Source: Octopus sinensis (Eukaryota). Taken from it: a stretch of DNA of 64,000 nt. Location of the stretch: the NCBI RefSeq assembly GCF_006345805.1, contig NC_043007.1, positions 38,998,001 to 39,062,000 on the forward strand, read 5' to 3'. Of this stretch, positions 1-64,000 are shown piece by piece. The position numbers and the translations under genes are program-made. Position 1 is the stretch's first letter. Every line of letters begins with the position of its first letter. Below the pieces are notes generated by a model. That model saw nothing but the letters and a program-made list of their open reading frames with translations. It ran no database searches and had not been told where the DNA came from.

Positions 1-616
1 CCATCCACATGGCTCTGGCTTCAGTCACACTGCGTGGTACCTTGGGCAAGTGTCTTACTATCAACTTAGGCCGACCAAAGCCTTGTGAGTGGATTTACTA
101 TTTCAAAGATATTTCGGGTACAAACAAACAGCTTCTAGAGTTTTAGTATTATTAAGATATATATATATAGATATATATATATATATAATATATATATATA
201 TATACCCTCTCCTTCTGGATCTTTTCCTGCTAAGCTCAAACTCTAACAAGGTCAACATTGTTTTTCATTATTTCGAGGTAAATAAAATAAGTACCAGTTA
301 AATCAAGGGATAAATGTAATTGACTAGCCCCTCCTCTCAAAACTCTTGGACTTGTGTATATATTAGACAGATCATTATTATTAATAAGGTGGTGAGCTGG
401 CACAATTGTTACTGTGGTTGGAAAAATGTCTTGTGGCATTTCTTCCAGTTTTAGGTTCTGAGTTCAAATTCCACTGTTGTTATCTTTGCCTGTCATCCTT
501 TTGGGGTCGATAAAACAAGTACCAGTTGGGTATTGAGGTCGATGTAATTAACTAATCCCTCCTAAAACTTTGGGCCTTGTGCTTATTGTAGAAAGGATTA
601 TCATTATTATGAAACC

Positions 617-1010
617 GGAGTGGCTGTGTGGTAAATAGCTTGTTTACCAACCACATGGTTCCAGGTTCAGTCCCACTGCGTGGCACCTTGGGTAAGTGTC
701 TTCTACTATAGCCTCGGGTCGACCAAAGCCTTGTGAGTGGATTTGGTAGACGGAAACTGAAAGAAGCCCGTCGTATATATGTATATATATATATGTATGT
801 GTGTGTGTTTGTGTGTCTGTGTTTGTCCCCCTAGCATTGCTTGACAACAGATGCTGGTGTGTTTATGTCCCCGTCACTTAGCGGTTCGGCAAAAAGAGAC
901 CGATAGAATAAGTACTGGGCTTACAAAGAATAAGTCCCAGGGTTGAGTTGCTCGATTAAAGGCGGAGCTCCAGCATGGCCGCAGTCAAGTGACTGAAACA
1001 AGTAAAAGAG
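617..1010 (+). mobile_element. tRNA-derived SINE family A (internal TA/TG microsatellite), full-length
   Basis: A-box-like TGGCTGTGTGGT, B-box-like GGTTCAGTCCC, internal (TA)n(TG)n, end ...GACTGAAACAAGTAAAAGAG. Other copies at ~2437-2850(-), 12147-12522(+), 15135-15552(-), 21585-21975(-), 31107-31528(-), 40390-40735(-), 44240-44620(+), 61995-62450(-). Confidence 0.9.
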
Positions 1011-1155
1011 AGAGAAAGAGAAAGAGATGTGTATGTTCATAGAACCCCTAGAAATGGTGAAACTCTTGGCTACTTACCGGCTTTTAACTTCCCTGATTCC
1101 TTTGCTGGTCCTCTGTTTCTTACCTCATCAATATATATCCCATTTCTCATATTAC

Positions 1156-1222
1156 CTGATATGTTGAAACCAAGACCAGTGAAATCCTGGCTTAACAAAT
1201 CCGCACTTATAACTTCTGGCTC
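1156..1222 (-). CDS. Host gene exon (67 nt), start of a PDZ domain
   Basis: Long polypyrimidine tract ending ...ctttttgtctgttttag| and donor cag|gtaata. Phase 0 to 1, reads EPEVISADLLSQDFTGLGFNIS(G). GLGF is the PDZ carboxylate-binding loop. Confidence 0.85.
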
Positions 1223-2646
1223 CTAAAACAGACAAAAAGAAAGAAAGAAAGAAAACAAAAAAACAATGAAAATAATTTATTGGATGACAATCAATCTCAA
1301 ATAACTCACAAGCATTTAGTTTTATTTCATTTTGTCAAGTTACATAGAAGCCTACTAGAAATATATAGCCTCCTAGCTGAAAACAATGCTCAGCTGAAAT
1401 GCAAAATGTTGGTGGTTCTTGACATGGCTACAGCAAATTGTGTGAAACAAAGAATAAAAAAATAAGCCTAATAGTAAAAGAAATAACAGGAAAATATTTT
1501 ATTTTCAATATTTCAATCAAAAATGTAAGGCAACAACCTGGCAGAATCGTTAGCACACTGGGCAAAATGCTTAGCGACATTTCATCCGCTTGCACATTCT
1601 AAGTTCAAATCCTCCCAAGGTCAACATTGCCTTTCAGGGTCAATAAAACGAGTACTAGTCGAATACTGGGGTCGATGTAATCAACTTGTCCTCTCCCATC
1701 AAATTGCTCATCTTGCATCAAAATTTGAAATCAATATTTCGGTCTAAAATATAACATATTCAAAAGATAAAGGACATTAGTATCGTGAAGACAGCACTAA
1801 TATCACTCTCCTTGTTCATCTCTAACTGAGCTGGAATTTGGATGTAAATGCAATTTAGGAAACATATGGCAACCTACATCTTATAAAATCTCAATTTGTG
1901 TTTTAACACCATTTAAAAAAAATAAGAGATATCTAATTTTCTAAGAATTTGCACAAATTTATTTGGAATCTTGTTTGCCACACTTTCAGCACCAGTGATG
2001 TGAGTATTTACATCAGAAGTTTTGTATTTTTTAGTAACCCTCAAACTCGAAGACCTATAAAAATCCTTCTCTTTAATTTTGGCAACATTTAAGTTTGGAA
2101 GTATTTCTGAGAGAAACTTGAGAATTTTTTTTTTTTAGTTATAGTTATTGCCTCAACAAATTATAACAAGTCTAATATGAAGAGATGGTAAAAATATTTT
2201 CTTTTGGGTTAGCTAGGCTAAAGGAAAAAACTCTATAATTGTAACAATACAGAAAGAAGATATGTAAAGTGATCTTCAGTTCCCTCCAAATGCAAAAGAC
2301 ATTGAGGGCCTCTTTTTCTTCAACTAGTCTTGCAAGCCATTTGAACACACTGCATAAATCTGATGAGGAACTCATGGCTTGTCTTGGGCAACTATGTAGT
2401 TATATTTGAGTCCATATATACCCTTCTCTCTCTTCTACTTGTTTCAGTCATTTGACTGCGGCCATGCTGGAGCACCGCCTTTAGTCGAGCAAATCAACCT
2501 CAGGACTTATTCTTTGTAAGCCAAGTACTTATTCTATCGGTCTCTTTTGCCAAACTGCAAAGTTACGGGGACGTAAACATATCAGCATCGATTGGCAAGC
2601 AATGTTGGGGGGACAAACACAGACACAAAGGCACACATGCACACAA

Positions 2647-2677
<31 letters not shown>

Positions 2678-3339
2678 CATATACATATATACGACAGACT
2701 TCTTTCAGTTTCCGTCTACCAAATCCACTCATAAGGCTTTGGTCGGCCCAAGGCTATAGTAGAAGACACTTGCCCAAGGTGCCACACAGTGGGACTGAAC
2801 CCAGAACCATGTGGTTGGTAAGCAAGCTACTTACCACACAGCCACTCCTGCACCTAGTTGACAGTCACAATATAGTAGCTTGAGCTTCAGTTTTTATGAT
2901 CTCTTTTAACATGTCATCATTATGATATAATTGTGAAGCTACCGTAGACATAGCAAGAAGTGTCAGGATGATTTTTACTTTCCCTAAACATGTAGGAAGT
3001 TTAATTAGGTTAAGTTATGATTGTTAAAAGAAACGAAAATAAATTAGTAAAAACAATATTATAGAGGAATTGTCATAATTATGCAGTTGTTATGACTGGC
3101 TGATTTCTCCAACATATAAAGAGGAGAGAAGAGAGAAAGAGAGGGAAAGAGAGAGAGAGACAGAGATGAAAGAGACACAGCATAAAAGAGAGATATGGAA
3201 AGCTGCAAGATGAGTGCACATACTAAGCTATATTTCATCATTTTCTATAAGCCCCAAGATTCAATAAAGGTTAAATTATAATTATTATAACAATACCATA
3301 TTTCCTTATATTTACCTATAGCAGCATAGGTATACTTAC

Positions 3340-3369
3340 AATGTTACCTGTCCTATTACGGGTAACACT
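3340..3369 (-). CDS. Candidate 30-nt microexon of the host gene (SVTRNRTGNI)
   Basis: Pyrimidine-rich tract then gttag|, donor att|gtaagta. Phase 0-0, so frame-compatible between exons 7394-7513 and 1156-1222. No homology support. Confidence 0.45.
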
Positions 3370-3892
3370 CTAACCTTAAGTAATAAGGTAGGTAAAGAAA
3401 CAAAAAAGTAAATGATCATATCTAGAAACAATGGTACATTCCAGGTGGAGAAATTTCAAAACTGGTGCAAAATTATATTTTAATACACTTAAAATCATCT
3501 CAAATAAAAATTATTAGTTTGCCTATATAAACATTAAATCATTTATTTTTGAAAAAATTCCATTTTTTTTTTTTCACCAATAAATGTACAACCTTTTACA
3601 TTTACTTAGTAATTCTCTCACCATTTTGTCAAGTATGATAATGAAGTAAATGTTTCACTGATGAGGTCAGAATAGGAGCAAAACCTAAGTAGAGTTATCT
3701 TCCATACTTAACATCACTGACTGATATTGCTCTATATTTCTCATTGCACAGACATTTCTTGCTACATGAATAAAATATATCAACACTAAGTTAATCAGTA
3801 GCAGTAAACTTAAGAAGGTGATGAATTTGTAGAGCTGTTAGGGTTGTCAGATAGAAATCCTTTTATTAGTTTTTGTTCTGGCTCTGAGTTCA

Positions 3893-4044
3893 GGAGTGGC
3901 TATGTGGTAAGTAGCTGGTGTGTTTACGTCCCCATAACTTAGCGGTTTGGCATGGCACCTTGGGTGAGTGTCTTCTGCTGTGGCCTTGGGCCATTCGGAG
4001 CCTTGTGAGTGGATTTGGCAGATGGAGACTGAGGGAGGCCCGTC

Positions 4045-4079
<35 letters not shown>

Positions 4080-4981
4080 CTAGCAGTAATACCTGTCGTT
4101 CATCGGATAATTACTTTTACTCTTTCTCAGGAGTCACATTCAAAGTATTATTATATATATAATAGATTTCTCAATGGGGATTTCAGGGGAGAGTTTCAGG
4201 GAGTCGCTGGCGATGTATCGTGATGATAAAAAATCCGGCCTACTAAAATTTGGTTAAAATGATTCAAACTGCAGACTCAATGCAAAATGGTCACATATAA
4301 TTCAAAGCGTTAAAAATGTTATGAAAACAATTGGTATGTGTTCACAAAGTCCAAACAATTAATAGGAAAAAACCCTCCAGGCTACATCCTGAAAATTCAT
4401 TTCTTTGCTGAATTTCTACAATGTTTACGGCGATTCGTTTTTACATCTTGATTTTTTATTTTTCATGCAATTTACGCATGCTTGCACATGTGGTGAACAC
4501 AGTCCACGTCAAACAGCTGACTGAGTAAAGTTCACTATTCAATACATGGGATAAGGCCTAAACAAACACATTATCGATTTTTGCACTTGCGAGATGAATT
4601 TCAGAACAGAAATAGTGCAGTTCAATTTTCATTCGCCTAAACTTTAAGTGACCCATTTTTGGTGGTTCTACGATTTGTTGGCTAGGAGGAGATGTGCCGG
4701 GAAGTTAAACACACAGACACACACACAGATACACACACAGACACACAAGTTGAGTTTTATATATATAGATATTTATGTTTGTGTGTCTATGTTTGTCCCC
4801 CCAACATCACTTGACAACCGATGCTGGTGTGGTTATGTCCCCGTAACTTAGTGGTTCGGCAAAAACAGAGCGATAGAATAAGTACCAGGTTCACAAAGAA
4901 TAAGTCCTGGGGTCAATTTGCTCAACTAAAGGTGGTGCTCCAGCATGGCCACAGTCAAATGACTGAAACAAGTAAAAGAGT
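3893..4981 (+). mobile_element. SINE A copy split by a ~690 bp insertion in its microsatellite
   Basis: 5' half 3893-4078 and 3' half 4771-4981 are collinear with intact copies. Confidence 0.85.
4079..4770 (+). mobile_element. Non-autonomous Helitron/Helentron-like element
   Basis: Starts ACTAGCAGTAATACC..GTCGTT, has a subterminal (ACAC/AGAC)n tract and ends TTTTATATATATAGAT, the layout of Lep1/HINE-type elements. No ORF. Confidence 0.55.
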
Positions 4982-5611
4982 AATGTCCTATTGATTCATT
5001 GTGGATTCTCCTGTCTTAGACAACAGATGAGAGCTCCTCCATTTCTTGCTGAACACCCTGTACAGATGATTTGATTACAGTGACTGAATGCTTGTGTTAT
5101 ACATTAGCACTTTCCCTCCATCAAACCCACATTGCCTGAACAGATGCTCAGTTTCCTACTTGTCAGATGTCAAAGTGATTTCAGAGCAACATTAGACGAT
5201 GTGTTTAACTCAAGAACACAATGCCCTGTGCAGTCTGAGAATTGAAACGAAGGGTCTTGTGATCATGAGCACGAGATCCTAAACACTAGGCCACGAACCC
5301 TCACTATTGATTATAGATTTATTGGTAAGCACCATCTGAGTGTGGCCGATGCCAGTGCCGCCTTGACTGGCTTCTGTGCTGGTGGCACGTAAAAAGCACC
5401 AACTGGTCATGGTCGCTGCCAGCCTCCCCTGGCACCTGTGCCAGTGGCACATAAAAAGCACCCATTACACTCACGGAGTGGTTGGCGTTAGGAAGGGCAT
5501 CTGGCTGTAGAAACACTGCTCAATCAGACAGGAGCCTGGTGCAGCCTCCTGGCTTCCCAGACCCCGGTTGAACCATCCAACCCGTGCTAGCACGGAAAAC
5601 AGACTTTAAAC

Positions 5612-5654
<43 letters not shown>

Positions 5655-6277
5655 GTTACACAGTTAATTACAGTTGATTGAATTGGCAACAAATACATTT
5701 CTATATTAGGAACAAAGCACTGATGTAGATATAAAACATGCATCGCTGTTCAAATTCTAGGGTTCCTGGCTTCCTATTAACTCTCATTTTTGCTGTCAAC
5801 GTAGTCATTACATGTGTGCATATGTGTTTGTGTATGTGTGTGTGGTGGATGCGCAATGGCCCAGTGGTTAGAGCAGTGGACTAGCAGTTATAGGATCCTG
5901 GTTTCAATTCCCAGACTGGGTGTTGTGAGTGTTTATTGAGCGAAAACACCTAAAGCTCTACAAGGCTCCGGCAGGGGATGGTGGTGAACCCTGCTGTATT
6001 CTTTCACCACCACTTTCTCTCACTCTTTCTTCCTGTTTCTGTTGTACCTGTATTTCAAAGGGCCAGCCTTGTCATGCTGAATCTCCATGAGAACTACATT
6101 AAGGGTACACATGTTTGTGGAGTGCTCAGCCACTTGCACGTTAATTTCATGAGCAGGCTGTTCCATTGATCGGATCAAATGGAACCCTTGTTGTCATAAC
6201 TGATGGAGTGTCACGATGTGTGTGTATTGTATGTACTCAAGCACACACACGTACATACATACATACATACATACATA

Positions 6278-6844
6278 CACTTGCGTCGGAAATTAATTAG
6301 CACTTCTCAAATTTCTACATTTTCTTACATTTTCTTAATTTAATTAACTTATTATCAGAAACGAACTCGTTTTTAATCAAAAATTTATTAAAACATATCC
6401 CAGCACACCACATAATTGTTATTAATCGTGAAATTTAGTCAATATCTTGTTGCTCCTCCTTTGGCAGCAATGACAGCTGCTACACGGGTCGGCATGCTGT
6501 CTATGAGTGCCTGCAGGTACTGTGCAGGGATGGCCCCTCATGCAGCAAGAAGTGCCCCAAACAGCTTGTGTCGGTTCCTGTATTGCTGCACATTCAAATC
6601 CCTACCCAATCGACTCCAGAGGTTCTCAATAGGGTTCAGGTCAGGTGACTGGCCAGCACGTACTCCTCGCCACCAAAGAGGTATCCCGTACTATCTCAAC
6701 GTACTTTGCTGCGTTGATGTTGCCTTCGACGGCATAGAGCCGCCCAACACCACTGTAGCTGAACGCCCCTCACACCATCAGACCACCCCCACCATGCTTC
6801 ATGGTGAGCAAATCAAGGGTGCTAATTAATTTCTGACGGTAGTG
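6278..6844 (-). mobile_element. Internally deleted Tc1/mariner DNA transposon
   Basis: TA flanks at 6276-77 and 6845-46, 26-bp TIRs CACTTGCGTCGGAAATTAATTAGCAC / GTGCTAATTAATTTCTGACGGTAGTG. Minus strand keeps KHGGGGLMV, SPDLNPIENLW and MPTRVAAVIAAKGGATRY*. Confidence 0.92.
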
Positions 6845-7055
6845 TACATACATACACAATGAAAAGAATGAAAACAAGTCAATGGTAGCTTAGCCTATTA
6901 GAAATAGCAGCTTATATCTTTCTTGAGTTATATGTACGTTACTATCTGTGGACAAAAAAAAAGGGCATGAGAAACACATTGGATAATGTAGTCCTAATAC
7001 ACAACATCAAAGAGAGGGATAAAAGTTCAACTCACTCATGGCTGTCCCAAGGCTG

Positions 7056-7374
<319 letters not shown>

Positions 7375-7393
7375 ACAGTAAACTGGAACTTAC

Positions 7394-7513
7394 TTGCAAA
7401 AAGCTATTCAGAGAGCCATATGAGCCATACTCGGTGCCAGCAAACTGCACTTTGGGAAGTGAATTCCAGTCTTTCATGCTTAGAGAGCTTGGACCATTAT
7501 ATGAAGCGAGGGT
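7394..7513 (-). CDS. Host gene exon (120 nt)
   Basis: Acceptor aatccag|, donor caa|gtaagt. Fully open in phase 0-0: TLASYNGPSSLSMKDWNSLPKVQFAGTEYGSYGSLNSFLQ. Overlaps ORF-track 7007..7477. Confidence 0.75.
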
Positions 7514-8206
7514 CTGGATTTAAACATGTATTGGTCATTTTATTAAGGTTTACTTGTATGCATGCATGCATGCTTACATACACACACACACACATATATT
7601 TATAAATGTATATATAAATATATGCATACATAAAAGCACACACACATACATACATATATACATACATACATACATTCATACATACATATATACATACATA
7701 CATACACACACACACACAACATACATACATACATACATACATACATACATACATACATACATACATACATACATACACACACACACATGAATATATATAT
7801 CTGTATGTGCAGGGTGGGACACATTTCACTGGTTGACAAATGCTTTAACAACAAACACACAATTTATAATGGTCAAACCACAATGGTAACTAATAAAACG
7901 GTAAAATATCTACATGGAGACTCCATTACCATCTAACTAACCTTACTAATGCCACATTAATGAGTATGTAAAATGTGGGAGGTTTTTCTGTTGCACTTTC
8001 TCTCTCTATGTATGTGTGTCTGCATGTGTGATATATGTATATATGGGAAATACTGCAAGAGACAGTAAAATAATTACAATTCATAAGGCCACAGACAGCC
8101 AACTGCACCTATCATATGTATCATATTCCACCTTTCCAAAGTCTTTGAGAGAGAGTCATATGCAGAAAGAGAATAGTGTAGAAAAAAAGATGCTCTTTTT
8201 TTAACA

Positions 8207-8630
8207 ATGGTGGACTTTGCAGATGATATAGCAATCATAGCTGATAAGATAGATCAAGCACAGCAGTTGCTCAGAAGAGTAGAAACCTCAGCTGTCAAAA
8301 TTGGACAAATACAAATGTCAAGAAAACTGAACACACATCTTTCAACCGATCAAGGGATGCTGAACTTTTTACTCTGAGCAGTTACAAATTTGATGTTGTT
8401 GAAAACTTCAAGTACTTAGATGGATGAGTGAACAGTTTGGAAGCAGACATTAAGATCAGGAAGGTACAAGCATGGACAGCCTGTCACAAACGAAAGGTCT
8501 GGAACTCCAAACTGCCAAGGTGAAGCAAAATCAAGCTGTACATTGCAACTGTCAAATAAGCGCTATTATATGGCAGTGAAACATGGACAATGATAAAGAA
8601 ATTATCAAATGGGCTTCATGGCTGCTATGC
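8207..8630 (+). pseudogene. Decayed RTE-clade LINE reverse transcriptase fragment
   Basis: Reads DFADDIAIIADKIDQAQQLLRRVETSAVKIG, VVENFKYL, LLYGSETWTM across frameshifts. Confidence 0.8.
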
Positions 8631-8749
8631 AATATTTTTTAACACAACCTTAAAACTTTTCTGGAGGTGACAATACTCTGCACAGTTACTTAATAACAAC
8701 CCAAAACTGTAGGAAAAGCAGCATACAACATTAACAATGAGATGAATAT

Positions 8750-10200
8750 ATAGAAAACCGCGTAAACTAGATAACAGATTGAAGACTATCATAAAGTAGG
8801 AAGCATAAAGAAAATGTTTACCTTAAACCCTAAACCGAGATAACCTTGATGAAAATTTTAAATAATTTCAACAATAATATTAGGCAGGCTATCAACCTCC
8901 AGTGATGTAACATGGTTGGTTTATCAGAATTAGTTATAAACAGAACTCTCAAATTATCCAATTTGACATTGTCAGATTTAGCCTTTTATCTCTAAATCCT
9001 CGCTCTGAAGTGCTTAGAATTTGCAAAGAAAGACTTATAAACTAATAAAAGATAAAGGAACTGAGATTATCAATCATGTTAGATATCACTCAATTTTGAC
9101 AAAGGTTCTGTCCGGGTAAAATCTGACCACTCTGGTACTGTTGAAGTAAGCATGGGGGATTATGATAGCATAGAGATATGAAAGCTTCCAGGATTATATA
9201 TCCTAGATATACAAAGCAAGAGGCTTACTTCAAAAGACATTGATTCTTATAAAGATACTATGTCAACTATATCCAAATAAGCCAACTAACACACCTTAGC
9301 TATATAAAGAGATAACCTTATCTACACGTTTAGGGGACATTTGATATGCTAAATTTAACAATAAACTTTTATAAAATTTTTAGTAAACCTAATGAAAAAC
9401 TTATGTTAAGATAGGCTCCTGCCACATACCCTTAAAATTTTTAAATTTCAAAACTGTAAAAGAATTTTCATTTTACTCTTAAAGAAGGGAATCATTGACA
9501 AAAGTTTCTTTACTTAAATAATATCTTGGAAGTGAACAAATTCAAAGATAAAATTGCATTTGCTACCAGCCCTGCCAACTCAGAAATAGTAAAAATAGTA
9601 ACAAAATATTCTCTGCTTTACACTTCCTATTTTTATTAAACATTAAGTCAAATATTCATTAAAACCTTTTCAGTATTAATTGATAAACACTTCTCACCAA
9701 CAATAAATATAGAAAAATATATAATGGATCTGACTTAAATAAACTCGCAGTTGCACAACCATTATTGCATATGCCTCCAAAAATATGGCCTTGATTGTAC
9801 ATGCAGAGATATCAGCTTAAGTTTACACAATATGTCATGCAACATAGGCATCATCACATATGAAACAGAAGCTGATCCACCAAAGTAAACTAAACCAAAT
9901 TTCAATAAAGCACATAAACAATACATAAGCATGACAGAAGGAAAATATAATTTGAGGGATAACTATTATACTTCTTTGAAACACATTAAAAAGAGAAATG
10001 TGAGAAAGTTATCCAATTATATCTGGCAATTAAAAGATAACTCTTCTTTTATAAATACCAATTATTAAAGACTGTGGCCTTAAATGAATGCTAATAAAGT
10101 TAAAATCTCTGCACACTTGAAAAAGGTCTCATCCTTAAAAACCTAAATAATTCTCATGGTGAATTTTAGTTTTTGGACAATGTAAACAATTTGACATAAA
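8750..10200 (+). pseudogene. Decayed Penelope-like element (RT plus GIY-YIG endonuclease)
   Basis: RT motif VSMGDYDSIEI..GLYIL at ~9143-9207 (cf. PLE DVTMGxYDGAExCELVGLYIL) and endonuclease-like TYISMTEGKYNLRDNYYTSLKHIKKRNVRKLSNYIWQLKD at ~9920-10042, followed by an LCTLEK-like motif. Many stops and indels. Confidence 0.75.
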
Positions 10201-10450
10201 CCTGTTCTATAAGTAGACTCTACTACTACTACTAGTTTAAACAGAACCACTAACATTATCCACTAGTTCACAATTTCTATTTCTTTCATTAATTAATGTT
10301 CACAAATTCTATTTCTTTTATTAATTAATGTCTATATATTTTGTAGGCATATGTATGTATTGCTCTGTAATTGTTATCAAGTGAATGTCTGCTTGCGCGT
10401 GCCTGTGTGTATGTGTGTGTATGTGTGTGTATGTGTGTGTGTGTATATAT

Positions 10451-10854
10451 AGTCATAAATGACAGAGAAATAATTAGACGAGTCTTTATTTAACAATAAA
10501 AAATCCAAATATCACAACAAATTTGTTTCATAACTCAAAAAACAAGTAAATAACTTATATTATCATATTTAATAATAAATAAATTATTTACATGTCTGCA
10601 CTGATACAAAATGTAAAAAAAATCTTTTCCAAATGATGCAGGATTTGAGTTATGTCATGGCTCAAATTCTGCATCATCTTGAAAGATTTTTTACATTTTG
10701 TATCAGTGCAGACATCTAAGTAATATATTTATTATTAAATATGATAATATAAGTTATTTGTTTTTTGAGTTATGAAACAAATTTGTCATGATATTTGGAT
10801 TTTTTTTATCATTAAATAAAGATTCATCTAAATATTTTTCTATCATATATGACT
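10451..10854. repeat. ~400 bp foldback palindrome (~200 bp arms, 3-nt loop)
   Basis: 10451-10653 is the imperfect reverse complement of 10657-10854, with TA-rich flanks. Confidence 0.9.
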
Positions 10855-12070
10855 TTATATACTCCTTATGCTTTTCTCTTGTATATTTACTATATATTCT
10901 ATATCGTTTGTACAGTGACACATTAAGGAGCCTTTTTATGAGTATTACCGGATTACGTGAATTTATTGTGACTTAAATTTGTACGTATGTATATATATAT
11001 ATACATAGATACATATATCTGTGTGTGTTTGTATAAACTATATTATATACATACATATATATATGTGCATGTATGTATATTGTGCGTGCGTGTGTGTATA
11101 TATACATATATCATATAATATCCAATGTAATATATACAGTATGTATAAGTATCATATATTTCTATACATACATACAAACATCCATATCTATCTATCTATC
11201 TATTTATCTATATATTAGTGTGTACAACACATGCACACATATATTTGTTTGTTTTATGTCCATTTCTCCATATCAGCATGGGTTAGACTACTATATAATC
11301 AAGGCATTATTTTACAGCCAAATGACCTTTCTGTCACTAACTCTTGTGTAGAGCACAAACATAAAAAAAAAACATAGTAAAGCACAGTTAGTTCTGTCTA
11401 CCAAATTCATTCACCAATCTTTGGTCGGTCCAAAGAGAACACTTGCTCAAGTTGCCAAGCAGTGGGACTGTACTTGAAGCAACATGGTTGAGAATCAAAT
11501 TTCTTTGTCACACAGCCATGCCTGTGCCTCTGGGCATTATGTATATGTGTGCGTGTGTGTGTTTATCCCTTATGTAATACATCCCTGTCAAATCCCTATT
11601 TGATTCTCTCTTGTCTCCTAGATACTATCTCATCCCCATTACCTATCTGTCAATCATCTCTATTGTTCTTGGGGGTTTTTTCTCAGTCCCCTATATGTTT
11701 ACCATTCATGCTCTCTCAGCCTAATTTTCTGCACTATTCTGCCACATAGCTACAAGTGCCATTGGATCTGTCAGACCCTCTCATCCATCAGGTACTCACC
11801 CTCTCCACTTCCATTTCTCTCCTATTCCCTGCATCATGTTGCCTGTCTAGTGGAGGGAAAGTATTGAAAATTTGAACATTATAACTCCATCTTATAAACC
11901 CTACCTCATTCTCCCATTCAGACTCCAACATACAAAAGGTAGTATCGGATCTGTTCGTATCTGATATATCCAACCATTACAATTTCTGTGTCATCAACCA
12001 TCTCTACTTCTCCTCCAGTTCATTTGCTATTGCCATCAATCATCTTTGCTTATCATCGCCTGTTACTTAC

Positions 12071-12090
12071 ACTATCTCTCGATCTCACTC
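12071..12090 (-). CDS. Host gene 20-nt microexon ((G)VRSRDS)
   Basis: Acceptor ttacttgtttcttagtgcag|g, donor agt|gtaagta. Phase 1 to 0, which bridges the phase-1 end of exon 20948-21034 to the phase-0 start of exon 7394-7513. Confidence 0.65.
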
Positions 12091-13453
12091 CTGCACTAAG
12101 AAACAAGTAACTACCATAAGTATCTTTTTTCCATTACTCTTTCAGCAGGAGTGGTTGTGTGGCAAGTAGCTTGCTTACCAACCATATGGTTCCGGGTTCT
12201 ATTCTGCTGCGAGGCACCTTGGGCAAGTGTCTTCTACTATAGCTTCAGGCCAACCAAAGCCTTGTGAGTGGATTTAGTAGATGGAAACTGAAAGAAGCCT
12301 GTCATATATATGTATGTGTGTGTTTGTCCCCCACCCCCAACATCGCTTGACAACTGATGTTGGTGTGTTTATGTCCCTGTAACTTAGTGGTTCAGCAAAA
12401 GAGACCGATAGAATAAGTACTAGGCTTACAAAGAATAAGTACTGGGGTCGATTTGCTTGACTAAAGGCAGTGCTATAGCATGGCCACAGTCAAATGACTG
12501 AAACAAGTAAAAGAGTAAAGAGTGTCACTCTTACATCACTCCTACTTTACGACACCCATGCTACAGTTACTTTATTTCTTCCATCATGTGTTCACACTTC
12601 TTTCCTTGCTATTAGTCATGCTGCCTTGATTGAACAGAGGCATCTCAGTGTTGAGAAGGTTCTTTAGGTTTGTCGAGGATATGAAAATTATTTTAATGTT
12701 GGCAGAATAATGATATGAATCTAGTACATTTTGTAAAATGGTTAATAGAATGAAGAGCATCCATTGGTAGAAAGGATGCCAAAATTTTGGAATATATTAA
12801 CAAGATGTGAGTCTCTGACCTATCTAGAGGATGAATATGACTGAATAAGAACTAATTTGAATAATGATAACTCATCCTACCCATGTCAACATGTAAAGCT
12901 CATTTAATATGATACTGACAATGAAGTGTACACATAAATACATACATGTCTATATATACATGTGGTGTATGTGAATGTGTGTCTGCATGTGTATGTGGCC
13001 TAATGGTAAAGGTGTTATTCCTGGTAAATACTTAAGTATGAGTTTACACAGTTAAGTTATGTGAATTCTTCTAATGTTTCAGTAGGTACTTGTGGAAATG
13101 GCAATATTCCACGTAGTTATCTGATCTGTCATTCAGAAAGTCTGTGGATTTATTAAAGTTAATAAGTATGAGGCTAGACATAACCTATAAACATTTTGTA
13201 TGATTTCAGTATGACTTGCATCTCTCAATTATAATATAACACACACATATACACATATACTAATGTATTCATGCATACATATATTTATACAATAAACATT
13301 CATTTATATATGTATATGCATAGCTAAAAAGATGGATAGATAGATACAGATATAATATATAATCCATAACATGGATATATATTTCATAATATATATAACA
13401 TATATAACACATACATGCATGCATACACACACACACACATGCACACACACACA

Positions 13454-13491
<38 letters not shown>

Positions 13492-13844
13492 ATCAACATC
13501 ATCATCAAGGACATCATCATAATTTTACATTTGTGTATCATGTTCTAACTGGTTGGGCAATATATAATATATATATTTAATAACATATATATGTGATTTA
13601 TATGTGTATGTGTGCATGTACATAATATTTATGTAGAGTATATTTAAATATGTATCTATATAACATGAAATATAAAACATAGTATATGCAATATGTAAAA
13701 ATATATCTTAAATATATTTATATGTGTGTTTGGAGTTGTATGTATCATCATCATCACCAATATCATTAGTAATAACATCATTTCCTGGATCTTTGATGGG
13801 TTAGCCTGGAAGATATCTATCTCTCTATCGATCTACACACACAC

Positions 13845-13878
<34 letters not shown>

Positions 13879-14128
13879 TATGTCTGGAGAGAGTCATTCT
13901 CTTTTAGTGCCTTATTAATTTAATACATTCACCAGTCTGATGACTATTGAAAAGGTTGCAAGTCACAACGTAAATTTTAGTTAAAAATAAGTAAATGAGT
14001 GGAAATCAGACCGGTGGGTGTGTTAAATTAATAAAGCACCAAAAGAGAATTACCCTCCTCAGACACAATAAAATATGCTTCAACACACGAATTCACATAA
14101 AGAATCTTGTAAACCACATACAAAAATG

Positions 14129-14161
<33 letters not shown>

Positions 14162-14186
14162 AAACTAAATCTGTTAAATGTCACAA

Positions 14187-14384
14187 GCATGGAATACTTA
14201 CACTCAGAACTCTTAGTTTCTCAACCGAGATTTATTCAATACTTGCTGTCAATTGTCAGCTATTGCAAGCTTAGGACGTGTTTTAAATGTATATTAAGCA
14301 TGTATTAGTAGCTGATGAACAACAGTGAGTAACGAATAAATTGCTGTTGAGAAACTCAGAGTGCTAAATGTAAGTGTTCCATGC
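14187..14384. mobile_element. Palindromic (TA)n-embedded element with two inverted decayed hammerheads
   Basis: Arms 14187-14262 and 14309-14384. Plus copy TAG CTGATGA A CAACAG..CTGTTG A GAAA CTC A GAG TG CTA, minus copy TAG CTGACAA..GAAA CTAAGAG TT CTG. Confidence 0.6.
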
Positions 14385-14388
14385 CCAT

Positions 14389-14420
<32 letters not shown>

Positions 14421-14427
<7 letters not shown>

Positions 14428-14726
14428 ATGTGACCGCCCAGGCCATCAGACGTTGCTACACATCGCTGGTCACAATGCGCTTCGTATTGTTTTAGCCTTC
14501 AATGACGCCACCCCGCTGGCTAATCGAGCAGACCATTTTCGTCTCAATCTCTTCGAACAAGTCAGGCGAGACATAGAGGACGACGATGGCATGACCGCCG
14601 CCGCCACCGCTAATATCCCAAAATGGCAATTCTACCGGTGATGCTGTCACTCACCTCATGAATGCGACAGCCAGACAGTGAACGCAAGCTAAGGCATGTG
14701 CCTTGAGTTTGAGACGCTTTTGGATG

Positions 14727-14727
<1 letters not shown>
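14421..14727 (-). mobile_element. 5'-truncated LINE-like 3' end sharing the SINE C tail, in (TA)n
   Basis: GC/CpG-rich insert between (TA)n tracts. Its last ~110 nt match the SINE C tail at ~40190-40306. Upstream it reads IQKRLKLKAHALACVHCLAVAFMR*. Confidence 0.6.
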
Positions 14728-14777
<50 letters not shown>

Positions 14778-14784
14778 GTGAGAA

Positions 14785-15070
14785 CACTTGGCTTAGTGGT
14801 TAGGATATTGCACTCATGATTGCAAGATCATGGTTTCAATTCCTAGACTGGGTGGTGCATTGTACTCTTGACCAAAACACATTATCTCATGCTGCTCTGC
14901 GATCACTTCAACACCTGATGCCTGGTACGCCATGGCATGTGTTCAGGCAATGTCGATTTGATGGAGAGAGAGAGATAATGCACAACACATACATTTGATC
15001 ACTATAAACAAACCATTTGTGCAGGTTGTTCGGCAAAACCTGAATGCTCACACATCATCTTCTAAAGGAG
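14785..15070 (+). mobile_element. CORE-like tRNA-derived SINE family E, decayed
   Basis: TGGCTTAGTGGTTAGG...GTTTCAATTCC head then CTTGACCAAAACAC core. Related copies at ~5000-5295(-), 22440-22690(-), 24570-24845(+), 45670-45895(+). Confidence 0.7.
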
Positions 15071-15916
15071 AGTGCACATATGTTTATTTACATACTCACA
15101 TATATTTGTGTGTGAATGTGTGTGTATCTTTCATTTTTTTATCTTTTACTTGCTTCAGTCGTTAGACCGTGGCCATACTGGGGCACTGCCTTGAAGAATT
15201 TTTTAGTCGATTGTATCACCTCCTGTACTTTTATTTTTATAGCCTGGTACTTATACTACCAGTCTCCTTTACCGAACCTCTAAGTTATGAGGACATAAAT
15301 ACACCAGCACCAGTTGTCAGGCAGTGGTAAGGGGACAACCACAGACAGAAACACACACAGACACACACACACGCACACACACACACACACATATATGACA
15401 GGTTTCTTTCAGTTTCAGTCTACCTAATTCACTCACAAGGCTTTGTCAGCCTGGGGCTATAGTAGAAGACACTTGCTCAAGGTGCCACTCATTGGGACTG
15501 AACCCAGGACCATGTGATTGGGAGGCAAGTTTCTCACCACACAGCCACACCTAATAATGCACTGCATACAATTCTGGATAATTTGAAAAGCAATATAAAG
15601 TCTACAATTGTTGATAACTTTAACTTCATCTAAGTATCATTTATTTAAAATATTCCTTCTATAGCATCTCTTTATCACCTTGTGTCTGTCCTCTTTTATG
15701 TATGTTAGAAATCTTCTTTGACTAATGCTTAGTACATTAGTGAGGAGACATAGCTATGACGTAGATGATGACGATCATAGTGAAGAGGATGATGTTGATG
15801 ATGATGACGATGATAGTTGTGATGATGATTTGGGCAATAATGATAATAATGATGATGATAAAGATTATGGTGGTGGTGGTGGTGGTGATATCGATGACAG
15901 GCACAATGATGACAAT

Positions 15917-16544
15917 GGTTCCCAATAAGGCTGCTTTTTGCAAGACATCAATTTTGCATTGGATTTCCAGTTGCCTTAAGAAGTCTTGAAGTTTTAATGG
16001 GATTGAACCCAATGCTCCAATCACCACTGGTGTCACTTTTACATTACCCTCTCGCATTCCGTACAGTTTTGCCATTTCCACTTTCAATTCAGAGTACTTG
16101 GCGATTTTTTCAACCTCTTTACTCACAATATTCATATAATTTGGTATGGCTACATCAATGATCTGACATCATTTGTCTCTCTTATTCAATATGACAATAT
16201 CCGGCCGATGGTGTTCAATTACATGATCCGTCTGAAATCATAGTCCCAGAGTATCGTTACTTTTCCATCCTCCTGCATAACTTTATTTGGTACATGATCA
16301 TACCAGTTCTCTGTAATTTTATATTGGTATCTATGGTATAAGAGCCAAAGAAGTTACATACACACTTTATCGTGGTGGCACTTGTATTCTTTTTGAGTAA
16401 GGCTCTCACATCCACTTACTAAGTGGATCATATTTCCCATGCTCTTGCCACAGAGTCTGTATTTCTGGTGTCAGAAGTTTTATAGATGTTATACTTCACT
16501 AACTTGGTAGCGAGAGCCTGGTCTTGTGCAGCAAAGATCAGGCT
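15917..16544 (-). pseudogene. R4/Dong-like RLE non-LTR retrotransposon fragment
   Basis: SLIFAAQDQAL, KYRLCGKS..HLVSGC..EYKCHHD (CCHC), ILWD, HRPDIV (PD-D/E nuclease), VIGALG, LQKAALLGT. Flanked by trinucleotide microsatellites. Confidence 0.88.
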
Positions 16545-16582
16545 TATTATTATTATTATCATCATTATTGTTATCATTATCA

Positions 16583-16632
<50 letters not shown>

Positions 16633-19600
16633 GTTGTGATTAAAAGTGTTGATAATGATATGATGATGATGATGACGATGATGACAATGACAACTTGTTA
16701 AGTCAGTTAGGAATCCCACCCACCAAAAAGGAAAAAGAAAAATTAAAATGCACAAAATAAAACAAACAAGCATAATAAACAATCACATACCATGTTTGGA
16801 GAGTGGTGGTCCTTAATTGATTCAGAAACCCCTGAAAAGAAAAAAGTTAAATTAACACTTTGTATATTTATAAACATGAAATGAAATAAATTAGGTTTAA
16901 ATTATGAAGGTCAAACTGGTTCAATAATTAGAAAATACAATGATAAGAAGACTTTCTAATTTTAGCACCAGGCCAGCAATATGAGTGGAGGAGGTAAGTT
17001 AAGGTCTTTGACCCCAGTAATTGACTGCTCATGCAAAGGTTTTAAGTGAAGGGTGGTTTACACAACACTACAATGACACACACTCATAATATCAAGGAAC
17101 CCAGATACAAGCAAAGTGCAAGATAACTGGTTCAGTAGAACAGAGAGTTTTAGATACAAGTTGGCCTTCTCTTAGATTCATCATCCTCATCAACACTTTA
17201 ACCACAAACTCCTGTATCCTTGATGTATTGTCACATGAAAATCAGCATCACACACTGATTGACCACAATGGCCCTTTGAATTGCAGTCCATCTGACAAAC
17301 AGCTATAGTTTCCATCTACCCAATTACACTTACCTAGGCTTTAATAAAAGATGCTTACCCAAAATGCCCATGCAAAGAGATTGAACCTAGAATCTCAGAT
17401 TGTGAGATAAACTTAGTGAGATTCGGTAGTGTTGATGTGTCCACACATAGAGGATCATCATCATCGTTTAACGTCCGTTTTCCGTGCTAGCACAGGTTGG
17501 AGGGTTTGACCGGGTTCTGGGAAGCCAGAAGGCTGCACCAGGCTCCAGTCTGATCTGGCAGTGTTTCTACAGCTGGATGCCCTTCCTAACATCAACCACT
17601 CCGTGAGTGTAGTGGGTGCTTTTTATGTGCCACGGGCACAGGTGCCAGGGGAGGCTGGCAGTGACCACGATTAGTTAGTGCTTTTTACATGCCACCGGCA
17701 CAGAAGCCAGTCAAGGCGGTGGCCAAAAAATCTCTCTTGCATTTTACAGTTTGATAAACATTACAACTGAAAACACCAGTTATACACCAGCTTAAACCAC
17801 AGTATTAACTGCAAACAAAACATTGAAATATTATCTACACGACGACACTATTATCGTTTTCCTAACTTCCTCAGCACCATAACAATAGTCATGTAAAATA
17901 AGGGAGGTTTTTCTGCTGCACACTGCTTAAGGCTATGAATGTTAGTGTTACATGCATATATTACACTTTTTTTTTCTCATTCATTTATATAAAGAAAAGG
18001 TGGGATGATTCTGCATTGATCAGTGTTCTTCTGACCAGCTGGCTGCCAGCTTGTTATTGTTGGCAACCACTCCTTTATGCACATTGTAATTGATTGATGC
18101 AGTTGTTGCTGTTGTTATTATTATTGTGACTGCTGCTGCTGTGTTGTTGTTGTTGTTGTCGTTTAGCCACAGGTCAACCTGACTAAAACAAATCTACAAT
18201 CACAAGCATTCAGAATGTGACAATCCCATCTTTTTTTGTGTGTGTGTAGTGGTATCTAGAACTACATCATTAACTGTGTACTTCCTTATATTTTAAAGAT
18301 AGTATGGTGTGATTTGCAGGAGAAGGAAGATTTGGCTGCTGTTTCTAACAATCTGAGTGACAAGGCATGTACTCCTTTATTGGTTTATCCTGATGCACTT
18401 TTGTACATATAGGCAGAGTCTATAAAAGAAGAGATCAGCAAGAATATCGGAAGGAGTATGGGAGCAGGAATATAGCCTTACTTTACTCCATTGTGAATTG
18501 GAACTTTATAAGACAATTTTTTATTATAGACAACCTGAGCCTTTATATCTGAGCCTTAAACATACAGACAAACAATGATGGGAACCTGACCTTTCCAAGG
18601 ATTGTTCACAGTGCATCCCTGTTAAATGTATCAAAAGCTTTCATTGAATCAACAAAGACTTGATACAAAGGCACCTTCTGTTCAGTGCATTTCTCTTGTA
18701 TCTGTTTCACAGAGAATCTCAACTTGATTGTTCCTCTACCTCATCGATAACCATTTTGTGATTTACAGATGATTGTGAGACAAATATCTTCCATCAGCCT
18801 ATTCAAAAAATGTCTAACAAGTACTTTACCATCAGCTTCCAGGTGTGTGGACTGGAGCAATGTGAAATGAAGTGTTTTGCTCAAGAACACAATGCATCAC
18901 CTGGTCCAGGAGTCGAAACCACAACCTTACGATCATGAGTTCAACATCCTAACCACTAAGCCACGTGCCTCCACTATGGTGAGGAAATGATACCAAAGAA
19001 AATTTTTTATTTCCTCTTTTGTTATATAATAACTCTGCAAACAACATTTCCAGAATTTCCAACTTTAATATGTGCCTCACATCAATATAATAACTACAAC
19101 AACATACTGGATTGTAATAATGGAATGAGCAGATGGAATAAGCTTTGAGAGGACACAGCTTTGATGTTAGCTTACCTACATTATACATATGTATAATCCT
19201 ATTTAATTGCTTACTTGATAATTCATTAATATAATTAATGGCAGACGTAAACATTGCTCAGAGGTTGTTAATTGCATAATATTATTTTTGCCAATTTGTG
19301 GGAGAAAAAATCGACAAATTGAAGCACAAAATTGAAGGTGTATTTGATTTTGAATCTGTCAGAAAGTATGAAGAATGAATAGATACGTTATTGTTTGGAT
19401 TCTCAAGGTGGCAAGCTGGTAGAAACGTTAGCACACTGGGTGAAATGCTTAGCGGTACTGTCTGCCGCTACATTCTGAGTTCAAATTCCGCCGAGGTCGA
19501 CTTTGCCTTTCATCCTTTCGGGGTCGATTTAATAAGTACCAGTTATGCACTGGGGGGGGTCGATATAATTGACTTAATCCATTTGTCTGTCCTTGTTTGT

Positions 19601-19922
19601 CCTCTCTGTGGGTAGTAAAGAAATAGGTACTTTGTCTGTCTTTACATTCTGAGTTCAAATTCCACTGAGATCGACTTTGCCTTTCATTCTTTTGTGGGGG
19701 ATGGGGGGTGGGGTCAATAAATTAAGTACCAGTTGTGTACTGGAGTCGATCTAATCGACTAGCCCTCACCCTCAAAATTTTGGACCTTGTGCCTGGAGGA
19801 GAAAAGGTTATTGTCTGGATTCTCACAGTTCTGCAGGTAAAAGGGTAAAGGTAACAACCTCCTTTGGTCATGAATGACCATGGGATTGCATCTAGAGATC
19901 ATAGGATTGCACCATAGTCCAC

Positions 19923-20110
19923 ATTGCAAGAATTTGGACTATGAGGAGAGTGTCTGTCATCCCAGTAGTTGTAGGCGTACTTGGAGCACTGACAATCAAG
20001 TTCGAGAAATATGACAGAGGAATTGGAACTGACATGGGAGCAGAGCAAGCCCACCCAAAACTGCTCTGCTTGGGACACCTAGGATTTTGAGGCTGGTACT
20101 TGGATGTTGA
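19923..20110 (+). pseudogene. Second RLE LINE ORF C-terminus
   Basis: IARIWTMRRVSVIPVVVGVLGAL...KTALLGTPRILRLVLGC* with a frameshift. Confidence 0.75.
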
Positions 20111-20947
20111 ATGTCTTCCACAATAATTAACATGGAGGTACATGGCCTAGTGGTTAGAGCAGCGGACTCCCGGTCCCTCGACCGCGAGTTCAAATCTCAG
20201 ACCAGGTGATGTGTGTGTTTAAGAGCGAAACACCTAAGCTCTATGCAGCTCCGGCAGAAGGTCATGGCGAAACTTCTGCTGACTCTTTCGCCACAACTTT
20301 CTCTCACTCTTTCCTCCTGCATTTTGCAGCTCACCTGTGACGGACTGGCATCCCGTTCAGGTGGGGAACCTATACGCCAAGGAAACCGGGAAACTGGCCC
20401 TTATGAGCCAGGCATGGTTCGAGAAGGAACAAGCAACAATAATTAACAAGCAAGTATTGAAGCTTATAATGTGCAGAAAGAGACCCTGTGCAACCTCAGA
20501 CAACAGTCTGCTGTTCACTCTCACAGAATCAACAAGAGTGAACAAGACTGAGCACTCTCAGAAATAAAACAACAACAACAACAATAATAATAATAATAAT
20601 AATAATAATTATTATTATTATTATTATTATTGTTGATGTGAGAACTGTTGCTGCTCATGTATTTTAATTTAACTTAAAAAAAAAAAAAAAAAAAAAAAAT
20701 GAACGAACTATTGAGTTTGGTTAATGGCCTACCAATGTATACTATGAGTTTCTTTGCCCTAGGAGTCGGGAAGACACTCGGCAAGAAATGGAAGCAAATT
20801 TGAAAGAAGAAAAAAAAAAAGTAATAATAATAATAATAATAATAATCTTCCCTGTTTCATTCCACTTTTAGAATACGTGCTGCTGCAGTTAGTACAATAA
20901 TAACAACAATAATGAAAAGTGTATATCAGTGTAAAAACTTTAATTAC

Positions 20948-21034
20948 CTTCATCTACCTGAATGCTGTCAATGTTATCTGAGAATGCTGGGTTATCAAGA
21001 GGTTTTCCTCTGGGAGATTTTCTCATTTGTTTAA
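20948..21034 (-). CDS. Host gene exon (87 nt) with DNPAF motif
   Basis: Acceptor ttcttctattctttacctctatttacag|, donor aag|gtaatt. Phase 1-1, open: xKQMRKSPRGKPLDNPAFSDNIDSIQVDE. Confidence 0.75.
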
Positions 21035-23888
21035 CTGTAAATAGAGGTAAAGAATAGAAGAAAATCAATCATAAGACATCTGTGATTGAGGCAAAAAAAC
21101 CCCGAAAACCCACAGACAAACAAAAATACAAGTATGACTAGAAAAACCATGTAACTGTAATCTTTTGTAATTATCTTTTGCTATAACCGTTGGTCCATTG
21201 GTGGATTTTTCCAATCATGTCTTATATTATATAGATACAAGGGGAGACTGAAAGATATATACAGAGAATTAACATTAGAGGTACTAAATAAGTGCACATA
21301 CTTGGCTTGGTGACAGGCAATGAGTAAAAAAAAACATTTATCAATTAATTAATTAATGGAACTGTTACCTCCTCAATCATTCTTGTTAGACCATAAAACC
21401 TATTCATTATTTGTCTGATTACTATTATATTCTGTGATTAATGTACCAACCTAACAATTGGTGAATGAAAACAGTATACCATTTTTAAGTGGTGTCGACA
21501 TAAAAGCAAACATGAGAATGAATACACACAGACATACACACAATATATATATATTTTTTTCTTTTATTTATTTTTTTCTTTTATTTGTTTCAGTCATTTG
21601 ACTGCAGCCATGCTGGAGCACCACCTTTAGTCGAGCAAATCGACCCCAGGACTTACTCTTTGTAAGCCTAGTACTTATTCTATCGGTCTCTCTTGCCAAA
21701 CCGCTAAGTGATGGAGACGTAAACACACCAGCATCGGTTGTCAAGTGATGTTGGGGTGACAAACACAGACACACAAACATACACACACAAACACACACAC
21801 ACATATTTATATATGACAGGCTTCTTTCAGTTTCCGTCTAACAAATCCACTCACAAGGCTTTGGTCAGCCCAAGGCTATAGTAGAAGACACTTGCCCAAG
21901 GTGCCACGCAGTGGGACTGAACCTGGAACCATGTGGCTGGTAAGCAAGCTACTTACCACACAGCCACTCCTGCGCCTATATATATATACATATATACATA
22001 TAAATATATTGATATATATTGATATAAATATATATATTGATATATCACAGCACGCTAACATAAACCTCACCCGCATGACTTTATCCTTTACAGAAAGAAA
22101 ATAGACCAATGAGCAGAGCTATATATACCTACAACCCCAGAACAAAATTATATATATGACACTGCTACACACACCACATACACCTCATCCCCACAAGAGC
22201 ACCACATTAATAATACACACTTTCCCACTTCAAAATAACTCATGTCGGCTTCACACCATACCCTAGTTGTCTCTTGAGGTCTCTGGGTGAGATTTGGAGC
22301 CAACTTGTACAAATGTAAAGCAAAAGTCAAACATAAAATAATAATAATAATGATAATAAAATAATAATAATAATAATAATAACAACAACAACAACAATGT
22401 GATGGACCCTTCAGTCAATGATGACATACGAGCATTCAGCTTTTGCTAAACGACCTGCACAAATGATTTGTTTATAGTGATCAAATGTTTGTGCTGTGCA
22501 TTATCTCTCTCTCTCCATCAAATTGACATTGTCTGAACAGGTGCACAGTGCCCCACATGTCAGATATCAAAGTGATTGCAGGGCAATGTGAGATGAAGAG
22601 TTTTGCTCAAGAATACAACACACCACACAGTCTTAGGAACTGAAATTATGATTGTTAGGTCGTGAGTGCAACACCTTAACCACTAAGCCATAATAATAAT
22701 GATTTAAAATTTTGGCACAATTCGGGGAGAGGGGTTAAGTTGTTTAAATCAACCCCAGTACTCAACTGGCACTTATTTAATTGACCCCAAAAGAATGAAA
22801 GGCAAAAGTGACCACAGTGGAATTTGAACTCATAACATAAAGAAGGACAAAATGCTGCAATGTATTTTGTATGGCGTGCTAATGATTCTGTCAGTTCATC
22901 ACCTTAATAATAGTAATAATCCTATCTACTACAGGCCAAGGAATAAAATTTGTGGGGAGAGGGCGAGTTGATTACATCCACCCCAATTTGTTCCTTCTCG
23001 AGCCACACCTGGCTCATAAGGGCCAGTTTCCCGGTTTCCATGGCATATAGGTTCCCCACTGGACGAAATGCCGGTCCGTCACAGGTGAGCTGTTAGATGA
23101 GGGAGGAAAGAGTGAGAGAAAGTTGTGGCGAAAGAGTCAGCAAAAGTTCGCCATTACCTTCTGCTGGAGCCGCATGGAGCTTAGGCATTTCACTCATAAA
23201 CACACACATTGCCCGGACTGAGATTCGAACCCGTGATCCCTCGACCATGAATCCACTGCTCTAACCACTAGGCCATGTGTCTCCTAAAAATGCGCCTTTT
23301 TAAAGCCTAGCCAGGCTCATCTACCCCAGTGTGCAACTGGTACCTATTTCATCAATCTTGAAAAGATGAAAAGCAAAGTTCAACCTTGGCAGAATTTGAA
23401 CTCAGAACATGAGAATGAATGAAATGCCGCTAAGCATGTTGTCCGGCATGCTAGTGATTCTGCCAGCTCACCGCCTTAGCTAAAAGACACATTATTGGAC
23501 ATATACATAAGTAACACTATGCACACACATACACACACACACACAAGTATATACGCATACATGCACATGCAGACAATAGACTGCTGCACTTCTGGGCCAA
23601 TCAATGGTAGTCCAAGCAATAGATCAATATAAGAGAATAAAACATACTTCTAGGTTATACACACAGTTCTGCTTTCCAAACTGGAACAGCTATCTCACAC
23701 TCAATACACCATAACCCCCCCACCCCACCCAAACACCCCCACCCCCACCACCACCATCATACACACTTATATATGTTTTGTTAAAATTGTATCCACCATA
23801 TTTTTATACAAGATGTTGACACTCATTAAGAGTTTGACTACTGTGTTCTAAGTGACTTTGTTATGATCCAATGAACAGATAAACCTGG

Positions 23889-23929
<41 letters not shown>

Positions 23930-23994
23930 CGTGTGTGTGCACGCATGTGTGTGTGGTTGTGTGCGTGCACATGTGTATGTATGTATATATAAAT

Positions 23995-24157
23995 ATAATT
24001 ATAATTAGGGTTCAGCTAACTGCTTCACCACATACCGAAATTAGAAAAAGGAATTAGAAATTCCTTTTCTGCTACTATAAGAATCTTGATGCTGGTAACA
24101 CCTTTCTCTAATTTCGGTATGTGGTGAAACAATTAGCTGAACCCTACTTATAATTAT
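23995..24157. repeat. Palindromic element (~60 bp arms)
   Basis: ATAATTATAATTAGGGTTCAGCTAACTGCTTCACCACATACCGAAATTAGA and its reverse complement. The arm resembles the 90-bp direct repeat at 38603/39186. Confidence 0.8.
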
Positions 24158-25466
24158 GTGGATAATTTTACCTATAAAGGTTATTTTAACATACTGATCT
24201 ACTTGATACAATTGTTAATTAATTGATTAATTAATTAATTAATTAATTTAATTAATAAATTTTTTCCTTCTGTTATTGATTTATGTCGGTGGCACATAAA
24301 AAACACCATCTGAGCGTGGCCGTCTGCCAGCCTCGTCTGGCACCTGTGTCGGTGGCACATAAAATCACCCACTACACTCTCGGAGTGGTTGGTGTTAGGA
24401 AGGGCATCCAGCTGTAGAAACACTGCCAGATCTGACTGGCTTGGTGCAGCCTTCGGGCTTGCCAGACCCCAGTTGAACCGTCCAACCCATGCTAGCATGG
24501 AAAGCGGACGTTAAACGATGATGATGATGATGATGATGATGATATAAATATATATACACACACACACTCTAACCTAATGGTTAGGGTTTTTGTGCTCATG
24601 ATTGTAAGATCAGGGTTTCAATTCCTAGACTTGGTGGTACATTGCGTTCTCAAGCAAAACACTTCATCTCGCATTGCTCTGCAATCACTCTGACACCTGA
24701 TGCTTGGTGCACCGTGCAACTGTTCAGGGAATGTTGATTTGATGGCGGGGGTGAGCTAATGCACAGCTCATACATTTGATCGCTATAAAGAAATCATTTG
24801 TGCAGGTTGAACACCCATACATCATCTTCAATGGGAGAATCCATCATATATATTATTCTTAAAGAAAAATGTTGCTGACAGTGACTTCGAAATTTAGGAC
24901 AGCTAAGCCATCACTGGATAATGGCTTAACTTGCTGAAACTTTAAAGTCACTTTTGTTTAAGAACAATAAATTTGTACTCTACAAAAGTTTAGAGTAACC
25001 CACAAAATAAATGTAAAATTAAAGATTTTCTAACTAGCTGCTTTCCTTGTTTTTATTACAACTGAACATAAAACAAATATCAATGTAACTACACACATGC
25101 GGTTGGCGATCTCTTTTCTTTCTTTGGACTTTTCCTTCTTTGGATTTTTCCCCCTTCTTCTTTCCGACAAAGAGCTATGCTCAAAATGCTAAAAGTTGTC
25201 TCTTTTTATTGAGCAGCAAACTAATACATTCCCTGTGCACATCCCCTTGTTGTCTGTTAAATTTATCATTCATCTATTTGAATTGTTTGCTTATTTGAAT
25301 TGACTTTATATATATATACACACATAATATATATTATTAGGGTCAACGATATATATTAGATAAATGTGCCTGGTGTACCCTTATCGGACAGGTAGTCATG
25401 ATGGGTATACTGGGCTTCATATATTTTAATCCAGTGTCACTTTAATGGCATGCACTGCTTTCTCAC

Positions 25467-25469
25467 TCA

Positions 25470-25522
<53 letters not shown>

Positions 25523-25734
25523 TATATATATACATACATATATATATATACATACATATATATATATATATATATATTCTTTGTCCAATCTTCTCTAATT
25601 TATAGACATATATATATAAATATATCTTATTTTTTTTATATATGATTTGGTTTATGTCTATCATTGTTGGAATTGCATAATAGTGGCTTTTCTCTAATTT
25701 ATATATTATATATATATATTATATATATATATAT

Positions 25735-25767
<33 letters not shown>

Positions 25768-25813
25768 GTATATATATATATATATTATGTATATATATAT
25801 ATATGTGTGTGTG

Positions 25814-25844
<31 letters not shown>

Positions 25845-26470
25845 ATATATATATATATATGTATGTATGTATGTATGTATATATATGTGTATATATATAT
25901 ATACATATACATATATACATATATATATGTGTGTATATGTATATATATATATATATGTGTATGTATGTATATATATGTGTATATATATATATACATATAC
26001 ATATGTATACATATATATATACATATATATATATATATACATATATATGTACATATATATACATATATATACATATCTTGGTGTTAAACTGATGGTATTA
26101 TTAAATTAATATCTCATTTTTTACCCTCATTTATGAGTGTATATATACATATATATACATATATATACCACATATATATACACATATATATAACATATTA
26201 TACATATATACACATATATATATACATATATATACACATATATATATACATATATAACATATATATACATATATATAATATATATATATATTATATATAT
26301 ATATTATATATATATAATATATATATATAATATATATATATATATACTATACATATATATATACATATACATATATATTACATATACATATATATATACA
26401 TATATATATACATATACATATATATATAGATATATATATATAATATATATATGTATATATGTATATATAT
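25467..26470. repeat. ~1 kb compound (TA)n/(TACA)n microsatellite with small inserts
   Basis: Directly visible. Source of the YI/IY ORF artefacts. Confidence 0.95.
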
Positions 26471-26854
26471 ACATGCATACATGTATATAATAGGGATGAC
26501 CACTAAGTGGACATCCAATATGCTAGAAGAAGATCACCTACAATCTAACTACAAAGAAAAGAATGTTCTCTAGAAAAATTCAGCAAACACCAGAACATAG
26601 ATGTATATTGATATTTCAGTTATTGATATTTTGCTCAGGCATTGCGATGCTAATAAACTGGTGTTAGAACTCAATACACATATGCTTCAGTATGAAGTGT
26701 CAGTCAAGTACAAAACAGTTATAAGAAATTGGGATGACAACGGAGTAAATAATCATGTTATGAACTTCATTAGCTTGCAGCTGTTTCTGCTAAAAGATGC
26801 AATGCACTCATAGTTGAATGCTTGAGTATCTATAGCTTCATCAGAGCTTCAAAC

Positions 26855-26894
<40 letters not shown>

Positions 26895-27371
26895 ACACAC
26901 ATATATATGCCCCTCCCCCACATACTCCACCCCCACACATCTTTTATCTTATACTTGCTTCAGTCTTAGACTGTTGCCATGCTGGGGCACTGCCGTGAAG
27001 AACTATAAGTCAAGTGAATCAACCCCAGTACTTTATTCAAGCCTAGTATACTTATTGTATTGATCTTTTTTGCTGAATCACTAAGTTATGGATGATGTAA
27101 ACACATTAATACCAGTTGTTATGTGGTGGTAAGAGACAAAGACACACACACACATTCATATATATATTTATAGCCATGAAACACGTGTATTCATTTTACC
27201 AAATATATACGTTTTATTTATTATTTTGTACATTACTTAGTCATTATTATATGTTTTTATCTTATATTTAATTCTTTTATAGAGGTTGTAATTTTTTTCT
27301 ATATGGTATAATTTAATTTTTTCATTGTTGAATTGATAAAAGGTGTTTTTTTTCTAATTTATACATATATG

Positions 27372-27410
<39 letters not shown>

Positions 27411-27414
27411 GTAG

Positions 27415-27695
27415 ATGTAATATGTGACAATTATTCGGTAGCCAAGATAAAACTCCGAGTTTCAAATGCCGAGGTGGAAATCCACGCCACCATCTCTTCA
27501 GTTATCCAGCCATTGGAAAAACGCTATAGCCAGATAACTGAAGAGATGGTGGCATGGATTTCCACCTCAGCATTCGAAACTCGGAATTTTATCTTGGCTA
27601 CTGAATAATTGTCACATATTACATTTACTGTTAAATTCCTCTATTTACATAATATCGAGGTTTCTTTCTTTTGTTATCTTACTGTTTTTATCAAT
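27415..27695. mobile_element. Palindromic (TA)n-embedded element with two inverted hammerheads
   Basis: Arms 27415-27507 and 27532-27624. Family members at 45935-46162 and 56055-56125. Confidence 0.75.
27445..27507 (-). ncRNA. Type I hammerhead ribozyme fold
   Basis: GGAUAA CUGAAGA G..U GAAA CUC G GAG UU UUAUCU, with a 6-bp stem I and GUU cleavage triplet. The plus-strand mirror at 27532-27594 has a stem III mismatch. Confidence 0.7.
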
Positions 27696-27989
27696 ATATA
27701 TATGACAGACATGTTAGTGCTTCAAAAATCTATCCTCTTTGGAACAGCTCATATTCATAGAAAAGCACTTTCTATTGATATTTTTTGTTAAGACTTAGCA
27801 GCATATCATCTAGTGTGCTATATATACCAAACCTACTCACAAGGCTTTGGTCAACCCAAAGCTATAGTAGATGACACTTGCCCAAGGTGACATGCAGTGG
27901 GACTGAACCCAGATCCATGTAGTTGGTTGGCAAGCTTCTTATCACATAGCAATGCCTGCCCTATATATATATATATGTATATATATATA

Positions 27990-28239
27990 TACAAATTAAA
28001 AGGCATGACCACCAAAGTGGATTCCTAATATGCTAAAGATAGATGTCAAATCGCCTTATCACGAAGAGTGTGTTCTCAAGAAAAATTTCAGCAAATACCA
28101 GAATGTAAAAATGAGCTAGACAAATTTTTGGTATTTGGTGAAATTTTTCTTGAGAACATACTGTTTGTGATAAGGTGATTTGACGTCTATCTTTAGCATA
28201 TTAGGAATCCACTTTGGTGGTTATTCCTCTCAATTTGTA
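27990..28239. repeat. Foldback palindrome (~110 bp arms) adjoining (TA)n
   Basis: Left arm is the near reverse complement of the right arm. A single related arm lies at ~26480-26600. Confidence 0.85.
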
Positions 28240-30645
28240 TGTAATATAATTTTTCAATCTTTAGATTTTTTAAATATGCTAAGCCACTGGTTTTAATTGA
28301 TTAATATCAATTTTTGCCATCATTATTTCATTTATATATATATATATATATATATATAAGATCTCGTATCAATGAAATGCACACCTGGCTCTGTGGTCCA
28401 GAAATTTGCTTCAGAATCACAAGGCTTAGGATTTATTGTCATTTTATAGATTCAGTCAGCTGCTATCTTTTGTTACAACCACAGGCGGGCCAATAAAAGA
28501 CATTATAAGAAGCCTGCCATTCATCTATCTATTTGCATGCATGAGTGTGTGTTTGTCTTCTTGTTGTTTTGATGTTTGTGCACTGAGTGTAAACAAAGTC
28601 ACTTTTCATACAAATGGTGTCATTTGTTTACAATCTTCCATGAAAACCTGTCTGACCATTAAACTGTTCATTGATTGAAAAACTAGAGGAAATATTAACT
28701 TGCTCAGAAACAGGCGAAGGTTGGCAGCAGGAAGAGCATCAAGCTGTATGAAAATTGTACCAGTTGTTATTAGATCATCAGTTTCAATTCCAAATAAAAA
28801 AAACTATCATATCACCTAGAGTGGTAGAGCATCATGACAGACATATGAGTGCTTAAAAAATCTGTCCTCTTTGGAATAGCTCATATTCATAAGCACTTTC
28901 TATTAATATTTTTTTATTAAGACTTAGCAGTGTTTCATCCTGTGTACTAACAATTGTTCTAGCTTGCCACTTTAAAAAAAATGATAATAGCTTCATGAGG
29001 ACAGCAGTTTTGAGAGGAGGGGGTTTAAGTCAATACTATCCATCCCAGCACTTGGCTCGTACTTTATGTGTTATCAACCCTGAAAGGATGAAAAGTAAAG
29101 TTGATCTTGGTAGGATTTGAAATTAGAATGTAAAGAGCTGCAACCAACACCACAAGGTATTTTTTCTGGCACCAGAATAATTCAGCCAACCTGATGGCTT
29201 CTGATTTAGGTAAAAGAGCAGTGATTTTGAGGGAGGAATTAGGTGATATATCAACCCAAGGACTTTATTTTAAAGACCTTGGAAAAAACTATAATAAAGC
29301 ACAATTGAAAAATATTATAGACTGTATTTCAAAATAGTCTGTTATTATTCAGTGAATGGGGAACTGTAAAAGAAAGATTATATCAATCATAGGTAACTTT
29401 TATTGTCTGCCATCTGTCGTACATATGTCAATATTATTACAATGAAGTTTTGAAAATAGTCCAACTGAATATAAATGTCATGACAGTATTTATGCTTTGT
29501 TAATAGAAATTTAGATAATATCTTTAAACTGCCTCACAGTTATTTCTTCATAAAAACACAAAGCTGTTCTCAGTGAGAACTGAAGTTGCTAGGCTCACTT
29601 CTTGTGAAGGACAGCTTTGCCTGTCATCTTGTCAGGGTCAATAAAATAAAATGCCAGTCAACTACTGAAGTTGGGGATATTGACTAACCATTTCCCACCG
29701 AAATTCTTGACCTTGTGCTTAAATTAGGGGCAGTATCAGGTAGTGTATTAATAGAATAATCGTTAGAGTAGCAGACAAAATGCTTTGCAATATTTATTCT
29801 AGTGCTTTATGTTTTGAGTTCAAATCCTTCTGAAGTCAACACAGCCATACTTGTGCTCATTTTTCCATCTGGCATGGGTTGGATGGAGATGTATTTGACC
29901 CAATACTTTATAACCAGATACCAATCTTTCAAGTAAGGATATCTTTTTCAAGGGCCTTTGAAAGTACAGGTTATAGGTTGTATTCTTTACATGTTTATAG
30001 CTAATGTAATGTAAACAGGGCATCGCTGTTTAGTTCAGTATCTTGTGAAGATGCAGAATATTAATATTCACATACACACACACCTGAGGGGGCTTCCACT
30101 CAGTTTCTATTCTCCAGTTTCTACTCAGAGGGCATTGGCCGACCTGAAGCTATGAAAGAAGACACTTGCTCAAGGTACCACACTGTGATTGAATCCATGT
30201 TTTCTCAGAATATTGGAAATAAATGACATCATTTATTACAATCACACAATGTCAACAGAAACACACACACATGCATGCATACACATACACACATACTTGA
30301 ACACACACATACAAGTGCATACACACACATGTGGACATGGAGACACACACACTCACACATACACACACTCACACACACACACACACACATACACATGCAC
30401 ATACAACAGGGTTGTTTCAGTTCTATATACATCAAATGTAAATAATGTAAATAATGTAGGGTTGTTTCAGTTTCTGCCTCTGAAATCTACCCACAAGGTA
30501 TTGATTGATCTGGATCTACAATAGAAGACATTGGCCAAAGGTGCTATGCAGTGGAATTGAACACAAAACCATGTGGTTATGAAGTAAACTTTTTTAACTG
30601 CATAGGGAATGTTGGAAAGAAATGATGTTAATCCTACTACTGCTA

Positions 30646-30950
30646 TACAGGGTGCCCCAGAATTAACTATCTATTTCAATGAATTGAGCCAATTTTTAAA
30701 AAAAAAACTAACAGAATTTTATGTTTATTACTTAATTATGATACCAAAACAAATAGATTTATAAACCTTAGATCAAAAATTAATTGAAAATTTTCAACAT
30801 ATGCTCCATCTGTATCCCTACAAATTTCAGATCTATCTTTAGCATTCCAGAAACACATTTTGAAGCATTTCAGGAATTATCTCTGGCACTGCTAACTGAA
30901 TGCATTTTTAAGTTCAGCTAAATTATTGCTCCATCCTGGAGATGAAGGCA
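30646..30950. mobile_element. Decayed mariner-like fragment
   Basis: TA CAGGGTGCCCCA terminus and a minus-strand GAYVE-like end. The other terminus is not evident. Confidence 0.4.
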
Positions 30951-31323
30951 GAGAAAAAATGATTGCGGCCAAATTGGAAAAAGTTATCATGGACAGATAA
31001 GCAAGATTCAACAGGAATGAAAATAAAATTATAAAATAATTATAAAAATTATAAAATCATAAACAAACTAAAAAATGTATTCAATTTTAATACATATTAC
31101 TCTTTTACTTGTTTCTGTCATTTGACTGTGACCATGCTGGAGCACCGCCTTTAGTCGAGCAAATTGACCCCAAGACTTATTTTTTTCTAAGCCCAGTACT
31201 TATTCTATCGGTCTCTTTTGCCAAACCGCTAAGTTACGGGGATGTAAACACACCAGTATCGGTTGTCAGGCGATGTTGGGGGGACAAACACACACACAAA
31301 CATATATACACACACACATATAT

Positions 31324-31363
<40 letters not shown>

Positions 31364-31895
31364 TACAATGGGCTTCTTTCAGTTTCTGTCTACCAAATCC
31401 AATCACAAGGCTTTGGTCGGCCTGAGGCTATAGTAGAAGACACTTGCCCAAGGTACCATGCAGTGGGACTGAACTCAGGACCAAGTGGTTGGTAAGCAAG
31501 CTATTTACCACACAGCCACTCCTGTGCCTATTAAACATAATAGACACAAATATAAAAGTAAGTTTTTTAAAAAATTGTCTGATTTCACAGAAATAGATAA
31601 TCTTGAGACATCCTGTATATTGTAGTTTTTCTCAGCCTGCTACTGTATCGGGTACAAGTTTGGTTGCATGAAACATTTAGTTGTGGTTGGGGTGTCTTAT
31701 AAACCTGTTTGCCTTACATATGACACACAGGACACCCGCAAACACTTAGAATAACTTACACGCAAACAGAATAATTTACACACACAAACACTTAAAATAA
31801 CAGAATCTACAGACATCTTATAACAAAGGTGTAATAAGCACTTATATATAATTATACCATAAAACAAATAAAAACAATATAATACACATACATAC

Positions 31896-31932
<37 letters not shown>

Positions 31933-31968
31933 CATATATACACACACACACACATATATATATATATG

Positions 31969-32054
<86 letters not shown>

Positions 32055-32176
32055 ATATGTCTAATTAAGTAGCTATTCAGATGCAAATGAAGCTAAAAAT
32101 AAGAGCTAATAATGTCACAGGTATATATGTGTGTGGGTCTGCATGTGTGTATGTATACGTCTGTGTGAGTGCGTAT

Positions 32177-32215
<39 letters not shown>

Positions 32216-32399
32216 TTTGTCTCTCTGTGTGCATATGTGTCTGTGTGTGTATACATGTCTGTGTGTATATATGTCTGTATGTGTATATATGCATGGGTAT
32301 ATGTACGAGTCTGTGTCTACCCCAATGATAAAAGGACATGAAGCAATGTAAAAAAAAAAGAACAACATCTCTGTACAAAAGGCAAATTGTTTGAATCTT

Positions 32400-32650
32400 A
32401 TAGTGAGAACCAGGTCGTAAGCATTTACAAGTTCCCAAGGACATCCTTTACAAAGCTCATTCCGCTGTCATTGAATCATGAACCTACAATGAACAGTAAA
32501 GGAATGAGGGCAGAGCCTTGCTGAAAACCAACCTACATGCTAAATTGTATGCAAACTAGTTGCCAATCCTAAACTCTGTTCATACTAGTCATATGCATGA
32601 ATGGAACAGTTCTTTGAAGCCATTTCTCTGACCAAGTTTTTCAAGTTTCT
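32400..32650 (-). pseudogene. Decayed RTE-type RT fragment
   Basis: VGFQQGSALIPLLFIV and a YADDLVL-like remnant. Confidence 0.6.
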
Positions 32651-33840
32651 TTTCATTGTTGTTAGAGAATAACAGACCGAATTACAAACAATTTTGTTCA
32701 GGTTAACAAATGCACAAAAGAAATGTTTGTGCTTAGCTTGGAATTTCAGGTGGTTTTCTTAATATGCAGATATGGCTGTGTGAATAAGGGGGTTGGCATT
32801 ACAACCACGTTTTTCAAGTTCAGTTCTATGGTACCCCCACTTTGAGCAAGTTGTCTTCTGTGAATGACTACCCCAAGCTGATTAATGTCTAATGAGTAAA
32901 ATTTGGTAGATGGAAACTTCAAAATCTGTTGTCACAGTTGTGGCTGTGTGGTAAGAAGTTTGTTTCCCAACCAAGTGGTGTCACATTGAACAAGTGTCTT
33001 CTTCTATATCTCAAGCCAGCCAAAGCCTTGTGAATGGATTTGGTCGATGGAAACTGAAAGAACCCCCATTGTGTGTGTATGTGCGTGTGTGTGTTTGTCC
33101 CTCACTGCTTAACAACTGATGCTGCTTTGTTTATATCCTTGTAACTTAGTGGTTCAGCAAAAGAGACTGGCAGAATAAGTACCAGACTTCAAAAAACAAG
33201 TACTGGGGTTGATTTGTTCAAGTAAACCTTCCAAGAAAGTGCCCCAACTTGTCCTTAGTCCAATGACTGAAACAATTAAAAGATAAAAGACAGGGCAACT
33301 ACTGGGATGATTTTTGTCTACTTCTGATATCTCTTTTACTCTTTTTACTTGTTTCAGTCATTTGACTGCGGCCATGCTGGAGCACCACCTTTAATCGAGC
33401 AAATCAACCCCAAGATTTAATCTTTGGAAGCCTAGTACTCATTCTATCAGTCTCTTTTACCAAACCGCTAAGTTACAGGGATGTAAACACACCAGCATCG
33501 GTTGTCAAGTGATGTTGGGAGGACAAACACAGACACACAAACATATACACACACAAACATATATATATATATATATAGCAATTAAGGACAACTACTTAAT
33601 AAGGAAAACTTAACAAGAAATTGTCAGGTAGATAGCGTGAAAACCTCATAAGAGAAAAAATTTCGAAAATAATTATTTCTTATTGAACATATTAATTTAT
33701 ATATAGAGGGCATTATACATACATGCCAGAAGGCATTATACATACATGCCACACGCTAAGAGGGACAATTAGTCATTTCTACCAAAAATATTACTAATCC
33801 CACCGAATGCAATTTTTCAAAGTAAGACATTTAAAAATAT

Positions 33841-33888
33841 AGACCTGTATCACAGTGGTTTCATACTTACGTATTCATCAGCAGGCCT
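33841..33888 (-). ncRNA. Hammerhead copy with a stem III mismatch
   Basis: Same fold but GAAA CCAC U GUGA, giving a C-A mismatch. A fourth copy at 34320-34361(-) lacks most of the 5' strand of stem I. Confidence 0.75.
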
Positions 33889-34515
33889 GAATGTATTATA
33901 AATAAACAACGACCCTGCCCCGCTTAAGCCGATCAGCTAACTGATCAACATCAACGAAGCACATGGGTGAGTTTACATATATTACATCCGGATAAATGGC
34001 AAACTTTTACGAATTGCATTTCGGGAGAGGAAAAGTTTTTTCGGAATAAAAATTTAGCAATTAAGGACAACTACTTAATAAGGAAAACTTAACAAGAAAT
34101 TGTCAGGTAGATAGTGTGAAAACCTCATAAGAGAAAAAATTTCGAAAATAATTATTTCTTATTGAACATATTAATTTATATATAGAGGGCATTATACATA
34201 CATGCCAGAAGGCATTATACATACATGCCACACGCTAAGAGGGACAATTAGTCATTTCTACCAAAAATATTACTAATCCCACCGAATGCAATTTTTCAAA
34301 GTAAGACATTTAAAAATATAGACCTGTATCACAGTGATTTCATACTTACGTATTCATCAGCGAAAAAACTTTTCCTCTCCCGAAATGCAATTCGTAAAAG
34401 TTTGCCATTTATCCGGATGTAATATATGTAAACTCACCCATGTGCTTCGTTGATGTTGATCAGTTAGCTGATCGGCTTAAGCGGGGCAGGGTCGTTGTTT
34501 ATTTATAATACATTC

Positions 34516-34563
34516 AGGCCTGCTGATGAATACGTAAGTATGAAATCACTGTGATACAGGTCT
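34516..34563 (+). ncRNA. Type I hammerhead ribozyme, intact
   Basis: AGGCCUG CUGAUGA AUAC-GUAA-GUAU GAAA UCAC-U-GUGA UA CAGGUCU. 7-bp stem I, predicted cleavage after A34556. Confidence 0.88.
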
Positions 34564-34988
34564 ATATTTTTAAATGTCTTACTTTGAAAATTGCATTCGG
34601 TGGGATTAGTAATATTTTTGGTAGAAATGACTAATTGTCCCTCTTAGCGTGTGGCATGTATGTATAATGCCTTCTGGCATGTATGTATAATGCCCTCTAT
34701 ATATAAATTAATATGTTCAATAAGAAATAATTATTTTCGAAATTTTTCTCTTATGAGGTTTTCACGCTATCTACCTGACAATTTCTTGTTAAGTTTTCCT
34801 TATTAAGTAGTTGTCCTTAATTGCTAATTTTTATTCCGAAAAAACTTTTCCTCTCCCGAAATGCAATTCGTAAAAGTTTGCCATTTATCCGGATGTATAT
34901 ATGTAAACTCACCCATGTGCTTGTTGATGTTGATCAGTTAGCTGATCGGCTTAAGCGGGGCAGGGTCGTTGTTTATTTATAATACATC

Positions 34989-35036
34989 AGGCCTGCTGAT
35001 GAATACGTAAGTATGAAATCACTGTGATACAGGTCT
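34989..35036 (+). ncRNA. Type I hammerhead ribozyme, second intact copy
   Basis: Identical to 34516-34563, predicted cleavage after A35029. Confidence 0.88.
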
Positions 35037-35180
35037 ATATTTTTAAATGTCTTACTTTGAAAATTGCATTCGGTGGGATTAGTAATATTTTTGGTAGAAA
35101 TGACTAATTGTCCCTCTTAGCGTGTGGCATGTATGTATAATGCCTTCTGGCATGTATGTATAATGCCCTCTATATATAAT

Positions 35181-35232
<52 letters not shown>

Positions 35233-37105
35233 TATGACGGGCTTCTTTCAGTTTCCGTCTACCAAATCCACTCACAAGGCTTTGGTCAGCCCAAGGCTAT
35301 AGTGGAAGACTCTTGCCCAAGGTGCCACGCAGTGGGAATGAACCTTGAACCATGTGGCTGGTAAGCAAGCTACTTACCACACAGTCACTCCTGTCCCTAT
35401 TCTGTTTTTAAATAGAACATGTTCATAAGATATGTTAACTCTGGATAAAAACTACAGTAGATCTGCCTTGCACTGATGTGTTTACATTAATTGATATATA
35501 TCATCTTCGTCGTTGTCATTATCATCATCATCATTTAACAACCATTTTCCATGCAGACATGGGTTAGACATTTCGACCGGAACTGCTAAGCCAGAGAGCT
35601 GCACCAGGTTTCAGTCTGATTTGGCATGGCTTCTACAGCTGGATGCCCTTCCTAACACCAACCATTCCAAAAGTTTCAAATTTTTGGCCCAAGCTAAGTA
35701 ATTTCAAAGGAGTGGGTAAGTTGATTATATTGATCCCAGTGCTCAACTGGTATTATTTATTTTATTGAACCCAGAAGGATGACAGGCAAAGTGGACTCAG
35801 CGGGATTTGAACTCAGAATGTAAAGACAGATGAAATGCTACTAAGCATTTTGCCTGGTGCGGTAACAATTTCGCCAGCTTGCTGCCTTTACATTAATTAT
35901 GATATATTGATGATTATTTTTAATTTATTATTACTTCTCTCCCCACCTGAGCTAGTCATGTTTTCCCCTCTAATGCAAGGCTCCGTTTTCTGTCCCTCAA
36001 CATTACTCCCCTACTTAGTTGAGGGGGTCTTGCCTTGGGAGTTATTTGGTGACCTCACTAGGGCTTGTGCCACATAAAAAGCATCCAGGAGGCACTGTAA
36101 AGAAGTTGACATCAAACTATAGAAACCATGCTAAAGCAAGGCTTGGTGTAGTCTTCTGACTTGCCAATTACTGTCAATCCATCCAACCCATGCCAGCATG
36201 GAAAAACAAACGTTAAAGTATGATCACCTGTTGTTTATGATAGATCATCATCATCCAGCCTAGTGGTTATTCACGATACCAGTGAATATTTTCTTACATA
36301 CTGGAGGTGACAAATCTTATTTAAGCAAGTGGCTGGGTGTAAGTACATACCATCGATAAACCTCATCGAAAGTGAAATGCATTTAGCATTCTTATTAACT
36401 GGTGCTGGAATAATTTTATTCTTCTGGTATATATATATATATATATATTGACTGGGCCTGATGAAGCCTTCCAGCTTTACAGACCCCAGTTGAACCGTCC
36501 AACCCATGCTAGCATAGAAAACGGACGCTAATTGATGATGATGATGATTGAGCTTTTAAATACAGCACATCCATAAGGTAGATGAATATTGCAGTAAATT
36601 TGCCTTCCAATGATGACACATAGATCACTGTAACAATATCTGTTAGGCAGCTAGCTGATTATGGGGTGACCAGACATGTTTTTGTGGAATATTGGACATC
36701 AACAGCACTGCTTGTATGACAATGAAACACATAAGTACCAAGTTATGTCAAGACAAGGACACAGGCATGCATGCATCCACACACATATACACACATGCAC
36801 GTACACATGTGTGTAGACAATGGCCTTCTTTCAATTTCCATCTATCAAATCCACTCATGAAGCACTGCTTGGCCCAGGGTAATTAAGACACTTGCCCAAG
36901 GTGCCACACAGTACGATTGAACCTGAAGCAATGTGGTTGGGAAGCAAATTTCTTAACCAAACAGCTATGTGAGCACTTGATATATATATGTTTATATATA
37001 CATACATATATACATATATATAAATATACACACATATATATATATATATATGTGTGTGTGTGTTTGTGTATATATATATATATATACACACACACACATG
37101 CATAC

Positions 37106-37137
<32 letters not shown>

Positions 37138-37967
37138 TTTCGCATGGATATGTTTTCTGTCATTCAAAATTTCCATAGAATTACTGTATAAAGAAAAAGA
37201 TAAAAAGAAAACGTATTATTTTCCTTTGTTGTAAAGGACAAACTACACACCTGTTCACCGACATGTCCAGCAAAACACCCCCACTCCCACCAAGCACCAT
37301 CTCCTCCATCGCCAACCACCACCGACCACCATAACCTTCATCACCAATCACCACCACCGACCACCACCAACACAACAACACCATCTCTACACTATTGCTA
37401 CCAATCACCACTAGCACTACCACTAACCACCAACACTACCACCACCACCACCAACACCACCCTAACCATCACCCCTCTGCTTCTCCTCTCCCTCCCCCCA
37501 TATTGCTACCACCATCACCAACCTTCATCACCAATAACTACCATCTTCAACCACCACCACCACCACCACTGACACAAATCACAGTTACCAATATTACCTG
37601 GTACCGTCACCTAATCTATGCATCGTCAGATATAATCTTTGTCGTCATCGTTGTCGTGGTGGTTGTGGTTATCGTTACATCAAAGAAATGGAATGTAGAT
37701 AACTCAAGGTGGTGGGAGATTTCAACATTTTATTACAGGACTTCTCTTTAAACTGTACATTCTTGACACACACACACATACACACACACACATACACACA
37801 CATACATACACACACACCAAGTACAGCTGTATTACTGTACGACTGTCTCTACACAAATATCTTCTCCCCCAAAACTGGCCATTTACAGGCTGGTAAATAA
37901 CACTTTGGGTTTTTATTTTCCATCTTTATATATTTATTTCTTTTTTTGGTAACTGCATTTATCTACG

Positions 37968-38010
<43 letters not shown>

Positions 38011-38034
38011 CTACCTACTTATGTCTCTATATCC

Positions 38035-38101
<67 letters not shown>

Positions 38102-38602
38102 CATGTATATACCTACTTCACTCTTTATATACTTATCTATCTATCTATCTATTTATCTACCTACCTACCAACCTACCTACCTACCTACTAACCAACCTAT
38201 CTACCTACCTGCCTACTTATCTCTATATATGCTTATCTATCTATCTATCTATATCTATCTATCTATCTATCTATCTATATCTATCTATCTATCTATCTAT
38301 CTATCTGTCTATCTTTCTATCTATCAACTTATCTATATCTGTCTGTCTGTCTTTGTATTTCTTTTTCTTATCTAGCTCTTTCTCTCCCAATCTCCCTTTA
38401 CTTTCAGCCAGTCTCTCCCTCTGTATTTGACAAACTACTTTGTTATGCAAAGGCATTCATCCAGTCATATGTTTGTATACATATGTGCATATAAATTTGC
38501 ATACGCATGTGTGTATATGCATATATATAAATATACATTTATATATTTTTTTTCTGTAGTTTCAGCTCAGAACTGCAGCCATGCTGATGCACCACTGTTA
38601 TA

Positions 38603-39274
38603 TAGAAAGAATAGCTATAACTCTTTGACTGCTATTTCTAAATTCGGTGTGTGGTGAGGCAATTTGTTGCTAAACCCTTAATTGCTTAGTATTACTTAAA
38701 TTTTCCTCGAATGAGGCTTTTACATGCCGAAATCTACTTGGTGTAATTAATAATTATTCCAAATTAATTAATTTCACCCTTTATTGTTACTGATAACCAT
38801 ATTTTATCCCAGTAAATGACCACAGCATCTTGTCTTGGCTACACGCGGGTGGAAAGGGGCTGGTGACACAAACTTTCATTCACACTTTGAATTTCGTGGT
38901 ACTGGTAATGCTTTGGCTCGCTCTGACACTGAGTTGAGATGATGCCTTCTAGTATCTCAAAATTTAATATACAATTATTCATAATTGTAGTATCCTACGC
39001 TGATGAGAAAAGAAGTTTGGGTAAGGTAGAATTATCTAATTCTTATGCTTTCCTAAAACTTGATTTCGAAACGTACGTCCGTAGGTGACTTAAAATTGTA
39101 TGATAGATTGCCGTCATTTCATTCTCTCTTACCTGTCTGTGTTTGCCATTCAAGTGCTGTATTTTTACTGAGATCCCCCTTTTAGTAGAAAGAATAGCTA
39201 TAACTCTTTGACTGCTATTTCTAAATTCGGTGTGTGGTGTGGCAATTCGTTGCTAAACCCTTAATTGCTTAGTA

Positions 39275-39275
<1 letters not shown>
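38603..39275 (+). mobile_element. 583-bp-period element with 90-bp direct repeats and a hammerhead
   Basis: 38603-38692 and 39186-39275 differ by 2 substitutions. The right end runs into (TA)n. Confidence 0.8.
38994..39085 (+). ncRNA. Type I hammerhead with long stem II
   Basis: CCUACG CUGAUGA G..60 nt..C GAAA CGUACG UC CGUAGG. 6-bp stem I, palindromic stem III, GUC cleavage after C39079. Confidence 0.85.
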
Positions 39276-39324
<49 letters not shown>

Positions 39325-39491
39325 TGTAAAAGTAAAAAAATATACAAACTGGGACAAGAACGTGAAACATTTAGAAGACGACACAAAAAACACGGACGGG
39401 ACATTCGAAGCCCTCAATCATCAGTCAAGAACCGGATCATCTTCGCAATTTCGGCTGATTAATCTTGAGATTGCTCCGATCTGGGCAGCCC

Positions 39492-39553
<62 letters not shown>

Positions 39554-40002
39554 TCTATATACATGTGTGTGTGTGTGTGTATAATTGTAAAAGAGGACAA
39601 CAAACATTAAGGCAATGCAAACATCTCAAATCCTATACATTATTGTTGGAAAAAAATTCAAAGTCTTTCAGCTGTTTCTGGGATATCCCAGAGTATGGGA
39701 TATTCTGTTATCGGAGACAAATATGGAAAATGAGAAGGGTATAGATTAATGAAATGATGACATAGAGGACAGGAGTAAAGGAATAAGATGAAGAAAGAGA
39801 AGAAAAAAGAAGCAGAAATGTTCAGGTGCAACCCTGTATAAATCCATGTGGGTTAAAGTCCTGATATTGTAAACATCCAGAAAAAAAAAGACGTGAACAT
39901 ATCAACGTTCAATAGCAGAATGGTAGCGAAGGTGGCTATTACACATACACACACACATACATACATACACTCCCACATATGCAGACATATATATGCATAT
40001 AT

Positions 40003-40306
40003 GTGGAGGCACAATGGCCCAGTGGTTAGGGCAGCAGACTCGCGGTCGGAGGATCGCGGTTTCGATTTCCAGACCGGGCGTTGTGTGTTTTATTGAGCGA
40101 AAACACCTAAAAAGCTCCACGAGGCTCCGGCAGGGGGTGGTGATCCCTGCTGTACTCTTTCACCACTCTTTCACCCACTTTCTTCTGTTGGCCTGCTCAC
40201 TTAGCCAGCAGGGCGGCGTCGTTCGAAGGCTAAAACAATGCAAACGCATTGTGACCAGGGATGTGTAGCAACATCTGATGGTCTGGTCAGTCACGTGATC
40301 ACGTGA
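40003..40306 (+). mobile_element. tRNA-derived SINE family C, near-intact
   Basis: Head GGCACAATGGCCCAGTGGTTAGGGCAGCAGACTCGCGGTCGGAGGATCGCGGTTTCGATTTCC, CpG-rich (young), ends CACGTGA then (TA)n. Related heads at 5848-6215(+), 20140-20430(+), 22990-23280(-). Confidence 0.85.
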
Positions 40307-40308
40307 TA

Positions 40309-40358
<50 letters not shown>

Positions 40359-40735
40359 ACTGAAAGGGCTACTGATAGTGTTGTTCATTAGACAGTGGAC
40401 ATGCTGGGATGCCACCTCGAAGAATTTTTAGTTAAATGAATCAACCCCAGAGTTTAATTTTTTTAAAGCCTGGTGCTTATTTCATCAGTCTCTTTTGCTG
40501 AACTGCTAAGTTAATGGGGGATAAACAAATCAACAGTAGTTGTCAAATGGTGGTGGGGGACAAGCACACACACACACATATGATGAGCTTCTTTCAGTTT
40601 CTGTCAAACAAATCCACTCACAAGGCTTTGGTTGGCCTGAAGCTATGGTAGAAGATACTTGCCTAAGGTGCCACTTGTGGGACTGAACTTGTAACCATGT
40701 GGTTGGTTGAGAACCAAACTTATCAGAGAGCCATG

Positions 40736-40779
<44 letters not shown>

Positions 40780-40780
<1 letters not shown>

Positions 40781-41400
40781 CAACCTGAACCACTACAATA
40801 TAAGACTGTCATTTTGCTTCTCATTCGGATTCCCTGATATTTTCGCATGATTGTACCCTAAATCTCTCCACAAAACTGGATTATGAACTATAAGGACATA
40901 CACAAATTTTGTAAGTTCAAGACTTTTTCATCGGATCTCCAAAAAATCGAACTTATCTGCGATTCTTGTAAATTTCAATAACAATCTGTTCCTCTACACG
41001 ATATGACAGTCACTATGCTTTTACTCAGACTTTCCTCTACATGATATGGCAGTCACTTTGCCTCTTACTCGGATTTTCAGAAATTTTGCATGACTGTATC
41101 CGAAAATTTCTTCATACAACTTGATCAAATATTCAATATGAGCTATATGTAGACATGCATAAATTCTATAGGTTTAAAACCTTTCATCGGATCTCCATGA
41201 ATCGAACTTTCTTCAATGCAGTTAATCTTACAACCTCTTTTGTATCTACCCCTTTTGATGTTTGGGAATTCTCTGATATTTTTTCGGCTGACGAGTAAGA
41301 GCCATCTGTATTCACTGCATTTTTTGTAGCTTATTAAAGATGTCCTCGTACGAAACGATCGTACCGAGATTTTAATCCATTCTTGTTGCTTTTTTCCTAT
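40780..41400 (+). mobile_element. ~620 bp (TA)n-embedded element with internal duplications and a hammerhead
   Basis: Flanked by (TA)n on both sides. TTCATCGGATCTCCA..AATCGAACTT is duplicated at ~40928 and ~41184. Confidence 0.7.
41282..41369 (+). ncRNA. Type I hammerhead with long stem II
   Basis: UUUCGG CUGACGA GUA..UAC GAAA CGAUCG UA CCGAGA. Palindromic stem III, GUA cleavage after A41363. Confidence 0.83.
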
Positions 41401-42183
41401 TTATATATATATATATATATTATATATGTTTTTTTTTCATCATCATCATCATCATCATCGTTTAGCGTCCGTTTTCCATGCTAGCATGGGTTGGACGGTT
41501 CTACTGGGGTCTGTGAAGCCAGAAGGCTTCATCAGGCCCAGTCAAATCTGGCAGTGTTTCTACGGCTGGATGCCCTTCCTAACGCCAACCACTCCGTGAG
41601 TGTAGTAGGTGCTTTTTACGTGCCACCCGCACAGGTGCCAGACAGAGCTGGCAAACGGCCACGAACGGATGGTGCTTTTTATGTGCCACCGGCACAAGGG
41701 CCAGGCGAGGCTGGCAACGGACACGAAACGGGGCGGTGCTGGCAACGGTCGCGAAACGGAAGGTTCTCTTACATGCCACCGGCACTGGTAACACATCTGC
41801 AATTTCCATTGATCGATTTCCATTCTGATCCTCACTTGCCTCAACGGGTCTTCACAAGTAGAGTTTCGACATGCCACCGGCACTGGTAACACATCTGCAA
41901 TTTCCATTGATCGATTTCCATTTCTGATCCTCACTTGCCTCAACGGGTCTTCACAAGTAGAGTATCGACATGCTTTATTCTTTTATTTGTTTCAGTCATT
42001 TGACTGCGGACATGTTGGAGCACTGCCTTTAGTCAAGCAAACTGACACGAGGATTTATTCTTTGTAAGCCTAGTAATTATTCTATCAGTCTCTTTTGCTG
42101 AACTGCTAAGTTACGGGGACATAAACACACCAGCATCAGTTGTCAAGCGATGCTGGAGGGACAAACACAGACACACAAACATA

Positions 42184-42225
<42 letters not shown>

Positions 42226-42475
42226 ACATACAATGGGCTTCTTTCAGTTTCCGTCTACCAAAACCATTCACAAGGTGTTTCTCCCCCACCATCACTTGTC
42301 AAGTGATGTTAGTGTGTTTACATCTCCTGTAACTTACCAGTTCAACAAAAGAGACCAATAGGATAAGTACCAGGTGGTGCTACAGCATGGCCACAATTTA
42401 CTGACTGGAAACATGTAGGATGAAAGATAAAATGATATATAATAACTCTCTCTCTCACACACACACTCACACACA

Positions 42476-42506
<31 letters not shown>

Positions 42507-43050
42507 CAGAGTCAATAAGGAACCAATGTACTTACTCCCCCTGGCTTCCCAGAAGCCAGTGGGTCCACAAAGTCATTCATTCATATTTCATTACACCCAA
42601 TGACTGCAATGACCCCAATGTGAATGCATTCCAGAACCACACCCTTACCCCCCTCCCCACTCTTTTTGTAAGCTCCTTTCAGTTTGATCTGTGTCTCTTG
42701 GAACAAGAGAGACACAAAGACCCCATGGTTCATGGTTCAGGCCACACTCCAGATGCTTTTCTTTATGATTATTATTTTTTCTTTGTTTTGCTTTGCTATG
42801 AAATATTTGTGAACTGTGAAACCTGTTTCCCTTGAACACCCTCCACTGGGTAACAAGGATAGAGAAATAATTTACAAAAAAAAAAAAACTTAATTAAAAA
42901 CTAAATAAAATTAATAAGGTGCAGGCATGTGTATATGTAGTATTAAGCTTGCTTCTTGACCACATGGTTCTGGATTCAGCCCCTTGGATTGACCAAAGAC
43001 TTGTGGGTGGATTTGGTTGACAGAAACTGAAAGAAGCCCATATACATACT

Positions 43051-43106
<56 letters not shown>

Positions 43107-43292
43107 ATAATAATATATAAATTAATATGTTCAATAAGAAATAATTATTTTCGAAATATATAATATATATATATTATATATATATATATATATAGTTAAT
43201 CCAAACGTGAAAGTACAAAAAAACACAACAACGCGAGGACGTGGAAAAAATATAGTATTATTGGACGCTCAGGAAAGAAGGAAAGAAGGAGA

Positions 43293-43327
43293 GTTTAACG
43301 TTTCGAGCGGAGCTCTTCGTCAGAAAC
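43293..43327 (-). ncRNA. Minimal type I hammerhead in a (TA)n-flanked ~200 bp element
   Basis: GUUU CUGACGA A GAGC-UCC-GCUC GAAA CG UU AAAC, with a loopless ACGU stem III. A decayed relative lies at 25160-25195(+). Confidence 0.7.
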
Positions 43328-43655
43328 ATAGGAGAAGGAAAGATCCAGAGGAGGGAAGGCAGAGGCAAAAAAATCGCCACCCACTTCAGTCATGAATGAG
43401 CATGGGATTGTTCAGGAACAAAACACAGAGCCTGGTCCAGGAGTTGAACTCACTACTTCATGGTTGTGAGCCCAATGGTGAAACCACTGAACCATGCACC
43501 TTCACATATATGTGTGTGTGTATGTGTGCGCACATGCGTGTGTTTACATCTGTGTTTGTGTGCCCACCACCACTTGACAACCAGTGCTGGTGTGTTTATG
43601 CCTCCAGAACTTAGCGGTTTGGCAAAAGAGACTGCTAAGTACTAGGCTTTACAAA

Positions 43656-43702
<47 letters not shown>

Positions 43703-44861
43703 GTATTGGGATTGATTTGTTCAACTAAAATGCTTCAAGGCAGTGCCCCAGCATGGCCACAATCTAATGAATAAATCATGTAAAAGATAAGACAAAAGAT
43801 AACTAAATCAACATAGGTGTACCTGATATGGGAGAGAGCTTCTGTTTGGTTATTTGATCTGCTAGAAATCACAGCCAACTCTCTTAAAATAAACACTATG
43901 ACCTTCCTGGCACTTTGTCAGTTTTGATGACTAGTTTTCCAGCTGATCTAATCTATGGAATAGCCTGCCCATGAAATTAAAGTGCTAGTGGCTGAGCACT
44001 CCACAAATATTATATACATTTAGGATAGTTCACAGGGAGATTCCGCATGACACAAAATGGGACAAGACTGTCCCTTTGAAATACAGGCACAACTCATATT
44101 TGCCAGCTGAGTGGACAGGAGCAACATGAAATAAAATATCTTACTGAAGGACATAATTCGCCGCCAGGAATTGAACTCATGACCTTATTGTGAGCCGAAT
44201 GCCCCAAGCCACTAAGCCACATACCTTCATACTATCTTTGTGGTAAGTAGCTTGTTTACCAACCACATGGTTCCGGGTTCAGTCCCACTGTGTGGCACCT
44301 TGGGCAAGTGTCTTCTACTATAGCCTCGGGCCGACCAAAGCCTTGTGAGTGGATTTGGTAGACGGAAACTGAAAGAAGCCCATCGTATATATGTATATAT
44401 ATATATGTGTGTGCGTGTATGTTTGTGTGTCTGTGTTTGTCCCATCCAACATCGCTTGACAACTGATGCTGGTGTGTTTATGTCCCCGTCACTTAGCAGT
44501 TCGGCAAAAGAGACCGATAGAATAAGTACTAGGCTTACAAAGAATAAGTCCCGGGGTCGAGTTGCTCGATTAAAGGTGGTGCTCCAGCATGGCCACAGTC
44601 AACTGACTGAAACAAGTAAAAAAGAGAAAGAGAAATCATTCATGCAGTTGTTCCTTTCATTTAACATCTGCTTCCCATGGGAATTTTTTTACAACTGGAT
44701 GTACTTACTGTCACTAATCCTTAACCTGCCTTTTCAAGAAAGGGATTTTTTTTTTATTCCAGAGGGATTTAAAAGTACAGATACAATTGGAAAATGATTA
44801 TATTGACAGCAAACTTCACTGGTTGCAGTCCAGTCATAAATGATATCACCATCTGCATCTG

Positions 44862-44910
<49 letters not shown>

Positions 44911-44935
44911 ATATATATATATATAGTAATAATAA

Positions 44936-44966
<31 letters not shown>

Positions 44967-45094
44967 TAATATAATAATAATAATAATAATATAATAATAA
45001 TAATAATAATATTAGGGAATATAACTCCAAACTTACAGGGGAAAGTTCAATTTAGCATTAAATCAAATTTCACAATATAAATATGTAAAATATA

Positions 45095-45421
45095 AATTAG
45101 AGAAAAAAACCACTATTATGCAATTCAAACAATGATAGATGTAAAACAAATTATAATTAACAAATGAAATATATTTTTATAAAACATATAACTAGATCAC
45201 AAAAAGTATAAAAATGAATAATCAATATATAATAAGTAAAAAAATTAGAATTTAATTATAGCCATGGAATATGTAGTTTTTTTACTTTTATATATTGATT
45301 ATTCATTTTTATACTTTTTGTGATCTAGTTATATGTTTTATAAAAATATATTTTATTTGTTATTCATGATTTGGTTTATGTCTATCATTGTTTGAATTGC
45401 ATAATAGTGGTTTCTCTAATT
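45095..45421. repeat. Foldback palindrome (~150 bp arms) in TA/TAA tracts
   Basis: Arms ~45095-45245 and ~45277-45421. A fragment of the right arm recurs at ~25640-25700. Confidence 0.85.
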
Positions 45422-47448
45422 CATATATATATATATTATATATATATAATAATATATATATATACACACATATATATATATGTACATGCATGCCTGTACA
45501 CACACTCATATATATATATATATGCATATAAAAGGTATGACTGAATGGTTAAGAAGCTTGTTTCCCAATCATATGGTTTTAGGTTCAGCCCCATTTCACG
45601 ACACTTTGGGCAAGAATCTTCTACTATAGCTCTGGGCTAAATCACAGCCTTGTGAGTGAATTAAAGACAAAATTCCTAGACTGGGTGGTGTCTTGTGTTC
45701 TTGAGCAAAACGACTTCATCTCATGTTCTGTGATCACTTCAATACCTGATGTGTAATACACCATGCATCTGTTGATTTGATAAAGGGAGTGAGCCAATGT
45801 GCATCATAAGTATTTAATTACTATAAAACAAATTTGTGCAGGTTATTCAGCAAAATCTCTATGCTCATACATTATCTTCGATGGGAGAGTCCATCATGTG
45901 TGTGTGTGTATATATAAATATATATATATATTGGTAAAAATGGTAAGATAACAAAAGAGAGAAAGAGGCCTCGATATTATGTAAATAGAGGAAATTTATC
46001 TGTAAATTAATATGTGACAATTATTCGGTAGCCAAGATAAAACTCTGAGTTTTGGATGCTCACTTCCAATCAATAGATGGTGGTGTGGATTTCCACCTCG
46101 GCATCTGAAACTCAGAGTTTTATCTTGGCTACCGAATAATTGTCACATATTAATTTACAGATATATATATATATATAAATAGAGGTTAAAAAAAAACTAC
46201 CTTAAGGGATTGACAATATCCAGTGAATTACTGGTTTGTTACCTATTATTTTGTTGTAAATAGTAATGTTCCTAAAATAGTAGGTTTAAATATAAATCTT
46301 GGTTTATAAATATTCAAATTAAAATCCAGAAAATGAAGAAGTAGTGTTAATATAATTTATTAACTGCAAAAATTCCAAAAGAATGGAATTCCAGTAATTA
46401 AAACATTTTATTGGGCAAAATCTCATCAGAGGAGTAAAAAAGATACATCGTTAGGTTATTACATGCTATTCTTCCAAAACATCATACAAGCTCACTTGCA
46501 ATCTTAATGAGAAACGTTTCTGGCCAGGATAAATATTCCCTTGCTCAGAAACAGGTGAGGGTGGGCCTCAGGAAAGGCATGCAGCTAGCCCTAAAAATGT
46601 GTTTTAGCAAATTCTGTCTGACCCATGCACACATGGAAAAGTGGACAGGAGTGTGACTGCTGCTACTACATAACTCTAGGGGACTTGAATGGGTTAACAG
46701 AACCTGCATAGCTAGACATTTCCCAAACTTTGCACCTGAAATATAAAGGTTTTATAAAACTTTCTACATTGTCAGAAGTTTTCTATTTTCTCTCTTTTTA
46801 CCTTCTTCAATGATGATAAAGATAGATATGAATAGGGGTAGCTGTGTGGTTAAGAAGATTGCTTCCTAATCAGGTGGTCTTAGGTTCAGTCCTGATGTGC
46901 ATCACTGTGGGCAAGTATCTTCTCAACAGCCTAGGTTGACCAAAGCCTTTTGAGTGGACCTTGTAAAGTGAAACAACAACATTTAAAAGCTGTTTTCCAT
47001 GCTGGCATGGATTAGCTGACTTGACAGGAACTGACAAAACCAGAGGCTGTATCAGGATTCCATAGTCTATTTTGGTTTGGTTTCAGCAGCTGGATGCCCT
47101 CCCTAACACCAACCACTTTACAGAGTATACTGGGTGCTTTTTACATTCCACCATCACCTGTGCTTTTTACATGGCACCAGCATCCACACCAATGCTTTTT
47201 ATGTGGTACCTTGGTTTTAGGATCTGAGTTCCATTGTGGTGGGCAGTCTTTTTGAGTACCACAATGTGCCATATATCTTGGTCATCATCCCCTGCATATA
47301 TACACATATATAAATACATACATACATACATACATATATATATACTTATATATACATATATACATATACATACACACACACACACACATATATATATACA
47401 TACATACATATATACATACGTACATATGCATACATACATATACATATG

Positions 47449-47506
<58 letters not shown>

Positions 47507-48490
47507 GCATATGTGGGCACAAGATGTCTTGAAACATGTACAACAAAAAAGTATGAAGCATAAGTACATGGAATATGAACTATTCTTTCGAACAACGAAA
47601 GACACAAATGGAAAACAAAACAAACAGCATGACGAACGACCCTTCATCAGTTGTTGGGTAGTTCTCTAGTCTTGTATTTCGAGCATTTAACAATATATGC
47701 TTTCAATAAAATTGTTGCTCCCGCAAAGCAAATTAAATAAAATTTGGGATTTTGCGGAGGGTCAAAATAGGTAACACAAACAGGAAGGGCTGCTAATCCT
47801 AAATGAGGTTGTGGTGGCGAATGCGTAAATTAAACTAGGACAGGAGACAAACAAGAACATGTCTTTCTTGTTCTAGTTACAATGGAGAAAAAGAAAGAAA
47901 GGTGTCCGATGCACCTCAGGTCAGTGCCACAGGTAAATGGTGGGAACTATTTAAAGGGTACACCCCATAAAATCAGTAAAAAAGCAAGAATAACTTGTAG
48001 CTGCTGCACTTGATGCTACACCCAGTCCTTCTTTCCCAGAATGTTGGTCCAGTGGGGTGGTATCTCTCTCCTGATTATGTCTTTTCTGAAGGTGTTGACT
48101 TGTAACAGTTTAAGAAAAACAGGCATCAATCTTGGAGAAGCCATCGTGGTACTACTAATTCTTCCAGACTTGGCAAGTAAAACACAAACATACAAAAAAA
48201 AAAAGAATTTTGGTGTAATATAAAAATCAAGACACAAAATTCCTTGAGAGAGAGGAAGAGGGGGGGCAGAGAGGGAACAAGTAAGAGGTAGGTAGGCTGA
48301 CAGACAAATAGGCAGATGGAGAAAGAAAGAAAGAAAGAAAGAGAAGCAGGCAGGTAGGTAGACGGGCAAAGAGACAGATAGAAAGATAGATAGGTAGGTA
48401 GGTATGTAGGTAGACAGAACAAAGAGAGAAACTGAAAGAGGCAGGCAGGTATATGGACTAAGATAGATAGATAGATAGTTAGACAAATAG

Positions 48491-48523
<33 letters not shown>

Positions 48524-48546
48524 CAGGTAGGTAGATAGATAGATAA

Positions 48547-48591
<45 letters not shown>

Positions 48592-50085
48592 GAGTGGGGA
48601 GAGAGAGAAAGAGTGTACTTAACTGTCATCTAGTGTTTCATGATTTCAACCTTGTTGTACCTCATCAGCTTTGAAGTTGTCAAAGCCACAAATTATCTCA
48701 TTAAACTCAGTATACTGTCACTAGATGTCTGGAATTTATATTTACAAAATGCTTATTGGACAGCAACACAAAAGATGTATTTGTGAAAATAAGAAGCAGG
48801 TCTTTCCTCAAAGACATTCCAGGCGGTATTCATAACTGATTTTGGTGAGCGGCGAGTGGTGAGGGGAGAAGTAGACGACATAGTGTCTCTATTATCCAAT
48901 GAATGGTGGACCTCCATTACACTGTTTGACACAATTTTTGTCCTTGGATAGCAACTGTTGTTTTCAATTTGCTCACCCTTAGAAAGTATGAAAATTGCTT
49001 AATATTTCCTCCAAACTTTGCTTTCATTACATTTATTCAAACCCCAAAGAATCCCTCTCAACACATGGCTATGATGCTCCCTTACTACTCCTGCTCATGA
49101 TCAGAGATGCACATATTGTCAGCCACTAAGGGACATGCTCAAGTGGTTAATATCAAGTAACTGGCAAGCAAATCTGTATTATTGAGCAGAATATTTGCTA
49201 TAACGATAGTTCTGCTTTAGCAACTCAATACTGAATCTGTCTAAAATGTAATGGAAAACAGGTCAGTTTCAAAACATTGATGTCCAGGTCACAAAAGCAA
49301 AGTTTGAAGGGAATAGTAGTCATTTCCTTTGATTTCTAGATAGGAGCAAATAGGAAACAGCATTTACAAACCAATAACAAATAAAATATGAATTTTGTTA
49401 CACAGTGTTATTCAAGGATGAATATTCAATTGTTTGGTTAACTGAATTACCTGAAGTAACATGTAAGTGGCTGAGCAGTCTTCAAACAGTTGTATCATTA
49501 GCATAATTCTCAGGCAGAATCAATGTGACACGGTGTATGATAAGGCTGAATCTTTTCACCCTTTCCATTCTCACCTACTCAAAGACAATCTTGATTCTAT
49601 GATACAAATACCCTGTTTTAAACTGATCTAAATTAACACCTTCTATCAAAGTTTGTCATTAATTTTTATTCCAAACATCAGCATAATAAACCAGTCTTAT
49701 TTTGGCGCAAGGCCAGCCAATTACATTAACCCCAGTGTTCAACTTATTTTATTGACTCCATAAGGTAAAGTCAACCTCAGAAGAATTTGAACTCAGAATG
49801 TAGAGATGGACAAAATGTCACTAAGCACAAATTATTCTGCTAGCTTGTTGCTTTAAGCATCAACATAATCCTTTCTACTATAGGCTCAAGGCCTGGAACT
49901 TGAGGAGCGGATCTAGTCGAATTAAATTGACCACAGTGCTTAACTGGTACTTATTTTATCAACCCTGAAAGGATGAAAGGCAAAGTTGACCTTAGCGGAA
50001 ATTGAAATCAAAACATAGCGATCGGTGAAATAGCACTAAGCATTTCATCCAGCATGCTAATAGTTCTTCCAGTTCACTACCTTAA

Positions 50086-50530
50086 CCCTTTTGTTACCAA
50101 CCCAGCTGAAACCGGCTCTGGCTCTGAGTACAAATGTTTTGATTTCATAAGTTTTGAATTAAAATCTTCCACCAAACCTTAGTCACAACTTCCAGGTGTG
50201 TGATGCTATGGTAATGCTCACAAATTCCTTTTTCTCTACAGCAAAGACACTAAAATGTCATTTTCCCAATCTTTTGGTATACAGGTGCTAGTCTAGCTCT
50301 TGGTGATGAGCTTAACCCTTTCGTTACCAACCCGGCTGAAACCGGCTCTGGCTTTGAGTACAAATGTCTTGTTTTCATAAACTTTGAATTAAAATCTTCC
50401 ACCAAACCTTAGTCACAATTTATGTTCCTAACACTAGCTGAATGATAACTAAGTTATTTTACTAAATTTTGATAGATTCTTTATTATTTTCAAAATAAAT
50501 TGAAACATAGTTAATGTATTCCAACAGAAA
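50086..50530 (+). mobile_element. Two piggyBac-type MITE left ends in tandem
   Basis: TTAA CCCTTT(T/C)GTTACCAACCC at 50086 and 50316, with ~120 bp near-identical. No right end seen. Confidence 0.6.
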
Positions 50531-51543
50531 TATCTTTTATAATTTTCCTGTTTCAATCATTGGTCTGCAGCCACGCTAGGGCACCACCTTGAAGGGTTTA
50601 GTCAGACATATTGATTCCAGTACTTATTGTTTTTAAAGTATGGTACTTATTCTATTGATCTCTTTTGTTGAACTGCTGAGTTTCAGGGATATAAGCAAAC
50701 TGATACTGGTTTCGAAGCAAAGTGTGTGTGTGTGGGGGGGGGGCAAACACACACACACACACACCACACACACACACACAAACACCACCTTTTTATATGG
50801 CTACATCACCATATCAATTCTGCTGTAGTGGATGGGTCTTCTTGAGTACAGCAAAGCAAGGCACCATATATTACATATACAGGTAACATATGTAGCATAT
50901 AGGCATCATATATGCAATAATTAAATTATACATTATGCACTTCATGTTTTGCTATGTTCATGATCTCCAGGTCAATGGCAAAATTGTCTTGCACCAAAGC
51001 AGGCCATTGTGCAAAAAAAAAAAAAAGGTTGGGAGGACCACTGAAGTACAGGCTTCATGGGTACTGTTTTCCCTCTTAACTTATAAGATTAAAACAAAAT
51101 AAGTGTATGACTGTCTTGTGTTGATCACTTTCTTTTGTTTCTACTCATATCTCGATAACTGCGTCAGCTACTGTCAAGCATTATCTGTAGACAAGGAACA
51201 AGGAAGTGAAGACTGAAAGACAACTGCTTCTATATTTATTGTAAAACATCCAAATGCCATCAAGGAAGCTCTGCTGAACATTCCTTGTTGAGAAAATGGA
51301 AGATGTGAACAAGTGCATGTGCTGGAGAGCCAATTACTTCAAGAAAATACCAGGCTTTCCAGCCTACTTTGTCAATCAATGTTGATGTTTTAGAAACAAC
51401 ACAAAATCTTGGTCAGGAGATTGTTTACTTGTGGTTAAAACCTTGGTTCTTCCTTAACAGGTTCTACTATAACCTAAATGATGTATATATGTGCATGTAA
51501 GTGTGTATATATAAGTGTGTGTACATATGTATATTTATATGCA

Positions 51544-51623
<80 letters not shown>

Positions 51624-51915
51624 TTGAGGAAGACCTAATGTAAGTAACATGTAGCAAGGAAGATATTTACAGAGGATTGTCTGGTTTTGGATGTGTGTAT
51701 GTTTATGTGTGATTCTTTGTATGTAAATGTGTGTGTATATCTGTGAATGCTTGTTTGAGGAAATGTGTGTGTGTGTATGTGGTTTTTGGTATGTGCGTAT
51801 GTGAGACTGTGTCGGTATGTTTGTGTGTGTGTATGTATGTGTGTGCATGCATATGTGTGGGTGTGTTTATGAAGACAGGTTTGGCTATAAAATAAGTAAA
51901 TATTAGCAGGTGAAG

Positions 51916-52230
51916 ACACATGGCTTAGTGGTTAGGGTATTTGAGTCACACAATCACAAAGTTGTGAGTTTGATTCCTGGTGGTGCACTGTTTCCTTGAG
52001 CAAGACACTTTATTTCACATTGCTCCAGTCCACTCACCTGGCAAAAATGAATTGTACCAGTAATTCAAAGAGCTGGCCTTGTCACATTCTGTGTCATGCC
52101 AAATCTTCCCTAGAACTATTCTAAGGGTATGCAAGTCTGTGAAGTGCTCAGCCACTTGCACATTAATTTCACAAGTAGGCTGTTCCGTTAATTGGAACAA
52201 CTGGAACCCTCATTGTTGTAATTGACAGAG
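51916..52230 (+). mobile_element. CORE-like SINE family F
   Basis: tRNA-like head, CCTTGAGCAAGACACTT core, 3' region AGTGCTCAGCCACTTGCACRTTAATTTCAC shared with ~6060-6215, 43900-44220(-), 63350-63620(-). Confidence 0.7.
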
Positions 52231-52988
52231 GACTCATTAAATACTGGTAATATAAAATACTATAAGTAACAAAATATATTGTAATGTAACACAAAGTAAT
52301 ATGAAATACTAGCTTGCCCCATGCTGTCAAAAATGATGGCTAATTGTAGTATTTTATATATAAATATGGATGGTAAATCAAATTAATACACTTGTCAATG
52401 TTATCTAGTGGTTGTCTTTTGAGATGTGACATCAATCATCATTTGTTACTGATAGACTACAAGTCGACACATACGAACATTCACATACTTCCCTTGTACA
52501 CACACACACACATACTTACATACATATACTCACACAGAGTTGAAACACTGTTTGATTTTTCTTTTCAGCATTGAATATTCACCATCTCACTTCCACTGCA
52601 CACACATACACACACACAAACACTTACATACCTCCATTTTACATACACACACATAAGCTCATACAGCGTTAAAACACTCCCACTACCCAATGATCTTATT
52701 CACTCAAGGCATTGACTGAAAAGGTGAATAGTAGAGAAACAGATGACGGGAAAGACAGGCTCAGTTATTAGAAAGGGGCAAGTGCTTTGATGCAAACAAA
52801 TTTAACCCTTTGGTATTTAAACTGGCTGCATCTGACCATCCAAATATTCCACCTGTTTTATGTTCAAACTAGCCAAATCTGGCGTGTCACACCTACCCTA
52901 CAATGTCATTCTAAGAATAACCAATTATATCATCAAAATCTCAAAACTACAAGATAGTGTGTGATTAATTCAAAATAACATGAATTAA

Positions 52989-53692
52989 CCCTTTAGCATT
53001 CAGATTATTCTGTCAAATGTAACACTTATTTATTGACATCATCATGATCATGATCATGATCATCGTTTAACATCCGTTTTCCATGCTAGCATGGGTTGGA
53101 CGGTTTGACTGGGGTCTGGGAAGCCATGAGGCTGCACCAGGTTCCAGTCTGATCTGGCAGTGTTTCTACAGCTGGATGCTCTTCCTAATGCCAACCACTC
53201 CATGAGTGTAGTGGCGGCAAGCTGGCAAAAACGTTATCACACCGGGCAAAATGCTTAGCGGTATTTCGTCTGCCGTTACATTCTGAGTTCAAATTCCGCC
53301 GAGGTCGACTTTGCCTTTCATCCTTTTGGGGTCGATAAATTAAGTACCAGTTACACACTGGGGTCGATGTAATCGACTTAATCCCTTTGTCTGTTCTTGT
53401 TTGCCCACTCTATGTTTAGCCCCTTGTGGGTAGTAAAGAAATAGGGTTCTTTTTACGTGCCACTGGCACAGGTGCCAGGGGATGCTGGCAACGGCCATGA
53501 TCGGTTGGTGCTTTTTACGTGCCGGTTTTAATTAATCATGCATTATCTTGTAGCTTTGAAATTTTGATTATGGGACTGTATATTTTTTAGATTAATATTG
53601 TAAGGTAGCTGTGAGATGCACAATCTAGCCAGATTGAACATAAACCAGCAAGAATATTTTGGTTGGATATGGTCAGTTTAAATGCTAAATGG
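52989..53692 (+). mobile_element. piggyBac-type MITE with nested family D, itself holding SINE B
   Basis: TTAA on both sides, termini CCCTTTAGCATT / AATGCTAAATGG. D at ~53040-53525 is interrupted by B at ~53215-53445. Confidence 0.7.
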
Positions 53693-55668
53693 TTAATAAG
53701 CATTCATTGACAAAGTAATCTGAAAGCTTAAAGGATTAAGCAAATCCTTTGAAATTTCTCTTTCCTACAAAGAGATCAGTAAATGGAGTAACAGCTGTTA
53801 CTGTTGTTTAGTCACAAGATGGCCCTGATCAAACAGAACTGTGATCAGACAATTTAGCCATGACCATCTCTCCCTTTCAGGAGTGTAAAAGGCAGAGGAT
53901 TGAAAGAGTTCTTAGAGCATCAGATAAAATGCATTGTGATCTTGGTCCTAGTTCTCTGTGCTAAGAGTTCAGATCTCTCCAAGATCAACTTTACTTTTCA
54001 TCCCTTCAGGGTTGATAAAAGAAAGTACTACTTCAGAAATGGTGCCACTTCAGTGAAAGTACCACTTCAGTGAAAGTACCACTTCAGTGATGTTGCAGTG
54101 CAGTGCACACACACACACTCATTGTTCGGAAACATAACATCAATCATCTGAATATCTCCAGCCTGATGGTGGTGTTGGTAGTAGTAGTGATGGCAGGGGT
54201 CTGTGAAAGACATGGATCTTGCTTTCACCCTCACCATCTCTCTCTCTCTCTCAAATCTTTAATTGAAAAAATTCTCCTGTAAACATGATGACTTACAGCT
54301 TGTTATCATGTTACTTTCACATTGTAAAGAACAGCAAAGTAAAAATACCTTCACTGAAGAATGGGTAAGGGTTAGCAACAGGAAAGGTATCCAGCCATAG
54401 ATTACTATTTAGATAAATCTTCATCTAACCCATATTGTTATTATGTACACTTTTCATACCTGCAGAGATTGGATGGAGTTTACAGAGGCAGATTTCCTAC
54501 AGTTGGATAGAGGCTCTTCCTGTTGTCAGCTCCTGCCTGTTTCCTGAGCAAGGCCATAATATTTCGTCCATATCCAGACCAGATTTTGCAGAATATTAGA
54601 AATAAATAACACTGCTTGTATGACAGTCATACTCATTTGCATTCATATCAAGTGATATGAAGGCAAAAAGACACAAATACACACACATACACACATACAT
54701 GTACAACCATACGCCCCTCGACAACATGCACCAGACTAAATGTTTAGTAACATTTCTTCTGGTTTTTCATTCTGAGTTCAAATGCCCTTGGAATCAATTT
54801 TACCTTTCATCCTTTCAAGGGTGATAAAATAAGTACCAGTTGTGCACGGGGGTTGATGTAATTGACTTACTACCTCCTCCGAAATTCCTGGCCTTGCACC
54901 AAAATTTGCAACCTTTATCAGGACAGAGAAAGGGATTAAGTCGATTACATCGACCCCAGTGCGTAACTGGTACTTAATTTATCGACCCCGAAAGGATGAA
55001 AAGCAAAGTTGACCTTGGCGGAATTTGAACTCAGAACGTAGCAGCAGACAAAATACTGCTAAGCATTTTGCCCGTTATGCTAATGTTTCTGCTAGCTCGC
55101 CGCCTTACCATTTCTGTCTACCAAATTCTTTACATTTCTGTCTACCAAATCCATTCTCAAGGCTTTAGTTGGACCAGGGCCATTGTAGAAGACATTTGCC
55201 CAAAGTGCCATGCAATCTGAAACCATATATGGCTGGTAAGCAAGCATTTTAGCAGTTTTTGAGCCCATTGCCACTCCTGTGCCATACAAGCATAGAAAAA
55301 AAGAAAAAGACATAGAAATGACAATGATGATGATGATGATGATGATGATATAATGGCTGCAGTAGATTTGGACTTCTAAATACCAAGCACAGAGTGGACT
55401 CACACAATTCAGCTTATATAACTCGTGCGATGGTATTAGTTACGGAAATATTTCATTTATTAATATTTTACTTTGTCAATCTCTTTAATGAATTATGTAG
55501 ATGAATAAATAGATAAACAGATAAAAAAAAATGTCAAGCAAAAAAAAAAAAAACAGGTAGACACGGGAGGTGAGTAGGTGGTGGGTGGGGGCCCCAAAAA
55601 TGTTTTAATAAGAAATAAGATCTTAATAAGAACACACCCTACCACAAAGGTGTGTTGAATGAACTTAC

Positions 55669-55696
55669 CTGCGAGGAGACTTAGATGAGTGGATGG
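55669..55696 (-). other. Possible upstream microexon of the host gene
   Basis: Consensus donor cag|gtaagt and acceptor gtctttag| (alternative acceptor 15 nt further upstream). Two frames open, no homology support. Confidence 0.3.
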
Positions 55697-55805
55697 CTAA
55701 AGACACACAATCTGGTTATTATGTACAAACGAACAAAGTTATGTTAAATATGTTTTTGAACATAATTCGTTCCAGTGCACATAAATCACACACACACGCA
55801 CACAC

Positions 55806-55847
<42 letters not shown>

Positions 55848-55922
55848 AAACACACACAAACAGACACATACATAAAAAGCACATTCGCACACATACAAAC
55901 ACATATGTGTGTGTATGTATGT

Positions 55923-55978
<56 letters not shown>

Positions 55979-56018
55979 GTATATGTATATGTGTATGTAT
56001 ATATGTGTGTGTGTAAAT

Positions 56019-56059
<41 letters not shown>

Positions 56060-56277
56060 TAAATTCCTCTATTTACATAATATCGAGGTCTCTTCCATTC
56101 TTTTGTTGTCTTACCATTTTTATCAATATATATATACATATATATATACATATACATATACATATACATATATATATAATATATACCTATATATATACAT
56201 ATACATATATATATAACATATATATATATATATACATATATATATACATATACATATATATATACATATACATATAC

Positions 56278-56310
<33 letters not shown>

Positions 56311-56975
56311 ATATAATATATATATATTACATATATATATATAATATAATATATATATATATAATATGTGTCTGAGTGGTTATGTATATACACATGTGTC
56401 TATCTATAACACATAAATATACTTATCCACACAAATATGTATATACTTTTACATAACTATACATTCCATGGTGTGTGTGTGTGTGTGTGTGTGGTGGGGG
56501 GGTGTATGTGTATGTGTGTATGTTTGTATGTGTGTGTGTGTCTATTAAATAGAAATAGGTTGTTAAAACATTTGAAGATGTGAAGGGGTAGTGCTATGTT
56601 CTTGTTTTTCTAAAAAAGAAACAAAAATATCGAGAACATTATCTTCTTCTATGCTTATTTTTCTTTATTTCAAATTTTCTTTTACTGTTTTTTTCTGTTG
56701 TGTGACCACAGGATAGATCCAAGACATGAAGATGGTCAATACTCAAAATTATGAATTTCACAGACTTATTCTTCAACCCTTTAGCATTCACACTCCTCTG
56801 TCAAAAGTGATGCTTATTTATTCACATTGTTTTGAATTATTCATGCCTTATCTCATGATATTGAGATTTTGATGAGGTAACTGTTAATTTTTAGAATGAT
56901 ATTGTAGAGTTGGTGCAAGAGGCCATATCTGGCCAGTTTATTTTTACTTGTTTCAGCCGTCATATATATGTTTAC

Positions 56976-57012
<37 letters not shown>

Positions 57013-57108
57013 TTAAGCAAAATTTAGATTCAGATGAATATGGTACTTAAGACAAAGGCACCAGAATTTTGTATGGTATTATCCATATAAATCCATGGGG
57101 TGATTACA

Positions 57109-57253
57109 ATCAAAATAAGCAACAAGTATATCCGAGGTAATGTGGTACAATCGTAGCATAAAACTGATGTAATACTTACAGTGTTTAATAAAATGAAGTA
57201 GCATGAAACAATTGTATCATATTACCTCGGATATACTTGTTGCTTATTTTGAT
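57109..57253. repeat. Palindromic element adjoining (TA)n
   Basis: ATCAAAATAAGCAACAAGTATATCCGAGGTAAT and its exact reverse complement. Confidence 0.85.
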
Positions 57254-57776
57254 ATATATATATACATACACACATGTATGTATGTATAAAATCATCATTT
57301 TTACATCCACTTTTCTATACTTGCATGAGTCAAATGAAATTTGGCGGGCAGATTTCCTATGACCATATGCCATTCCTATCATCAACACTCTTTCCATTAA
57401 CCCTTCTTTTCAGCTTTGGCAATATTTCCCCATGGCCGGATGTGCTTTCAGACAACAGAAAACAATTTAGTCCCTGTTATCCATGTGGACATGGATTAGA
57501 CAAAATTTAACCAAGACTGGTAAGCTGGAGAGCTGTATCCAAGCTTCAGTCTGATTTGGCATGGTTTCTACAGCTTAATGTCCTTCCTAATGCCAACCAC
57601 TCCAAGAGTGTAGTAGGTGCTTTCACATGTCACCAGCACGGGTGCCTTTTATGTGTCTCTGACATGGATGCCTTTCATGTGTCACCAGCACCGGCCATGA
57701 CTACAACTTCATTTGACTTGATGTGTCTTCTCAAGCACAGCCATCAATCATCATATCAGCAAATATGATACACATA

Positions 57777-58190
57777 AGGCGGTGCGCTGGCAGAAACGTT
57801 AGCATGCCAGGCGAAATGCTTAGCGGTATTTCGTCTGCGGTTATGTTCTGAGTTCAAATTCTGCCGAGGTCGACTTTGCCTTTCATCCTTTCGGGGTCGA
57901 TAAATTAAGTACCAGTTACGCACTGGGGTTGATGTAATTGACTTAATACCTATGCCTGTCTTTGTTTGTCCCCTCTATGTTTAGCCCCTTGTGGGTAATA
58001 AAGAAATAGGTATTTCGTCTGCGGTTATGTTCTGAGTTCAAATTCTGCCGAGGTCGACTTTGCCTTTCATCCTTTTGGAGTTGATAAATTAAGTACCAGT
58101 TATACACTGGGGTCATTGTAATTGACTTAATCCCTTTGTCTTTCCTTGTTTGTCCCCTCTATGTTTAGCCCCTTGTGGGCAATAAAGAAA
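57777..58190 (+). mobile_element. SINE family B, partially dimeric copy
   Basis: Head GGCGGTGCGCTGGCAGAAACG, B-box GAGTTCAAATTC, conserved core GCCTTTCATCCTTTCGGGGTCGATAAATTAAGTACCAG, tail GTCCCCTCTATGTTTAGCCCCTTGTGGGTAATAAAGAAAT, body repeated from ~58010. Other copies at ~391-590, 1535-1740, 19408-19810, 53215-53445, 54920-55105(-). Confidence 0.88.
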
Positions 58191-58220
58191 TGAATATGAT
58201 ACACATATTGGATGACTCAC

Positions 58221-58337
58221 ATAGCAAATGATACGATAGATATTTGTTGGTTCTCCTCATACAAGAGCAAACACCAACTGTCAAGCCGAAATGACCAGAT
58301 ATCTGATCTCCAAAAATTCCATCCATGGCCGTCCTGT
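58221..58337 (-). other. Possible 117-nt exon with GCCATGG start context
   Basis: Acceptor ttctgctctcttacatacctttgaag|, donor tat|gtgagt. Open as RTAMDGIFGDQISGHFGLTVGVCSCMRRTNKYLSYHLL. A plus-strand exon reading is also possible here. Confidence 0.3.
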
Positions 58338-58488
58338 CTTCAAAGGTATGTAAGAGAGCAGAATCGAATGTACTTTGTTAATATTTGATTATTGAAGATG
58401 TTGGTGATGAATGATAATAAAAAGTTATCTGCTGATAGGAAATGGCACGTATGAATGAATGAGATGACACAACATATATATCGATATG

Positions 58489-58547
<59 letters not shown>

Positions 58548-58569
58548 ATGTGCGCGCGCGCATGTGTGT

Positions 58570-59335
58570 GTGTGTTCATTGTTCAATATTGCTGAATATG
58601 CTATCTATATGATAGAGTAATGATGTTACTATGTATTTATAGGTTGTGTGTGAGTGTGTGTGTGTGTGTGTGTGTAAGTGTGTGTGTGTGTTCATTGTTC
58701 AATATTGCTGAATATGCTATCTATGATAGAGTAATGATGTTACTATGTATTTATAGGTGATGAGTGTGTGTGTGTGTGTGTGTGTGAGTGCTAATCTTTG
58801 TAAGCAAAAGGAAAACAATACCCTGTGCATGTTGCAGAGTTTATATTGATTAAGAAACTATTGATGCGTGTGGGTGTTACTCATTCACATGCACATGTGT
58901 GTGTGTGTAGGAAAGTAAATATTTCACACGCATACACGCACACACATTAAATATGAAGAAGCCGAACAGTCATTCATATATATTTGCACACACACTCACA
59001 CACACACACGCACACACATACACACACACATGCACACACACATGCACATACACACACGTGTGTGTAGGAAAGTAAATATTTCACACACATACACGCACAC
59101 ACACATGCACACACATACACACACACACATGCACACACACATGCACATACACACACGTGTGTGTAGGAAAGTAAATATTTCACACACATACACGCACACA
59201 CACATGCACACACATACACACACACATGCACACACACATGCACATACACACACGTGTGTGTAGGAAAGTAAATATTTCACACACATACACGCACACACAT
59301 TAAACATGAAGAAGTCGACCAGTCATTCATATATG
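58570..59335. repeat. Microsatellite-bounded tandem duplications
   Basis: A ~73 bp unit twice (58572, 58688), and GTGTGTAGGAAAGTAAATATTTCACAC four times (~58903, 59059, 59160, 59256) separated by (CA)n. Confidence 0.85.
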
Positions 59336-59387
59336 TACACACACACACACACTCACACGCACACACACATGCGCACACACACATGCA

Positions 59388-59422
<35 letters not shown>

Positions 59423-60144
59423 GTGAAGAAAGATATGCGTACATGTGAAACTCCTGTTTTCTTTCACAGAATACTGTCATGAAGACACAATTAGAATAAA
59501 ATATAATTAAAAAGAAGGGAATGTTGATGTTATTATGAAATAAGAATCCATCATTGGCGTGTTTAGAAAAGAAACAGGCTCTATTATAAAGAATATCGTG
59601 GGACTATAGAATTAATTTAACACTTTTTTAGCGGAAATGAAATGAGAAAAATAATTTTTTTTCTTTCATCAGTCGATGTTTTAATTTCTGACCAATCCCA
59701 GCAATGAAGCAATTGTCATGTGACCTTATATGCAATGCTGTGAACCTAGATACCTCTCGCATTGCTATTGTTTATACACAATACATTACCTTATTATCAT
59801 CAATATCATTATCTTTGCCATAAGCATTGAGCAAAGGAAGAAGCCTCCATGTAAGTGGTCAATCTGCTAGAAACAGCAGCTAAATTTTTCCTTCAATCAC
59901 ACCCTATGATATTATCATCATTTTAACCTCTACTTTTCTATGCCTGCATAGGTCAGACAAATTTTATTGAGGTAGAATCTTTTTAAAGCAGGATGCATTT
60001 CTTTCTGTTGCCAAACCTTACTTGTTTTTAAGTAAAGTAATATTTCTCCATAGAGTGACCCGCTGTGCTTGAGGAGACCTATTGAGTCAAGTATGTCAAC
60101 GTCAACATCAACATCAAAATAAAAATCAAATGGAAATTGTAATT

Positions 60145-60410
60145 ATGATACCTGTGCCGGTGGCACATAAGAAGCACCAACCGATCATGGTCATTTGCCA
60201 GCCTCCTCTGGCCCCTGTGCTGGTGGCACGTAAAAAGCACCCACTACACTCACGGAGTGGTTGGTGTTAGGAAGAGCATCCAGCTGTAGAAACACTGCCA
60301 GATCAAGATTAGAGCCTGGTGCAGCCTCCTGGCTTTCCAGATCCCGGTCGAACCATCCAACCCATGCTAGCATGGAAAGCGGACGTTAAACGATGATGAT
60401 GATGATGACT
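60145..60410 (+). mobile_element. Repeat family D (SINE/LINE-tail-like) with (GAT)n tail
   Basis: Core TGGTTGGTGTTAGGAAGAGCATCCAGCTGTAGAAA (resembles the V-SINE domain from memory), variable GGCACRTAAAAAGCACC units, (GAT)n tail. Other copies at ~5330-5655(+), 17457-17720(-), 24290-24545(+), 41445-41970(-), 53040-53525(-). Confidence 0.8.
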
Positions 60411-61260
60411 AAGACATGTTTTTGAAGAATATGGAAAATGAATCATGAAGGCAACACTCATTTATAACTCTCGTATAATGTCAAGATAAGGAAACACAAA
60501 TACACATCTCTCTTTCTCTCTCTCATTCACTCTCTCTCACACACTCACACACACACACACACACACAATCATATGTTGACAAGTCCTTTGACTCCTTGGG
60601 GCTCATTGAGGTGTTACAGCTATGCAGTGTATCTAGTAGTATGAAAAATGAAAAAGCCTGGTGGAGCCCATCCATTCTCCAGGCTGAACTCATTTCTATG
60701 GTTGAGTGGACTGGATCAATGTGAAATGAAGTGTTTTGCTCAAGAACACAACTCATTGCTCGGTCCAGGAATTGAAACCACAATCTTACAGTTGTGAGTC
60801 CAACACCCTAACCACTAAGTGATGAACTTCCCTCTGCATTCATTCATTCATTCATACATACATATACATACATACATACATACATACATACATACATACA
60901 TACATACATACATACATACATACATGCATACATGCATGCATGCATGCATACATACATACATACATACACATACATACATACATACATACATGCATACATA
61001 GAGACAATGAGCTTCCGGGTGTAATAGTGAAAAAAACAAGAATAAAAAAAAAAGGTGTGTCGGTCAGAACTGGAATGCTTTGATCACATACACATGCTTG
61101 GTGAGGATTGAAAATGAGGTTTACATTACTGGTATTTAATATCATTAATGCGGTAACAAGTTTACCTCCCAACCACAAGGTTTCAGGTTCAGTCCCATTG
61201 TGTGGCACTTCAAGCAAAGTGAAAGAAGCATGTTGTTACACACACATACACAGATAGATA

Positions 61261-61695
61261 ACTTCCTTTATTAGCCATACAGGGCTAGACACAGAGGGGA
61301 CAATTACAATGTTGAGTTTTTCTTTTCAAGGGGTGGGGGCGAAAAAAAAAAAGGCAACCATCAAAAGGGATCGAAATCATTGGGGATATATGCAAAAATA
61401 GAGTCAAAATGGTACAAAAAGTTCCCAAGAAATGGGGAGGTTTATCTGTGGAAAGAAAAAGCTACGAAAAGACTACAGTAACCTCGGGCAATAATGTCAC
61501 ATATGAATATTTCTATTTACAAATAAGTAACTCTCTGTTTTAAATTTTTACGGTTCATAGGATCATGCTCAAGGTGGCTTCGTCATTCATACGTGCCACC
61601 CTTGCTACATTTACCCATCTTTTTCTGAAACATTTGCTAGACAAAATTTCCCTCTCTACTCTCACCTTCCTTTTCAAGTGATACTTGTAAAAGTT
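61261..61695 (-). mobile_element. Tx1/L1-like LINE 3' end (ORF C-terminus plus 3' UTR)
   Basis: KYHLKRKVRVEREILSSKCFRKRWVNVARVARMNDEATLSMIL*, then a U-rich UTR ending GTCCCCTCTGTGTCTAGCCCTGTATGGCTAATAAAGG. Clade assignment is from memory of the C-terminus. Confidence 0.6.
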
Positions 61696-64000
61696 GATGA
61701 GAATTTGACCAGAGAGGAAAGTATTTGTCTCTAATCCTTTCAGACCGAGCAGTGCATTGTGTTCTTGTGCAAAACACTTTATTTGATATTGCTCCAGTCT
61801 ACTCAGTTGTAAATGGATAACCCTGTGACAGAATAGTCCTTTGATCAGGGGTGATATTGGCCAGCTCACCTGACCAATGGAGAGGCATCATTTGAAGGCT
61901 AGAACAATGCAAAGTGCATTGTGACTAGTGATGTATAACAACATCCTATTGTCTGATCAATAGTGCGATACTGTGATATATATATATTCTTTTATTCTTT
62001 TACTTGTTACATTCATTTGACTGTGGCCATGCTGGAGCACCACCTTGAAGGATTTTTTTAGTTGAAGAAACCGACTCCAGGACTTAGTCTCTGTAAGCCT
62101 AGTACTTATTCTATCAGTCTTTTTTGCTGAACTGCTAAGTTACAGGGAAGTAAACACACCAATACTGGTTGTCAAGCAATGGTGGTGGTGGTGGTGGGAA
62201 CAAACACAGGCACAAAGGCACACACACATAAATATATACATACGATGATGATGATGATACACATACACACACATATATATATATATATATACAATGGGCT
62301 TCTTTCAGTTTCCATCTACCAAATCCACTCACAAGGCTTCGGTAAGTCTGAGGCTATAGTAAAAGACACTTGACCAAGGTGCCATACAGTGAGACTGAAC
62401 CTGGAACTATGTTGTTGGAAAGCAGACTTCTTACCACACAGCCATGCCTACACCTATAAAATAAATTTTTTTATCAGAGGTTTGTTTTTCATGGCATTAT
62501 GGAGGTCCTTTAAAAACTCACATTCAGATACAACACACGGCTATATCGTATCCAGGTCTACAACATCTAATGCATCTTCTGACCCTTCCAACAAATCTAG
62601 GTGTTTTTTTTTTCTTTGCTCTTAAGATGATCAAGGTGTAATTTGAGACTGACTTGCCTGCTATTTCTAGCAATCCTACAAAAGACATCCTGTTTGCACA
62701 GCCAGGATTTGTATAAAATAAACATGGCATTGATTACACTAAATTAAATGATGTTTGTTTACTTCCCTCTTCACTCTCTGTGATTGCAATAATCAAATCA
62801 TAAACCCGAAGATTTTCTTTGAAATAATGAATAAGATCATGGGATGTGGTACGGGGTGGGAAGGAACAATGTCAACAGAAATATAGGGCTTGTGAAAATA
62901 ATTTGGGTCAAAGATTTGCTGACTTTGTAATGTTAAGTGCTTGACCTAAGTAAATGTTTCTCTCAATAAATTAGAGGGCTTAATGTCCATCTATTTTGTT
63001 TCTTTGTTTTCACTTTGCTGGGTCTTTTTTTTGTTGTTGTTTCTTTTCTATGCCAATATGTATATTTGGCTGGTAGTCTGTCTCTTAGTGTATGTGTGAG
63101 TGAATACACATCTATCTTTCTCTTTGAGTATGTGTGTGAATACACCTATCTGTTCATCCAGCCCTCCATTGATATAAATGTGTGTGTGTGTGTGCGTGTG
63201 CATGCATGTGTATGTGTGCATATGTGAGTGTGAATGTGTGTGTGTATGTCTGTCCCTCCAGCCATCAATACACACACACACATACATACATACATGCATG
63301 CATGCATACATACATACATACTTACATAGGAAGCACTGTCGGTTACGACGACGACGGGTCCCAGCTGATACGATCAACGGAACAGCTTGCTCGTGAAATT
63401 AACGTGTAAGTAGCTGAACACTCCACAGACACATGTACCCCTAACGTAGTTCTTAGGGAGATTCAGTGTGACACAGTGTGTGACAAGGCTGGCCCTTTTG
63501 AAATACAGGTACTACTCATTTTTGCCAGCTCAGTGGATTGGAGCAACGTCAAATAAAGTGTCTTGCTCAAGGACACGTGTCACCGGGAATTGAACTCACA
63601 ACCTTACAATCGTGAGCCAAATGCCCCTAACCACTAAGGCCTCTGTGGGCCTTAATCTAGTCCTGCTCAGGTGGGCAGGTATCAAAAGGGTTAAAGCAAC
63701 CTTCTTCAACACTTTGAATTTCTCTCTCTCTCTCCACATTTAATGACAATCGGTATGGCTTTTGTAAAATCAGATCTGTTGCAGACTTACTCTTCTACAT
63801 TACTCTTCTGTGAGTTGTCACCCAGAAGAAATATGCTGAAAGCAGAGTTGTTGCAACCTGCAACATTTTTAAGTGTAATGGCAATTCCACCAGACCATGG
63901 GTCATTTGTTATCCTTCAGACTTCACTTATAAATTTACATAGTCTGTCATGAGTCCTAGGACTTATAAGGCCAAAGCTTAATCCAGTTACTATAGCATAT

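What the first reader, a model, noticed from the sequence alone, without database searches (positions are those of the whole stretch)
33578..35180. Head-to-head array of a ~478 bp hammerhead-ribozyme monomer inserted in a SINE's (TA)n
Seen: about 1.6 monomers on the minus strand (33578-34361) are joined 5'-to-5' to about 1.7 monomers on the plus strand (34362-35180). Each monomer carries a type I hammerhead, AGGCCUG-CUGAUGA-AUAC/GUAU-GAAA-UCAC U GUGA-UA-CAGGUCU, and the inversion breakpoint falls within stem I of one copy. A fragment of the monomer recurs at 43114-43157, again in (TA)n, so the family is dispersed. Known: tandem hammerhead satellites and retrozymes (newt satellite 2, schistosome Sm-alpha, Dolichopoda pDo500) are processed to monomer or circular RNAs, and Penelope-like elements carry minimal hammerheads and leave inverted 5' junctions. 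Inference: a young non-autonomous retrozyme-like element mobilised by a Penelope-like RT. I know of no description of it in octopus.
Basis: partly seen in the sequence, partly recalled or inferred. Interest (0 to 1): 0.92.

Follow-up and report, generated by a model that had tools for sequence, protein, structure and literature searches.

The report
Inverted hammerhead retrozyme insertion in SINE
A young 1.6-kb insertion of ~479-base repeat units, each carrying a hammerhead self-cleaving RNA motif, sits in the TA-repeat of an older SINE; it looks like a new family of the known 'retrozyme' class of RNA-copied parasitic elements, not a new kind of system.

Summary
33578-34361 (minus strand, 1.64 units) and 34362-35180 (plus strand, 1.7 units) are 98-100% identical copies of a 473-479-nt unit, joined 5'-to-5'. 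They sit inside the internal (CA)n(TA)n tract of a ~460-bp SINE.

Each unit carries a complete type I hammerhead core. My descriptor expects 0.01 hits per shuffled window. The unit RNA is strongly structured on the hammerhead strand (z -7.5).

Two caveats apply. Rfam's Hammerhead_1 model does not detect the motif, and it has A10.1-U11.1 where G-C is highly conserved. As a monomer it prefers an inactive fold, but two copies are predicted to form the double hammerhead.

New finding: in unit coordinates the two arms are adjacent pieces of one template (…270 | 285…, 11-14 nt missing). That is the geometry of twin priming, not a fold-back palindrome.

Three more hammerhead-bearing elements lie within 10 kb, all abutting (TA)n. 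Two of them match Rfam Hammerhead_1 below its threshold.

Best reading: a young non-LTR retrozyme-like element copied by target-primed reverse transcription, probably by a Penelope-like enzyme.

Self-cleavage, expression, copy number, stem covariation and the host species could not be tested.

It is a new member of a known kind, of moderate interest.

The parts
33330..33577 (-). Left flank: tail half of the host ~460-bp SINE (the SINE lies on the minus strand), ending in its internal (CA)n(TA)n
   Evidence: Joined flanks align end to end with six other SINE copies in the window
33559..33577 (.). (TA)n tract abutting the 3' end of the minus arm
33578..34361 (-). Minus-strand arm, 1.64 units. 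In unit positions (1 = first nt after the predicted cleavage site): 445-479, 1-479, 1-270(272)
33841..33888 (-). Complete hammerhead copy with U15.2->C (G33858 on +), which breaks one helix III pair
   Evidence: missed by the descriptor for that reason
34320..34361 (-). Hammerhead copy truncated by the inversion junction. It keeps G2.1 and the core but lacks 6 of 7 nt of the 5' strand of helix I
34361..34362 (.). 5'-to-5' inversion junction with 1 nt of microhomology (C34361). The arms are out of phase, so this is not a true palindrome
34362..35180 (+). Plus-strand arm, 1.7 units. Unit positions 284/285-479, one full unit (473 nt here), 1-150
34516..34563 (+). Type I hammerhead motif: helix I 7 bp, CUGAUGA, helix II AUAC/GUAU with GUAA loop, GAAA, helix III AUCA/UGAU with CUG loop, H17 = A. 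Predicted cut after A34556
34989..35036 (+). Second identical hammerhead motif; predicted cut after A35029
35179..35236 (.). (TA)n tract abutting the 3' end of the plus arm. The arm ends inside the unit's own TATATATA (unit positions 143-150)
35181..35410 (-). Right flank: head half of the same host SINE
43113..43157 (+). 45-nt fragment, 100% identical to unit positions ~143-188, embedded in the TA-rich microsatellite of another SINE copy
38603..39275 (+). Context: element A, a second hammerhead-bearing family. 583-nt unit, 1.15 copies, 3' end in (TA)n. Hammerhead at 38994-39085 with palindromic helix III ACGUACGU
   Evidence: Rfam RF00163 23.1 bits, E 0.0011, below gathering 34
40781..41404 (+). 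Context: element B, 624 nt, between two (TA)n tracts. Hammerhead at 41282-41369 near its 3' end
   Evidence: (Rfam RF00163 19.5 bits, E 0.016)
43293..43327 (-). Context: candidate minimal PLE-type hammerhead (helix I 4 bp, bulged A after A9, G10.1-C11.1, palindromic ACGU). Its element ends at the (TA)n next to the 45-nt fragment
   Evidence: 0 hits in 200 shuffles; not found by Rfam

Best explanation
The block is one recent retrotransposition event of a non-coding, hammerhead-bearing tandem-unit element (unit ~479 nt, 33% G+C). It behaves like a metazoan non-LTR retrozyme, that is, a non-autonomous relative of Penelope-like elements.

Proposed steps, all inferred unless marked shown:
1. A source array is transcribed into a multimeric RNA that folds into a compact, highly paired structure. 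Structure is shown by prediction only.
2. The hammerheads have a weak helix III and are expected to cut mainly when two neighbouring copies pair into a double hammerhead. This would give unit-length RNA that could be circularised.
3. An uncleaved, more-than-unit RNA of at least 3.4 units was used as template at a nicked (TA)n target.
4. One target 3' end annealed to the unit's own UAUAUAUA (unit 143-150) and was extended back to unit position 285. This made the plus arm.
5. The other target end annealed about 13 nt upstream on the same RNA, at ...CCUUAAUUGC(UA), unit 270-272. It was extended for 1.64 units, making the minus arm.
6. The two cDNA 5' ends were joined with 1 nt of microhomology.

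This is the twin-priming variant of target-primed reverse transcription. It gives the 5'-to-5' junction, both 3' ends facing the flanks, and arms that are adjacent in template coordinates (all shown in the sequence).

The enzyme is most likely a Penelope-like RT/GIY-YIG endonuclease, which is reported to prefer (TA)n and to leave partial tandems with an inverted 5'-truncated copy. This is inferred; no such ORF is in the window.
For: - Anatomy and near-identity of the copies.
- Insertion into an older SINE with the empty site reconstructed. SINE copies are only 75-84% alike while the arms are 98-100% alike, so the insertion is much younger than its host.
- Full hammerhead core with all three helices in type I topology: 0.01 expected per shuffled window and 0 in 200 shuffles with the palindromic-helix-III descriptor.
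- Unit RNA structure: MFE -133.2 kcal/mol, z -7.5 on the hammerhead strand, against -99.2, z -3.7 on the other strand. As a circle, z -5.8 against -4.5, with 18 against 9 G-U pairs; two control stretches give z about 0.
- Two hammerhead copies cofold into stems I and II plus an extended intermolecular helix III at -31.1 kcal/mol, against 2 x -12.1 for monomers.
- Template coordinates: the minus arm ends at unit 270-272 at the flank, and the plus arm starts at unit 284/285 at the junction.
- Microhomology at all three junctions.
- TA targeting: four or more separate hammerhead-element insertions in this window abut (TA)n, which covers 3.35% of the window.
- Element A shares the 11-mer CCTTAATTGCT with this family, in both cases within 7 nt of a 3' junction with (TA)n.
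- Literature: features of non-LTR retrozymes (PMC7229834). PLE partial tandems, inverted 5'-truncated copies and (TA)n preference (PMC8557442). Retrozymes as PLE derivatives (10.64898/2026.07.22.740005). Twin priming (PMC2912911). Recently active PLE families in Octopus vulgaris (PMC13282606).
Against: - Rfam Hammerhead_1 and its clan do not match the motif at gathering or at E<=10, even on 91 nt. The same model does pick up the two neighbouring hammerheads.
- The 10.1-11.1 pair is A-U. It is described as the most conserved pair after 15.1-16.1 (PMC3088659) and as highly conserved G-C (PMC4209133).
- As a monomer the active fold is 2.4 kcal/mol worse than an alternative fold, and helix III pairs have about 3% probability.
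- One of the three complete copies carries a helix III mismatch.
- No covariation test is possible because the copies are nearly identical. No external copies could be reached.
- The adjacency of the arms in template coordinates has a chance probability of roughly 3-13%, depending on how the test is framed. It is suggestive, not proof.
- No target-site duplication can be read in a (TA)n target.
- No PLE ORF is present in the window.
- Units within one arm differ at a few sites. This speaks against rolling-circle copying of a single monomeric circle, but could also be sequencing error.
Confidence: 0.6

Rival explanations
1. The element is real and hammerhead-bearing, but the inversion arose at the DNA level after insertion. 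A direct 3.4-unit array was inserted or amplified, and its 5' part was later inverted in place. Alternatively the array grew by unequal crossing-over like a small satellite.
For: An in-place inversion with one breakpoint at the array/flank boundary and the other between unit positions 272 and 284 gives exactly the same sequence as twin priming. Retrozyme arrays are thought to expand locally (10.64898/2026.07.22.740005).
Against: It needs a breakpoint that coincides exactly with the insertion boundary, which twin priming gives for free. There are only 3.4 units, nested in a SINE, with 98-100% identity. PLE-type insertions are known to arrive already inverted.
Confidence: 0.12
2. The element is real, but the head-to-head join (and perhaps the six 1-nt deletions) is an assembly or chimeric long-read artefact.
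For: PLE-type tandem/inverted structures are known to cause assembly problems (PMC8557442). Five of the six differences in the 473-nt unit are homopolymer-length deletions, typical of long-read consensus errors.
Against: Fold-back or missed-adapter chimeras give true palindromes. Here the arms are out of phase (unit 445 joined to unit 284/285) and of unequal length. Both outer ends continue into the two halves of one SINE. The arms being adjacent in template coordinates is not expected from an artefact.
Confidence: 0.1
3. The unit is a retrotransposed non-autonomous repeat, but the hammerhead is an inactive relic. The mobiliser would be a microsatellite-specific LINE (for instance of the Dong/R4 group) rather than a Penelope-like element.
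For: A-U at 10.1-11.1, no Rfam match and a disfavoured monomer fold. Twin priming is documented for LINE-1, not for PLEs. Dong-R4 LINEs are the most numerous recently active LINE insertions reported in O. vulgaris (1129 insertions, PMC13282606). That Dong-type elements target microsatellites is my own recollection, not checked here. There is no PLE ORF in the window.
Against: All eleven invariant core positions, A15.1-U16.1 and H17 are intact in three copies, inside a unit whose structure is strand-specific. There is no fixed 3' tail of the kind LINE-dependent SINEs share with their partner; three different 3' ends are seen. Hammerhead motifs in animals are tied to PLEs and retrozymes in every study read. 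Neighbouring PLE-type hammerhead elements use the same (TA)n targets.
Confidence: 0.18
4. Two independent insertions of the same family landed in opposite orientations in the same (TA)n tract.
For: (TA)n tracts in this region are repeatedly hit.
Against: No TA repeat is left between the two 5' ends; they abut with 1 nt of microhomology. The first 195 nt of the plus arm are identical to the minus-arm version of the unit (pair I1). The arms are adjacent in template coordinates.
Confidence: 0.05

Closest known systems
Metazoan non-LTR retrozymes (Cervera & de la Pena 2020, PMC7229834; coral, mussel and axolotl families)
   Same: Type I hammerhead in every unit of a short tandem repeat. Low G+C (33%). 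No ORF, LTR, PBS or PPT. Unit RNA predicted to be highly self-paired. Weak helix III, so dimeric action is expected as in amphibian retrozymes. Occurs alongside PLE-type hammerheads.
   Different: The 473-479-nt unit is above the 170-400 nt originally reported, though inside the 51-972 bp range of the 2026 preprint. A10.1-U11.1 replaces G-C. It is not detected by Rfam Hammerhead_1. Only 3.4 units are present, split into two inverted arms. Expression and circles are untested. No cephalopod family is described in the papers I could search.
Penelope-like elements and their non-autonomous derivatives (PMC8557442, PMC4209133)
   Same: Partial tandem copies, an adjacent inverted 5'-truncated copy, insertion into (TA)n microsatellites, and hammerhead motifs in the repeated part.
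   Different: No RT/GIY-YIG ORF here, so it is not an autonomous PLE. Its hammerhead has a 4-bp helix III and a short helix II, unlike the minimal PLE motif (long helix II, bulge after A9, G10.1-C11.1) seen in the neighbouring elements at 38994, 41282 and 43293. No 30-40-bp 'tail' could be recognised.
Twin-priming (5'-inverted) LINE-1 insertions (described in PMC2912911)
   Same: The inverted upstream segment and the direct downstream segment are adjacent on one RNA template with a small loss (11-14 nt). Both 3' ends face the flanks. Microhomology is present at the flank junctions and at the inversion junction.
   Different: The template is a periodic multimer without poly(A). Priming uses TA microhomology with a microsatellite target. 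TSDs are unreadable. The enzyme is probably not L1 ORF2p.
Hammerhead satellites: newt satellite 2, Schistosoma Sm-alpha, Dolichopoda pDo500
   Same: Tandem units with a type I hammerhead that has a weak, near-palindromic helix III. Newt and avocado sunblotch viroid motifs act as double hammerheads (PMC6155905).
   Different: Those are long arrays or SINE-like dispersed units with canonical G10.1-C11.1 cores recognised by Rfam. This is a single small nested insertion with an atypical stem II closing pair.

Membership tests
Hammerhead ribozyme, type I (Rfam RF00163) | Invariant core C3 U4 G5 A6 N7 G8 A9 ... G12 A13 A14, with A15.1-U16.1 and H17 | tested here: met
   Exact in 34516-34563, 34989-35036 and 33841-33888; 0.01 descriptor hits expected per shuffled window
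Hammerhead ribozyme, type I (Rfam RF00163) | Three helices around the core, with helix I open (type I topology) | tested here: met
   Helix I 7 bp (one G-U), helix II 4 bp with a GUAA loop, helix III 4 bp with a CUG loop
Hammerhead ribozyme, type I (Rfam RF00163) | Highly conserved G10.1-C11.1 pair closing helix II | tested here: not met
   A10.1-U11.1 in all copies. Its conservation is stated in PMC4209133 and PMC3088659, which also shows that natural active exceptions (U-U) exist
Hammerhead ribozyme, type I (Rfam RF00163) | Covariance-model score at or above Rfam's gathering threshold (34 bits) | tested here: not met
   No hammerhead-clan hit at gathering or at E<=10 on 2 kb and on 91 nt. 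The model works in this window: 23.1 and 19.5 bits on the neighbouring hammerheads
Hammerhead ribozyme, type I (Rfam RF00163) | Compensatory changes in the helices across copies | tested here: inconclusive
   Only four nearly identical copies. The single helix change (U15.2->C) breaks a pair. No external copies were retrievable
Hammerhead ribozyme, type I (Rfam RF00163) | Site-specific self-cleavage giving 2',3'-cyclic phosphate and 5'-OH ends | not testable with these tools
   Needs in vitro transcription. Prediction only: the active fold is disfavoured in a monomer and favoured in a two-copy complex
Metazoan non-LTR retrozyme | Short head-to-tail repeat units (about 150-450 bp; 51-972 bp in the 2026 survey), each with a type I hammerhead | tested here: met
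   473-479-nt units, 1.64 and 1.7 units per arm, one motif per unit
Metazoan non-LTR retrozyme | Low G+C (<45-50%), non-coding, no LTR/PBS/PPT | tested here: met
   33% G+C. Longest open frame is 54 aa, and no protein in 5.8 billion matches any frame
Metazoan non-LTR retrozyme | Unit RNA highly self-paired | tested here: met
   z -7.5 linear and -5.8 circular, 66% of nt paired, stronger on the hammerhead strand
Metazoan non-LTR retrozyme | Expressed as unit-length linear and circular RNA | not testable with these tools
   No transcriptome access
Metazoan non-LTR retrozyme | Dispersed multi-copy family coexisting with autonomous PLEs | tested here: inconclusive
   Only one extra 45-nt fragment in 64 kb. 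PLE-type hammerheads are nearby but there is no RT ORF.
Autonomous Penelope-like element | Single ORF with a PLE-type RT and a GIY-YIG endonuclease | tested here: not met
   No ORF above 54 aa in the unit. No stop-free stretch of 60 aa or more in the window reads as a PLE RT by eye (not scanned with Pfam)
Twin-priming (5'-inverted) retrotransposition product | Inverted segment and direct segment adjacent on the template, with a small deletion or duplication, 3' ends at both flanks, and junction microhomology | tested here: met
   Unit 270-272 at the flank and unit 284/285 at the junction, an 11-14-nt gap, 1-nt microhomology at the junction and 2-8 nt at the flanks. Chance of such adjacency is about 3-13%
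Twin-priming (5'-inverted) retrotransposition product | Target-site duplication flanking the whole insertion | tested here: inconclusive
   The target is (TA)n on both sides. The joined (TA)n is about 40-50 nt longer than in other SINE copies, which may or may not reflect a duplication

The most novel reading that the evidence does not exclude
This is the first described cephalopod retrozyme family. It would carry a natural A10.1-U11.1 hammerhead variant that is active only as a double hammerhead. The locus would be a 'caught in the act' insertion showing that animal retrozymes integrate by twin-primed TPRT at (TA)n from a linear, uncleaved multimeric RNA rather than from a monomeric RNA circle. 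The motif CCUUAAUUGCU, shared with a second family, would act as a preferred initiation site for the partner (Penelope-like) reverse transcriptase.
Probability: 0.3. Interest if true: 0.55.

Novelty: new member of a known kind. Interest (0 to 1): 0.35.

Why it matters
How animal retrozymes and Penelope-like elements integrate is openly described as unknown (PMC8557442; 10.64898/2026.07.22.740005).

A very young insertion whose two arms map to adjacent stretches of one multimeric template gives a concrete, testable model. It has readable microhomologies at all three junctions and sits in a (TA)n target. The model is double priming on one RNA.

That model can be checked genome-wide by tabulating junction geometry for all copies.

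The A10.1-U11.1 core, if active, would add a natural variant at the most conserved helix-closing pair.

Practically, Rfam-based annotation misses this family entirely. Hammerhead counts in cephalopod genomes, such as the 235 Hammerhead_1 loci in giant squid, are therefore likely underestimates.

Tried and rejected
- **Rfam:** no hammerhead-clan hit on the whole window at gathering, on 33400-35400 or on 34495-34585 at E<=10. The only hits there were spurious miRNA and snoRNA matches to the TA repeat.
- **External copies by protein search:** I joined all stop-free frames of the unit into one pseudo-protein and searched 5.8 billion predicted proteins, hoping for spurious gene calls on cephalopod contigs. 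Nothing was found.
- **External copies by DNA pattern:** exact-pattern scans of metagenome contigs, GTDB genomes and IMG/VR gave 0 hits. These collections do not hold cephalopod genomes, so this says nothing about copy number.
- **Organism identification:** a TE-like ORF at 15740-16168 gave no hit. A degenerate LINE RT at about 8.2-8.6 kb gave only unnamed ENA metagenome proteins at 41-48% identity. The host stays unverified.
- **ARAGORN:** no tRNA in the window.
- **Fold-back, snap-back or missed-adapter palindrome:** rejected, because the arms are out of phase at the junction.
- **TIR DNA transposon or foldback element with a TA TSD:** rejected, because the two outer termini are not inverted copies of each other (GCAATTAAGG... 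against ...CCCTCTATATATA).
- **Helitron:** rejected. There are no 5'-TC/CTRR-3' ends, and three different 3' ends are seen.
- **Rolling-circle copying of one monomeric circle:** disfavoured, because units within an arm differ at 2-3 sites. It is not excluded if those differences are sequencing errors.
- **Element at 43196-43520 against the (TA)n-flanked insert at 39321-39497:** no significant similarity.
Full report
**What is there.** The region reads as described. A minus-strand arm (33578-34361, 784 nt) and a plus-strand arm (34362-35180, 819 nt) are made of the same unit. The unit is 479 nt in the minus arm and 473 nt in the full plus-arm copy. Copies are 98.3-100% identical. They differ by six single-base deletions in the plus-arm unit, five of them in homopolymer runs, and by two substitutions. 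The two arms meet 5'-to-5' at 34361/34362 with one shared base. This is not a true palindrome. The minus arm starts at G2.1 of a hammerhead motif, and the plus arm starts 155 nt upstream of the next motif. A 45-nt piece of the unit, 100% identical, lies at 43113-43157 inside TA-rich repeat.

**Host site.** When the flanks 33330-33577 and 35181-35410 are joined in a script, they align end to end with six other copies of a ~460-bp SINE in the window. The join falls in the (CA)n(TA)n tract that every copy carries. SINE copies are 75-84% alike, so the insertion is far younger than its host. No target-site duplication can be read in a TA repeat. The joined TA tract is some 40-50 nt longer than in other copies, which is only a hint.

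**The hammerhead motif.** The sequence is AGGCCUG-CUGAUGA-AUAC-GUAA-GUAU-GAA-AUCA-CUG-UGAU-A|CAGGUCU.
- It has every invariant core base, A15.1-U16.1, H17 = A and the three helices in type I order.
- The predicted cut falls after A34556 and A35029, and after the complements of T34327 and T33848 on the other arm.
- My descriptor finds the two plus-strand copies against 0.01 hits per dinucleotide-shuffled window. A second descriptor requiring a self-complementary helix III gave 0 hits in 200 shuffles.

Three things count against a simple 'it is a ribozyme':
- Rfam's hammerhead models do not match it at gathering or at E<=10, even on 91 nt.
- The pair closing helix II is A-U where G-C is called highly conserved (PMC4209133; PMC3088659).
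- In a single copy the active fold (-9.7 kcal/mol) loses to an alternative fold (-12.1), and helix III has about 3% pairing probability.

Two copies, however, cofold into exactly the double hammerhead: stems I and II of each plus a 10-bp intermolecular helix III with one U-U mismatch, at -31.1 kcal/mol. That is how newt, viroid and PLE hammerheads are reported to work. One of the three complete copies (33841-33888) has U15.2->C, which breaks a helix III pair.

**Unit RNA.** The 479-nt unit folds far better than shuffles on the hammerhead strand (-133.2 kcal/mol, z -7.5). The effect is much weaker on the other strand (-99.2, z -3.7). Folded as a circle, z is -5.8 against -4.5, with 18 against 9 G-U pairs, and two control stretches give z about 0. 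Strand-asymmetric, G-U-rich structure points to constraint on the RNA. It matches the 'highly self-paired' RNAs of retrozymes. The unit is 33% G+C and has no frame longer than 54 aa. No frame matches any protein.

**Architecture in template coordinates.** Number the unit from the first base after the cleavage site.
- The minus arm covers 445-479, 1-479 and 1-270(272).
- The plus arm covers 284/285-479, one full unit, and 1-150.
- The flank end of the inverted arm (270-272) and the junction end of the direct arm (284/285) are therefore neighbours on one template, with only (TA)AATTTTTATTC(C) missing.

This is the geometry of twin priming as described for 5'-inverted LINE-1 copies. One target end primes at the RNA's 3' part, the other primes internally on the same RNA, and the two cDNAs are joined at short microhomology (PMC2912911). 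Here the direct arm's 3' end lies in the unit's own UAUAUAUA, which can pair with a (TA)n target. The inverted arm's 3' end shares UA with the target. The inversion junction shares one base.

With a 479-nt period, such adjacency has a chance probability of about 3% (gap 0-14 nt, one labelling) to about 13% (within 15 nt either way, either labelling). I treat it as suggestive. An in-place inversion of a direct array would give the same sequence, but it needs a breakpoint exactly at the insertion boundary.

Neither arm begins at a cleavage site, and both read through intact sites. The template was therefore uncleaved, more-than-unit RNA. Units within an arm differ at 2-3 sites. This fits a heterogeneous multimeric transcript better than repeated passes round one monomeric circle, unless those differences are sequencing errors.

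**Context found on the way.** The same descriptors found three further hammerheads.
- **38994-39085 (+):** lies in a 583-nt unit present in 1.15 copies (38603-39275) that ends in (TA)n. Its RNA is also strand-specifically structured (z -4.9 against -1.6).
- **41282-41369 (+):** lies near the 3' end of a 624-nt element (40781-41404) that sits between two (TA)n tracts.
- **43293-43327 (-):** a minimal motif with the bulge after A9, G10.1-C11.1 and the palindromic ACGU described for PLEs. Its element ends at the (TA)n next to the 45-nt fragment.

Rfam Hammerhead_1 matches the first two at exactly these coordinates with 23.1 and 19.5 bits. Both are below the gathering score of 34 because of about 55-nt inserts in helix II.

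(TA)n tracts of at least 5 units cover 3.35% of the window. At least four independent hammerhead-element insertions abut them.

The 583-nt family and the 479-nt family share the 11-mer CCTTAATTGCT, in both cases within 7 nt of a 3' junction with (TA)n. This may mark a preferred initiation site, but that is inference.

**Comparison with what is known.**
- Non-LTR retrozymes are tandem, low-GC, non-coding units with type I hammerheads. They are expressed as circles in coral, mussel and axolotl and are said to occur from molluscs to arthropods (PMC7229834).
- PLE insertions are partial tandems, often with an inverted 5'-truncated copy. (TA)n is a preferred target for the Naiad clade, and non-autonomous derivatives give multicopy head-to-tail insertions (PMC8557442).
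- A 2026 preprint argues from Xenopus that retrozymes derive from PLE pLTRs. It states that invertebrates were not examined and that the mechanism is unknown.
- O. vulgaris is reported to have 31 recently active PLE families.
- The giant squid genome paper lists 235 Rfam Hammerhead_1 loci without analysis.
- I found no paper describing a retrozyme in a cephalopod. The library is incomplete, and I could not verify that this window is from an octopus.

**Verdict.** The motif is an atypical variant that standard annotation misses.

What I add:
- reconstruction of the empty site;
- the strand-specific RNA structure;
- the predicted double-hammerhead mode;
- the twin-priming-like template geometry;
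- three more hammerhead elements sharing the (TA)n target.

This is a new family of a known kind of element, of moderate interest. Its main value is as a clean, young insertion for working out how such elements integrate.

Noticed in passing
window 38603-39275 (+); hammerhead 38994-39085: Second hammerhead-bearing tandem element (583-nt unit, 1.15 copies), with its 3' end in (TA)n. Rfam Hammerhead_1 scores 23.1 bits (E 0.0011, below gathering). Helix III is the palindrome ACGUACGU and helix II carries a ~57-nt insert. The unit RNA is structured on the hammerhead strand only (z -4.9 against -1.6). It shares CCTTAATTGCT with the 479-nt family at the 3' junction.
   Followed up: yes
window 40781-41404 (+); hammerhead 41282-41369: Third hammerhead-bearing element, 624 nt, flanked by (TA)n on both sides. 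It is built of two ~245-nt subrepeats 71% alike. Rfam Hammerhead_1 scores 19.5 bits (E 0.016). The RNA is not notably structured.
   Followed up: partly
window 43293-43327 (-), element about 43196-43400: Candidate minimal PLE-type hammerhead (GUUU-CUGACGA-A-GAGC/GCUC-GAAACGU-U-AAAC). Its element ends at a (TA)n 38 nt from the 45-nt retrozyme fragment. Upstream on the same strand (about 43400-43490) lies SINE-like sequence, so this may be a hammerhead-carrying SINE-like element. Rfam and ARAGORN find nothing there.
   Followed up: partly
window 39321-39497: A 177-nt insert flanked by (TA)n on both sides, directly downstream of element A. It has no similarity to the other elements and no intact hammerhead (a CUGAUGA...GAAU look-alike on the minus strand). 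Identity unknown.
   Followed up: partly
window 34557-35029: All six differences of the 473-nt unit from the 479-nt version are 1-nt deletions, five of them in homopolymer runs. One (A5->A4 at unit position ~31) recurs in the next partial unit. They could be long-read consensus errors or real variants of the template.
   Followed up: partly
window, many sites (e.g. 614-1021, 2428-2856, 21579-21979, 31097-31532, 44236-44633, 61988-62457): At least 25 full or partial copies of one ~460-bp SINE with an internal (CA)n(TA)n tract, 70-87% alike. The internal microsatellite repeatedly hosts later insertions: the retrozyme array at 33578-35180, and the retrozyme fragment plus another element at about 43113-43500.
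   Followed up: partly
window about 8177-8600 (+); 15740-16168 (-); 19905-20087 (+): Degenerate retrotransposon ORF remnants. The first has an FADD reverse-transcriptase motif, and its nearest database relatives carry Pfam PF00078 (41-48% identity, unnamed metagenome proteins). None looks like a Penelope-type RT.
   Followed up: partly
window 25470-26489; 7056-7374; 57825-58191: A 1-kb imperfect (AT)n tract, a 319-nt (AAC)n tract and a 184-nt unit present twice (92% alike). These are ordinary repeats, not examined further.
   Followed up: no
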